64,000 nt of DNA from Trichoplax adhaerens (taxonomy: Eukaryota; Animalia; Placozoa). Position 1 is the stretch's first letter. Each line of letters begins with the position of its first letter. The notes below the pieces were generated by a model. The model did no database searches, was not told the DNA's origin, and worked only from the letters and a program-made list of their open reading frames with translations. The position numbers were made by a program, and so were the translations under genes. The stretch is taken from the NCBI RefSeq assembly GCF_000150275.1, contig NW_002060954.1:1736001-1800000 (forward strand), written 5' to 3'. This document shows positions 1-64,000 of the stretch, piece by piece.

Positions 1-596
1 TATAAAAACTATTCGTATGGATCAAGATCTCGTTTATCTGACAGTTTATATCAAAAAAAGTAAAAAATTCTTTCAATTTCAATAGACAGAAAATTGCTGA
101 GTAGTAGATGTCGTTAAATTTAGGTCAAAATAAAATATTTATTTATGGTAAAGGAAGTTACTTATATGGGTTATAAAACTATAATCCTATTATGAGAACC
201 TATGTCAAATTTTAAAAACCATTTCAGTCGGTAAAGGAAATTATTTACTTACAAGTCTCTATTACCTGCAGTATATCAAGAGAATTAAAATTGTTTGTCT
301 ATAATATAGTATATCGAAAGAGTTCATGTTGATACAGTACATATCAAATATCACTACATATTCGAAACTATAAACCGTGATTTGATTCAAATCACGACTA
401 AGATTGAAGCAGCTAGGAATTGCTTACTCAATTTTTAAATCTTCAGTGCCTTTGAAGTATTTCAACGCTTGTGAAGTAGATAATAAAGATTAGAATTTTA
501 GAAAATTGTTTTATGTACGGTACTTTTATACGACGCTACTAGCTGCTATATTAACAGTAAATTAAGAAGCGTATTATTTTATTCCATTTCTGCCAT

Positions 597-3462
597 ATGG
601 ACAATTATTATCGAATGTCAGATCCTAAAGACGAATTTATCGTAAAGAATATCCAGATTTCCATGTTATCAAGAAAGAAAAAGGGATCTAAAACGCGGAC
701 TGTCCTTAAGACGTTGAAGGTCATGGATAATGCTTCTCTTGTTAATCAACAAGCTACTGCACGTTATCAAAAAATTCGAGAGCTATGTATAGGCAATGAG
801 GTATGGAAAGTTGTAAAGAATAAATTACATTTTTTATTCTACGTATGCTTCTCGCTTTGATCTAAAATGTGGGGCAAAATGTTATCATTTTATTATGGTG
901 TCATTTTACTATGCAATTCTTAATATTTTATGTATATCTCATCATGTTTTAGAATCTGCCAGCTAAATCGAGTGGTCATCATCTGAAATGTTATTACTTT
1001 TATCCGTCATCGAAGACAAGATTTATGCCATATGCTATAGAAGAAATGAGCCGTGATCCTCTAATTATTCTGTACCATAATCTAACTAGTAATGCTGAAA
1101 TGGAGTCTCTAAAGGCACTAGCAGCGAAACAGGTAATTAATTAAATTTATAATACTGTAAGTCATACATAGTTGTACAGAAATAGTTATTATGATCATAA
1201 GCTTTGGGCTACGCATAGTTATTTTCACATGATAATTATTTATTCTGCGATGAGTTTGAGATAGAACACTTAGGTTATGATTGGAGATATATTGTGTGAT
1301 ATATACATATATATAAGCCAATAGCAGGATATCCTGTAGCCTAATTCATTTAGCTATATATATATCTAATTGATTAAGATCATTCTTTGTGAATTCTATA
1401 TCGTGACTGGATATCCGTATTTTTAATACGATAGCTCCAACCAGCTGGTGTATATCACACAACTTCAGCGGATAACCGGAATCTAGAAGGCTATACAAGA
1501 ATTGCTAAAATGTAAGTTTAGGGTAAATTTCCTACATTCGTACTTTAGAAGACGACATATTTATTGTAAGACTGGAACTTTTCCTATATCTTGTCGTTTT
1601 TCATACATGTACGGTAATTTCATAAAATTTCATGCTTATTATATCTATCTGTCGATTTTGTTATGGCCAGAAATATTACGAGAATAAGTTAGATAGGCCA
1701 TGTATAAATTTCTGTGGTATTTATAGGTAGTGACTAAATTAGATAAAGTGTAATTCATTTACTGAAATATATATACTCTGATGAAAAATTTATACTATCA
1801 TGACAAGGGCTTTTATTTTGGACGAAGAAAGTGCTGTCGCATCTGCAATTACTCAACGTTTGCAAGATGTAACAGGACTAAATATGAACTTTTCCGAACC
1901 ATTGCAAGTAAGAGAATATAATGCTGAAATTGTAATAGATTTTAAATGTTTCTAATATCAAGAATGAAATCAAAATAAATTAGGTTATTAATTATGGAAT
2001 AGCTGGCCAATATACACCTCACTATGATACCTTTCCAGCTAAGGTATACATGTTTCACCCTTATAATAAAACTACAATTATTTCATAATCATGGCCTTTT
2101 ATCTTCAAGATATGAATGTAAAACCTGTTAATATGAGTACGACTTAAAATTCTGAGTATATTTATGAGTTTACTGCTTATCAAAGATTCTTAGAAGAGTA
2201 GAAAAAAGGTGTAACATGCGGATAATCATCTAAAAATAGATAACATTTAGGAGTAACCTGAATAGTATTCGCCATTCATTTATGACTGCTTACGCATTCG
2301 AGGTCGATAAATAGTATCTATATATATTTTTAAGAATTTTTACACTTTGAAGGCTATTTAGCGATAGGCTATCTGTTGGATTTTTTGCCTTTGTTACAGT
2401 AGTAGTAAATCGATCTTCTTGTTATCATTTCTCAGTCTGGCGATAGATCGCACCCTAGCCATGATCGATTAGCAACGGCGATCCTTTATGTAAGTTCATC
2501 ACCCAAAGAAACAAATGCATGCTCTTACAATGTTTCATTAGCATATTGATACGGATAAAATGTTCAAATGCAATGATATTTAACTGTTTTGTATTAAATT
2601 GTCTTTAGCTAAGCGACGTGGAACGTGGCGGAGCCACTGTATTTACTAATATTAACGTTAGAGTACTGCCACGCAAGGTTAAAATAAACTCTAAAGTTAC
2701 AAAAATTATATGCAAATTTTAAAGATTAGAATGATTGTCATAAAATCTGTTTATAAATATTTAGCTAATTCGGTAGCGGATGGATATAAATTGATAAGAT
2801 TTGTTATCCTTCTTTAAACTTCAAATGTTACTCTAACAGTCGGTTCTTCGTATATTAGAATAATCTCTCATTTAGAGTGATACATTCCGATTAATCCTTG
2901 GCTTGTAATTTTAATTCTTTATGCAGTATATCTATATTAATTTATTAATGATCATGTTACTTTAGGGTAATGTCATCATATGGTATAATTATTTGCCAGA
3001 TGGAAATTTACATCCTGGAACTCTTCATGCTGGTTGCCCTGTATTAGTCGGGTCGAAATGGAGTGAGTTATGAATAAATAAGCTGTTCTGTTATCAGTAA
3101 TGTAGATTTTCTGTTTGATATCCTACTCGATCTTGTTTACTGTAATATAGTATTCATTACAGCTTAGTAAGTCGACCATGCTATATTAAATACGAAGTGT
3201 CTACGATTATTTAGCAAGAGTCTGACTCTTAGCTATAAACCTGAGCCTGGAAAAATGATTATGTTTCTAATATGATACTTTCACTAAATTAATATTTACG
3301 AGTATAATTTTTGCGTTTGACAAATGATGAAAAAGAATAAATTTATTTTTCGATAGCTATCACTGAATTATCGATTAAGTTTAAGTTATATCACTTGCAG
3401 TTGCCAATAAGTGGATCCAAAGTAAAGGTCAGATGCTGCAGTCGCCTCGTAATGGTGGTTAA
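597..3462 (+). CDS. P4HA: Prolyl 4-hydroxylase alpha subunit (multi-exon; 5' part probably upstream of or at the window edge)
   Basis: Spliced exons read by eye: 953-1132 (LKCYY...EEMSRDPLIILYHN), ~1808-1907 (ITQRLQDVTGL..SEPLQ), ~1984-2043 (VINYGIAGQYTPHYD, HxD iron ligands), ~2436 (DRLATAILY), ~2609 (LSDVERGGATVF), ~2966 (WYN...TLHAGCPVLVGSKW), 3401-3462 (ANKWI...stop). These are the diagnostic collagen P4H motifs. The start coordinate is approximate. Confidence 0.92.
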
Positions 3463-4416
3463 AGATATGTTTTACTTTCTTTAAAGAACGACAGCCAATA
3501 ATGTTGCGGTAAACCTTTCAAGCAAATATTACCTAATCTGTAAAGATTCTCTGATAAGATACTGCACGCATGAATAACTAGAATATTAAATAAAATTTAA
3601 AGAAGGCCGCTAGTTCTGAGCTTATTAGCTAGCATTTCATTGTAAGAGTGCTATCGATTGGTTATTAAAATTGCTTGATATCAATTCGCAATACGGTAGC
3701 AATAAATGATTATGGAAATAAGACTCACAAGCGACGGAATTGTCCTTTAATAAAATTTCCAAAAAGTTCAACTTGCATTCGAACTGCAATATTATAGTAC
3801 CTACTGTGTGTAGTATAATAAATGAACACTACTGCAATGATGTGTCCATACTGATTAATTATTTTTTATTGGCATATTTATACTACTTACATAATGTATT
3901 AATAATTTGCTAGTTAGCAAATTTTAGCCAGAATATACTAGCAGAGATTTAATAGATATTAATAAGTAGATGAAAAATTACGATACTTCATTTTGAATAT
4001 AGATATAATAGCCCCAAAGTATAAAAATAGAAACAATTTACAGTGCGTTGATGCTATCTCAGTTAATATTCTGAAATGTAGTTCAACTGTGGCAATTACA
4101 CATCGGGTAAAAGCATCGAACAGCGAGGAGTATAGTATATTACGATGATACTTTCGTGCTCAAAGAACTCTTCGATAAAATTTCATTTTGAATAACAAAG
4201 CATTACAATCTTCACCATATGGATTATTACATACAGCAAATATCATCTGATCTGAATTATTACCATAATATTTAACAAAATTATAAATTTTAAATACATT
4301 AAATTAAAGCTTTACGTAGTAGTTTCTTAATAATATTCACAATCATAAAGAAATTCCTAATATTCTACTACAAGGTAAGTAAAATTTACAATAAAATGAA
4401 TTTAGGCAACATATTC

Positions 4417-7400
4417 TTAATGAATCGTTACAAATACTCTCTTATAATATAAATAAAATGCAATTAAAAGCCATAATGAAGTAGCCATTAAATCTCGAAA
4501 GAGTTGTTCAGAATGAGTATTATTTGTTAGCCAATAGAAAGGAAAGTAATTACGCAGAACAATATGACCACAGTAGAGGACAATCGAATTAAATCCTAGA
4601 TAAACCATTAATAAAGAGGAAAAAGCTTAAAATTACTTCTAAAAACTTTCAGAGTGCGATTACTGAATCATAGTTTTTGCTTGCAAATCTTTCTAACCTC
4701 CATAAATGATTGGATTTCCATGCCACCAAGACATGACATCAATCAGAAGATATAACATCATGAGAACAAAGTATGCTAATCCACCAAGTAACGTGATATA
4801 GGATAACGACCTAAATTTTAAGCATATGAATAGTACTTAGTACTACATAAAGCTCTGTATCACAACTGTAGAATAATATAGAGTTATTTATTCATGATTT
4901 TAAATATCGCTACTGCTGATTTGAAATATCTTACCATAAGTTCCGATTAAGCGGAATAAATCCCATATTTTGTTTCCCTCCGCAAAGAGCAACACCTGTG
5001 GCTACCTGGATGAATTTGTACAGAAATTAAATGCATAATTAAAAGATAAACCGGAAGTAAAATGAGATATTGCTTTTAATAACTATTAAATCTAAGATTT
5101 AATAATCAAATGCTGTACCCATAACACGCCCCAAAATAGCCATCTCTTAAATCGTTCTTTATGACCTTTGTTGTATGTGGTTATGATTAAGCCGGCCTAT
5201 TTTGTTGATAAAATAGGATAATAGTGCGGTACAAAGAAAGTGTATTATGTTATCCATTTTACAGCTTTTATTAAATGAACACAGTATACTGTAAATATAA
5301 GGATCGAAAACGAACAATAATGCGAACCTGAAGACCCATAAAGCAAGTTAAAATTGACGTTAGTGTACTCAGACATCCTTCTGAATCAAACGGCATGTGC
5401 GTTCGATAAAGGACCTTGCATGATGGATTTGCGTCTAGGTGGTTACCAAATATAAAACGATCAATGTAACCTGTCGCACCACCAGTACAATTATAGTGAT
5501 TGGCGTCATCAGAAAGTCCACCGGGTCCAAAGTATCCGCTTTAGTAATACGAGTATATGAATTTTTAGCATCAGAATATTAATAATTCGTTAAACTACGC
5601 AACACATCATATGAAAAGTTGATAAATTAATTAGCATGAAATCCGTTAAAGAATCTCTATAAATTAACAATCAATCTAGTTAGCCACGTACGTTGGGCAA
5701 CCTGGAACAGGGAGAGCAAAAATTAATGATAAATAAATAGATAATAGTCCAATCATGCCAATCCAGATTTTCCATATACAAACTATCTCTCGAATGGCTC
5801 GTAAATTCTAAAAATTACCAAATATTAACATATATTAATAAAATAGTAACAAATCTTTGTTAAAGATAATATTATGATCGTTTTATACTTACAGTTATGG
5901 TATCGGGAGGCTTAGCCAAATAGAGAACTGATAGAGACACTACTATGTAAGAAATAGCAACTTTTTGTAAATTACCAGGGATTCTCCACGTAGATAGATT
6001 TACGCCGTCGTTCAAAAATAATCCAATAAGGAATAAAATAACCGATCTACTGAGAACTTTAAGTACTGCAGATGAAGGAGGCAATCTACTGGCTGTAATA
6101 TAGCGATGATTATAGAAGGATAAGGCAATACAAATACCAACAATGAATATAAACCAAGGCAAAATAAGATCAGCAAATGTTAAGCCATTCCAAGGAGTAG
6201 ATCTAAAATACCAGTAACCTCCACCACCAGAATTAACGAAAATCATAATTGTAATACAAAGTCTTCAGAGAGAAATGATTTTAATGATTAGACGTCCAAC
6301 AAAATTAAAAAAATCTAGAGATTTTCTTTACTAATTTATTTACCCCCTAAAAGCATCGACGGCATAAATTCTTTGAGCCAGAGGGTGAATGGATTCTTCG
6401 CTAACGCGTGCTAATCTTCTGTCTATGTCATTAATATTCCCTAAATCTTCTGTAATTAAGCTCTCCGTTGAATGGTAAGCTGAACAACTACGATTTCTAT
6501 GAAATTCATATGAAGACGTAATGTTAGAATACTTTTATTGCTTTTAATCGATGTTGTCATTGTTTGAGATGAAACCGCTATGTTTTATTTCGATATTTAT
6601 TGTACTACTTTAATAGGTAACAGTATGCAAACTACAATTCGACACATTAAACCGTACATAATTGTATTTTAAGTTATACCTATAGAGATAGTATATTAAT
6701 TGCCAGAGTAATAAAGCAACGGCTAGAATAACTGCTCCAATGATAATTGGAAGCTGAGAGTAGTAAGAATCATGAATAGAATAGATGTTACATGAGCTGT
6801 TTCCGTTAGATCCATTTTGAAATATCACCATCACGTAAAGTCCATTTTTAACGTACTGGAATTGCTTACTAAAAATGAAAGAAAAAAGGAGACTCTAAGG
6901 TGATGGGGCACTTCTTTTCGACGATTAAACGATAAATTTCTTTGTAATTGCATCCTTTTCAATTAAAGTCTATTCACCATACTCTTTACCATTACTTAGC
7001 AATATGCAATCGGTTACAAAATATTTGATATTAAATTTGAAAAGAGTTGTCATTTATACTGTGGCACTACAGTACAGTATAATTAATTACTTTCTTCAAT
7101 ACACCACTACAGACAGTAACGAATAACATAGTATAACGTACATACCTGCAAATTACACTTTTATCCGTGGTATTGATGGCGGTTATCAAATAAGGAAAGT
7201 TAGTATCAATATAAACTGTCGTATTATGTTTATATTGAAGATTGGCGATGTTTTCTTCTTTACAGTTATAACATTCCGCCGATTTACCGTATAAAGCAAC
7301 TTTACTGGGTAAGGTAGAATGGAGTGAAACATGTGCAAAATCAATAGAATCATTATAGCTCATTCCAAATCGTGATTGGAATGGAAAACTGTTCATCATT

Positions 7401-9596
7401 GACCAGAGGTCAGTTGTAAAAATAGCAATTTGTGGATTATCAGCATCGCCATAGACCAGAATTAATGACTTTGTGCGAAAGGAAAGGCCTATTATGCCAG
7501 TGCTTGCTCCATTTTCAAGATTGATGGTTACATTCCAAACCATATCACCTAATTGAAGAACAAAAATTGAAACGGTTGAGACATTTAAAATTGCTAGTAA
7601 CATATAAGCTGACAGCAGGTTCAATATTGCTAATAGTAAATGAGTCACTACAATTTATGTTATCAGTTTTTTTAAGTTACAATAGAGATTGATCCATATC
7701 TACAGTTGTGACTTTATTACATCATAATGGAAGCAATTACTGTGAGCAATTATTGTATTGATTAATTATATTATTATGGCTTATAACTTAATAGGTCAAT
7801 ACGAGTAGATACTATAGTATATCCTTTTCAATCAGATAGCAGGATAAGGTTTGTTATTGTATTTTATGCTTAAAGATACTGGAGTACATTTTATGTGAGA
7901 GTATTGTAAGTTAGCCATAATAGCTGAGTAATAGGTAAGAAAGGTTGATAGAGCAACCAAAAGTAGCGTTTGCACTTGCTAGCAGTCCATCCGAAACTAA
8001 TTAATTAATTGATCAATTCATTAATTGAAATTGCTACCTTTTGCATATACATTTTAATGGTAGATAAAATTTATTTACACCTGTATTACTATAAATTAAC
8101 GTAACTGCTATACTAGATCGGTAACAAGTGCATAAACTAGTAGAAAGCCTATTAAAAAAAGTTTCAATTCAGTAGTTTATGACCATAAGTTTTAATTTGT
8201 CTGATGAACGAGTACATTACATTACATTATATAATAGTGTTAATTTTCTCTATAATCAAACACCAGTTGAATATATAATTATTGAGTGGTAAACGCTTGA
8301 TAGATATACAGTACAGAGTACAATACCATTTTTGGATATTTGATAATACTATTTTGATATTTTGAAAATTTTTTCTATCTTATTTGCTATGTTATGACTG
8401 TGTTTTGCGGTCGAAAAATGAATCATACTTAAGCATTTTATTATCGTTGGCATCCGGCAGTCGATGCTACTGGCTATAAATTTACAAATATGTCAAAGGA
8501 TTCGACCGTAAATCTCTATAACAATGATCTATACTCCTCGCAAAATGATGATGCTATTATGGTAGAACTTGATAACATTGTGACCTATCTGTACTCTACT
8601 TTAACCAACGGAATTGTGATATAGTGTACGTGTGTGATGATATCTGGAGTAGCTAGCATAGACTACATACGCGTATAGTACATTAGTAATGGAAAAGATC
8701 TAGGGTAATCAATCATGTGTTGGCAGCTTTGAAATGTCTAGAGATGATAATTAAGTAAACATTGCTTTAGTCCAAATCTTTTGTCAATCATTACCTGGAA
8801 TAATCCAGTCATCAACCCCATCTCCAGGATTTACATGGCCTTTTTTGAAGCAATGATTGCTTTGGAAAGATGTATTGAAACCAATTTGAGGGTATAAATA
8901 ATTTCCAATTTCGATATTGATGTCGGGCGATGTACACTTGACATTATCATCCACTGTTGAAGTTGTTTATATACGCGTAATACGTGTATTTTAGTTTAGT
9001 TTATAAGGAATAGAAAAGAAGATTTGAATTATTATTTTAAAGCAAGAAAGAATACTAATACTAATTTTGAAGTCATTTTGAGAAAGAATTCGTACTATGA
9101 CAACGGCCATTACTGCTAAAATAAACGGATAGTTTAAACTTGAAATTTTTCTTCACTACAACTACGGTCAAGTGTGCCTAATGCGTAGAGCCTTAGCTGA
9201 ACTGATTGCATAGTTCAATACAGTAAACATGACCTAATGGAGTACAAAAGAAAAAGTGTAAAATCAAGTTTCAACTGGGAAATACTTTATTTTCTAGCAA
9301 TCGATCCTCTATGTATTACTGCTTTTCCTTTGTAAACTGATGATATTGTAGATTTTAACTTACTAAAGTACATATAATATGATTGAATGACAGTGACAGA
9401 GGAAAATTCTTCCGGCATCGTAGTCCGTTTGACTCTATTCGCCCTTCTCACGTCATGCAGTCGAAGCTCATTTCATGACGGTCAATAGTACTTCAAAGTT
9501 AGACTTACCATTAGAATTTTGCGGATGGAGAAGTTGCTGGCAATAGCAAGAAAGGATACAGTGAAGAATGAAGAAAACGACGTCCGTTTTCAACAT
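4417..9596 (-). CDS. HGSNAT: Heparan-alpha-glucosaminide N-acetyltransferase (TMEM76-like), multi-exon
   Basis: Exon 1 9596-9509 encodes a signal peptide MLKTDVVFFILHCILSCYCQ with donor G|GTAAGT; exon 2 8953-8795; exon 3 from 7548 includes SAECYNC. Later exons give RIYAVDAFRG, MIFVNSGGGGYWYF, WNGLTFADLILPWFIFIVG, RIPGNLQ, PGCPTGYFGPGG, FDSEGCLSTLTS, LWSLSY, GFNSIVLYCGH. Confidence 0.9.
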
Positions 9597-9715
9597 ATCG
9601 AAGACATTGGTCGATTTGAAAACAGTCCAAGTTGGATGCAAAAGTATGAGTATGAGGAATGTGGGCCAGTCCTGTCGTCGTTTTCAAAACAAAAACAAAC
9701 TTTTTGAAAATGGAG

Positions 9716-10090
9716 TTTGTACTGTACACGCCGCTGTACTGTAGTACAGTACATTGTGCCACCACAGACTATCATGGACTACTATAGGATAAGTACAGTA
9801 CTAACGTGGCCACACTAGGGTCTCCAGTTGTTGCTGACTGAACGGTAGACGGTTCAAAGTCTATAGGCCGTGTTGCCGGTGTTATACACCTCTAGTCTAG
9901 GAACACTGTACTGTACAGTACATGTATATAAAGTAAAGTATACAGTACAGTACAGTAACTACGCAGCTGCAATGAAAAATATGCATAAATTACAGTACCG
10001 TACTGTACTGTACTGTACTGTACAGTACTGTACTGTACACTGCACAGCAGTTGACGGATTCTCCATACTGTACACTGTACACTGTACAAT
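9716..10090. repeat. (TACTG/CAGTA)n pentamer-rich low-complexity tract in the divergent HGSNAT/TAF1A promoter
   Basis: For example tactgtactgtactgtactgtacagtactgtactgtacac at 10001-10040, plus many TACAGTA/TACTGTA copies on both strands. Confidence 0.8.
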
Positions 10091-10216
10091 TGGGTACTCA
10101 GATCAAATATTCCCAAATGGTTTACCTTCACATCCAGTTGTCCTTGCTTTTGCCTATTACCATGGAATCTGCAACTTGATCTTAGGTAGAATATTCCAAG
10201 ACTGCGTAACGATATC

Positions 10217-13200
10217 ATGGCTTCAGCCAGTAGGAAAAGAAGTTGGAAAAATGCCAATGTACAGGCTGGTGATTACTGGAAAAAGAGCAAGCGAATGGCC
10301 GCTTTGGAACCGAACCATCCTTCTGTCAGTTCCTATATGTACTTTGGTGTCAATACAATATTTCGCCAAGTATGGCAGGAGATACTGCAGACCAATTTAA
10401 CATTCGGTTAGCGCTACGCCTGTACTTCCACTTGTTAATAGTCCACTACAGTAGATGATATAATACAACTGTTTCAAGTATTTCTAGTCAAATGCTAGCG
10501 GAAAATGGCAAATTTTACGCTCAAGTGTACTGCATAGTAGTCATCATCCATGATATCAATATAGTACATTGCTATCATCAAGTAAATAAAATCGAGGATA
10601 AAGCTCAATGATATCGATCAATACAACGTGTATGGGTACCATTATCCTGTATACTATGCTATCAATGTTTTTCAATAAATGATAAAATACTTAGCGTGGT
10701 CACTTTGCAACATGGACATAAAACAAAACTCACCTTCTTATTGATGATGTTAGATAATATGAAATCCATCGCCCGAAAACATCTCCATTATTTAGCTACT
10801 GCAATCTTGCATTGTCTACTTGCACACCGTTTAACTTTGGCCAAAGATATGATTAGTGTATTATGCAAAAAATTCGACACGGTTCCTGAATTAGTGTGGA
10901 AGGTAAGTTTCGTGCTACTTGTAACCATCAATTTTTACGCATCACTTCTCATGAATTATTATGCAATAAATCATGAATTATTCCAAGACATGCTCGATAT
11001 GATGCAGTCTTTCTTACAAGAATTAAACAGTATTCTAAAATGATATCAAATTATATTCTAATTTTATACTCGAAATAAAGTGTCGCGCTACGATAAATCT
11101 CGATGACCTGCAGTATTTTAGATATCAGATATACATGCATCTGCTTGTTGCACATATTAAATTTTCTCATGATGGAATTAAAACTATGCAACTGTAAATA
11201 CTGTACTGTAAAGTAAATGGTGAAAGACAATGTATGCAAAGTCTAATATATCAAATCTGAACTATAGTACTTATGTAGTGATAGAGCTCATACTGCATAT
11301 AGCTGAAAAGATGAGTGAAAGAATGAGAAAGCATACGTGTGCAATAATTAGAATTATCCAATGGAAGGCCTCCATGATTGCCTTTTACAGTGCTACATTC
11401 CTTAAAGACTGCTAGGATACCTTGATTTGCTTATTAATCTGTAATTTTACCTATGCAATCTGTATTACTTCCATAATCAGAATTATTTTATATTTCTATA
11501 GACAGGAATGGAAGTCTTGGATGATAATAATCCTTATTATGCAATGCGCTGTACAAGATTTCATAAAGCCGTTGGTGACCTTCTTCAGTACTACTTTGTA
11601 AGATTTGGACACAACTTCGCGTTTACATGTAAACTATTCTCTGACTCAATAATGTAGACAGGATTGATTGCGTTACAGTAAGACATAGCCATCAAGTTAT
11701 GTACGACCTTACTCAGAAAACTTGGCTGCCAATGTTTCAATACGTACCTCAATCAAATGTTGATGTTATCTATTAAACATTCAGTTCGATTGTAGGCATA
11801 CGAGTAAACCTCATGCTTAGCTGCTCTACTATATAACGTACACGTACACGGCAGATTGCTGATTGCTAGTTTTACTAGTGCTTCTATTTTGTATGATTGT
11901 GTAATGCAATCAGGTCTGCTCAGTGCTCACCAGAGTGCTGCTCACTGCCTGGCTTGTTAATCTATGAGCTAGCTCAGCTTAGTCAGACGGTGAACAAAAA
12001 ATAATAATATTCCATGAGTAGGATATTTAGTAATTTAGGCTTAGCATTGGTGGCTTTCTACAATTTATTAAGACTTAGTAAAATATATTTTATCGCTTAC
12101 ATAGTATGATATTGTAACAAATTTGCCATTAACATTGGTATTGGCAACTCTATTTCATCAAGTCTTACTAAAACTTTCTTTCTTTACTATACGATTGCAA
12201 AATAGCCAAGCGAATTGGTCATAGACTCTGTGTCCTACTATGTTAGGAAGCAGCGTTTGAATGAAGCTGAAAGCTTGATTATCAGGTCGCTTACATGTAT
12301 CCGATTTGTCTCGATTTTGTATTAGATCAACCTTAGAAGTTTAAATAATACACATTACATCATGATGTGCCTATTTGCAGTTTGATAAAATCATGTAATA
12401 GTACAATGGTTCTAGTTAATCATCAAAAGTTTCTAACTGGTTGTTAATACGCCATTTTACTCCATGAATCCGTTTAATTCAGTAAAGTAAACGTAAGTCC
12501 GTATATGAAGGAACCCTTACTTCTGGCCCAGGCTGGCTACTTTCAGTACATTCAATGGAAGAAACAAGTAGCAAATCAAAGTAAAATACAGCTACATTAC
12601 AATAAAAGGATACAATAACATCGCTTGATACGTATATGTTATTATCGCTGCTCCAATGGTTAATTATTTCATTATGAATCGAGATTGACTGTCTTTTTTT
12701 AATAGATAATGATGAGGTAGATAATTCAGATTCAGATGAAACTAGGGATTTAACCCACGAAGCTAGAATTGCTATCGACCATTTAAAAGGTTTGGTCGAG
12801 ACCGAAGGTGTATGGGATGTGCATATTGCGATCTGCGCGGAGGTTACTACGCTTTACTAATCCTATTTGAAACAGTACTGTTTAACCCGTTACATCTAGT
12901 GTATCCTCATTGTTACTTATGTTTAGTAATTAATTATTGTGACAGCTTTTAGCATACTTTAATGACAAAAAATCTGCTAAGAAGTTACTAAAGAAATATC
13001 TTCAATGTCAACCAACTAATACTAATGCCTACAGGTTTCATAAATTACTATAATCTTAAAGCCATTGAATCTTTAGCAGCTTTGCTACTAAAGGCAATAA
13101 CTTCATATAACATATATCTGCTACTGTTTAGATATTTGTATTACTTTCGAAAACGATATTACCCCAAAGAAGTCGTTAAAATTAGAAAAGTTCTCGCCGA

Positions 13201-14147
13201 ATTAGCTAAATTTAACCCCTGCGATATCATGTGCTTGGATATTATCAATTATTCTAATTTTAAAGGTAGGGCTGACTGATTAAATTTTAATGTGATAAAA
13301 ATAAAATTTCTTATCATCTTAGAATACTTGATAAAAAAGAGGTTTTTATTTTTATCACTCTAAGTTAAATCAAGCATCAAGGAAACATTATCAATCCTAT
13401 TCGATCATCTGGATTACCATTCGTGCGCGTTGAATATTCAGCCTTGGAAGCTGTTAACTACATTTCTCACTAAAGTTGATCTCAGGTAAAATTTAATATT
13501 TTTGTATCCTCTATTTGCTTAAATAATTAAATAATCCTCAAATGGCTAGCTATCGGTTATTATGATGTATAGATTCATAATAGTTTATCTAAATAGTAGG
13601 TGTGATGAATGTTTGAATTTAATCTGGGAGGAAAGAAAGCTGTGGTGGCCAGAGTATCATTTTTCTGAAGATAGCTTGGACAAGGTATTGCAGGAAATTA
13701 TTTGTATCTCAAGGATTTGAAATATAGAATAAGTTCGTTCTAATTGTCATTTAAATTTTAGATTGCTACACCGAGTAAAGATCCGGCGAAAGGTATACTT
13801 ATACTATAATAAAATACTGTAGAACGATAAAGATATTCTCGATGAATTGTAATAACTTACCGAACACTGAGTGGCAAAAGTAGTCATGACTATGATGTTG
13901 CAGATGTAATAATTGTCTACGGTAATGTAAAAAACTTAATTGAGAGATAACTCTTACTGGTGGACTATTTTTTGTAGAGGAGACAAACTTTCATGTTATT
14001 GCTTATAAAGCTGCCGTTGCCATCTGGATTCTTGGGTCAGATAATAAATATACTGCTCGCGTCTATTCAATTATGAAATTACGGAACCTTAAAGAACTAT
14101 CTTGCATGCTAGAAAAGTGTTTAGTATTGCACAGGGAGGATAACTAA
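10217..14147 (+). CDS. TAF1A: TATA-binding protein-associated factor RNA polymerase I subunit A (TAF1A/TAFI48)-like, multi-exon
   Basis: Exon peptides EGVWDVHI, PTNTNAYRYLYYF, LFDHLDYHSCALNIQPWKLL, IWEERKLWWPEYHFS and AYKAAVAIWILG resemble TAF1A as I recall it (PGVWDPF, PSNPNAHIYLY, LFGVLDFAGC..NITAWKYL, WNSRKNWWPGFHFS, KAFVAGLLLG). Stop TAA at 14145-14147. The start is tentative. Confidence 0.75.
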
Positions 14148-15509
14148 CTAATTTAAACTTACATTAACTTCTGTGTCTACGATTTTCTGCTAAAAATTTG
14201 AAATTTCTCATAGTTGTATTACTGTTAAATATTTTTACTCATAGATTTATTTACGTTTGAATGTATTGTAGGTACAGTACTGTGTATACCAATACTGTTC
14301 AGTTGTATATAAACGGTATAGTAGTACGATTTATAATCGAGATTTATTTGCTACAAAATATTGGTAATAACGTTGTTTAAACATCTTTATGTACAGTGAC
14401 ATATATATTTTTTGACGATATGTGTGTATAGTTTAATGGAAAATAATGACGATATATCAGGCACTGGGTTTTATGGTTACCATTGATAAAAATAAAAATA
14501 TATCTAGATTTCGAAATAATGGACATGTTTCTATATCGTTATTCTATTTGACGTATGGAAACACATCATAAAAAACAATTATTGTCTGTACATATATCAT
14601 GCTTTTTAAGCCAGATATCGCTTGAGCTATACAAGCCTAAATTAAATAACTACAAGAATTCCTTTAGGACGCGAACTCTACGCAAGTAAACCGCCTGGTA
14701 AGATGTCTACATGCATGCATTAATTAATACAACACCACTTTAATCTATTCGTATAGAGAGAGTAGTAAAGGTATTGGACATTGGTGCAATCATTAAATCA
14801 GTATACGACCTGCTACTTTATTTTAAGCGCTTGTTATTTCGCAAGCCTGATATCAACATTTATCAATCTCATTACAATACATTCACATATATTGGATTTA
14901 GATTATCAACCTCTTTAATCTACTACAGTTATTCAACTAATGCTTAATTAATACGACACATTAGCTAATACGCAAAAACAAGGCGATCTGTGTAATTAAT
15001 AATGCAATAAGCCAAATTTTGTTATCCTACATCAACTGCTAACTAATTGTAGGTAAACAACGAAAATCGTAGTTGACTTGATAATTACTAATCGATCTTC
15101 CTAGGGCAACCATAACCTAATCATCTAGATTATGAAGTGACTATTTTTAGATCGTGTGAGAATATCTTCAGTTGTTTGCCTTCACTGTTTAGAGGTATTG
15201 TTTGACGTTAGAAATGATACCATTATGCAATATATGCCCTAAAATGTACAATTTTTTTTATCTTAATTTAGATAGTAGCGGTGGATTATAAGGCAAATAA
15301 AACATTATAAACAGCTTTGATTCGTTGACTACAGTAGAGCTAAATATAAATTATACTACGTACAGTACTATAGATTCAATAGAACGAGGTGCCGAGTTTG
15401 ATTACGTATGCATAGCTAATTAGCTTCATTATATTTAGTATCAGCTTCAACCAATCATATGCCTCGAGTAAATGTATATATATATACCTGGTAGAAAAAC
15501 ATTTTTATC

Positions 15510-15910
15510 ACTAACGATGGCTAAATTCAGTCTTCCCCAAGTACCCTTTCCGCCAGTTAACACTGAATGGAAAGGAGTACTGTCTTGGATTCCGATATGA
15601 AACGCTTACTTCGCTTCCTTCGATCGGCCTGGGATTCGTTCTAATCAATGGTGTATTTTTCGGGTGTTATACAATGTTGTACATTAATCTGTCAATACAA
15701 CATGGAACAGATCACTGTCCTTTCAATCGGTTGTAGGTGGCTGCTTCACAGCGATTTCGCCGTCACTCAGCAGAGTGCTAAGAAATAGGAGCAGTTATCC
15801 CTATGACCACTCGCTACTATGCTTATCGCTTCGTTGCTCGCTCTTCTTGTGGCTGTGAAGTTGAGAAGTTTATAGTCAGTGATTGGTCAATTAGATGAAT
15901 TGTCTAGTAG
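15510..15910 (+). ncRNA. Putative structured ncRNA, copy A of an unidentified ~400-nt family
   Basis: Shares CAGCGATTTCGCCGTC (15749-15764), GTGCTAAGAAAYAGGAGC, GACCACT and GTGATTGGTC with copies B and C. Helices covary between copies, the ends pair, and a TATATA run sits at 15475-15486. No shared open ORF. Confidence 0.65.
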
Positions 15911-18050
15911 CTAATTCCTTTAGCTGATGGCAATTTGAGTTATGGTAAGGTAATAGCCGTGCACGATGGATACTAATTAATTTAATTTATTTTGTTGTAC
16001 AGTAGGCTTTCTAAAGCCAAGTGAAGTCAATTTTTTATCTTTAACCAATATGATCAAAAAACATGATATGTAATGGATGATAACGTGGTAATGTATAATA
16101 ATAGTAAGTTCAATAGATTCAACATGTCTTACATAGAGCATTCTGGATATACATTAGCAGTCAAATTGTTTTGCCATGGTTCACTGCTGTAACTGTACAA
16201 TGACAATCTAATTACTCCAAATTAATTCCTTAACAGATATTTCAGCGACTTACAGTGAAATGTAGGCTATTTTAGGTAGTTATAACTCGTCAATTCTTAA
16301 GTAGATCTTCACTATGGTTAAAAGAAGACATATCTTCGTCAGATTGAATGTATTAATACACACAAGTATATGTCTTAATGCCATTATATATATACTAGTC
16401 AATCCTCATGCTCTACACTGTATCGTAATGATAGTTAGCGAATAGCAGTCACTTGTAACATTAAGTATTGTGAAATTATTTATTTGCCAAGCTACTATCT
16501 TTAATGTAGAATCTTTGTACTATTTTAGTGTGATTTTATAGCTGTGCTACTAACCCGCTTGTCACTTATATAATATAATTGGTCTAATAAAATAGATGCA
16601 TAAACTTCAAGTCAATCTAATTTTTTTCCTCATACAGTATTAATAACTTGAGGTCTTGAGGTACTATACCTCTTCCAATTTTAAAATCTCTATGTTTAGT
16701 GAAATTTTGTTTCATCTTTGAAATTCGTTACCAATAAAATGAAAGTTCTTTGTATCGCTTTTATGCATTATTGGTCTTTCCTTTTCTCAGATATTTACAA
16801 GAGCTATAAAGTTGAAAATGTACAATATTATTATTTTAATACTATAGCAGTCTATTATAGTACTACAGCTGTGCCACTGATTGGTGATAACTTAACTAAA
16901 GGTTAGTTCTGCTATGCTGTTGTCACAGAATTGCTATAATACGCAATACTTTGCGAAATTTAATATATTTAAACATTCTTAAGTTAATCAGAATTAACAT
17001 TAAAATCAAATTAACTCAGCTTTGTTACCGTATAGTTTAAGCCAATTTTATAGTTTTTCAAATATTCGATACACGAGTATAAAGTCAGTCTATGCGTATA
17101 TAGCAAAGAAGGTATCATGTTAGTACTTGCATAAAAGCAAGATTTGAGAAATCAAGCTGTAAAATGTAGTTACATAATGAGACGTTCATAGCAGCTTTAT
17201 ACACGCTCACTAACGGAGTCCATTTGATAAAGCTTGCTGTTGCGTAAAAAATTCACTAATACTGAAAATTTTATGCATTTACAACGTATACTGAACTATT
17301 TTATCTGGAAGTACTGTTTTAGATATTTGGATTAAGCTTATATTCAAGATCACAGTATTATAATTGTATCAGACCAAAGAGTTGGTCGATCCTGTATTAC
17401 ATGCTGGGTCTGTCATATTACCTTATGCTGATTGAAATCGCAATGTAATATACTTGAATATGTCTATACGAGTAGTAATGACAATTAAGTATAGCGTACT
17501 TGTAGATGCTTTTAATTTTTCATTCATTGATATTTAATGATCCTATTACTTCTTGATGAACTGACTTGCAGCATAATGTTAGTTTTCACAAGTATAGAGG
17601 ACAATTTTCTGGTTAAAATTAATGAGCTTTATTTTTTAATTCGTCATCATACACATCAAGATAATAACCGTCTACTCTATATCCAATTAATTACAAACAT
17701 AAATAATAACAGCATTAAAACTACAGATAATTTTAATCTTATAACAAAATATAACAGTACGATCATCTCGCTGACAAGACTACGCTCGTCTGTTTATTCC
17801 CGAGAATGTTATGCAATGCAAGGTTAATTTTTGTAAAAAGATGTGATGTCATATCAAGGCCGTAGTTATAATATGCTCAGAATAATTATTAATTATTAAT
17901 TGAGTAACAGAAAAAGAATTCTGTTATTCTATATTTGAAACGTACAACAGCTTCCCCTCAGATATCTGCTGAGGCGTTGTAATGTAAAATCTTTCTAGTT
18001 TACTATTAATTACTCTGCAGAGGCGATAAGCACAGTATGAAGTAAGATTA

Positions 18051-18410
18051 ACAGTGAATTAAGTTTTGTGCTGCAAACTAACTGCTATTCAGACATGTAG
18101 AATATGAGTGGCATCGACAATGAATTAGTGACTACAAATTACGTCGTAACTGCTATTCTCACCAAGCTGATCATTTATTTCCCAAACGCACTAAATAAGT
18201 AGGATCGATGTTGAATTAAGTACTACAAATTGCGTTGCAAGTACTGTACTATTCTCGCTAAACTGGCCGTTCGTTCTTGACAGCGAATTATTTACTGCAA
18301 GTTTAACACTATAAATTACATCACAACTACTATTCTTACTAATATTATCACAGAGGCATTAAAGATCTTTTAAATTTACAATTAAATTATACTGCAACTC
18401 ATTCCAAAGA
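18051..18410. repeat. Degenerate tandem repeat, 4-5 units of ~65-95 bp
   Basis: Recurring GAATTA..(G/C)TACAAATTRCGT..ACTGCTATTCT at ~18051, 18117, 18210, 18281 and weakly 18375. Confidence 0.55.
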
Positions 18411-18544
18411 AGTATCAGCATATTTACAGCCCAAAAAACTAATATAAATCATGCTATAATTGACTCTACTTTGGCAAAAGCATTGAACAAATCTTATCAT
18501 GATACTTACCCATGCTGAAGTTGTTTACTACTGATGCTGTTTTA

Positions 18545-18996
18545 GTTGTAAAATCATCAATACTGTATTAACAACTTCAGATTTGATGGACCAATCACAC
18601 TGTCCTTGGCCATTTCGGTTGCTTTAGATCCACATCAAGTGAATAGCAACCGCATGATAAGTCTAGTAGTAAGTGGTCATAGGGCCAGCCGCTCCTGTTT
18701 CTTAGCACTCTTCACGAGAGACGGCGAAATCGCTGCAGAAGAGCTGTCCTATAACCGGTTGAAAGGTCGATGATCTCCTCCATAGTGTAGCAACAGGCTC
18801 AATTCCACCCGCAATAAATACATCATTGATTGGAATTGAACATCTACCAATTGAAGGAAGCGTTTGCACGTAATGCTACGGAATCGAAGATAGCACCCTT
18901 TTCCAATCGCTACAAGCGAGAGGAAAAGGAGCTTGATGAAGATGAGAATCAAGCATAATCATCACCGCAATAGCTTTCAAGCAAGGATCTTACATT
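18545..18996 (-). ncRNA. Putative structured ncRNA, copy C (most diverged)
   Basis: The reverse strand carries CAGCGATTTCGCCGTC (18735-18720), GTGCTAAGAAACAGGAGC, TATGACCACT and GTGATTGGTC. Hairpin 1 is CCTTTTCC/GGAAAAGG with apical TCGCT/AGCGA. TATAAAA at 19006-19000. Confidence 0.65.
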
Positions 18997-19549
18997 TGCT
19001 TTTATACGAGTACCGATTCGGTCTACTACAATTGTTGAGGTCACATCTGCCTATGATTGATCCTTTGCTATTATCAGGTCTTTGATTATGTTTATGTTTG
19101 TGCAGTACTGTATAATACGATTATCCTAGAGACCCTAGAGAGAAAGAGACCAGACAAGTCTTTGTTTAAAAAGTTTCCATAACTATTATAATTATAATTC
19201 ATCGTATGTAAAACGTTCGAAAACGTTTCTACGACGTTGGCAGATTACTTACGGTGATATACTGATATTACATGGCCGTTACCATGACAATCGACATTGG
19301 TACTACACGATAATAGGTAATCTTTCTAAAAATAGTTCCATATATTAGCTTGTCGAATACGATACAATGGATTTATACCACCGTTTAGGCAGTGTTTAGG
19401 TGGTTGGTTATTGGCATATAAGAGATCAGGTAGCGGACAATACGCTACAGTTGCAATGACATCATCGCCTAAATTTTTCTAAAATTAGCCGAAAATCCTT
19501 TCCATCAATGGTTCGGTCGGCATTCAAGAAAGTATAAATGCAATCAAAT

Positions 19550-19985
19550 TTTCTCGGTTGCTTTACATAACGATGATTGGACTAAGTCTTCGTCAAGCAC
19601 CTTTTCCACCAGTTCAGTCTGAGTGGAAAAGAGTGCTTTCTTGGATTCCATGGGAACTCTCAATGTGCTTACTTCGCTTACTTCGAAATGACGATGGTTT
19701 TCTCTGACGAAGGGTGTATTGCTATCAGTAAGAACTTGCCTGTTAATACACTCTGGAGTCGATCAAAGTCTTTTCATCCGGTCGAAAGAACCTGCTCCAC
19801 AGCGATTTCGCCGTCACTCTATGTGGGTGCTAAGAAATAGGAGCAGTTATTCTGGAGACCACTCGCTACTATATCTTTCACTTCGTTGCTATCCTAAATG
19901 TAATATCATTTTAGAGCAATGAAATTGAAAGGTGATAGTCAGTGATTGGTCACTAAAACGGACAGTTGAACGATGATAAAGTAGG
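19550..19985 (+). ncRNA. Putative structured ncRNA, copy B
   Basis: CAGCGATTTCGCCGTC at 19800-19815, GTGCTAAGAAATAGGAGCAG, GACCACTCGCTACTAT...ATAGTCAGTGATTGGTC. Helix AGGGTGTATTG/TAATACACTCT. TATAAA at 19533-19538. Confidence 0.65.
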
Positions 19986-21722
19986 TAAGGTATTGTCTAA
20001 ATTATAGGAAGTTGAGTTTTTGGTTAAAAAATTACTTCACTATTGCTAGGATCGATGCCATAGCATTAAAGTAATGCACTAAGTTATAGCTATATAAGAA
20101 TTCTAGAATTCTCGCATTGCATCTAATACTACAGCCACAAGACATTTGTCCTCGTCTCTAATACCAAAGTAAAAAGTGTTCTGTCATCTTTATACATATT
20201 CGTTATATTTAATAAATTGTTATATAACACCTCAATTGCTAGTATCCTACTTTTGACGTTACAATGTAGCTTATTCATAGTATTACTGACTATTCTCAAT
20301 CATAGAGCATCTTCTCCTACTATGATTTCCAACTCTTAAAAGTAATTTAAGCTCTTTAAATTAGGAATGAAAGTAACTTCGATATTTTCAGTTTTATTTT
20401 TGTATCTGCATACTGTATAGGTAGTATTTATTAATAACTTTACAAATTATCGAGGTATCTCAATGTATAAATTACCGTTGCTTGTCTCTTGAAGAACAAT
20501 AAAGTATTTGAAAAAAATTTTTATTATCACTGTTTCATTAATTGAATTGCTTTTAAATATTTGACGTGACATAAATAAAAGTAGCAAACTGTAGTAGAGT
20601 TTAGAGCTACGTAGATAGGTAAAATGATGTATGCTACTACAGTCAAAAAACTCTTTGCAACTGAAACAAATTATTGCAGTACTGCAAACTGAAATATTCT
20701 ACTCGGTTAGAACATGTACTCACCACGAGCATATATTACGAGCATAGATTTCATTTCTACATACGAGTAAATTGCAAGGATAAATTTTAATGTATATTAC
20801 CCATAGTATTACTATTCCAAACATGGTCCACTTGCTCTTATACATATTTAGGTTCAAGTTAAACTAGTAACCCTTTTAATTTTCAAAAGCTTAACACAAG
20901 AATACTAGTATTGGGTTATAATAGAAATGTATATTACTAAGCTATTTATGTAGAAAAATGCAAAATTTAGTTGGTATAGCAGATACTATTTGGAAGTATT
21001 AATCGACTGATAAATCAAAAGAGTAAGCTCATTCTATTAAAATAAGTTAGGCGTGCAGCTAATCGCATGCATAATGAAAACTCATAGATATAGAGTATTC
21101 CTAATTTAGAGGGAATACATATCCTGCCGAAATAAAATTTGGTGAACACTTCGAGAGTTGCTTCCTCCTTCAGGGGTATCATATTCTAATCATAAAAAAA
21201 TTAACTACATAGAAGAAAAATGTTTTAGACAAAACGTGCAAAAACTATTCTTTATTTACAATGCGTAAAATACTGCTCAGTACGTAATTTGCGGCTTAGT
21301 GATAGGAATACATTTGAGTACGACCACATTTAACTCTCTATGCAAATGTAACCTTCAGAAATGAAATAGCTTCCTACTGCTAAAATAGTCCCCTTTGTAT
21401 AAATTGGCTACAGACTACTATAACTGTACAAGGAGGTCGTTAACACAAATCTGTCGATTTCAATTAGAAAATTTAGTTCGCAAAGGTTTGACAAAATAGT
21501 TAACACTTGCCTACAAAGCTAACAGATAATTTGCAAATGAAATTCCATCGCTCTTTTTAAACTGTTTAACTACTACTAATTAAATTACATTAAATGTGTA
21601 ACGTATATTTATATGATATCTAGTCCTCTAATAATGGGTATCGATCCATCAAGATATCAAACATTACATGTGGACGACTGTTTAAGATACGATTGTATGT
21701 ACCATTGATAGTGGTCAACTTT

Positions 21723-24700
21723 TTAATTTGTCGTCACTTTAAAACTACTAGATGTTCCATGAAAAGGTTGTTTATCGCCCAGTAGCCCTTTACTATGACC
21801 AAAATGTTGAATTCTATAGGTACCAGCCGGTGTATCTGGTGAGATAGTCCAAGTGATTTTGGCTGTACTTGAGGGATCAAGTATGAATGGCTTGTGCCAA
21901 TAAAATCGTGTATCCCAATCACCATCAGTTAACCGCACATGCCACTTACCATGCTTGTCTTGCGTTTCAACCGTTAAGAATGTTCCTTCAGTCTTACAGT
22001 AGATAAAAAGATGATATCAGAAATTGCCTTCGCGAAGGTCATGTGCTTACTTATTAACGCTAACAATTAGAGAAGTTAGCAATTTAACTACTGGTGATTA
22101 CCATTAAATTGTTTCTGGGATCAGCGGAATAAAATATTACTTCTACCGTTTCATTCTAAAAGTTCATTAACGACAATATTAGCACATACCATGCAACTTT
22201 TATGAGTCGTAGCCTTTATAAATTTTTCTTATGCACATTTATTCAAGTTTAGTAACGTACTGTATAGCAATAAAAATTAAAAACTATACTGAGTAGATGT
22301 GATGTCTAATTCCCTCTGAAAACTTACAACTTTATACTTGGACTTAACATCTTGTTTTACTTGACCAAACTTTTTACCAATCGGGGCTGAATCAAATACA
22401 ACACCAGGAACAAATGATAGCTGCTTTTTTAACAAATTTGGTGGAGTCGGTCCAGGCTTAACAGCTTTACCCTACATCACCATGGTATATATTATGTTAT
22501 GCTATCGAAATGCGAATTTAATTACAGTGATTTCAAGATTACTAACACAAAGCATACCTTAACTAAAGCTTGTGATAACTCAACAAACTTAGAGATATAA
22601 GCCTGCAAGGTATGAGGTCCATAAATTGTAGAAGCTCCTTCATAACGTTGTGCCTAATCATGAATTGCCAAATACAGAACGTAAGAATCATTTATTCATT
22701 GGCTAACAACGTGTTTATTTTTATAGACTCACATGATATTCCTCATACGTAGCGATGTAATCTGCATACGTGTTTGACAATCCAGCAATAACAACAGTGG
22801 TATCATTACCAAAGTGCGCGTCAACAACCTAGCAATAGCAAAAATTTCATTTAATGATAATATCTATTTAAACATATCAATTTATGTAGCTGTTAAACAG
22901 ATCTGCTTACTTTATGAACAGCGTCTCTTACTCGTCGACCAGACATTGTGCTGCATTAAAAAATATTTTTTGAATTATTACTGCTTGTTAGATAAAATGT
23001 CAAGCTATTTAAAAAGTTCCATAAAAATGTAGTATTAAATCATGATCATTGTATAACCCTTGCTACTTACGTAAATTCCCCTGGAACAGCTACAATAACA
23101 AAATTTCCGATTCTTAATACTTGTAAATCCACTATAAAAGGTTGCCATCGGTAGGGAAATTTAATCTAAAAATGAAAAAAAATAAAATGAAGAAGCTTGT
23201 AAAAATCAATAGGGTATGGTGGTCCGTGGAACTTGTGTACCTCTCCTGTATCCAGTAAAATAGGTTTAGGATGTTGACACGCAATCTGTTCTTTAGATGG
23301 TTTTTCTAAAAACTTGACAATAAGGTTCCAAAATTCGTTTCCAGTTGTGCTGCCTAACCAATGATATTAGCGACTGTTATTAATTGAAAATACTATATAG
23401 TCTTTCAATATTTAATAATAAAACTAGCCTTGTTGAAATCCAAACATTCCTGGTCCATCAGTTGTTCCAGCGGCAAAGCTAAAGCCCATAGCTGGTTTGC
23501 AAGTATGAACTTTGGTACCATTCTTTAAAGTTACCGCTACGTTAGTCATATCGACATACATGTGCCGGAAATCAACAGGCCCTGTTACTTTCTTCTTTGC
23601 ACCGTCATACAATTCTTTTGCCTTGCTAAACTGATTGCGACCAATTATCTCGGTACTTTCAAACATATTTGCACCAGGTCCTCTTCCAATACACTTTGTA
23701 TCCTAAATTTACATAATAACTCCAGTTTTTAGTTCGAAGATAAATGAAGTCTCTATTCATACAAAGGCCGAAATGAAATTATGGAATTATAGAATCTGAA
23801 ATAATGTAAGCTAGCCATTGTTATTTCCAACAGATTTCTTGATATTATTACCGAAATAGGACTATTATCAGTTTCGTATTTAATAGAAATTATTTATACA
23901 TTGCTATTGACTCATGCATCAATTTAACCAAACTTACATCGCCATTGCAGGTACTGTGATTTTTATTGCAGGGTTTACCGGAATCGATGCAGAAAGGACC
24001 GCGAGTATTGGGAGATACATCACCCTCGTTGCTTTGGGCAAACGCGGCAACAAAAGATCCCTATAGAAATACATAGTGTATGCTAAACATTTAATATACT
24101 GTACTGTATTAGCTATACTTAAGGCATGATCATATATATTGCACTTGCAACTGCAAATAATATTGATTAGTAGGCAAAGCCGTTAAGACATCAAGAAATT
24201 GATTTATAGGCGCTCGTCTGTATAATTCGTTGTACTGTATTATCTAATAAATATTAGGCAGCATCCTATCGTACAGTATCAGTAACGCAAACTTTCAATC
24301 TTACAAAACTTACTTTCCCGGGGAGAGTACTTTTTCCATTCATTTCCTTTTCAAATAAATAGGAGGCATAACCTTTATTGTCACCGCTGACTAATTCGTT
24401 TGTATTATTCATACTAGTTCCATGAACTGCAAACCAATTAACCATACCAATACCATGGCCTTTAGCATCGGCCATCTTTAGCAAGACCATTTCCTTATCA
24501 ACGTCATACTTGTATCTATTATAAATAATTATTACCGAATTACTACTTAAGTGTCAAGGGATAAGAAATCTTAAACATCATCTTTAAGTAATGAATTATA
24601 ATCATTACGTAATAGAATTCTAACAGTCTCTTATAAAATAGCCTATTCGTGAAGCCGAAAAAATAATTTATTGCAAAGGTGCATCAATGGTATAGAATTC

Positions 24701-26179
24701 ACAGCTAAAAAGTCTTACTTTGCTCTTTCCTTTGGAGGATTAAATAGATAGGCAGATGGACTTCTATTAATGTTACTATTCAATAGTTGTCCCTGATTGA
24801 CGAAGATATTGCCAGGCTTTATATCAGCATGTGCCTTAGCAATACTTTCAACAATTCCATCGACGTAAGCAAAGAGTGTTTGATTAATAAAACCTAATGA
24901 GGTAATGTCAAATAAAACATATTGGAGGAAACCACCGGGACCAGAATGGGTATGGATGCCGCTAATACAAACGTTCTCCTCGGTATACAATTTACCGAAG
25001 CGAGCTTTAAGCTTCTTAACTACCTATATGATATTAAAGTTAACAAAATGACGAAGCTGTTACGTTTAACAAATGTATAATAATAATATCGATTATACAG
25101 TATTGCAAAAATATCATGCAGTTATTATATGAATGTTTTATTGATTCTTCTCGCGAAGGCTTTCATCGCAACAACTGCTTCTACTTTTACCATGCTTAAT
25201 AATTTAACTTAATCTACTTCCAGATAATGAAAATATTATCGTTCTGTGTTAGAGATATGCAAAACTAATAACTATATTATCAGTAGCAATAAATTTATAA
25301 TCCATCAGCGTATAATGATTATAGTTGCTTACCTCTAGCTTAACAATTTGATCCACCATACAAGCGTCAATGCTAACAAATACTATTCTACTTTTATTTT
25401 GCTTGTCATGTATAATAAAAGCTCGGCTGCGTTGACGGAAATGTATACCCTTAGCAGTTTGGGAAGGGTTAGCATAACCCATCTGTTGAAACAATATATG
25501 AGTATTGAATTAGATTCACTTGATATTCGAAAAGTAGCATCAGTAATATAACTAACGAAATAAATATCATTATCAAGGTACTTTAGATAAGATCTATAAG
25601 TAGTGATAGAATATAAGGTAAAAAATGATGAATGCAGAATTTGAATAAGGATAGAATTCAATGATTTGTTTGTGTGCTGCTTAATAATGTCTAACCTATA
25701 GTAGATAGTGACGAGCAGAAGGTATCAGGATACAAACCGTATCAATAATTAAGCAGTATCGCACCGTACAGTCTACATTAAAATCAAGTTTTACGTCCCT
25801 TTAGCAAATCCTAATGATTGAAACATATACTTGTTCACATCTGTACTTTAATGAATGGAATTAATCAAATTTAAATCAATCGGTCGTTATCACTTGTTAT
25901 AGCTTCAATAGGATATTATATACTGTATCGTATCCATTTTCCGTTGCTCGTCACCATCAAGAATTCAGATATTACGTATGGTGTTATCCTTCTTAAGTGC
26001 ATAATAATCACAAGAGTAATCTATCCAATTAATTTAATCTATTTTACCATATTAACATCAGCAGCAGGACCAGTAATATCATGGATGCCACTTCCAATAA
26101 AATATTCTGTGGATTCGCCTCGGATAAGACCGAGGATCGATATAAAAACTAGAAATGAACAAGCCAACACAGTCTTCAT
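21723..26179 (-). CDS. ASAH2: Neutral ceramidase, multi-exon, with signal peptide
   Basis: ATG at 26179: MKTVLACSFLVFISILGLIRG..IGSGIHDITGPAADVNM|MGYANP. Also HTHSGPGG, NWFAVHGTSMNNTN, GDNKGYA, EGDVSPN (neutral ceramidase catalytic motif), SFAAGTTDGPG, YEGASTIYGPHTL, GTYRIQHFG. Confidence 0.95.
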
Positions 26180-26260
26180 CTTGCCAACGATCGTTCGTTT
26201 CCACTTTCACGATCTGCAGGAAATGTTATATTACATAATCTGCATCAACAGTATATGGGG

Positions 26261-26275
26261 TGACGTCTGACGTCA
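26261..26275. promoter_or_regulatory. Tandem CRE-like sites (TGACGTC/TGACGTCA) 5' of the ceramidase gene
   Basis: tgacgtctgacgtca, with a perfect palindrome at 26268-26275, ~90 bp upstream of the ATG. Function is inferred from consensus only. Confidence 0.35.
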
Positions 26276-26339
26276 CGATACAACAACTGACGCTACCACC
26301 AAATGAGCTGATGAACCAGTGACTCAAGAACGTGAACAA

Positions 26340-26615
26340 ACTGCACAGTACAGTAGAGACCCTACAGTATACTGTACTGTACATCCAGCCGATCAAGCCA
26401 TCGAACATCGACAATCGAGTGATGTAAGCGGACTGACGGATCTTGGATGTTAGTCTCGTGATAGTCAGGCCTATATTATTATTATTTATATATATATTTA
26501 TATTATTTATAATTATTGTAGTAACATACAGTACAGTACAGTACAGTACTGTACAGTACTGTACTGTATACTGTATAGTGTACTGTAATCCTTATTACAA
26601 TGTACAGTACTGTAG
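26340..26615. repeat. (CAGTA/TACTG)n pentamer tract upstream of the ceramidase gene
   Basis: catacagtacagtacagtacagtactgtacagtactgtactgtatactgta at ~26525-26575; same motif as the 9.7-10.1 kb tract. Confidence 0.75.
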
Positions 26616-28564
26616 AAAAACGCCAGAATTTATAGAAGTATTTTTGACTTTAAGTGCCAATATTAGTAGCTCGAACACATTTTATGTAAATTTAAATTAC
26701 ATATTCGCATAAAGCGTTTTATTTCCAATCTAATGATTCCAAATTTGTCTAATAACGACTTAAAATTATAATTTCGTATAGTTTCAATCACGGGGAAAGA
26801 CTTATGAGACCCCCTCTGTACATGGTACTCACAGCATAAGAGGTACCACTGTATTGGAATATCGGGGATTACAATATTAAACTAAAGAGAAATGGGAGAA
26901 ACTCTCTTTTCTCTATGGTAGTCTCTGAGAAAGCTGTACTTACTCCACGATACCAATCGAGACCGTATAAAGTACAGTATATATATATATATATGTATCT
27001 ATTTATTAAAGCATTAGGTACCGCTATACCGTAGATGATAGCGGCGGATTTGTGCTAGTCATTTATAAATTAACTCACTACTAGTCGGGGATTCTAGGTG
27101 ACGCCTAGTTAGTTATCAATATTAAAAATGTAAACTCAAATCGAAGTTCAGATTTAGAAACAGTAGCATAATCTGGTAATATGCTATAATTCTACAGTAT
27201 GACACAATTATAGTAGGCCATTTCCAATCGCTACGCCACGGCCTCCCTTAAAACTCCTGCCTTCCGATTGTATCGTAGTTTCTGCATCGATGGTCAAGTC
27301 ACTCGCCATAGCATAGTTGCAAGGTATCGGGTACCGAGTGCGCAATGGATACTGCTGAAATTGCAATCGCGACTACTGCACATTTCTTTAGTAGTTCCTG
27401 ACTTTATCAAGGTCAAAAAGTGCTCAAATTTGACGATTTTAGCTGTAAGGCTTAAATACCTTTTAACCTAAATACTCCACACTCTTGCACTGTACTAATC
27501 ATTTTTCATAATGAGCCAACATAGTATCTGCATTGAATAATAATAATAATAATGAAATGGCATACCTATCATACTGCAATAGCATGCTGAAGGAATTCGT
27601 CGTCGTTATTGGAATCAGTTAATAATAATAAATTGTAAAGTATCTAGGACACTGGCACATTTCATATCCAATAGAACCATTTAGAAGTGTGTGAAAGTAA
27701 TTGCAGCTGTTAATTTATAAATTGCAATAGTGTTTGCTTGCATCTGCACTTCATGTCTTAATAGAATAAGATTTTTTCTGCTCCAATGGCATAGAAAAAG
27801 TAAGATGTTGACAATATACGTTGTTAATCAATTCTTTCGACTTGAATTGATAATAAATTAACAGCATGAGAATCATTAAGATATTGCCACGATACTACTT
27901 TGGCGACAGGTTAACTCATCATCATGCACTTCCTCTTCCTCTATTACTATAAATTGCCAAATGTTCAAATAACGCCATCGACGCAATTTCATCTCAGGAT
28001 TAAGGCGTGATTAAGTCAACATAATTAAATATTTAAAATAGCTCATCTTTAATTAGATACCAGCTACATCTGCTGGTTATACAGTACTGTACAGTGCGGT
28101 ACTAGGCGAACTCAACGCCAGTTACAGTAATAAAGTGCGGATGTGTACAGGAGTATTCTGTTAAGAATGTTGTAGTACGTAAAATCGTCGATACATATTA
28201 TTAAATAGTAATTAATACGAAGGCGAGTCAATATTATAATAAAAGATATACAATAAAGCCGTAGGCACAAGCTAAAATCTCAACATAAATGTCTGTACCG
28301 TTAAACAAACTATTCTATACGTATATGTCGGATACGTGTATGCTAAAATAGTTGGTCATTTATATGTGCCTGTTTAAATACACTACAAAGTATCGTATTG
28401 AAATACAGTATTAGCACCGGTACTTGAGAAGAAGACAATTTTATTCAATATCGACTTGAAACAGAAGAAATATTGATTATATTACTGTATATCTGGATAG
28501 ATTCTTTCCACCAGGAGGAGTTGCAAGGCTATAAATTAGTTTTTCTATTTCAAGCTGAAGTAAG

Positions 28565-31500
28565 ATGACCATATCTCCATTATCGCAACAAGGTAATGCG
28601 CGTGTACTGTAGAATTATTTTTTTAATAATTATAATCGCACACATTAGGATAAAGATAGTATAGTAAAGCGCTGAATTTTATTATCGGCGTGTCTTAGGC
28701 CGATTTTTAATTACTCCAATATTGTTTTAAGGGATGAAAGAAACGTCAAAAAATCAACCATCAGAGGATCTAAAATCCGTAAAACGTCTTCACCGACATG
28801 ATAAAAGCATTATGCAATCCATACTGAAATTTCTGTATCAGCCGATCGATCCGTCATCTCTTGGTATTACAAGGGTTTTATTCGGTGAGAACTATCTACT
28901 GCACTTGACACGGTATTACTTAAATGGGTGTTCAATCTGTTTAAGTATGCTGCAGAAATTAAATCTTATTTAAAGCCTAGCTTTTAAATTAACTGTAAAA
29001 TGCTATCTAGGCTTTTTGATGATCTTTGATATTACACAAGAACGTGGCATGGTTTACATCAACTTAAGATGGGGTGATCCGAAAGCCTGCGAATTTCCTT
29101 TACTAAGCAATTTACCAATCTTATCTGCTGACTGGATGCATATTTTGTATTTGTCGATGATTGCTGCTGCTATCGGTATATGTATCGGATTTTACTATCG
29201 TATCGCTAGTATCTGGCTTGCACTAGGCCATTGGTACCTTATCTTGATAGATAAAACTGCTTGGAATAATCATACATATCTTTTCGGCCTTTTTACAATC
29301 TTCTTTTCAGTTACGAATGCTAATCGATGGTGGTAAGTTGCCATATTTATTGATATTGAAGTATAGTTGTGACAAAAGAGAAATCACCACGATCACTTTA
29401 AAAGTGTGATATACGTATCGATGTAGATATCTCTTCTACATGGCTATTATGCTTCTTTTATCTACTACAATTTTAAGTTTACTAATTATATATAATTAAT
29501 TAAACCCTATAATTTGAACAAAATCAAGGTCTGTTGATGGAGTCTTAAATCAAAAAATTAATAATGTTCATATTCCACGTTGGAACTTAGCGCTGTTTCA
29601 GTTTCAGGTAAATACAACTACAAAATAAATTAAGTATGTGGTACCTTATCATCGGATGACTTACTGTAAATATTTATACTTCGAAACAGATTTTCTTGGT
29701 ATATTTCTTAGCTGGCGTGAAGAAACTTAATTCTGACTGGATTACGGGTAGTTCAGTTACGACGGTTGGCAGTCATTGGGTTTTTGCCCCTTTGCGTTTA
29801 TTATTAACTACCCAACAAATAAGCCAATATGTTTTGCATTATGGTGGATTAATCTTCGATTTAATTGAAGGATACTTACTCTTTTTCAACATTACTCGAC
29901 CCTTAGGAATTGCATTGGGCATTTACTTTCATATTTGTAATTCGCAGATTTTCACCATAGGAATTTTCCCTTATGCTATGTTAGCCACTCTTCACATCTT
30001 TTGTAATCCTGATTGGCCAAAAAAAGTTATCATGAGGCTGTCACCTCGATGGAGAAAATATTTCTTGCTCGATACACCACCAAAATATTCAGCATCCAAT
30101 TGTTATTATAACGATTACAATCCAGATGACACTGGAAGTAGTGATCAAGAACGACTAGGTGATTCTGTTATAGAGAAGAAGTGGATACAGGAAGATTCCA
30201 CTAAAACGAAAGGAATACAACAATTTAATTCACAAAATCGGCTGACGATGGCCATACTAGCTGGATATGTAACTCTGCAACTTTTTCTACCCTTCTCTCA
30301 TTTTATAACCCAGGTAAAAACTACTGGTATATACTGTCTAACAAATGTAATTGTCGACTATGAGTATAGGATCATCAATTCATTTTAAGTCAAAATAGAT
30401 TAAAGATATTTTCTGCATTATCTAGTTTAAATATTCCGTTCAAGATGTGATAGAAATACTTATCTCTTATATTAGGGCTACAATACATGGAATGAGCGTG
30501 GTCTTTACGGGTATTCGTGGGATATGATGGTAAATAGCTGGTCTTACCCTAAAATTAAAATCTTAGTTGTGGATTTATCTAATGGTAAACAGTATGGCGT
30601 TTTACCAAAGGTAATATAACTGCTAATTAAGGCAATCACTCAATATCAGATTTTATCAGTTCTTGCATTAGACCATGAATGTATTTACATCAGCATTCCA
30701 TTTAAACATCGCATTACCAAATTCTATACTTGAATATTTCGGTTCATATTTGTAATGCTTTCAAAATTGATGCTCCAAAATATTTATCAACTTATATAGT
30801 ACGATATGTAATATCAATTTTATAATGACGATTTCATTAAGTGAATATAGTAAAATGGATATTTTGCAAGAAAATGGATGTACTAGCTATTAAGATCAGT
30901 ATCAAGTAATAGCAAGGATAATTCATTTTATAAAACAACGTTATTTAAATGTTTATTTGTCTCCTATAAACTTATTAAAGTATCACGCTTCGATAATAAT
31001 TATTACACATTGGTCAGAGTCCAATATTGCTAACTGAAATAGGTTCAATGTAATGGCCGATAATTAATCTGTAATTAAAAAATATTTACCGCTCCATGAT
31101 ATAAAAATATTCTTGTGTATAAGTATTGATGCCGAATATGAGCGATGGTATAGCTAATTTAAGATAATTTTTTATTAATTAATCTTATATCTTCATTTAC
31201 ATATATACTGCACTTTAGAGCTTTATTGGTGGCGCAGATTCAAGATTTCTACGCTGGAGTACTTATCCTAGCATGATTAAGCAATACGGCAATTGTCTTG
31301 CGAAACAAATGAAAACTTCGTATGAAATTAAACAGCCAGCAGTGTATTTGGATATTTGGAAGTCAATGAATGGTCGATTTAGGCAAAGGCTTATCAATCC
31401 AAAAGTTGACATCGTTTCTGCACCGTGGTCACCATGGAAAAAGACTCCCTGGTTAATGCCATTGCTAGCTAATTTAACCAACTGGAGAAATAAAATGCCC

Positions 31501-32022
31501 GAGCTTAAGAAAAGATATTCTATAGACGATAAAAGTCGAATTATACGATTTTATGCTGATTTCCCTGGCTATACACAAGAAGTACCTGTTCCAGCTGCTC
31601 TGCAAGCTAACCTAACTGTCCTTGAAGGTCAAGTCGAGGTTAATGCTAGCCGTTACATTTACAAATTAAACCCGAAAATGACAATTAGGTTACCTTCTAA
31701 TGTCACACATACGGTCACTGTTACCTCCGAAAGGCCTGCCGCTTATTTCTATCGGATTGAAAATGCAACGCTAGCAAGGATTCTAGCAGAAGAGAAGGAG
31801 AATATAAAAAATAGAGTAGAAGATTATAGCCCTAAGAGCTATCTTACTTATTTTAGCACCAGCGTTCGATTCGTTACTGGAAATATAATAGAGTTTTTGA
31901 AAAGTAAAGTTTTAATTTATTATCACATTGCCATAAATACTTTCGATGCTATTCAAAATATTATAGAATCCGAAAATATCACGGATTCAACTCTAGATTC
32001 AGTTTCGCCTTCTAATAATTAA
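28565..32022 (+). CDS. GGCX: Vitamin K-dependent gamma-glutamyl carboxylase, paralogue 1
   Basis: Micro-exon 28565-28592, then exons with PIDPSSLGITRVLFG, ERG, DKTAWNNHTYLFG, NRWWSVDG, VYFLAGVKKLNSDW (catalytic KK), GLYGYSWDMMV, VYLDIWKSMNGRFRQRLINPKVDI, FYADFPG. Confidence 0.95.
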
Positions 32023-34189
32023 AATTAGACGATAAATATATTACTTAATAAATTAAGTTGATAAATATCTAAGGATCATTTATAAAAGCCTAAATAATTG
32101 TAATTCGGCTAAAGCCATAACGTTATCGGTCATGCTATAATTCTAAGAGCTATGAGCAGCATTGCGATATTGTATATCATACTATCATATAATAGGCTGA
32201 GTTCTACATATTTAGATCTCTTTATGAAATATACAGGATGATACATCACTTATTATTGCGTAATGAATGCTTTATTGGCCCCGAAGGTTCACAGTCTTCT
32301 TAACTCAAAATTTGAGTTAATAAAAGGGTACACTTTCATTATACCTTCCATTATAAACAATTACTTTAATAAGTACATTATATCTGATTATTCTACGCCA
32401 CTTAGTGCTTTCCCTCTTATTATTACCACACTTACCACACTTTCAAAACATAACTACTATAATTAGCCAAAATTGCTATATATTGCAAATGTCTTTACAT
32501 TACTTAACACTGTATGCCAAATAAAAGATTAACGTAGACTTTGATTATGAATTTATTTTGGTCTATCATAACCTGTAGCAACGTAGTATAGATGTACCGT
32601 ACGTAAGAAATAAAATATTTTAAATCGATAAGGCAATTATTAGCATTATATAATGATTTCATCATCATTCTAGCTCTCAAAGTATTGTACTCCTATACTG
32701 TACCTTAAAAGTTTTGGTAACTGACTGTGATTAAGCGATTCTTAGTAGTTGGCATGTACAATCTTTTACTTCGATTTATTCTATCGATGGAATTTATTGC
32801 ACGCAGTACGATTGAACATTTGGACTTAATAATGGCATGACGGTGCTTTTCTGTTTATAAACTTCAGTGTTAAGGTCGTCAAAATTCGTAAAAAGTGAAA
32901 ATTTTACAGATATTGATTACCCTATTAAAAAATATGGCTGCGCAAAATTTAAGCAATTACGGATATGTTGCCTGTTAAAATACACATATAGTTCCTAGGA
33001 TAATAAATTTATATTGTTTATCACATATAAAAGTTAATGCAACTAATTGCCTTACATTTTGTGAATTAGGTGCTGTGATAACTCCATAACCTATAGTGGA
33101 ATTCATTTCTACCACTTTTAAAGACTTAATCAGATCAGTTTCATAGGCGATCCTCTTAAAGCAATACTTATTTCATTGCAGTAAAATTTAAGATTTTAAA
33201 ATCATAGTACATCTCATTTATTAGGATTGCTACGTAATAAAAGAATGAAATCAAATCGCTGAATCTTGCACACTAATATATGCCTTCTTATTGATAACAT
33301 TTGAATAAAGCAAATATCATTAAATCAAAAGATTTTGATAGACTAATGTTGATTCTGCTGTAATAGCTATGTGCGTATTTCTTTTGTCTAGTTAATGAGT
33401 ACGATGTATGCAGTTTACACATTCTGCAGTTAACCTATTTTTATAATTCATACTGCCAATAATCGTCTTGCAAAAAAATAAGAATTTACTATAGTAGCAG
33501 TAGCTTTTAAAGGTTTTAAAATTATTCACTTACAGATTTATTTCTAAATATTCTATTGATAGCAGGATAGAAGTATCATTCTTGGATGCTGTATAAATCT
33601 GCACTAGTCAGGAGCTAAAAATTCTCTAACGGCAGCAAGCACCAAAGTTTTGGATCACTGATTTAGATATTCTAGTAATTATGTGTGGAAATAGCACAGT
33701 AGTTATGTTTCTAGCAATAAATCATATTTAGTCAAAACTATAAATCTTCTAACAGTCACAGATATCGAAGATCCTACCTACATCTCGCAAATTATCTATA
33801 GCATTTATCGTCGTGAAGTACTAGCAGGCTTGTTATATAAATTAGCCTAAAATTGTATACTCTTAACAATGTTACTGATGATTTTGAATCGCTTATTCTG
33901 AAATTTGTTTCTGGACATGAGAGTGTCTGTAGTAAAATGGCTATTTATATATAGCGAAATCAGGAATTACGGCAAAAATATGATTCTGCGACAGTAGTTC
34001 ACATCAGAACTATTAAGTCAATCATTTAAAGATTTTTTTCTATGTATTAGAGTACATGTACCATGGAAATACCGGTAGTATATATTCATCTAATGAAATA
34101 GCGATGAAATTTTAAACGTAATATATTGAGGATAAATTTTACATCAAGTTTATGTACACATAATAAAATATGAGAAGGTTTTATTATCA

Positions 34190-35965
34190 CAATCTATAAA
34201 TATTGGTAAAAATTCGTACGCTCGCGGAATTTGATATGATGTGGTATAGTTGCAATTATTGATTTCTATGTGTCTGTTTTTTAGCGAATAAAAGTTGATT
34301 TAGTTGCTGTTCGTAAACGTATCAGTCTAGTACTTTAGAGTCCATATAATATTCTATTGAACTAGTAGGCGAAATACCGTACATTAATTAAACAACCTAA
34401 TTATAGCAAAGGCAAGTAATGTAGTGTTCAATTCTATGTAAACTATAAGTTTGAGTAAATAGCTCTCTAAAAAAATTGTCCATACCGTTCATCAATCAGT
34501 ATAGCATATTATACATTCACCGTAAATAGTACACTAGATAAAACGATAAAGTTTATGTCGCAAATGAAATGTTTTCCCTTTTATATCCGGATAATTCAGC
34601 TGATACAAGTTAAAATGTGGACTGTAATCATTGTAGCGAACAACATTATGAGCCTCTAATAGCTGGAAAAAAATTGTATCCATTTCATCTTTCTCTAATA
34701 ACGTCAACAACTGTACCGTATGAAGTTTTGTTGTTATTGATAATGCTTACTGCAATACTTTTGAGACGTGTAGTAAAGAAAGAAAGAAAGAATATCACAA
34801 AGAGAAGATGATACTGGATTTATTAGTACCATATGAATTAGTGTTATTTACGATATTAACTTTATAACGTATTATTAATTTACCTACATCACGTGTAAAT
34901 GTACGCTCACACTTGGGTTCAGGTACTGTATTTGTTTATACTTTATTTTATCTCAATAAATATAAAAGAGGCTTTGAGACCATGCTAGAAATGACACTTT
35001 GAGTAAATACTGGTAGTAGCATCCAACTATCGCTTCGTTAGAGCAGGTTTAGAGTAACCAGATTCGGCTACTGATGAATGCGCTATAAGAAGCTGTAATG
35101 ATCGCTATGAAATTAGTTAGAGTCTTTTTTTAATTAGTCTTAGTCTTAGTCCGCAATAGAATATGCTTCTTAATATATCGAGACACTAGCTATTAATTTA
35201 AGATAAACTACTTTGCTACTTTGCCCACGTATTATTCTCTCTATATTAGTCAAGCATAAATGTTGATCTATCAAATTCTAGGACTTCATAACACGCTTTT
35301 AAAATGATGTCGAGTTAATAATTTAATGTTCTATTATTTTTAGCTTCAAATTACACTTTGCGAATCATTAGATATCAAAAAATATTAACCATTAATAAGA
35401 AAAACAAATTTCCTGTCTATGGTATAGTAATTTTCAACCTACGTGCACCGCATAGAGTAACAAGTGCAACGGAAAAGTTACTAAAATTAACAAAAATACA
35501 TCATATTACGGCAATTAATTTTTTATTTTCCGAGTATCATATTGTTGTCATTATTCTAGTGTACAGTATTTTACTAGCTTTAAGATATCCGAGTAAGTTC
35601 TTCTATAGATTTATAAACACCGTACCGAGCTAAGATATATTGTAATTCGATGCTATTTTTACCTCTATTTAAATTCTGTACCTAATTTAATATCAATAAT
35701 ATACTCCCAAATTTGACCATGATATTCATTAACCACAACGTTAACGAGGAAATCTTAGTATTTTAATTTATTACTATCTATCGTAAATACAAACCTCTGG
35801 CAGTCATGATGGTCACTTTAAGTGGATTGAAATCTTCAATTAATGGAGCGAAATAAATAAAAAATTAGCTTAAAATGAACACTTATGCAAGCCAGATGTG
35901 GCACACATGTTTTAAAAACGTATCCCTAATTCATACCTGAATTATTAATCACTTTTAGAATAATT
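34190..35965 (+). repeat. Non-coding segmental duplication, copy 1 (paralogous to 42855-43630 plus 47565-48545)
   Basis: Collinear shared blocks such as AACGTATCAGTCTAG, AAATAGCTCTCTAAAAA, TACATTCACCGTA, AAAGAGAAGATGATACTGGATT, GATTCGGCTACTG, AAAAAATATTAACCATTAATAAG and TGCAAGCCAGATGTGGCACACATGTTTT. Confidence 0.85.
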
Positions 35966-37618
35966 AGCATCGTAATACTCGTTGTACAATGGATGCAGTT
36001 AAAATTTTACTGAGTCCATTCAGACGTAATAGCCGAACTTAATTTAGTCGTATATTGGCGACTCTTCATTGTCCTGAACCAGGGCGTGATTACGCATTAG
36101 GAAAGTAACTTGTATTTATGGCTGACGTAGAACGCTCTATATTAGTAGTGCCATATTCTTAACCTAGAATTACAACGGCTATAATACTAAGGATGTTGTC
36201 TTGAGCAGGTATTACTAAAGCAAAAGGGGAAAATAGACTACTCTTAGCATCATTCTAGAATTTCATGGATCTTGACCGACCAACCTAATGAAATTGACAA
36301 TTTTTATTAAAGTTTTAATCATTGTAAGCTATTCTGAATAGGCATTACAGTATTAGCCGAGAGCACAACGCATATTGGTAGATCAATCCAACTGCAAGGA
36401 TATTTTCCATTTTTATCATTTTTTTATAGCTATAATCTATTGTAATTTCGTTAAATTTTAATATGCGTCATAGCTAATTGTCTAAATAATGATGATCCTT
36501 AATATCCTCTGATATGGAGGGTACGGTATGGTAGCCCTGACTTTAAAAATGTTTTTTTATTAATTTTAGGTTACTAAACTGCCATACCAGTAAAATATCA
36601 GGATAGCACGTAGACTTTTGCTAGTTTCATAATCGAGATTTATGAATTTACCGGTATGCTTTATTTCTAAGTTACAAGTGAAATTAAGGCGTAGAACCTA
36701 AATTCTCTGTCTTTCACTTAACCCTTTAATTCGCGCAGCCGCTTTCGCAGTTTCTCTTAGACTTATGGTTGCCGTATGAAAACAACACAGTTATACGATA
36801 AGTATTTAATAACCAACCTTCCATATAAATATCACAATGACAACGATATTCTCGTTAACAATTTCTAGTAATTAATTGACCGATATTTCATATATATGTG
36901 GTACAAAGATTAGTAGATGAATTAAAATATTACCTTTTTATTAATTAAGATTCTAATGCCTGTAAATATTTGATGTATATGCATGGTAACAGATACTGTA
37001 CTGTACTTGGAAAGAATTGAGGCTGTAATCTTTTCAGCTTAGTAAGTAGATTAGATTTAACTCAGTCCTAGTGCAGAAATATCTCATGTTTACGTACTTT
37101 AAGATTCGTTGCTTTATTTATTTTTATCTATCGCATTTCAAATTCAATAAATCGCTAATTAATCCATTTAACTGACTTGAAATAAATAACATGAGCTTCC
37201 ACTTTTCATCTTAAGATACAATTTGAAAAATCAAGTATTTATTATAAACCTTTTATATAAAGGAAATACGCGTAAATCTACGATATCTGACTGATCTACA
37301 TTATAACATAATATTATGTGGTAGCTAATTATGGCTATTATATAAGATGCAGTAATATACAGCAATACAATACTTGATAGCTATGAATATGTGTATCGAT
37401 AATCGTATAAAACATTTTATCTATCAAAATTCGCTGAAGATGAAAGATATCCAATGCTTTCATGCGTATGATATTGAAATACCAGGATGATTGATTTGAT
37501 AAAGAATAATAATCGAATTTTAAATAACTTTCGATACATAAAATGAGCTCTTCATGCTTGCATTGACTGAAATAGTGTAAGTAGCTGCCATATTATTATA
37601 GAGTACATAGAGAGGGCC

Positions 37619-40600
37619 TTAGAATGTTTCTGATGATAAAATTTCGAAAAATTTCTCATGCATTAAAGCAGCTTCCTCGTGCTTACCTTGATCTTCATAA
37701 AGCTGTCCAATGGCGAAGTATAAACTTGCAATTGCTGGATGGTTATGATCAAGGACCAATCGTCGAATTCTAAGTGATTTCTTAAACATAGAAATAGCCT
37801 CTTCATGATTCTTTTGGTCACAATATATAGCTCCTAGATTACTATATGAGTCAGCAATAGAAGGATGATTGTGACCAAGGAATGAACATTGAACTTTGAG
37901 TAACTTCTTATATGTAGAAATGGCCTCTTTAAGTTTACCTTGCTTAAAATAGGCGTTTCCCATGTTATTATATATTGCAGCAAGATCAGAATGATTATCA
38001 CCAAGGATTGACAATTGAATTTTGAGTGAATTCTTATACATAGATATACTCTCCTCATACTTTCCTTGGTCAAGATAGACATTTCCGATGTTGACATATG
38101 TCATGACAAGATCGGGATGATTATGACCTTGGACTGACAATCTAATTTCAAGTGATTTCTTATGCATAGAAATAGCTTCTTTATATTTACCCTGTCTTCT
38201 ATAGCAGATTCCTAAACTACTATATGAATGGGCAACTTGGTGATGATTGTGACCAAAAAGTGACAACCTAATTTTGAGCGATTTCTCATGCATAGAAATA
38301 GCTTCATCATCCTTTTCTAACTCGTAAAGGCTAAGCCCAATATTATTATATGCCATAGCAAGATTGTGATCATCGCAGTCTGTGACTAATATTTGAATTT
38401 TAAGTGACTTCTCGTAATTAGAAAAGGCTTCTTCATACTTACGTTGAGCATAGTAAATATTTCCTATCTCACTATATGATTGGGCGACATCAGTGTGATT
38501 ATCACCTAAAGTGGACTTATGGATTTTGAGCGACTTTTCATACATAGAAATAGCCTTTTCATGCTTGCCCTGCTTAAAATAGGCATTTCCTAAGTCCTTA
38601 TATGATCTAGCCATATCGGGATGATTGTCATCAAGAACAGATAATTTTACTTCGAGTGACTTCTTATACATAGAAATTGCCTGTTCACAATTTCCTTGAT
38701 TCATATATGCAGTTCCTATTCTGCTATATGACATAGCCACTTTTGGATGATTATGACCAAGGGTTGACAATCGAATTTTAAGTGCCTTCTTATGCATAGA
38801 AATAGCCTCTTCATGCTTATTCTGAATAGCATAAACAATTCCCATATTGTCCTTTATATCAGCGATATGGGGATGATCGCCTTTATGGACTAATAATTCA
38901 ATTCTGAGTGACTTCTCATACATCGTAATAGCTTCTTCATGCTTGCCTTGTTTAAAATGCTCGTTCCCTAAATTGATATACGAATCAGCAATTTGGGGAT
39001 GATCGTGACCGAGGACTGATAATTGAATATTGAGTAACTTTTCGTACATGGAAATAGCCTCTTCGTGACTTTCTTGTTTAGCATACTCATCAGCTAGATT
39101 GCTGAATGAATTAGCAACTTCGATATTATCTTCGCCAAAGACTGACGAACGAATCTTTAGCGATTGTTTATACATAGAAATGGCTTCTTTATGTTTACCT
39201 TGATCGCTATATACCATTCCTATATTGCTATATAATTTTGCAACTTCAGGGTGATTGTGGCCAAGGACTGATAATCGAATTTTGAATGATTTCTTATACA
39301 TTGAAATAGCATCGTCATGCTTACCCTGACGAAAATAGACGTTTCCCATCTCATTGTATGATTCAGCTAAGTGGGGATTACTAGAGACTGATGATTGAAT
39401 TTTGAGTGACTTTTCATACAGAGAAATAGCCTCTTCGAACTTTCTCTGATGAAAAAAAACATGCCCCATGTTACTATATGAATTGGCAATATCGGGATGA
39501 CTATGATCAAGGACTGATAATTGAATTTTAAGTGCCCTCTCATACATAGTAATAGCATCTTCAGATTTGCATAGATGAGCATAGGCATTTCCCAGATTTT
39601 TGTATGATATTGCAACATGAGGATGCTTGTCACCAAGGACTGACAATTGAATTTTAAGTGACCTTTTAAACATCTCAATGGCTTCTTCATACTTCTTTTG
39701 AATGGAATAAACTTGCCCTAAGTTGTTATATGACATGGCAACATCGGAATGATTGTGACCAAAGACTGACAATTGAATTTTGAGTGACTTGTTGTGCATA
39801 GAAATAGCCTTTTCATGTTTGCCCTGCTCCTGATATACAACTGCCATGTTGTTATATGACTTAGCTACATCGTCATGCTCGTGACCAAAGACAGATAAAT
39901 TAATTTTGTGTGATTTCTCGTACATAGAAATAGCATCTTCATACTTGCCCTGATTGTAATAGATATTTCCAATATTATTGTATAATGCAGCAACATCTAG
40001 GTGATTACTACCAAGAGTAGACAGATAAATTTTAAGTGACTTCTCATACATAGAAATAGCCTCTTCATGCTTGTTCTGATTTCTATACACAATGCCTATG
40101 CTATTATATGATCTAGCAACATCAGGATGATTGTGATCATAGACTGATAGTCGAATTTTGAGAGATTCCTCGAACACAGAAATAGCTTTTTCATACTTGT
40201 TTTGATCACAGTAGACCCATCCTAAGTTATAATATGATGCAGCAACATCAGGATGATTATGGCCGTGGGCTGATAATCGAATTTTGAGCGACTTCTCGAG
40301 CATAGAAATAGCTTCTTCAAGCTTGCCTTGCTTTCTGTAGATAGTACCAATATTGTTATAAGACTGAGTAACGTCAGGATGATTATGGCCAAGGGCTGAT
40401 AATCGAATTTTGAGCGACTTCTCGAGCATAGATATGGCTTCTTTATGCTTACCTTGATCGCCATACACAATTCCGAGATTGTCATATGATGCAGCAACAT
40501 CAAGATGGTTATCACCAAGGGCTGACAATTTAATTTTGAGTGATTTCTTATACAAAGATATAGCAACTTTGTACTTCTTTTGACTTTGGTAGATCTTTCC

Positions 40601-41416
40601 TAAGTTGTTGTATGATTTGGCAACATCAGGATGAGTCTGACCAAGGGCTGACAATCGAATTTGGAGTGACTTCTCAAACATAGAAATCGCCTTATCCCAA
40701 TTGTTCTGGCTAAAGTAGACGTTTCCTAGACTATCATACGACGTTGCCACGTCAGGATGATTATAACCAAGAACTGATACCTGAATTTTGAGTGATTTCT
40801 CATACATAGAAATGGCCTCTTCACTCTTGTCCTGACACTGGTAGATATCCCCTAGGCTACTGCATGACTTGATGATATCGAGATGATTGCGACCAGAAAC
40901 TGATAATTCAGTTTTGAGTTCCTTCTCAAGCATAGGAAGAACCTTGGCTATGCTTTGAGAATCAGTAAAATCTACATACAAAAAATTCTCGGTATCTACA
41001 CCCTCCTTGTCTAACAAATTTAATATTAAATCCTGAAATTTCATTTGATCTTCCACTGCCCCATTCCCGCCTCCTCGTAATTGCTTAATACCACCTTGCT
41101 TGTCTAAGCATTGAGCAATTAATAATTCTTCCTGTAGCTTTTCAGCTAGTTCTTGTGCTTTTTTACGGAATTTTTCTGCTTTTATGCATTCACTTCGCTT
41201 TATGTATATATCCACAGTAAGTAGATAAATGTTGCATTGAAGTCGATCAAGATCAGCATCACTTGTACTTTGGGATATCGTCTGAATTTTATCCAAGGCT
41301 TGTGTATAGTAAGATAACGCTTCACTAAGATTGCCAGATTGGTGATTAACGAAACCTTTATTGAATACAGATATTATATCCTCAGGGATAGTAAACTTGA
41401 TCGGTTGATTCTCCAT
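37619..41416 (-). CDS. Single-exon TPR protein (~26 kinesin-light-chain/nephrocystin-3-type 42-aa TPR repeats)
   Basis: 1265-aa ORF with period-42 consensus HPDVA.SYNN.G.VY..QGK.EEAISMY.KSLKI.LS.LG; no other domain recognised. Confidence 0.93.
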   Translation of the reverse strand: MENQPIKFTIPEDIISVFNKGFVNHQSGNLSEALSYYTQALDKIQTISQSTSDADLDRLQCNIYLLTVDIYIKRSECIKAEKFRKKAQELAEKLQEELLIAQCLDKQGGIKQLRGGGNGAVEDQMKFQDLILNLLDKEGVDTENFLYVDFTDSQSIAKVLPMLEKELKTELSVSGRNHLDIIKSCSSLGDIYQCQDKSEEAISMYEKSLKIQVSVLGYNHPDVATSYDSLGNVYFSQNNWDKAISMFEKSLQIRLSALGQTHPDVAKSYNNLGKIYQSQKKYKVAISLYKKSLKIKLSALGDNHLDVAASYDNLGIVYGDQGKHKEAISMLEKSLKIRLSALGHNHPDVTQSYNNIGTIYRKQGKLEEAISMLEKSLKIRLSAHGHNHPDVAASYYNLGWVYCDQNKYEKAISVFEESLKIRLSVYDHNHPDVARSYNSIGIVYRNQNKHEEAISMYEKSLKIYLSTLGSNHLDVAALYNNIGNIYYNQGKYEDAISMYEKSHKINLSVFGHEHDDVAKSYNNMAVVYQEQGKHEKAISMHNKSLKIQLSVFGHNHSDVAMSYNNLGQVYSIQKKYEEAIEMFKRSLKIQLSVLGDKHPHVAISYKNLGNAYAHLCKSEDAITMYERALKIQLSVLDHSHPDIANSYSNMGHVFFHQRKFEEAISLYEKSLKIQSSVSSNPHLAESYNEMGNVYFRQGKHDDAISMYKKSFKIRLSVLGHNHPEVAKLYSNIGMVYSDQGKHKEAISMYKQSLKIRSSVFGEDNIEVANSFSNLADEYAKQESHEEAISMYEKLLNIQLSVLGHDHPQIADSYINLGNEHFKQGKHEEAITMYEKSLRIELLVHKGDHPHIADIKDNMGIVYAIQNKHEEAISMHKKALKIRLSTLGHNHPKVAMSYSRIGTAYMNQGNCEQAISMYKKSLEVKLSVLDDNHPDMARSYKDLGNAYFKQGKHEKAISMYEKSLKIHKSTLGDNHTDVAQSYSEIGNIYYAQRKYEEAFSNYEKSLKIQILVTDCDDHNLAMAYNNIGLSLYELEKDDEAISMHEKSLKIRLSLFGHNHHQVAHSYSSLGICYRRQGKYKEAISMHKKSLEIRLSVQGHNHPDLVMTYVNIGNVYLDQGKYEESISMYKNSLKIQLSILGDNHSDLAAIYNNMGNAYFKQGKLKEAISTYKKLLKVQCSFLGHNHPSIADSYSNLGAIYCDQKNHEEAISMFKKSLRIRRLVLDHNHPAIASLYFAIGQLYEDQGKHEEAALMHEKFFEILSSETF

Positions 41417-42854
41417 GTTAAAATCTGAAACACTAAAGCGATATCGGTAATAGTTAGTGAATGTGAAACAGTTTTATCCAGCAACCTCTAACACGGGTAA
41501 ACTGAAAAAACTTAGTAGCAAACTGAAGATCACTTCTATCTACGTTAAGACTTCAGTGGTTTTTTCCTCCCGTGGTCGGTTTTAAGACCGCATCAAGATT
41601 ATAAAACTTAAGCGCAAACTGTGGCAAAAAAGCTATTTGCTATATGTACTTTGTATATTTAATTAGGAAGAATACAAGACCGTTGTACGAGTAGGGAGGG
41701 TCCTAGTCGTCATTTAGTACTTCCAAAATACTCGTCAACAATTTTCTGTTATTATTCCGTAAGAGCTGCGAAGTACTGTTTAGTAGAGAGTAGTTTTAGT
41801 AGCTAAACCATCCAGATACGGAAGTTAATCGCTCATAAGCAGATTAAAATATGCCAAAGCAATGGGTTCAATGATCATTAGGTTCAGTACATCTTCATAC
41901 AGTAAATTAGTAAGTTTCGGTTTCATTATCCACACAGGCAATGAGTATTATAGTAATTCCGCAGTATCACGTTACTAGTGATATCTTTAGTGACCATGAT
42001 GTTTCTTCTACGGATATAAAATACATAAGCTTGTTCAAGCTAGGTTAGTGATAGTAGTCTCTGACCTATAGTATCATGGATTCAATCCTCACTAAAGATT
42101 CCTACAGATACATATTTTGGAGTACACTATCATTCGATGTTTAAAATTCATGTAGCACTGTGAATCATTTACCATACCCCAATAATCCGGTCAGTAGTAG
42201 GACTACATTAGAGTAGTGCAGTAATTTATCATGTTCGTTATCATGCCTAGATGAGATAAACGTTTAACCCTTAAGGTTCGCGGTCCGATAACGTAAAGTT
42301 GGGGTTTTTAAAAGGATGCCGTTTCATCATATCAGTCAAAATTAAGAGTAACTTTATTAGAAAATCCGAGTATTCTACGTCACATAGTGCTTTCATTCAT
42401 ATTACTATCAGACTTTCAAAATATATAACTACTGTAATTATCTAAAATCATTGCATATTCTTTAGTATCTTCAGCAGTAAACAATACGGTATCCCAATTA
42501 GCTTCAGTTATAATTATAAATTCTGGAGCAGTAACAGATGTCGAAGATTTTAAGTCACTCTCTCAAGATTAACCGCTTATTTGAATCAATTTTAGTCTAA
42601 AATTGTAAATTTTGAACGGCGTTAATGAAGATTTTAAATCGCTTACTCAAACATTTATTTCTAAAAATTAGAGTGCTTGTAGTAAATATCATATGCGTTG
42701 CATATGGTAATGAAATCAGAAATTTAGATATAAAACTAAATTCTGCCATAGTAAACTGTATCGAAGCTATGCTATTCCCTTCGAAATTTATTTCTAGCTA
42801 CCAATACAATGCATGCAATATACGCGTAGATATGGCAAAACCTGAAAACGTTTA

Positions 42855-43630
42855 ACCATAATTTATAAACTTTGGCAAAAATTTGCACGACCACTAAGAT
42901 TTTATTTGATGTACCGATACTATATTTGCGGTTCTTGATTCTTATCTGTCTATTTTTTTAGCGAACAGTAATGTTAATTAGTCCCTTCTCGTGAACGTAT
43001 CAGTCTAGATCTAGAGCCTTCTTTAGTCAATGGAGCTAGTTGGCGTAATACATTAAATAAACTACCTGTACATTAGATAATTCACGTAGTGTTTGTCCTA
43101 TATAAACTAAACGTGAATAAATAGCTCTCTAAAAAGAATATTCCACGACCTTTCTTTAATTAGCCTACTTTACATTCACCGTATATAGTGCTTTAGATAT
43201 AGCAATGCAAGTTTTATCTCTAAAACGAAATTCATCTCCCATTAATTTATAATTCATCTGTTTCAAGTTACAATGTTCCGTGCATTCTAATCATTGTATC
43301 AAAAAACGTTATGAGTTTCTTATATCATGTAAAATTTGTATCCATCTCCTCTTTTTCTAAGAACGTAAACCAATATAATATATGTAGGTACATTGCTTAT
43401 AAAAATAGAAATAGAAAGCAGATATTTTTGTTTTTCTCATTAAGCAAAGAGAAGATGATACTGGATTCGGTAGTATAATATTAATTAGTGTTATTCATAA
43501 TACTAACTACGGTACCGGATACGATGTATTCCTTGTTTTACCTACAGCATGAGTAAATGTTCGCTCATATTCGGGCTACGTAGTACTTATTTATAGCTTA
43601 TTTTTGCCTTGGAAAATATAAGAGAGGCTT
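42855..43630 (+). repeat. Segmental duplication copy 2, left part (matches ~34190-34980)
   Basis: Collinear similarity from ATAATTTATAAACTTTGGCAAAAATT to AAATATAAGAGAGGCTT. Confidence 0.85.
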
Positions 43631-46439
43631 AAAGAGCACGTCTGTTAGTGAAACGACGAGGCATCTTTACTTTATCACTACGTCACTCCTATCTAATTTT
43701 AATACGAATAACCGGCTAACAATGAAGAACCAATCCCTAAGTGAATTCAAGCATTGCCTGTTATTCTGGTTATTAACAAAGTTGCCGTTAGTCATAAAGC
43801 GGCATTCTAGCTGATCTGCGTCATGTAGCTCTTGATTTAGAAAAATAATTCAAATGAAAGGTGAAATAAATGGTGCGAATGCAGTCTAAATTTTAAATTT
43901 TACTATGATAATTGTGAAACTTCAAGGCTCATGTTGCAGGCAGGCAGCAACCGAGGTACCTTGCCGTCAACATGACTCGAGGCGGACCACCATCATTTAC
44001 CACTCTAGTATTTATTCTATAAGCTAAATCTATTGATTCAACTATCAAATACATATTATTTATACTTAAGCACATACAATTCTGGTAAGAATTATATAAT
44101 TTTTGTGTAAAATAAATTAAAGTCTAGTCTACATACACTTAACTACTTATAAATCTGATTATACACTTTTACTAACATGACTTAGGGGAAACAGTTTCAC
44201 TATTTTCTACGACAGAAGACAAGCACCCGCATAATATAGAAAGCGTGACGGAAAGTCATAAAGTTAGTACATAAATAATTTAAAATGTCTAAAAGTAATA
44301 GGATGACTTCAGCGCTAGCTGTAGGGTTTCCAACGTAGATCAAGTTAATAATGTTATTCAGTTATGAAAGAAAATTCCCATAAGTATTAAGAAATACATA
44401 CATAGACTATGATGTCTCGCTTAGACAACTTGATGTCCATCTTAAATGCCGAATGGGTTCATACCCCACTGAGTTGCTAAACAAACGGTTAAAAAATCGC
44501 AATAAAAGAAGGCCTCTCAGATCAGGTGAATTATATTATAGTTGCCAGATTCCAATTGGAAACAGCCATGTATTATGGTGATGTCATTATCATGATCACG
44601 TAGCCTAGAAAAATAGTTGTCCAATGATTATATAAAGAATATTATTGTCTTAAAATTGTTACCAGAAGTAGTTCCAACGGACTATACGATTGAAAAGCCG
44701 CTTTAACTTGTGAAAAACATTAGTTTTTCTTTAAAAAGGTCGTGTTTTCATCTATGTACTCTAATATTAATTATAGATTAAATATATAAGATCTATATCA
44801 TTTCTAGGCAGTATTCGCAGTTAATTAAATTGCTAACAATTATCAAATTGACGAGATAGATGATACTGACACTTAAAACTTAAAACCCCTCCATACCTAG
44901 TATTCCAAATTGGCCATATGTACACTACAGTACTATAAATAAACAGAACATATATTTGGATAAGACAGCGATGGCATTATGCAATAAATCTGTTTTTTTT
45001 AATTCTGCGATAATTCTAATCTCAAATGGTTCGAAGTAAAACAGTTTATTACGAGTTTCTCGTTAACAGAAACCAGCTACTGTAGACTATAATCTCAAGT
45101 GTGAAAGACAATCTGTAATGCGTTACTTTAACTACTTATATCCTTAGCCTGTTTACAACCCGAAGATCATAAACAAGAGTTACTTAAGCAGCATCTATTA
45201 ACTACTAGACTCAGTATAAGTACGAAAATTCTACGATTACTATGGTTTTCTATGAAACTTAAACTGTAGTATCCTTTGTACTTTGTAATAACAACATAAA
45301 TATACTTGCACTTGTTATTACTAACTCTATAATGTTGATAACGGTACTGCAACTTACACAATAATATAACATCATCATACATTAGAGTCCAACAGTTTTA
45401 GGATTATAAGTATTTCTTCTTTTACTTATTTGAAGCGATGAAATTAATAGTAAAACCTGATATATAACAAAAATTACTTACATTGCGAATTTTCTAAATA
45501 TTGATGGTAAAACATTTAGAGGTACACAGCATATAGCGATGATAGTCTGACCCCTCACAATGCAAGTAATTACGAAATGATCTATGTGTGCAATATACAG
45601 TAATGATTTCCTGAGCCTTTATACATTTCAGAAGGCGATGGATATCGCTGATGTTATGTACGTAGATTTAGAAATGTTGTAGCTACCAACTTTAAGCAAG
45701 TCATTTCAGATGATAGGTACCATATTAATTGTTCCTGCACCATTTTTCTTTGCAATATGCCCAATCCCAACTAAAGCAATCTGACTAAAAATCTTAACAG
45801 GATCCAATTACATGCTTACGGATAGGGATTCTACCTGGGTCAACATTTTAGATGTTGGATCTTAACATCATAGTAAATATCATATCGCCCAATAACAAGT
45901 CGAGACTGGAACACTTAAAGAATTGAGTTCTTCTTACTCTAATTCTATTTCAATTGAAAACGGCGGGAATAGTTCTTACTGCTGCTTTTACAAATAAACA
46001 GAATCACCACTGCAAGTGGCTACCGGAACTATCACTATGTAGATGTTTACAACTAGGTAATTGTAGCTTAATCTATAACATTGATTGCGATATTAAATCA
46101 TTCTTATTATTAATGATACTGATGGGTTATTCAAAATCAAACAGGATTACTTACGCCAAGAAAGTAATCAAAAGATAATAATGCTCCTATATTAATCTAT
46201 TTCATAAATAAAGGCAGCTGAAACCAAAGTCATCGAAACGAAATATCTCGAAAGAATCCAATTCGTAATCTAGCTGATTAGAATATATCCATGTTGTTAT
46301 TCCTAATATTGTATCTTAAATATGTTCCATAGCTATCATTAATCTCAGCAAGTATCTGTCTCATATTTTGCACAAACCCTTGTTTTGCAGCCTTTCATGC
46401 GTGGCTTATAACACTTTTAGTAGTGACTAAGATGCGGCT

Positions 46440-46785
46440 TTATAAATTGGTTACAAATTAAAAAGAAAGAATTGATATATTCGTATTCAATGCTATCTGC
46501 ATTTTTCACATACTCTCTAAAAATCCTTATACTGCAGTTCATCGTGCGTATCCCATAAAACTTCTAATAGCGATCAAAGTGCGTCCTTACGAATTGGTCA
46601 TAAATTAAAAGGGAAAAATTGATGCGTTCTACTCACGTCTTTCTCATACTCTCTATCAACCCTTATACTGTAGTATATCATTTATTTCCTATAATACTTG
46701 TAGCAGTGATTAAACTGCATTTTTACAAATTCGTCATAAATTATAAAAAAAGAATTGATGTATTCTTGTTCAATTCTATGCTAAT
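46440..46785. repeat. Degenerate ~145-bp tandem repeat, about 2.5 units
   Basis: AATT(G/C)GT(T/C)A(T/C)AAATTA..AAA.AATTGAT at ~46445, 46592 and 46727; CATACTCTCTA..A.CCTTATACTG.AGT at ~46509 and 46645. Confidence 0.7.
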
Positions 46786-47564
46786 TAAAACAGTAGATAG
46801 GGTCAATACTCTGTTAGCTTTTGTTACTATACCGGTACTACGCAAATACGTTAAAATAGATCTACAATATAATGATTTTAGACAACGTCTAAAGTCTATC
46901 TGATGTTGGTGAACGAGTATAACAATCTAAATTGAATGACTTAGTTCATGAACCTAACAAATACTTTATAATAATATGATGTGACGACGACGACGAAATT
47001 GAATACTGATCAACGCTATCAATTTAGAATAGATGTAATGTCCAGTAGTGTCGAGAGCAATTTGGTCGAGATAGTTTTTTAGTGCGTTATTACTCTATTT
47101 CTACTCACTGGATTATTTTTTTCTGCTGTGTTTAACTGTTCAATTATATAAAAAATTAATGTTTTAATAAAGGAAAATTTTTTAAGTCTTTATTAATGTA
47201 ACAAAGGTGATTAGTTCAATAGGAACATCCACTGTATGAGCTATTTAGATTTACAACACGCAGTAATTCTAGGCTGCTACAATAGTAACAGCTTGTAAAT
47301 TGAATCACTAAAAGCAAGTTGAAAGTAATAACCTGTTTCAGCTGCTGAGGACGCTCTATTAGTTAAGTTAACTCTTTTAGCTACAAAAGTACTATACTCT
47401 GTGAATCATGTGTAAGACAAATTTCTATTTTGTTTGTATCCTTTGTTTATCATGTGATAGAAAAGACTATTGATGCAGAAAGCCACTCAATTAGATACTC
47501 ACTATACTGCTTAGAAGTTTTGATGCCAGTATGTAGCAACATGCAATTATCGATTTGACTAGCC

Positions 47565-48545
47565 TGATTCGGCTACTGTGGAAGACGGTATAAGCTGAGT
47601 TATCATAATTGCTATGAAATCAGTCTGAATTACACGTACGCGTATTAATGTTTTCAATAGGTCAGATCTCTATTTGACATTTCTCATTAGTCCGCGATAG
47701 CATAGACTTCTTAATATATTAAGACGCTAGTCATTGATTTAAAAACAAACTACTTGGTAAGATTACCTACGTGCTACTCTCTCCAAATTATTCAAGCATA
47801 AATCTTGATCGATCAAGTTCTAACACTTTATGCTTTTAAAATGACATCAGGTAATAATTTAATGCTCTATTATTCATGGCTCTAAATTACACTTTGCCAC
47901 GTCAGTAGAATCAAAAAATATTAACCATTAATAAGGAAAATGAATGCTCTGTTTATGGTATAATAATTTCGGCATACGTGCACCACGTAGGCTAACAAGT
48001 GTAGTGAAAATGTTGCTAAAAATTGACAAAAGTGCAACATATTAATAGATTTTTTTATTTTTAGAATATCATATTGTCATTATTTTAGTTTATTTTATTA
48101 GCTTTTAGACATGTTAGTAAATTCTTTATAGACTAATAAACACCAGACTGAGTTAGGGTTTATTGTAATTCGATACTATTTTTACCTCTATTCAAATTCT
48201 GTGCCTAATTTAATGTCAATAAAATACTTCTAAATTTAACCAATTACAAACTACGCGTATACAAGAGGAGGCCGTAGCCTTAGCTATTATCGCTTGAATG
48301 ATCTACATTTAACACTACGTTAACAGGAAAGTTTCGAAATATTAATTTTTTTATTGTCTATCATAAGTACTTACCTTTAGCAGATAGAACAGTCACTTTT
48401 AGAAGATCAAAATCTTTAATTAATGGAGTAAAATCGATAGAAATTGACCTAAAAATGAACAATTTTGCAAGCCAGATGTGGCACACATGTTTTGAAAACG
48501 TATCCAAAATTCATGACTAAATTATTAATCACTTTTAGAATAATA
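47565..48545 (+). repeat. Segmental duplication copy 2, right part (matches ~35060-35965); ends ~540 bp upstream of GGCX paralogue 2
   Basis: Collinear from GATTCGGCTACTG to ATTATTAATCACTTTTAGAATAAT. Confidence 0.85.
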
Positions 48546-49087
48546 AAGATATTGACTTAAGAAAACAATGATCACAATTATAAAGGAAGGATATCCCTTT
48601 CTTTCTTTATTGAATACACGTATGTAGTATGGTATAAGCTAGTGGAAATAAATTACCCTGTTTAGAGACTTTCATTCTATCTGACTTCCATCAACTTTTC
48701 ATTCTTTCAAAGCTATATCGTAAGGGACAGTTCTTTCAATATTACTTTACTAGCAAGGTAATACTAAAAAATTTTTAGAGTATTGTGGAAAATCCGTATA
48801 ATAGTGAATCATTTTTTATTTCGATATAGACTTAAATACCGATTATCTTCACCTTATCTATTGATCTGTAAAATATCGATACTAAACAAAGAATATTTTA
48901 TAAAAGAGCTGTAACTTAATACTTTTGTAGTTACAGTCAGTTGATTTATCAACTATATACGTAAAAGAAAATCGATGTCAGTTTATGATTTATCAGATAG
49001 TGATATAGTCTGGCTGCCATTACTAATACGTACTTATAAGAATTCTATTTAAGCACTACTACATTCAATATCAATTACACTACCTGG

Positions 49088-52000
49088 ATGGCACCATCTA
49101 ATCCAGGTATTTTTACAATTTCAAAATAAATTCAGTATTTGTCAAATTTGTCACTACTTTATCTTTTAATATTTTGAAAACGCTTCGATAGAAAAAATGA
49201 CATCCAGTACTCCAATTCAAGAAAATAGTAAAGCTAAATGTAGTAATCAACTGAATCTAAAACATCTTAATCATTTGGATGGATGGATGCGGAAAGTCAT
49301 GGAGTTCCTATATCATCCAATTGATCCTTCGTCTCTCGGTATAACGCGTATTCTCTATGGTAAGAAATAGATTCATCCAAAACCATTGCAATAACTTGAA
49401 TCTATTACCGGCATTTAACGTGGAATTGAACGATTTTAATTCGTAAATATGAATTCACAATCCAATACCTGCCTAAGGAGATAATTTGTTATTAGTACAA
49501 CAGTAAGAGGTGATTGTCCAATAATTGAGAGAAGTTTGAAACTTAAATTCGGACAATTAGAATATAATTTTTAAGTTTTAAATCTCTTACTAAAACATTA
49601 GCGTCATGGGTAAAGTATTTACAGTAATTATAAATGATTATTTATAAACTCACTTAGCTAGATTACAATTGATACAATTTCTTATCTTTGATGAATTGAT
49701 AGGGGATACTTTAACTACAGCATTATTACGCGTAGCTGCAATGCTATAATACAACTTTTGTAGCCTTTTAATCTGTTGCTAATGGATTGTCATCGACAAT
49801 TAGGATTTTTAATGATTGTTGATACAACTCAAGAACGAGGAATGGAAAAGATTCCTTACAAATACAAAGACCCAGAAGCTTGTTTTTTCCCACTATTTAA
49901 TATACTAACACCGTTATCTGCCGATTGGATGCATGTAGTCTACTTATCGATGATTATTGCAGCATTCTGTATTTGCATTGGTTTTTGTTATCGTTTCGTT
50001 ACCATTTGGCTAGCAGTTTGCTATTGGTATGTTTTCCTCTTAGACAAGACAACATGGAATAATCATTCTTACTTGTTTGGTCTGTTTGCGTTATTCTTTT
50101 CTTTTACCAAAGCAAATCGATGGTGGTAAGTATTAACAATTTCTTCTAATACTATAATATTACGTGACTCATTTCATTGCATTCGATGCCAGTAATTAGC
50201 ATCATATTCACTTTAAAATTACTTCATTTCAATAATCAAGTCGGCCTTTGAGTGACTTTAATTTCAGCAAATTTGTAAATCTTACCTCTATTAGTGCGAG
50301 AGGATATCTACTCTACCTATAGCTATAAAAGAATTGTAAACATCTTATAGTAGTCCTTTCAAATTTTCCGATGAATAATAATCATAATACTTCCGAGTGT
50401 ACCTTTTCGTAAGATTAACTCAGTTAATTTCATAAAAATAATAATTAATCAATATATTTTACCGGAAAAATAGCATCAGCCTCATAATTTTAGTAGTTTT
50501 TGTAATTTCAAATAGAGATAACTTAATCTTTTAAAGCACACAGTAATCTCATCTAAATTTGAAGTTTAATTCATAGTACTAACAACAGCATCTAATAATA
50601 GAGCAGAAAGATTATAAAGCTCTAAGTAAATAATTGTAGTCAGGTATTGCCTCATTTAGCTACGTAATATAAATTCTTGAATTTGTCTGATACTTTAATT
50701 TATAACGAATCAACAGAATAGCTGGCTAAATTGATCCCTTAAAACTTTATGATTACAAATATGTGAAAATTTTAAGGAAAATTAACCCGTCATTGTCTAA
50801 TTTTATTTCCTTTCTACCTTACTAAATGATTCCTTTTACTATATTAAAATCATATATAAAAAATATTTTAGCTCTGTGGATGGAAAATTAGACCAGTCAA
50901 TTCGAAATACCCACATTCCTCGATGGCATCTAGCTTTATTTCAATTTCAGGTACAATTTCTAGGTTATTTAATTGCATTATGAGATGTCATAATATAAGT
51001 TGAGAAGGTCTTAATCCTTACAATAGCTACTGTTAGAGAATAGTCAAATGTAATTATTACAACTTTCAATTTGAAATATCATAAAATCACTATAAATTTG
51101 CTGATAAAGTAAATAATAAATTTATGGGTGCTAAAGATTTTGAGATCCCTTAGTTTCGAATTTACTCTCTTTATTGAAAGATCTTTCTAGTCTACTTTTA
51201 TGCTGGAATAAAAAAATTAGATCCAGACTGGATAACTGGTAATTCAATGGTATCCTTAGAAGCACATTGGGTATTTTCCTTATTTCACTATGTTCTAACT
51301 CCGGAGCAAGTTAACTTGTATATTGTTCATTATGGGGGATTTGCTTTCGACTTAATGGAAGGATTCCTATTATTTTTTGACATCACACGGCCAATTGGGC
51401 TACTGTTGGGATTTTATTTTCACTTTTCCAATGCTTGTATGTTTACTATTGGTATCTTTCCATATGCTATGTTAGCAACATTACCGATATTCTGTAGACC
51501 GGACTGGCCTAAAAGATTACTTGTAAAAACCCCACAACGTTGGCAACGCCATTTCATTATTGATGCACCTAAAAATTATTCCTCATCAGATTGTTATTAT
51601 TATGCTGATGAACGAAATAGCTCTGATCAGTGCACGAAAAATAAACCTAGTAAGCAAAGTACCGAAATCAAAGATAGTAATGAAGGCATTGCAGTAAACT
51701 CTGCAAAATTAGGAATTCGGCGCTTTACAAAGAAAAATAAATTTACGTTATTTGCTTTGAGCTGTTATATCGCTATTCAGCTCTTTTTGCCATTCTCACA
51801 TAACGTTACCAAGGTTTGTTTTTGTCTTTACTTAATCACAAAATTTTTAAATATAGTTATCGAAATTAGGTGAAACACTTATCGCGTTAATAGTCCATAT
51901 TTTAGTAGTTAAGTACTGTTTTTCAAAAGACTATTCCACGTTCGACATTGATCTATTTGTTTAAAATTATTTTCCATTAAACCTTAGGGATATACTGGCT

Positions 52001-53087
52001 GGGACGATCATGGTCTATATGGATACTCTTGGGACATGATGGTTCATACTTGGGCAACACAGCATGTTAAAATAACAGTCGTCGATCTTTCAAATGGCCG
52101 GCAATTTCATCTCAAGCCTTCTGTATGTTATAAATATGCGTTGGTTGTTAGATAATTATAGTGATACATTTATAGCTTTATACTGTCTATGAAAGTGCTT
52201 ACATACGGTAACCATGTCGTATTAACATGGTGTAGAGATTGTTTTCAATTTTATAGATAAATAAGAATTTTAACGTTTACTATTACATAACGATAATGTA
52301 GAGTTTCCTTGTTGGGTCGGCGAAATTCAGCGATCGTTGGAATTCTCATCCTGACATGATTAAGCAATATGCTACTTGCATCGGCCGCCGTGTGAAGAAG
52401 TTAGGTGTTAAACAACCCGCAGTTTATTTCGATATTTGGAAATCGATGAACCGTCGATTTAAACAACGAACAGTTGATCCATCTGTTGATGTGCTTGCAG
52501 CTCCATGGTCACCGTTTACCAAGACGCCATGGATGATGCCATTACTCAAAGACTTTACGTGGTGGAGATCGAAAATGGTTGAACTGGATGAGAAATTATT
52601 GAATGATAGTATTACCTTGTCAACGAATTATGTAGCTGATTTTCCGGGCTTTACACTGGAAAATTTTGTACCGGAAGTTTATCGAGTGAATTTAACAGTA
52701 TTACAAGGTACAGTACGCATTAGTGTTGGACAGAAAGGCCACAACATCGACGCTAATCAAACAGCAATTTTGCCAAATAATAGAACTCACGAAGTTCGCG
52801 TAGTATCCAAAGAACCGGCCAGCTATTACTATCTTTTCAGTAATATTACAATGGAAAAGATGATTGATCAAGAATTAAATAAGATTAACAGTACTGAAGA
52901 AACTGCCAAGAATGGTACTACTACATACTTAAAATCTATAAAAAAGAAATTAACTCCAATTTATCGCTTCATCTATCTCAAAGGACTTCTCTACTACCAT
53001 ATTGGCAACAATACAATCAACGCTTTAAGCAACATACTAAGAAATTGCAATTGCGATCAGAATTTGTTACCGACTAATAAACCTTAG
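49088..53087 (+). CDS. GGCX: Vitamin K-dependent gamma-glutamyl carboxylase, paralogue 2
   Basis: Micro-exon 49088-49106 (MAPSNP), same exon layout as paralogue 1. Motifs PIDPSSLGITRILYG, LDKTTWNNHSYLFG, VYFYAGIKKLDPDW, GLYGYSWDMMVH, VYFDIWKSMNRRFKQR, VADFPGFTLENF. Confidence 0.95.
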
Positions 53088-55635
53088 CCGATGGCGCTAT
53101 TTTATCCGTAATTACAGCATAATATGATAGGTTTGGCCTTGACGTAGAGTAAATCATCCTCCAATTTTCACCGATAGCTGGGTAACGGATACATGTTTAA
53201 TGATCTTAATACAGCTTTTTGATAAAGTTTTCCAGCCTATTACAGAAATTACTTAAAAGTGAGGAGATCATGAATTATTACGTTAATATTGCGATGTTTA
53301 CTCTTTGAGGCAAAATATCAACAGTCATTGATCTTGATTAAATTTGGAATAAGCGTATGAAAGTAGTTTTTGATTTTAGTAAAAGCAATAAAACTGTGGC
53401 AATTTAAAATAATTATAGATTACTTTTCTTGTTATCCTCAATTAAAATAAAAATCAACGTCAAAGTCGACTCTTCCAGCGTGATTTAAGGCTTCATGAAT
53501 GATTCTAATGTGGTATAAGGTTATTCTAATAATAATGACTCTTCGAAAATCACACATTTATTTCGATGAAGTTGTAGTTTTAGAACACCGACAATAAGCA
53601 CGATAATTGATATTTAAAGACTATCGAGAAACATTGTTTCTGTGCATTAATCTATTGGTAAAGAGTCGCGTAGATTCAAAAAAGTAACGGTTTAACAAAG
53701 TTTTGTGAATCAAATTAATTAAGATCAGCGAGTTTGAAGTGTTAATCTTTTAGTGGATCATTGTAGAGAAGCCTATCGAAAAAGAATTTTATCTGATCTT
53801 TAAACTAACTGAGAAGAACTGGTGGAATAGATATAAAATTAATAAGGAACCAAAATATGTGACAGTCTCCAACCTCTGCATACGATAGTAGACAGTGAGT
53901 AAACATCTCAAGCTATAGTATATCAGAAAACGATATTTTTGTGTGTGTTTTCGTGTTCCGTATTGGCTACCTTTAATAACAGTTTCAAGTCCCAATTTAT
54001 TTGCCATACGGCATTTCATTATTTTAACTCGTTATTAGCCATTCAAGAACTTTTTGTTAATGTGATCGTAGTTCAGTTAAAAAAAAACACTAGCTTTCAT
54101 AATGATAAAGTTTTTCTCTTGGGACTTGCTATAGTCAAGATAAAGTCGTAATGCAAATTATGCATAACAATAAAATTATTTTATATAAAGTCTTATATGC
54201 GACAATATATTGTCTTCTAGTGCTACTTTATCCTTTCCAAATTCAATCATTTTACAATAATACTGTATTAAAATAACCCTGAAGCCTAAAAAGTCACTTC
54301 TATCCTCATAAGCGACTATTGTTAAAGTAGATGTGCAACACAGATTCATCCATCTTAAATTTACCGCCGTCTCAATGATGGATGCACAGTACTGTAGTGA
54401 TTATAGTAAGGACCAAAGACGTCTTACCATACCCGTATATCGTATCTACTATCTAGTGGCCCATGACTATATACATATATTCAAAGATGGCTATAACAGC
54501 GTTAATGAATTATTCATTACACATTTGTACTTGATTACGGAGTCTACTATTAACTAGAAGAAAGTAAGCCTAGGCATGACTACTAATAGGTTTTCTTTTG
54601 GTATCATGGCCTAGATCAGCAGCAGTACTATATACTGCAATACAAATTTATCAGTCAGAAATTGAATGTACTCTCAGTACCTTAAATTAAAGGAAAGAAA
54701 CTTTTTAAATTGAACGGATGTTGCCCTGGGCTTCGTAGTCCGCTAATAACCTTCGAAAGGGCAGTGTATGCTATCTGAAGTAGTCGGTAAATTGCGCTAG
54801 CAATGGCAGTGATACACAGCTCCATGCGCGCTACCATCACATGAATGGACCCACACGAAAATCGACCTATATTGTCTCAATTACACCATATTCAAGTATG
54901 ATAATCATCGTAAGGTAAGATTATTTTTAAGTTAGACGATGCAGTCCACCAATGGCCTTAAGAAAATAATCTATATCTACGTAGTTAACCATACATTTCG
55001 ACTATAATGCAAATAAATTTCCGCACAATTCATTGTTACTTCAATTAACACCGTTGCAAAGTAAGTGAATGTAATTCTGAGATTACTCATCTTTTATTAG
55101 AATGCATAATCCATTAGTAAAGTAACTTTCAATCTATAGAATGGAATAAGCTTAAGAAAATATGTATAAGATAAAATGCATGATTATTAACACTTTGACT
55201 TATGGGAATACTGTGAATAATACCTGTATTAACTTTCAACAGGCTTATTGTGAAGTATTAAAAAAACATATCACTGCGATTAGTAGGCACCAAATTCCCT
55301 GGAGATGTACCAAGTATAGTCATTCGTGCTTTACATTCAAGTTAATTAGCTAAATGGGCTTCCGAATTTTAATGAAGTCCCATATGGTAACCGTTCACAG
55401 CATGTTTTGTAGCATTAGACAAATGTTATGACAAACTATTGTTTGTGAAAAAAAAGTACTTTTTCTCAATCTGGCCTTAGCAGAATCATTTAGCGTTAGA
55501 GATTTTGACTTGTTATTTTTTGAGGGTCGCTATAGCTTATACTTTTAGAAAATTTATAAGATTGATTTGATATAAGAATTTTGTAGTGCTGCTTTAGTAC
55601 CTACCGAAAACGGTTCCTATCGTCAATTTTCAACG

Positions 55636-58600
55636 ATGTTTGGCACTAGGAAGTTGATACAACTCTTACTTTTTAGCTATTTACTTCATTTTGCCATCGC
55701 CGTAAGTTTCAATTAGATCAAATTTATTTATTCTATATTGTACAGTATTAGGCACTCCCTTTTTCCTTCATTAACTCTATTAAACAAACATGCATAGTGA
55801 TATCTGAAATGGAGTAATGATTCTGGTAATAAATCCACAAATTACTTGAATTTCTACCTTCTCTTTTTCTAGGTATTTCAACCGTTTCAACCCAAAACAT
55901 GTCTTGAAATAGCAAAACATAACGCAAATCGTGGCAAGCGCGCAATCGAATATAATGATAAAAGTAGTGGTAACCATAACTTAGACCATTCGGCAGGCAA
56001 GTTTTGAATCGATGTTAGTTTTAATTTTAATGGCTTTTACTATCATTCAAAAAGTTAACGATTCATAAATAATCTCTACGTTTAGACTCTGCTCTTAGAA
56101 ACGGTATCTATTGGAGTGATAAAGATAAAAAATATCTAGACAGTTTTGATCATGTTTTTACTGCGAAATATCCCATCGGAGGACGACCACCACAACTTGT
56201 TAGCAATCCTGAAGGTTGGACTGGAAACTCCCGGCCTTATATAGATAGCTATGAGCAAGTTTCCACCGAGAAAAAACCTGGCCTAAAACCACAGGCAGAT
56301 TTTAGTCAACTAAAGGGTTGGTCAAAAAGCGGTAAATTTTTTCTAGATAAATACGATCATGTCTTTACTGAGAAGAAACCTGGTGTAAAGCCACGACCAG
56401 ATTTTAGTCAATTTCATGGTTGGACGGCAGACGGTTTACCTGGTCTAGGAGTTGGTGGTCAATGGGGAGGCAAAAAACCCTACGTAGATGGTCTTACACC
56501 AGGTAACTGGCCGAATCACGGTGGAGATGGCGTTCGTAAGCCAACACAATCAGGTTGGGCACATGGAAAACCACCGTACGTTGATGGTCTTAGTGGAGGA
56601 GGAAGCTGGTGGAATAATGGCGGACAAGGTAATCATAAACCAACACAATCGGGATCAGGTTCGGGGTCAGGATCAGGATCAGGATCAGGTTCTGGATCAG
56701 GTTCTGGTTGGGGATTTGGTACTCATAAACCGTCGCATAAGCCAAATGCAACAGGATCAGGATCAGGTTCAGGTTGGGGTTCCGGCACAAGTAAACCGAC
56801 TGGATCATCAGGATCAGGCTCGGGTTGGGGTTCTGGTACAAGTAAACCGACTGGATCCTCAGGCTGGGGATTTGGCAGTAATAAACCCACAGGATCAGGA
56901 TCAGGCTGGGGTTCTGGCACAAGTAAACCGACTGGATCAGGCTCCGGCTCAGGTTGGGGATTTGGTACTAATAAACCTACAGGATCAGGATCGAGCTCAG
57001 GCTCAGGCTGGGGATTTGGTACTAATAAACCTACAGGATCAGGCTCAGGTTGGGGTTCTGGCACAAGTAAACCGACTGGATCCTCAGGATCAGGCTCAGG
57101 CTGGGGATTTGGTACTAATAAACCTACAGGATCAGGATCAGGATCAGGTTGGGGTTCTGGCACAAGTAAACCGACTGGATCTTCAGGATCAGGCTCAGGC
57201 TGGGGATTTGGTACTAATAAGCCTACAGGGTCAGGATCAAGCTCAGGCTCAGGCTGGGGTTCTGGCACAAGTAAACCGACTGGAGCTTCAGGATCAGGCT
57301 CAGGCTGGGGATTTGGTACTAATAAACCTACAGGATCAGGATCAAGCTCAGGCTCAGGCTCAGGCTGGGGTTCTGGTACAAGTAAACCGACTGGATCTTC
57401 AGGATCAGGCTCAGGCTCAGGCTGGGGATTTGGTACTAATAAACCTACAGGATCAGGATCAGGCTCAGGCTCAGGCTGGGGTTCTGGCACAAGTAAACCG
57501 ACTGGATCATCAAGCTCAGGCTCAGGCTGGGGATTTGGTACTAATAAACCTACAGGATCAGGCTCAGGTTGGGGTTCTGGCACAAGTAAACCGACTGGAT
57601 CTTCAGGATCAGGCTCAGGTTGGGAACTTGGTACTAATAAACCTACAGGATCAGGATCAAGTTCAGGCTCAGGCTCAGGCTGGGGTTCTGGCACAAGTAA
57701 ACCGACTGGATCATCAGGATCAGGCTCAGGCTCAGGCTCAGGTTGGGGTTCTGGCACAAGTAAACCGACTGGATCTTCAGGATCAGGCTCAGGCTGGGGA
57801 TTTGGTACTAATAAACCTACAGGATCAGACTCAGGTTGGGGTTCTGGCACAAGTAAACCTACTGGATCATCAGGATCAGGCTCAGGTTGGGGTTCTGGCA
57901 CAAGTAAACCGACTGGATCTTCAGGATCAGGCTCAGACTGGGGATTTGGCACTAATAAACCTACAGGATCAGGCTCAGGTCCAGGTTGGGGTTCTGGCAC
58001 AAACAAACCGACTGGATCTTCAGGATCAGGTTCAGGCTCAGGTTGGGGTTCTGGTACAAGTAAGCCGACTGGATCAGGATCAGGCTCAGGTTGGGGTTCT
58101 GGCACAAGTAAACCGACTGGATCTTCCGGATCAGGTTCGGGCTGGGGTTTTGGTACTAATAAACCTACAGGATCTGGCTCAGGTTCAGGTTCAGGTTGGG
58201 GTTCTGGCACAAGTAAACCGACTGGATCTTCAGGATCAGGCTCAGGCTCAGGTTGGGATTCTGGCACAAGTAAACCGACTGGATCATCAGGCTCAGACTC
58301 AGGTTGGGGTTCTAGCACAAGTAAACCGACTGGATCATCAGGCTCAGGCTCAGGTTGGGGTTCTGGTACAAGTAATCCGACTGGATCATCAGGATCAGGC
58401 TCAGGCTGGGGATTTGGTACTAATAAACCTACAGGATCAGGATCAGGCTCCGGTTGGGGTTCTGGCACAAGTAAACCGACTGGATCTTCAGGGTCAGGCT
58501 CAGGCTCAGGTTGGGGTTCTGGCACAAGTAAACCGACTGGATCTTCAGGATCAGGCTCAGGTTGGGGTTCTGGTACTAGCAATCCGACTGGATCATCAGG

Positions 58601-59732
58601 ATCAGGTTCAGGCTCAGGCTCTGGTTGGGATTCTGGTACAAGTAAACCAACTGGATCATCAAGCTCAGGCTCAGGCTGGGGTTCTGGCACAAGTAAGCCA
58701 ACTGGATCTTCAGGATCAGGCTCAGGTTGGGGTTTTGGCACGAGTAAACCAACTGGATCATCAGGATCAGGATCTAGCTCAGGCTCAGGCTCAGGTTGGG
58801 GTTCTGGCACAAGTAAACCGACTGGATCATCAGGATCAGGCTCAGGTTGGGGTTCTGGCACGAGTAAACCGACCGGATCATCAGGCTCAGGCTCAGGCTC
58901 AGGTTGGGGTTCTGACACAAGTAAACCAACTGGATCATCAGGATCTGGCTCAGGCTGGGGATTTGGTACTAGTAAACCTACAGGATCAGGCTCAGATTGG
59001 GGTTCTGGCACAAGTAAGCCGACTGGATCATCAGGATCAGGCTCAAATTTGGGAACTGCATCATCAGGCTCAGGAGGGAGTCAAATTAAAAATAATAATG
59101 GATACTATACATTATATGATGCTGGGAATTTGCCTTACATGGCGTACTGTGACTTCAAATCTGATAATAACTATGTTTGGACTTTGATAACATCGTTCTC
59201 TCGCGAAAATGGAAATCATGCTGCTTTGTCACCATATGGTAAACCATTCCGAAAGCCGCTCTCGCAAAATTTTCCTAGCTACGAAAATCAAGCGGATAAT
59301 TGGAATAAATTACGTTTTGACCTTCCTAGAATGAACTTAATTAAAACACATTCCACACACTGGCGTGCAACTTGTAATTTCCAACAAACCGAAATATTAG
59401 CAAATCACAAAGATTATGTACGAGGAGCCCTTAAGACGCTGGATATAATTACTGCGCTTGGCAATAAGTGCGCTGCAGTAGAATATTTTAATGTTGATGG
59501 TAAAGGTTGTAGTAACTGCAAGATACCCGTTTCGACTATACAGGATAGTCTCTTTGGGGGTAACAGGATGCCTTATGTCCCTGTAAAGCATTTTTCTAAG
59601 TGTGGCACTCCAATTGCTATTACGGACAACACTGAAAATCTGTTTGGTAATTACGATGGAAAGTCTCATACCTTTTCCTGCTCCAAAGCTAGCACTTCTA
59701 CTACAAATTGGTGGTTAGGTGGACGTATCTAA
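55636..59732 (+). CDS. Secreted ~1278-aa protein: signal peptide, RGKR site, Gly/Ser/Trp repeat region, C-terminal fibrinogen/intelectin-like Cys-rich domain
   Basis: Exon 1 55636-55701 ([22 protein letters not shown]); exon 2 55873-55996 ([27 protein letters not shown]..., GC donor CAG|GCAAGT); exon 3 56086-59732. Exon 3 is in the same frame as track ORF 59049-59732 ([16 protein letters not shown]...TNWWLG). Total 3837 nt. Confidence 0.8.
56650..59080 (+). repeat. Coding minisatellite, roughly 50 units of 36-57 bp encoding (GS)[14 protein letters not shown] / (GS)[11 protein letters not shown]
   Basis: Repeated ggatcaggctcaggttggggttctggcacaagtaaaccgact and ggctggggatttggtactaataaacctaca. 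Length changes keep the reading frame. Confidence 0.95.
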
Positions 59733-61962
59733 AGAAACCGTGGACCAATCATTCTATAAGGCTTCAATTTTGAATAAAATCAAAATTTAAGGCATATGTT
59801 TAAATTTAAGCAACTTTGTAGGATAAATTTCGGTGTTTCATATGGTAAATATCATAGCATCGTAATACTTTCGTAACACATAGCTATTCAAGGGGTTAAT
59901 TATAATTATTAAGATACTTTAGCAGTACAGTATATTTCTTCAAACATGCTGGAAAATCGCTATTATTCTATCTGCAATATTGATAATAAGTAATGTACTC
60001 AACTTAAAGTTAATCTAAGCTCATCTAATATACTAACAGATTGAGATAATATGTGTATATGGTATTATATTGGTATGCAATGATTTAAAATCGTCATTTT
60101 CCTATATTTATCGGCGTGCTTAAGTTAAAATTCATATATTTTAGATTATTAATGAGATTGCTTCACTTTAATAACATTCGACCTTCGATTGATTAAGGTG
60201 TTTCTATCAGTAAAATTTCGATGAAATACAACAGTTATTGTATCTAATATACTGTTGGAACGGACTATAAAACATAACCGTTTTAAAGCTTACAAGGCAA
60301 GCTCTTTTGACTTTATTCCGTTTCCAAATCGAGTCACTATAACTCTATTCTCTTATTATCGTCAACGTTAATATAACAGTACCTTGGACTATCACATATA
60401 CCTAGGTTTATCTAGTATGAGAATACAGTATAACTAGTAGGCAATACATCAGCGAAATACCAGTTTTAGTCGGAAGGAAAAGGTAGTACTGTATTTGTAC
60501 GGTATTTACAGTGAGTTTATATCACTATTAAATTGTGGAGTAAGCTACTGATTAAGGATTTGTAGATGTAATAGATCGGATAAGTACATTAGTAAAATGC
60601 AAATTACCGTCATATCAGGCTGTATAGAAGTTTATTACGCTTTCCCGCTCGTCATAGAGTCTGTACGTAGTTAATATAGGGAAACACGGTAAAAAAATAA
60701 AGATAAAGTATATAGCAAAATGGTACTAGTAAATCAGAACTATACGAATGCGAGTCTCCCATCTGTATTTATTTCTATCATATAGCACAATTGTGGAAAC
60801 GCATGTCCTTGTATGTCCACCGATATACACACCACTAAAACGGTAATTTCGTAACGGCTAGGTTGTTTAGTTAAATTATTTATTCTTTGTATAGTTTTAC
60901 GTCTAGGCTAAAGAGACACAGATTAGATACTCGATTTATGCGTATATGAGACTAAATTCAGATGTTGATTGCTGTATCGTCAGAAATTATTAAAGGAACA
61001 GAACGAGTAGTCCCTAGTTTTGTATACGTTAAGCGCCTTTTAGACTTTGTCTATAGTATATAATTATAATAAGAAATATAAAATTTACGTAGTAATTGGA
61101 GTATACGCAGAAAAAGGAAAGGAAGGTAAAAAAAATGAATACTTTACTGCACAAGTGTATATTGCATTATGTCAACTCATTTATGTTAAACGTTACCGAT
61201 ACTTCCTAGACCGTGTTTATTGTCAAATTTTTGTTATAGCCGTACTTATCTACTTGTCTTATCCGATCGTTAGGAGCATAAATTCCGAAAGCACTATCTA
61301 CAGAGTAATGCTTATTGATTTCTATATTACGATTTCGTTCAAATCAGATGTACCTGTATCTTAAAAACTCTGCACTAGAAGGAGCACGTAATCTGATTTT
61401 CAAGCGATTGTACTTCTTAGTAATTTTTTCATACAGTTTTACTGTTGCATTTCATGGTTATAGTCTAATACAAAGTTAACTAATTATTTTACTTCAATTA
61501 AATTTCATTTTATTTTATCCGTAAATGTCGCCTTAAGCGGTAAATCCATTCGTAAATATATAAAGTCTTGTATGACGTAAGATCAATTTTCCGTATACAT
61601 AGGCATTCATGCAGGTGCAATGGGTGACTGAAATCAAAATCAATTATCAAACTATTTATAATGACGACAGTTTATTAGAATTAACAATTACAATTGGTTT
61701 AGTTTAATGATAGCCTTTATTATTAACTTGATGAATTAGGGCCAATGTTTCTTTTACTACACGTAGTTTTATTATCGCCTCTTTGATTTTTAATGCGATT
61801 TTAATGCATAATAGCCAAGAAAATTATTAATGAGATTAAAAGCTGAATATTTATTTATCTTTTACACACAGTCATGAGAATGACAGAATTGCAATCAATT
61901 TTAGTAATAAAAGGTAAAATCGAAGCATAAAAGATTTTAAAATATTGAAAAGCTGACATGTC

Positions 61963-62232
61963 CTAGTCTTGTAAGATTTGACTAAGTTCTACTATGTAAC
62001 ATCGTGCTAATGTCAAAGTTTGTTGTTTGCTAAGTGATTTTCTGCGATCTACTGGCAAGAAAGACAACTTTAAACGCAACTGATCAAAAGCTTCATTTAA
62101 ATAATGCATTCGAATTCTCTCTCGTTCCGTAGCTCGGTGACGGCGTTTCATTAGGCGTTCTTGCTGATGACCTTGATTAAATTCAAGCTGCATCTGCGTT
62201 GGTGTATCTTCAATACTTCGATTTCTCCGCAT
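61963..62232 (-). CDS. Group A bHLH transcription factor, atonal superfamily (Mist/Olig/NeuroD-like), single exon
   Basis: KRRHRATERERIRMHYLNEAFDQLR...LSKQQTLTLARCYIVELSQIL matches the basic helix-loop-helix consensus. Confidence 0.88.
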   Translation of the reverse strand: MRRNRSIEDTPTQMQLEFNQGHQQERLMKRRHRATERERIRMHYLNEAFDQLRLKLSFLPVDRRKSLSKQQTLTLARCYIVELSQILQD

Positions 62233-64000
62233 AGTGTTTCTATTCGCTTTCTTAGTAGGTACGGAATCTCGTTTTAGTTATTTTCGAACTGCTAAAAAAG
62301 TTGATGAGTGTTGATAAATTTAGCAGTGTTCCATCTTTTATAAGGCGTGACTATGAAGATCTGCTATCAAAAATTTAAGACTACCTGTACGCCTGTTGAT
62401 TTATAGGTTACTTGAATTCTTTCTCAGTCATATAGATATGGGGAATATTCCGAATAGCTACAGGGTGTTAAATTATAATAATTATTTATTAAAATAAATA
62501 TAAGATAAAATATCTCCTTACAACATTTTCAGAATGTATCACAAAGCGACAGCCTGCAATCAGCAAATTCAGTAACACAAACAATATACCGTATGAATGA
62601 CTTATCTTCAGCATGTGTCTAGATTTAACAGTACACACTCTAAAATTCGTAGATACAACAGCATGGACGATTACATTGCAGTTGAATATGTAGTATATGG
62701 TTTATTAACGCTAATTTCGTAATGTATACACATTGTTTACTGTAATAGATTAATGAGATATAAGCAATTGAAGTTCTTAACAAATTCTGGGATTAGTCCA
62801 TATCATGTTGTTATATAAATACTGTAAATAGTAAGAAGCTACAGCTATTTCACACAAGGAATTGCTTACGTTAATTAATTATCAGTAAAACTCTGTAGAG
62901 CCAAAGCAGTTGCATACATACAGTATATGCACGTGTATATTAGCATTAATGACATTCGCACGTTCGGTTCAGTATCACTAAATTATTATAACTAGCGATT
63001 GCCTCACGCACAATGAAAAGACTCGCTTGTACAAGCGACTAGTTTTCTATTCCCTTTTTTTATCAATATTTTAAATTGAAAGGTGATCGAGGAGTCTGTA
63101 GTTGTGTTTCAATTTACGCCTTAGGTTGCTAACGACTACGTTCAAAATTTATTCTTGCTTGCTACTGTTATGCAAATTAAACAGTCCAGGCAGCTGCTTG
63201 CAAAAATTACTCTTACTTGACTTCAATCACCTAGACGTCAAATATTAATGAATTTATGACTATGGAATACGCAACTGAGGTCCATGACTACCTTCCAGTC
63301 ACTCTTTGCTTAATTCGTTATCCACTTCTGTAGCATCATTAACGACTCGCAATGTTTCCGTATTTCATTAATCAGTGCTAAATGCAATGTTTATCATTTA
63401 ATTTTAACAACTTCTTATTCTTTGCATTTTGTTGTTTCTTGTGCAGCACGCGCTTAACGCCTGTTAACATCTTATTAGACACGCGTACAACTGTCGACAT
63501 TGAATTTATTTACCTACCAAAGGAATCACTTAAGATTAGGCGTAAATTGATGATCAACACGAAAGATTCATATTATTGCGAGAAACATAGTTGCAACAAC
63601 CATTCTTCCTCAAGCAGAAGGCATGCTATGCTAATATTTAACAAATCTGTTACCAACTATTTCAAACACAATCAACAGCATTAGCCTTAACATCGTTATT
63701 AGCGTCATTGCTTAAAATCATGTAGTAACAATTGTAATCGGAGCGTTTCGATTGCTAAAGAATAGGTTGTAATCTTACAGTTATTTGAATACATCTAACA
63801 ATTTTGATCTTTCCATTACTCACTAGAACCATCGCTTCTATTCAAGATCACAATATGGAATTTCAATAAAAGACATTGATGCGATTTCACATTGCCACAA
63901 ATTTTCGTGTCAACGAAGCGTTCATAAATAAATTGTTTGGATTTCATTTCATACTAACTAAAGCAGTAATACTGTAATAGGAATGTGATACTTTATAGAA

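Follow-up and report, generated by a model that had tools for sequence, protein, structure and literature searches.

Three diverged copies of a sequence rich in predicted secondary structure are clustered in a 64,000-nucleotide stretch of the Trichoplax adhaerens genome (contig NW_002060954.1, positions 1,736,001 to 1,800,000; hereafter the window, from whose first base all positions are numbered), and the question raised by this locus is whether they are genes for a structured RNA and, if so, of which kind. On balance, the copies are probably paralogous genes that encode a structured long non-coding RNA of the Pol II mRNA type restricted to this lineage.

Three diverged copies at a single locus

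The three collinear, diverged copies reported in the first-pass annotation were recovered by alignment. These units, about 430 bases long and all within 4.5 kb, are copy A (15505-15944, plus strand, which runs from its inferred start up to the base that precedes the splice-donor GT), copy B (19562-19984, plus strand) and copy C (18510-18977, minus strand), the last being head-to-head with respect to B and convergent with respect to A. Over the conserved 400 columns, pairwise identity was 71% for A-B, 65% for A-C and 64% for B-C. All three units are GC islands (44-45% GC in surroundings of about 30%), with more T than A in the sense strand.

A search of the whole 105.6-Mb genome by blastn, by a scan with the 16-mer core allowing up to two mismatches and by a covariance model built from arms 3 and 4 rather than from the full unit has revealed these three copies only, which were matched by the model with 186.5 (A), 201.3 (B) and 174.2 bits (C). 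No fourth degenerate copy was detected near the cluster in the covariance-model search, and the invariant core had no match in a scan of metagenomes. A SINE, MITE or other dispersed repeat, a possibility raised in the first reading, for which numerous scattered copies bearing terminal repeats or target-site duplications would be expected, was rejected on this copy number and on its confinement to the cluster.

Fold stability and arms of the unit

The MFE of the whole unit was -117.9, -129.2 and -134.0 kcal/mol in A, B and C, with z values against dinucleotide shuffles of -3.07, -4.63 and -5.02, respectively; six flanking windows used as controls gave z values between -1.9 and +1.2. The antisense strand folded worse than the sense strand in all three copies, by 14-23 kcal/mol. 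When the MFE z was calculated for each arm, three of the previously quoted hairpins (hairpin 1, arm 3 and arm 4) were significant in every copy, and arm 2 did not prove robust because its z values were only -0.15, -2.62 and -1.19 in A, B and C, so that it lacks thermodynamic support in A and C.

Hairpin 1 (A 15529-15591, plus; B 19585-19647, plus; C 18882-18944, minus; z -4.10, -4.96 and -4.48 in A, B and C) shows two-sided change in two column pairs, 45/82 and 49/77, and its apical stem in C is rebuilt from a different sequence. Arm 4 (A 15806-15889, plus; B 19858-19952, plus; C 18588-18677, minus; z -3.18, -7.24 and -3.72 in A, B and C) is a long hairpin whose base (GACCACT / GTGATTGGTC) is invariant and whose apex varies, and four two-sided changes are located in its helix 13. 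Helices 5-7 of arm 2 (A 15622-15724, plus; B 19685-19775, plus; C 18761-18852, minus) are 80-96% paired, with four two-sided changes. The proposed pairing of the two ends of the unit appears as seven pairs in the RNAalifold consensus, but it includes no two-sided change and competes with the base of arm 4, and both this closing helix and arm 2 are weakly supported.

Arm 3 (A 15729-15808, plus; B 19780-19860, plus; C 18675-18756, minus; z -3.38, -2.70 and -2.61 in A, B and C) is predicted to form a junction that comprises two small hairpins and the single-stranded, invariant CUAAGAAA. The alignment of the three copies revealed the invariant runs CAGCGATTTCGCCGTC and GTGCTAAGAAA in this arm; conservation is strongly uneven along the unit, which includes an invariant run of 16 nt. 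The units could be placozoan-specific, abundant and stable RNP or catalytic RNAs with the invariant three-way junction (CAGCGAUUUCGCCGUC ... GUGCUAAGAAA) as their core for activity or protein binding, without counterpart in described families, a reading that we consider possible at best. If it were true, the units would be among the very few animal Pol II mRNA-type RNAs with a structure truly maintained by selection; to our knowledge, convincing cases of selection-maintained secondary structure are rare among animal long non-coding RNAs.

A short reading frame at the 5' end

The first-pass annotation had stated that no reading frame stays open across the copies; however, from an aligned ATG onwards, the three copies have an open frame of 26 codons in common. 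This ATG lies 40-50 nt 3' of the TATA box (in A, the TATA-like run is 31-42 nt ahead of it), and the frame overlaps hairpin 1. The short ORF of A (15517-15600, plus strand) has 27 codons and a TGA and encodes M..PFPPV.TEWKGVLSWIPI, that of B (19573-19707, plus strand) has 44 codons and a TGA, and that of C (18876-18956, minus strand) has 26 codons and a TAG. A codon test over columns 8-97 gave a BLOSUM z of 2.1, with no stops against 4.4 expected, and 17 synonymous differences were counted in the 26-codon frame against 11.3 expected. This 5' block is weakly coding-like. No coding signal was found by the same test in seven later blocks 3' of column 97, and stops and frameshifts vary between copies. 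The homologue search revealed no relatives of the 44-aa ORF of B or of a 67-aa ORF across the core, none of seven ORFs matched Pfam, and the ESM Atlas returned nothing usable. A protein-coding gene over most of the conserved length was rejected on these grounds, the signal being limited to columns 8-97 and both homologues and Pfam domains being absent.

The same data bear on a bifunctional or small-peptide mRNA, in which a peptide of 26-44 aa (M..Q.PFP....[ED]WK.VLS.IP) would be the conserved product and the rest a 3' region acting on transcript stability, localisation or translation, as in ENOD40 or SRA. The aligned ATG, the open frame, the BLOSUM score and the synonymous excess agree with this, as does the location of several differences at third codon positions, but with a z of about 2 the signal is weak, the stops lie at unequal positions (27, 44 and 26 codons), the leader has just about 5-20 nt, and the peptide lacks a homologue or Pfam match and has a low protein-likeness score. 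In addition, the roughly 300 nt 3' of the ORF exceed it in conservation, and the two clearest compensatory changes of hairpin 1 are non-synonymous (V/A and G/R), which is better explained by RNA pairing. A peptide mRNA is therefore considered unlikely.

Putative promoter, splice-donor motif and probable type of transcript

The upstream TATA boxes of the earlier annotation were found in the three copies. They were read from the sequence as a TATA-like run in A (15475-15486, plus strand), which is accompanied by a CCAAT box (15451-15455, plus strand), a TATAAAT box in B (19533-19539, plus strand) and, with the aid of the alignment, a TATAAAA box in C (19000-19006, minus strand); B and C have GTATAAA(T/A)GCAA in common (alignment columns 3-15). 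No upstream elements shared among the copies were detected by sensitive blastn. A PSE, stated to lie upstream of the Trichoplax U1, U2, U5 and U6 genes (PMC2655684), was identified as ACCATAAnTGAAG about 55 nt upstream and common to these four genes of the genome, and sequence inspection revealed none upstream of A, B or C. An snRNA-type gene (U1/U2/U4/U5/U3-like, Integrator-processed) was rejected because this element is absent from all three units; no Sm site is conserved among the copies.

A sense-strand GGTAAG is located 32-78 nt 3' of arm 4 in all three copies, as part of the splice-donor motifs G/GTAAGGTA in A (15944-15952, plus strand) and B (19984-19992, plus strand) and G/GTAAGTAT in C (18502-18510, minus strand). 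The background frequency of GGTAAG is 14 per strand in the 64 kb (one per 4.6 kb per strand). Runs of T4-5 are present inside the three units, also in the conserved hairpin 1, with four of them in B, and transcription by Pol III is unlikely for this reason. As the conserved GGTAAG donor ends each unit, the units have the appearance of first exons made by Pol II in transcripts of the mRNA type, and with the short ORF and the lack of a PSE these transcripts would seem to be non-coding, with the structure in their first exon. The 26-codon ORF, the GGTAAG donor after each copy and the missing snRNA PSE had gone unnoticed in the first reading.

Downstream of the units, sensitive blastn and signal scans, the latter being uninformative, revealed neither a shared second exon nor a 3' splice site or poly(A) site that is conserved. 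The conserved donor directly 3' of each unit and the layout of promoter and short ORF would also be expected of structured leader exons (5' UTR plus upstream ORF) belonging to three unrecognised protein-coding genes with their coding exons beyond the donor. This is improbable, considering that the three downstream regions have no sequence similarity to each other, that A and C converge on one 2.5-kb stretch and B lies 1.7 kb from the 3' end of a neutral ceramidase, that the downstream ORFs, judged on reading alone, are not protein-like, and that strong 3' splice sites were absent from an uninformative scan.

Conservation pattern and covariation

In the consensus structure of the three copies 90.6% of cells are paired, and 11 two-sided compensatory pairs were observed, whereas shuffles gave 4.5 ± 1.6 (0/500) and slid controls 0-5. 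When a structure derived from a single copy was tested on the other copies, p values of 0.01-0.08 were obtained with the structures of A or B, and the compensatory change was not significant with that of C. The compensatory changes claimed at first are thus real, but their excess is modest once the test is made non-circular, and the covariation, moderately significant, is suggestive rather than conclusive because it comes from just three sequences, all of them paralogues. Identity was 71-80% in paired columns vs 51-54% in unpaired columns, and among the 33, 30 and 15 gap columns of the three pairwise comparisons only 0, 1 and 1, respectively, were paired. The stable fold, the strand bias, the confinement of indels to loops and the compensatory pairs speak for selection on the structure, and the earlier description of a small multicopy family conserved in sequence and structure on the TATA-side strand is borne out.

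If the units were decaying relics of a dead gene or of a duplicated spacer, their structure would be inherited from the ancestor and not selected. The faintly protein-like frames, with stops and frameshifts that are unlike between copies, are in line with such an origin, and pair counts are inflated by shared ancestry in a set made of paralogues only. Nevertheless, neutral decay to 64-71% identity should erase the stability that is retained in all three copies (z -3 to -5), and it does not account for the uneven conservation with its 16-nt invariant run, for the higher identity of paired positions and the confinement of indels to loops, or for the retention of TATA and donor motifs in every copy; no intact parent gene was found anywhere in the genome by blastn or with the covariance model. 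This origin is hardly probable.

A small-RNA precursor, with hairpin 1 and arm 4 as Dicer substrates within a primary transcript that is miRNA-like or of the polycistronic hairpin-RNA type, is very unlikely: there are several hairpins, both strands of hairpin 1 and the arm 4 base contain about 20 conserved nt, and weak generic matches to unrelated miRNA-precursor models exist in Rfam, but these are at chance level and unlike between copies, the most conserved part is the branched arm 3 junction, atypical for such precursors, and published small-RNA sequencing of Trichoplax reportedly found no miRNAs.

Known RNA classes

The claimed absence of the units from known families held in a scan of Rfam 15, with no matches at gathering score across the whole window and, at E<=10 across the region and for each unit, only chance matches that were unrelated and different in each copy. 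A 7SK or Pol III type-3 RNA, for which the absence of an internal T4+ terminator, a T-run end and a 5' hairpin with paired GAUC motifs were considered, was rejected on account of the internal T4-5 runs, the lack of a common 3' T run and the lack of a 7SK match at E<=10. The placozoan telomere repeat is TTAGGG. Telomerase RNA was also discarded, as no 6-, 7- or 8-mer of (CCCTAA)n is present in any copy, in agreement with the lack of a CCCTAA template noted before; only one Trichoplax telomerase RNA gene has been reported, and its domains are the canonical template-pseudoknot, CR4/5 and H/ACA ones (PMC8480181). With regard to a box C/D (boxes RUGAUGA and CUGA), H/ACA or U3-like snoRNA, likewise rejected, GUGAUGA was found in C alone, and complementarity to pre-rRNA was not conserved, with no shared 11-mer or longer and counts at the control level. 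No conserved complementarity to U1, U2, U5 or U6 was found either.

Proposed role and relation to known systems

For the favoured reading as structured, mRNA-type Pol II non-coding RNAs, we infer transcription of the units, their exon status, the binding of a partner and a function along the following lines. Each unit would be driven by its own TATA promoter, with or without a CCAAT-like element, and the first exon of about 430 nt would fold into three robust domains, namely a 5' hairpin, a junction domain carrying an invariant 16-nt stem-loop together with the invariant single-stranded CUAAGAAA, and a long 3' hairpin. The GGTAAG donor just 3' would recruit U1 snRNP, and the transcript would then be spliced onto downstream sequence that is not conserved or be handled in a U1-dependent way. 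A partner common to the three RNAs, either a protein or a second RNA, would probably dock at the invariant junction and arm 4 base, and the variable arms would be what differs from paralogue to paralogue; with a common docking site and variable arms, we propose that the three RNAs may serve this partner as alternative scaffolds or decoys.

We know of no structured long non-coding RNA of such a kind described in placozoans. The three members of this compact family, with their own promoters, an invariant junction core and variable arms, have a size that suits Northern blot, probing and partner pull-down, and as natural paralogues they already show which nucleotides are constrained. If expressed and kept in other placozoans, they would constitute a new RNA family for Rfam and could hint that an early-branching animal has an RNP not known so far; if not expressed, they would be a warning against inferring structure from small paralogue sets. 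The published Trichoplax ncRNA catalogue contains universal classes only (PMC2655684), and nothing comparable was found in the Trichoplax ncRNA annotation or in the titles and abstract openings of the Trichoplax/lncRNA literature.

Pol II snRNA-type genes, 7SK and telomerase RNA resemble the units in their 300-500 nt range, multi-domain fold and TATA-bearing promoter, whereas the units have no PSE, no Sm site common to the copies, no telomere template hexamer and no Rfam match and contain internal T runs. Human vault RNAs and Y RNAs are about 100 nt long and transcribed by Pol III, unlike the units of about 430 nt with T4-5 runs, a TATA box without PSE and a splice-donor end, but their clusters are similar in having three to four diverged paralogues with their own promoters in a few kb, and invariant protein-docking motifs combined with variable stems, docking being predicted in the case of the units. 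ENOD40, a plant mRNA-like riboregulator, and SRA1, an animal bifunctional RNA, belong to other lineages and have no sequence or structural homology to the units (no Rfam match), so that the analogy, drawn from general knowledge, is one of kind only: like them, the units would be RNAs of the Pol II mRNA type that combine structure with a very short conserved ORF, and they would also share with them a low number of paralogues and a main long frame that is non-coding.

Copy number and genomic context

Alignment placed the three diverged copies of the candidate structured RNA unit (about 430 nt each) at about 15505-15944 (copy A, + strand), 19562-19984 (copy B, + strand) and 18977-18510 (copy C, - strand), and they are collinear, as the first-pass annotation had described them. 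Pairwise identity over the 400 conserved columns was 71% for A-B, 65% for A-C and 64% for B-C. Copies B and C are arranged head-to-head with a gap of about 585 nt, and A and C converge on an AT-rich spacer of 2.5 kb. This spacer contains, 3' of the copy C donor, a direct repeat of about 56 nt in two to three diverged copies spaced 91 nt apart (18104-18159 and 18195-18250, also 18040-18064/18197-18221; 71-76% identity), to which Tandem Repeats Finder gave no score. The cluster lies in the interval beyond the 3' end of a neutral/alkaline ceramidase gene (21723-25500, that is 21.7-25.5 kb, - strand; Pfam PF04734 and PF17048), and a gene for a vitamin-K-dependent gamma-carboxylase-like HTTM protein (28700-30400, + strand; PF05090) is another right-hand neighbour.

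A search of the 105.6-Mb assembly (1414 contigs) with blastn found exactly three copies. Matches to the invariant 16-mer CAGCGATTTCGCCGTC with 2 mismatches were at control level elsewhere in the genome, and a covariance model of arms 3 and 4 recovered the three copies only, both genome-wide and with filters off over 14 kb of the cluster. This copy number excludes a dispersed repeat of any kind (SINE, MITE or other), one of the findings named at first pass as speaking against a functional RNA.

Fold stability and probable selection on structure

The observation of three structured units has been confirmed. Whole-unit MFE z-scores against dinucleotide shuffles were -3.07 (A), -4.63 (B) and -5.02 (C), and those of six flanking 400-nt control windows ranged from -1.9 to +1.2. 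In every copy the antisense fold was weaker by 14-23 kcal/mol than the sense fold (the TATA-side strand), which also had the more negative z-score, in agreement with the strand preference proposed earlier. Among the successive helical domains, z-scores for A/B/C were -4.1/-5.0/-4.5 in hairpin 1, -3.4/-2.7/-2.6 in arm 3 and -3.2/-7.2/-3.7 in arm 4, with low values in arm 2 (-0.15/-2.6/-1.2).

The RNAalifold consensus comprised 114 pairs, with standard pairs in 90.6% of cells, and 11 pairs carried two-sided changes, compared with 4.5+-1.6 in shuffles (0/500 as high) and 0-5 in slid controls. Since this consensus was derived from the same alignment on which the changes were counted, a non-circular test was added in which the structure was taken from one copy alone and scoring was restricted to the other two. 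Structures derived from A and B kept changed pairs above the expectation for independent substitution (p 0.01-0.08), and the MFE structure derived from C, scored on A and B, showed no excess. Column identity was 71-80% in paired versus 51-54% in unpaired positions, and for the three pairs of copies only 0/33, 1/30 and 1/15 gap columns fell in paired positions. In GC content the units are islands (44-45% versus about 30% in the surrounding DNA), and T exceeds A on the sense strand in all three copies, including the inverted copy C.

Several independent measures thus affirm a structured RNA over most of the unit. The z-scores, strand bias, flanks, compensatory pairs, loop indels and composition together constitute good evidence that the fold of the TATA-side RNA is under selection, formal covariation significance being out of reach with three paralogues. 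The structural selection claimed in the first-pass annotation is probably real, except that arm 2 and the closing helix, a pairing of the two unit ends, are weak.

Coding potential

Amino-acid similarity, synonymous differences and stops were evaluated by column shuffling in every ungapped block and frame. The sole coding-like signal was found in the first block (columns 8-97), in the frame of the aligned ATG, with a BLOSUM z of 2.1, 17 synonymous differences versus 11.3 expected and 0 stops versus 4.4 expected; all blocks 3' of column 97 lacked a signal in any frame. The earlier statement that no frame stays open thus holds for the later blocks and not for this one, which is open for 26 codons in all three copies. 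A small-peptide or bifunctional mRNA, to which the peptide M..Q.PFP....[ED]WK.VLS.IP would correspond, is nevertheless considered unlikely: its stop position differs (27, 44 and 26 codons in A, B and C), its protein-likeness score is low, and neither a homologue nor a Pfam match was found. The short ORF overlaps hairpin 1, where the two cleanest compensations (columns 45/82 and 49/77) match a non-synonymous change with a partner change, as RNA pairing predicts. Homologue and Pfam searches with other ORFs spanning the core were also empty, and the units are mostly non-coding.

Promoter and splice-donor motifs

The sequence GTATAAA(T/A)GCAA is common to B and C and a TATA run is present in A, 31-50 nt upstream of the aligned ATG, with a CCAAT box 5' of A and a resembling ATCAATCATA 5' of C. 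The U1, U2, U5 and U6 genes recovered from this genome have in common an upstream PSE, ACCATAAnTGAAG, at about -55; a PSE upstream of Trichoplax snRNA genes has been described (PMC2655684). The Pol II snRNA genes U1, U2 and U5 combine it with TATA-like boxes at about -30, and octamer-like ATGCAAAT/ATGCTAAT elements lie farther 5' in U2, U5 and U6. Inspection by eye of the sequence upstream of A, B and C revealed no such PSE, which rules out an snRNA-type promoter. Pol III transcription is disfavored because the units contain internal T4-5 runs, of which B has four.

A sense-strand splice-donor motif is located 32-78 nt past arm 4 in all three units; it reads G|GTAAGGTA in both A and B and G|GTAAGTAT in C. 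Across the 64-kb window each strand has just 14 occurrences of GGTAAG, and the chance odds of three such placements are about 5 in a million. Regions downstream of A, B and C share no common sequence by blastn, and scans there assigned neither an acceptor nor a poly(A) site convincingly. The simplest reading of these signals is that each unit may supply the first, structured exon of a Pol II transcript of the mRNA type, the rest of which would be unconserved. The same donor would fit coding genes so far unrecognised, with the units as their structured leader exons, a quite improbable explanation in view of the empty downstream comparison.

Conserved core and proposed function

Conservation is focused on the arm 3 junction and on the base of arm 4. 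The junction comprises a closing stem, a small GCG-AUUU-CGC hairpin, a CACUC/GAGUG hairpin with a variable loop and the invariant unpaired CUAAGAAA; the arm 4 base conserves GACCACU / GUGAUUGGUC. Toward their apices the arms vary, with compensating changes. Relics without function are as improbable as leader exons beside this invariant core.

An invariant junction with variable arms is the pattern typical of a fixed docking surface upon a variable scaffold, and a model is therefore favored in which the A, B and C RNAs might serve one common partner as alternative scaffolds or decoys and U1 snRNP would engage the conserved donor. The complete proposal appears somewhat probable, the binding model by itself being less certain than the broader notion of a functional structured non-coding RNA.

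In the segment that joins arm 4 to the donor, copy C carries an additional 11-bp hairpin, CUGAAGUUGUU...AACAACUUCAG (18515-18580, - strand), and copy A a shorter one, AGCUAA/UUAGCU (15910-15926), unlike copy B, which has none. Rfam matches at 18515-18580 (-) were miRNA-like and at chance level only. A small-RNA precursor is the least probable alternative for the units.

Comparison with known RNA families

Rfam 15 yielded 0 matches at gathering score in the whole window and, at E<=10 per unit, chance matches only, different in each copy, so the search proposed at first pass gave no consistent family for any copy. The (CCCTAA)n hexamer is absent from all copies, as previously noted, which rejects telomerase RNA; for Trichoplax, one telomerase RNA gene, canonical in its domains, has already been reported (PMC8480181). 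C/D or H/ACA guide RNAs were discarded because the boxes are unconserved and pre-rRNA complementarity is copy-specific and at control level. The arm 4 apex of copy C (18637-18649, - strand) is perfectly complementary over 13 nt, GGTTGCTATTCAC, to the 5'ETS/18S boundary in this genome's pre-rRNA, a match limited to 8 nt in B and 6 in A; it is probably due to chance, as the total match count is at control level. For U1, U2, U5 and U6, complementarity did not exceed 7 nt.

The initial interpretation as independently transcribed ncRNAs is partly supported: probable structural selection and an undescribed family stand, but the lack of a PSE and the presence of a donor point to an mRNA- or lncRNA-type rather than an snRNA-like transcript. 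The nearest RNAs in kind would be the structured mRNA-like riboregulators ENOD40 and SRA, and the nearest in layout the small paralogous ncRNA clusters of vault and Y RNAs, but A, B and C are members of none of these families.
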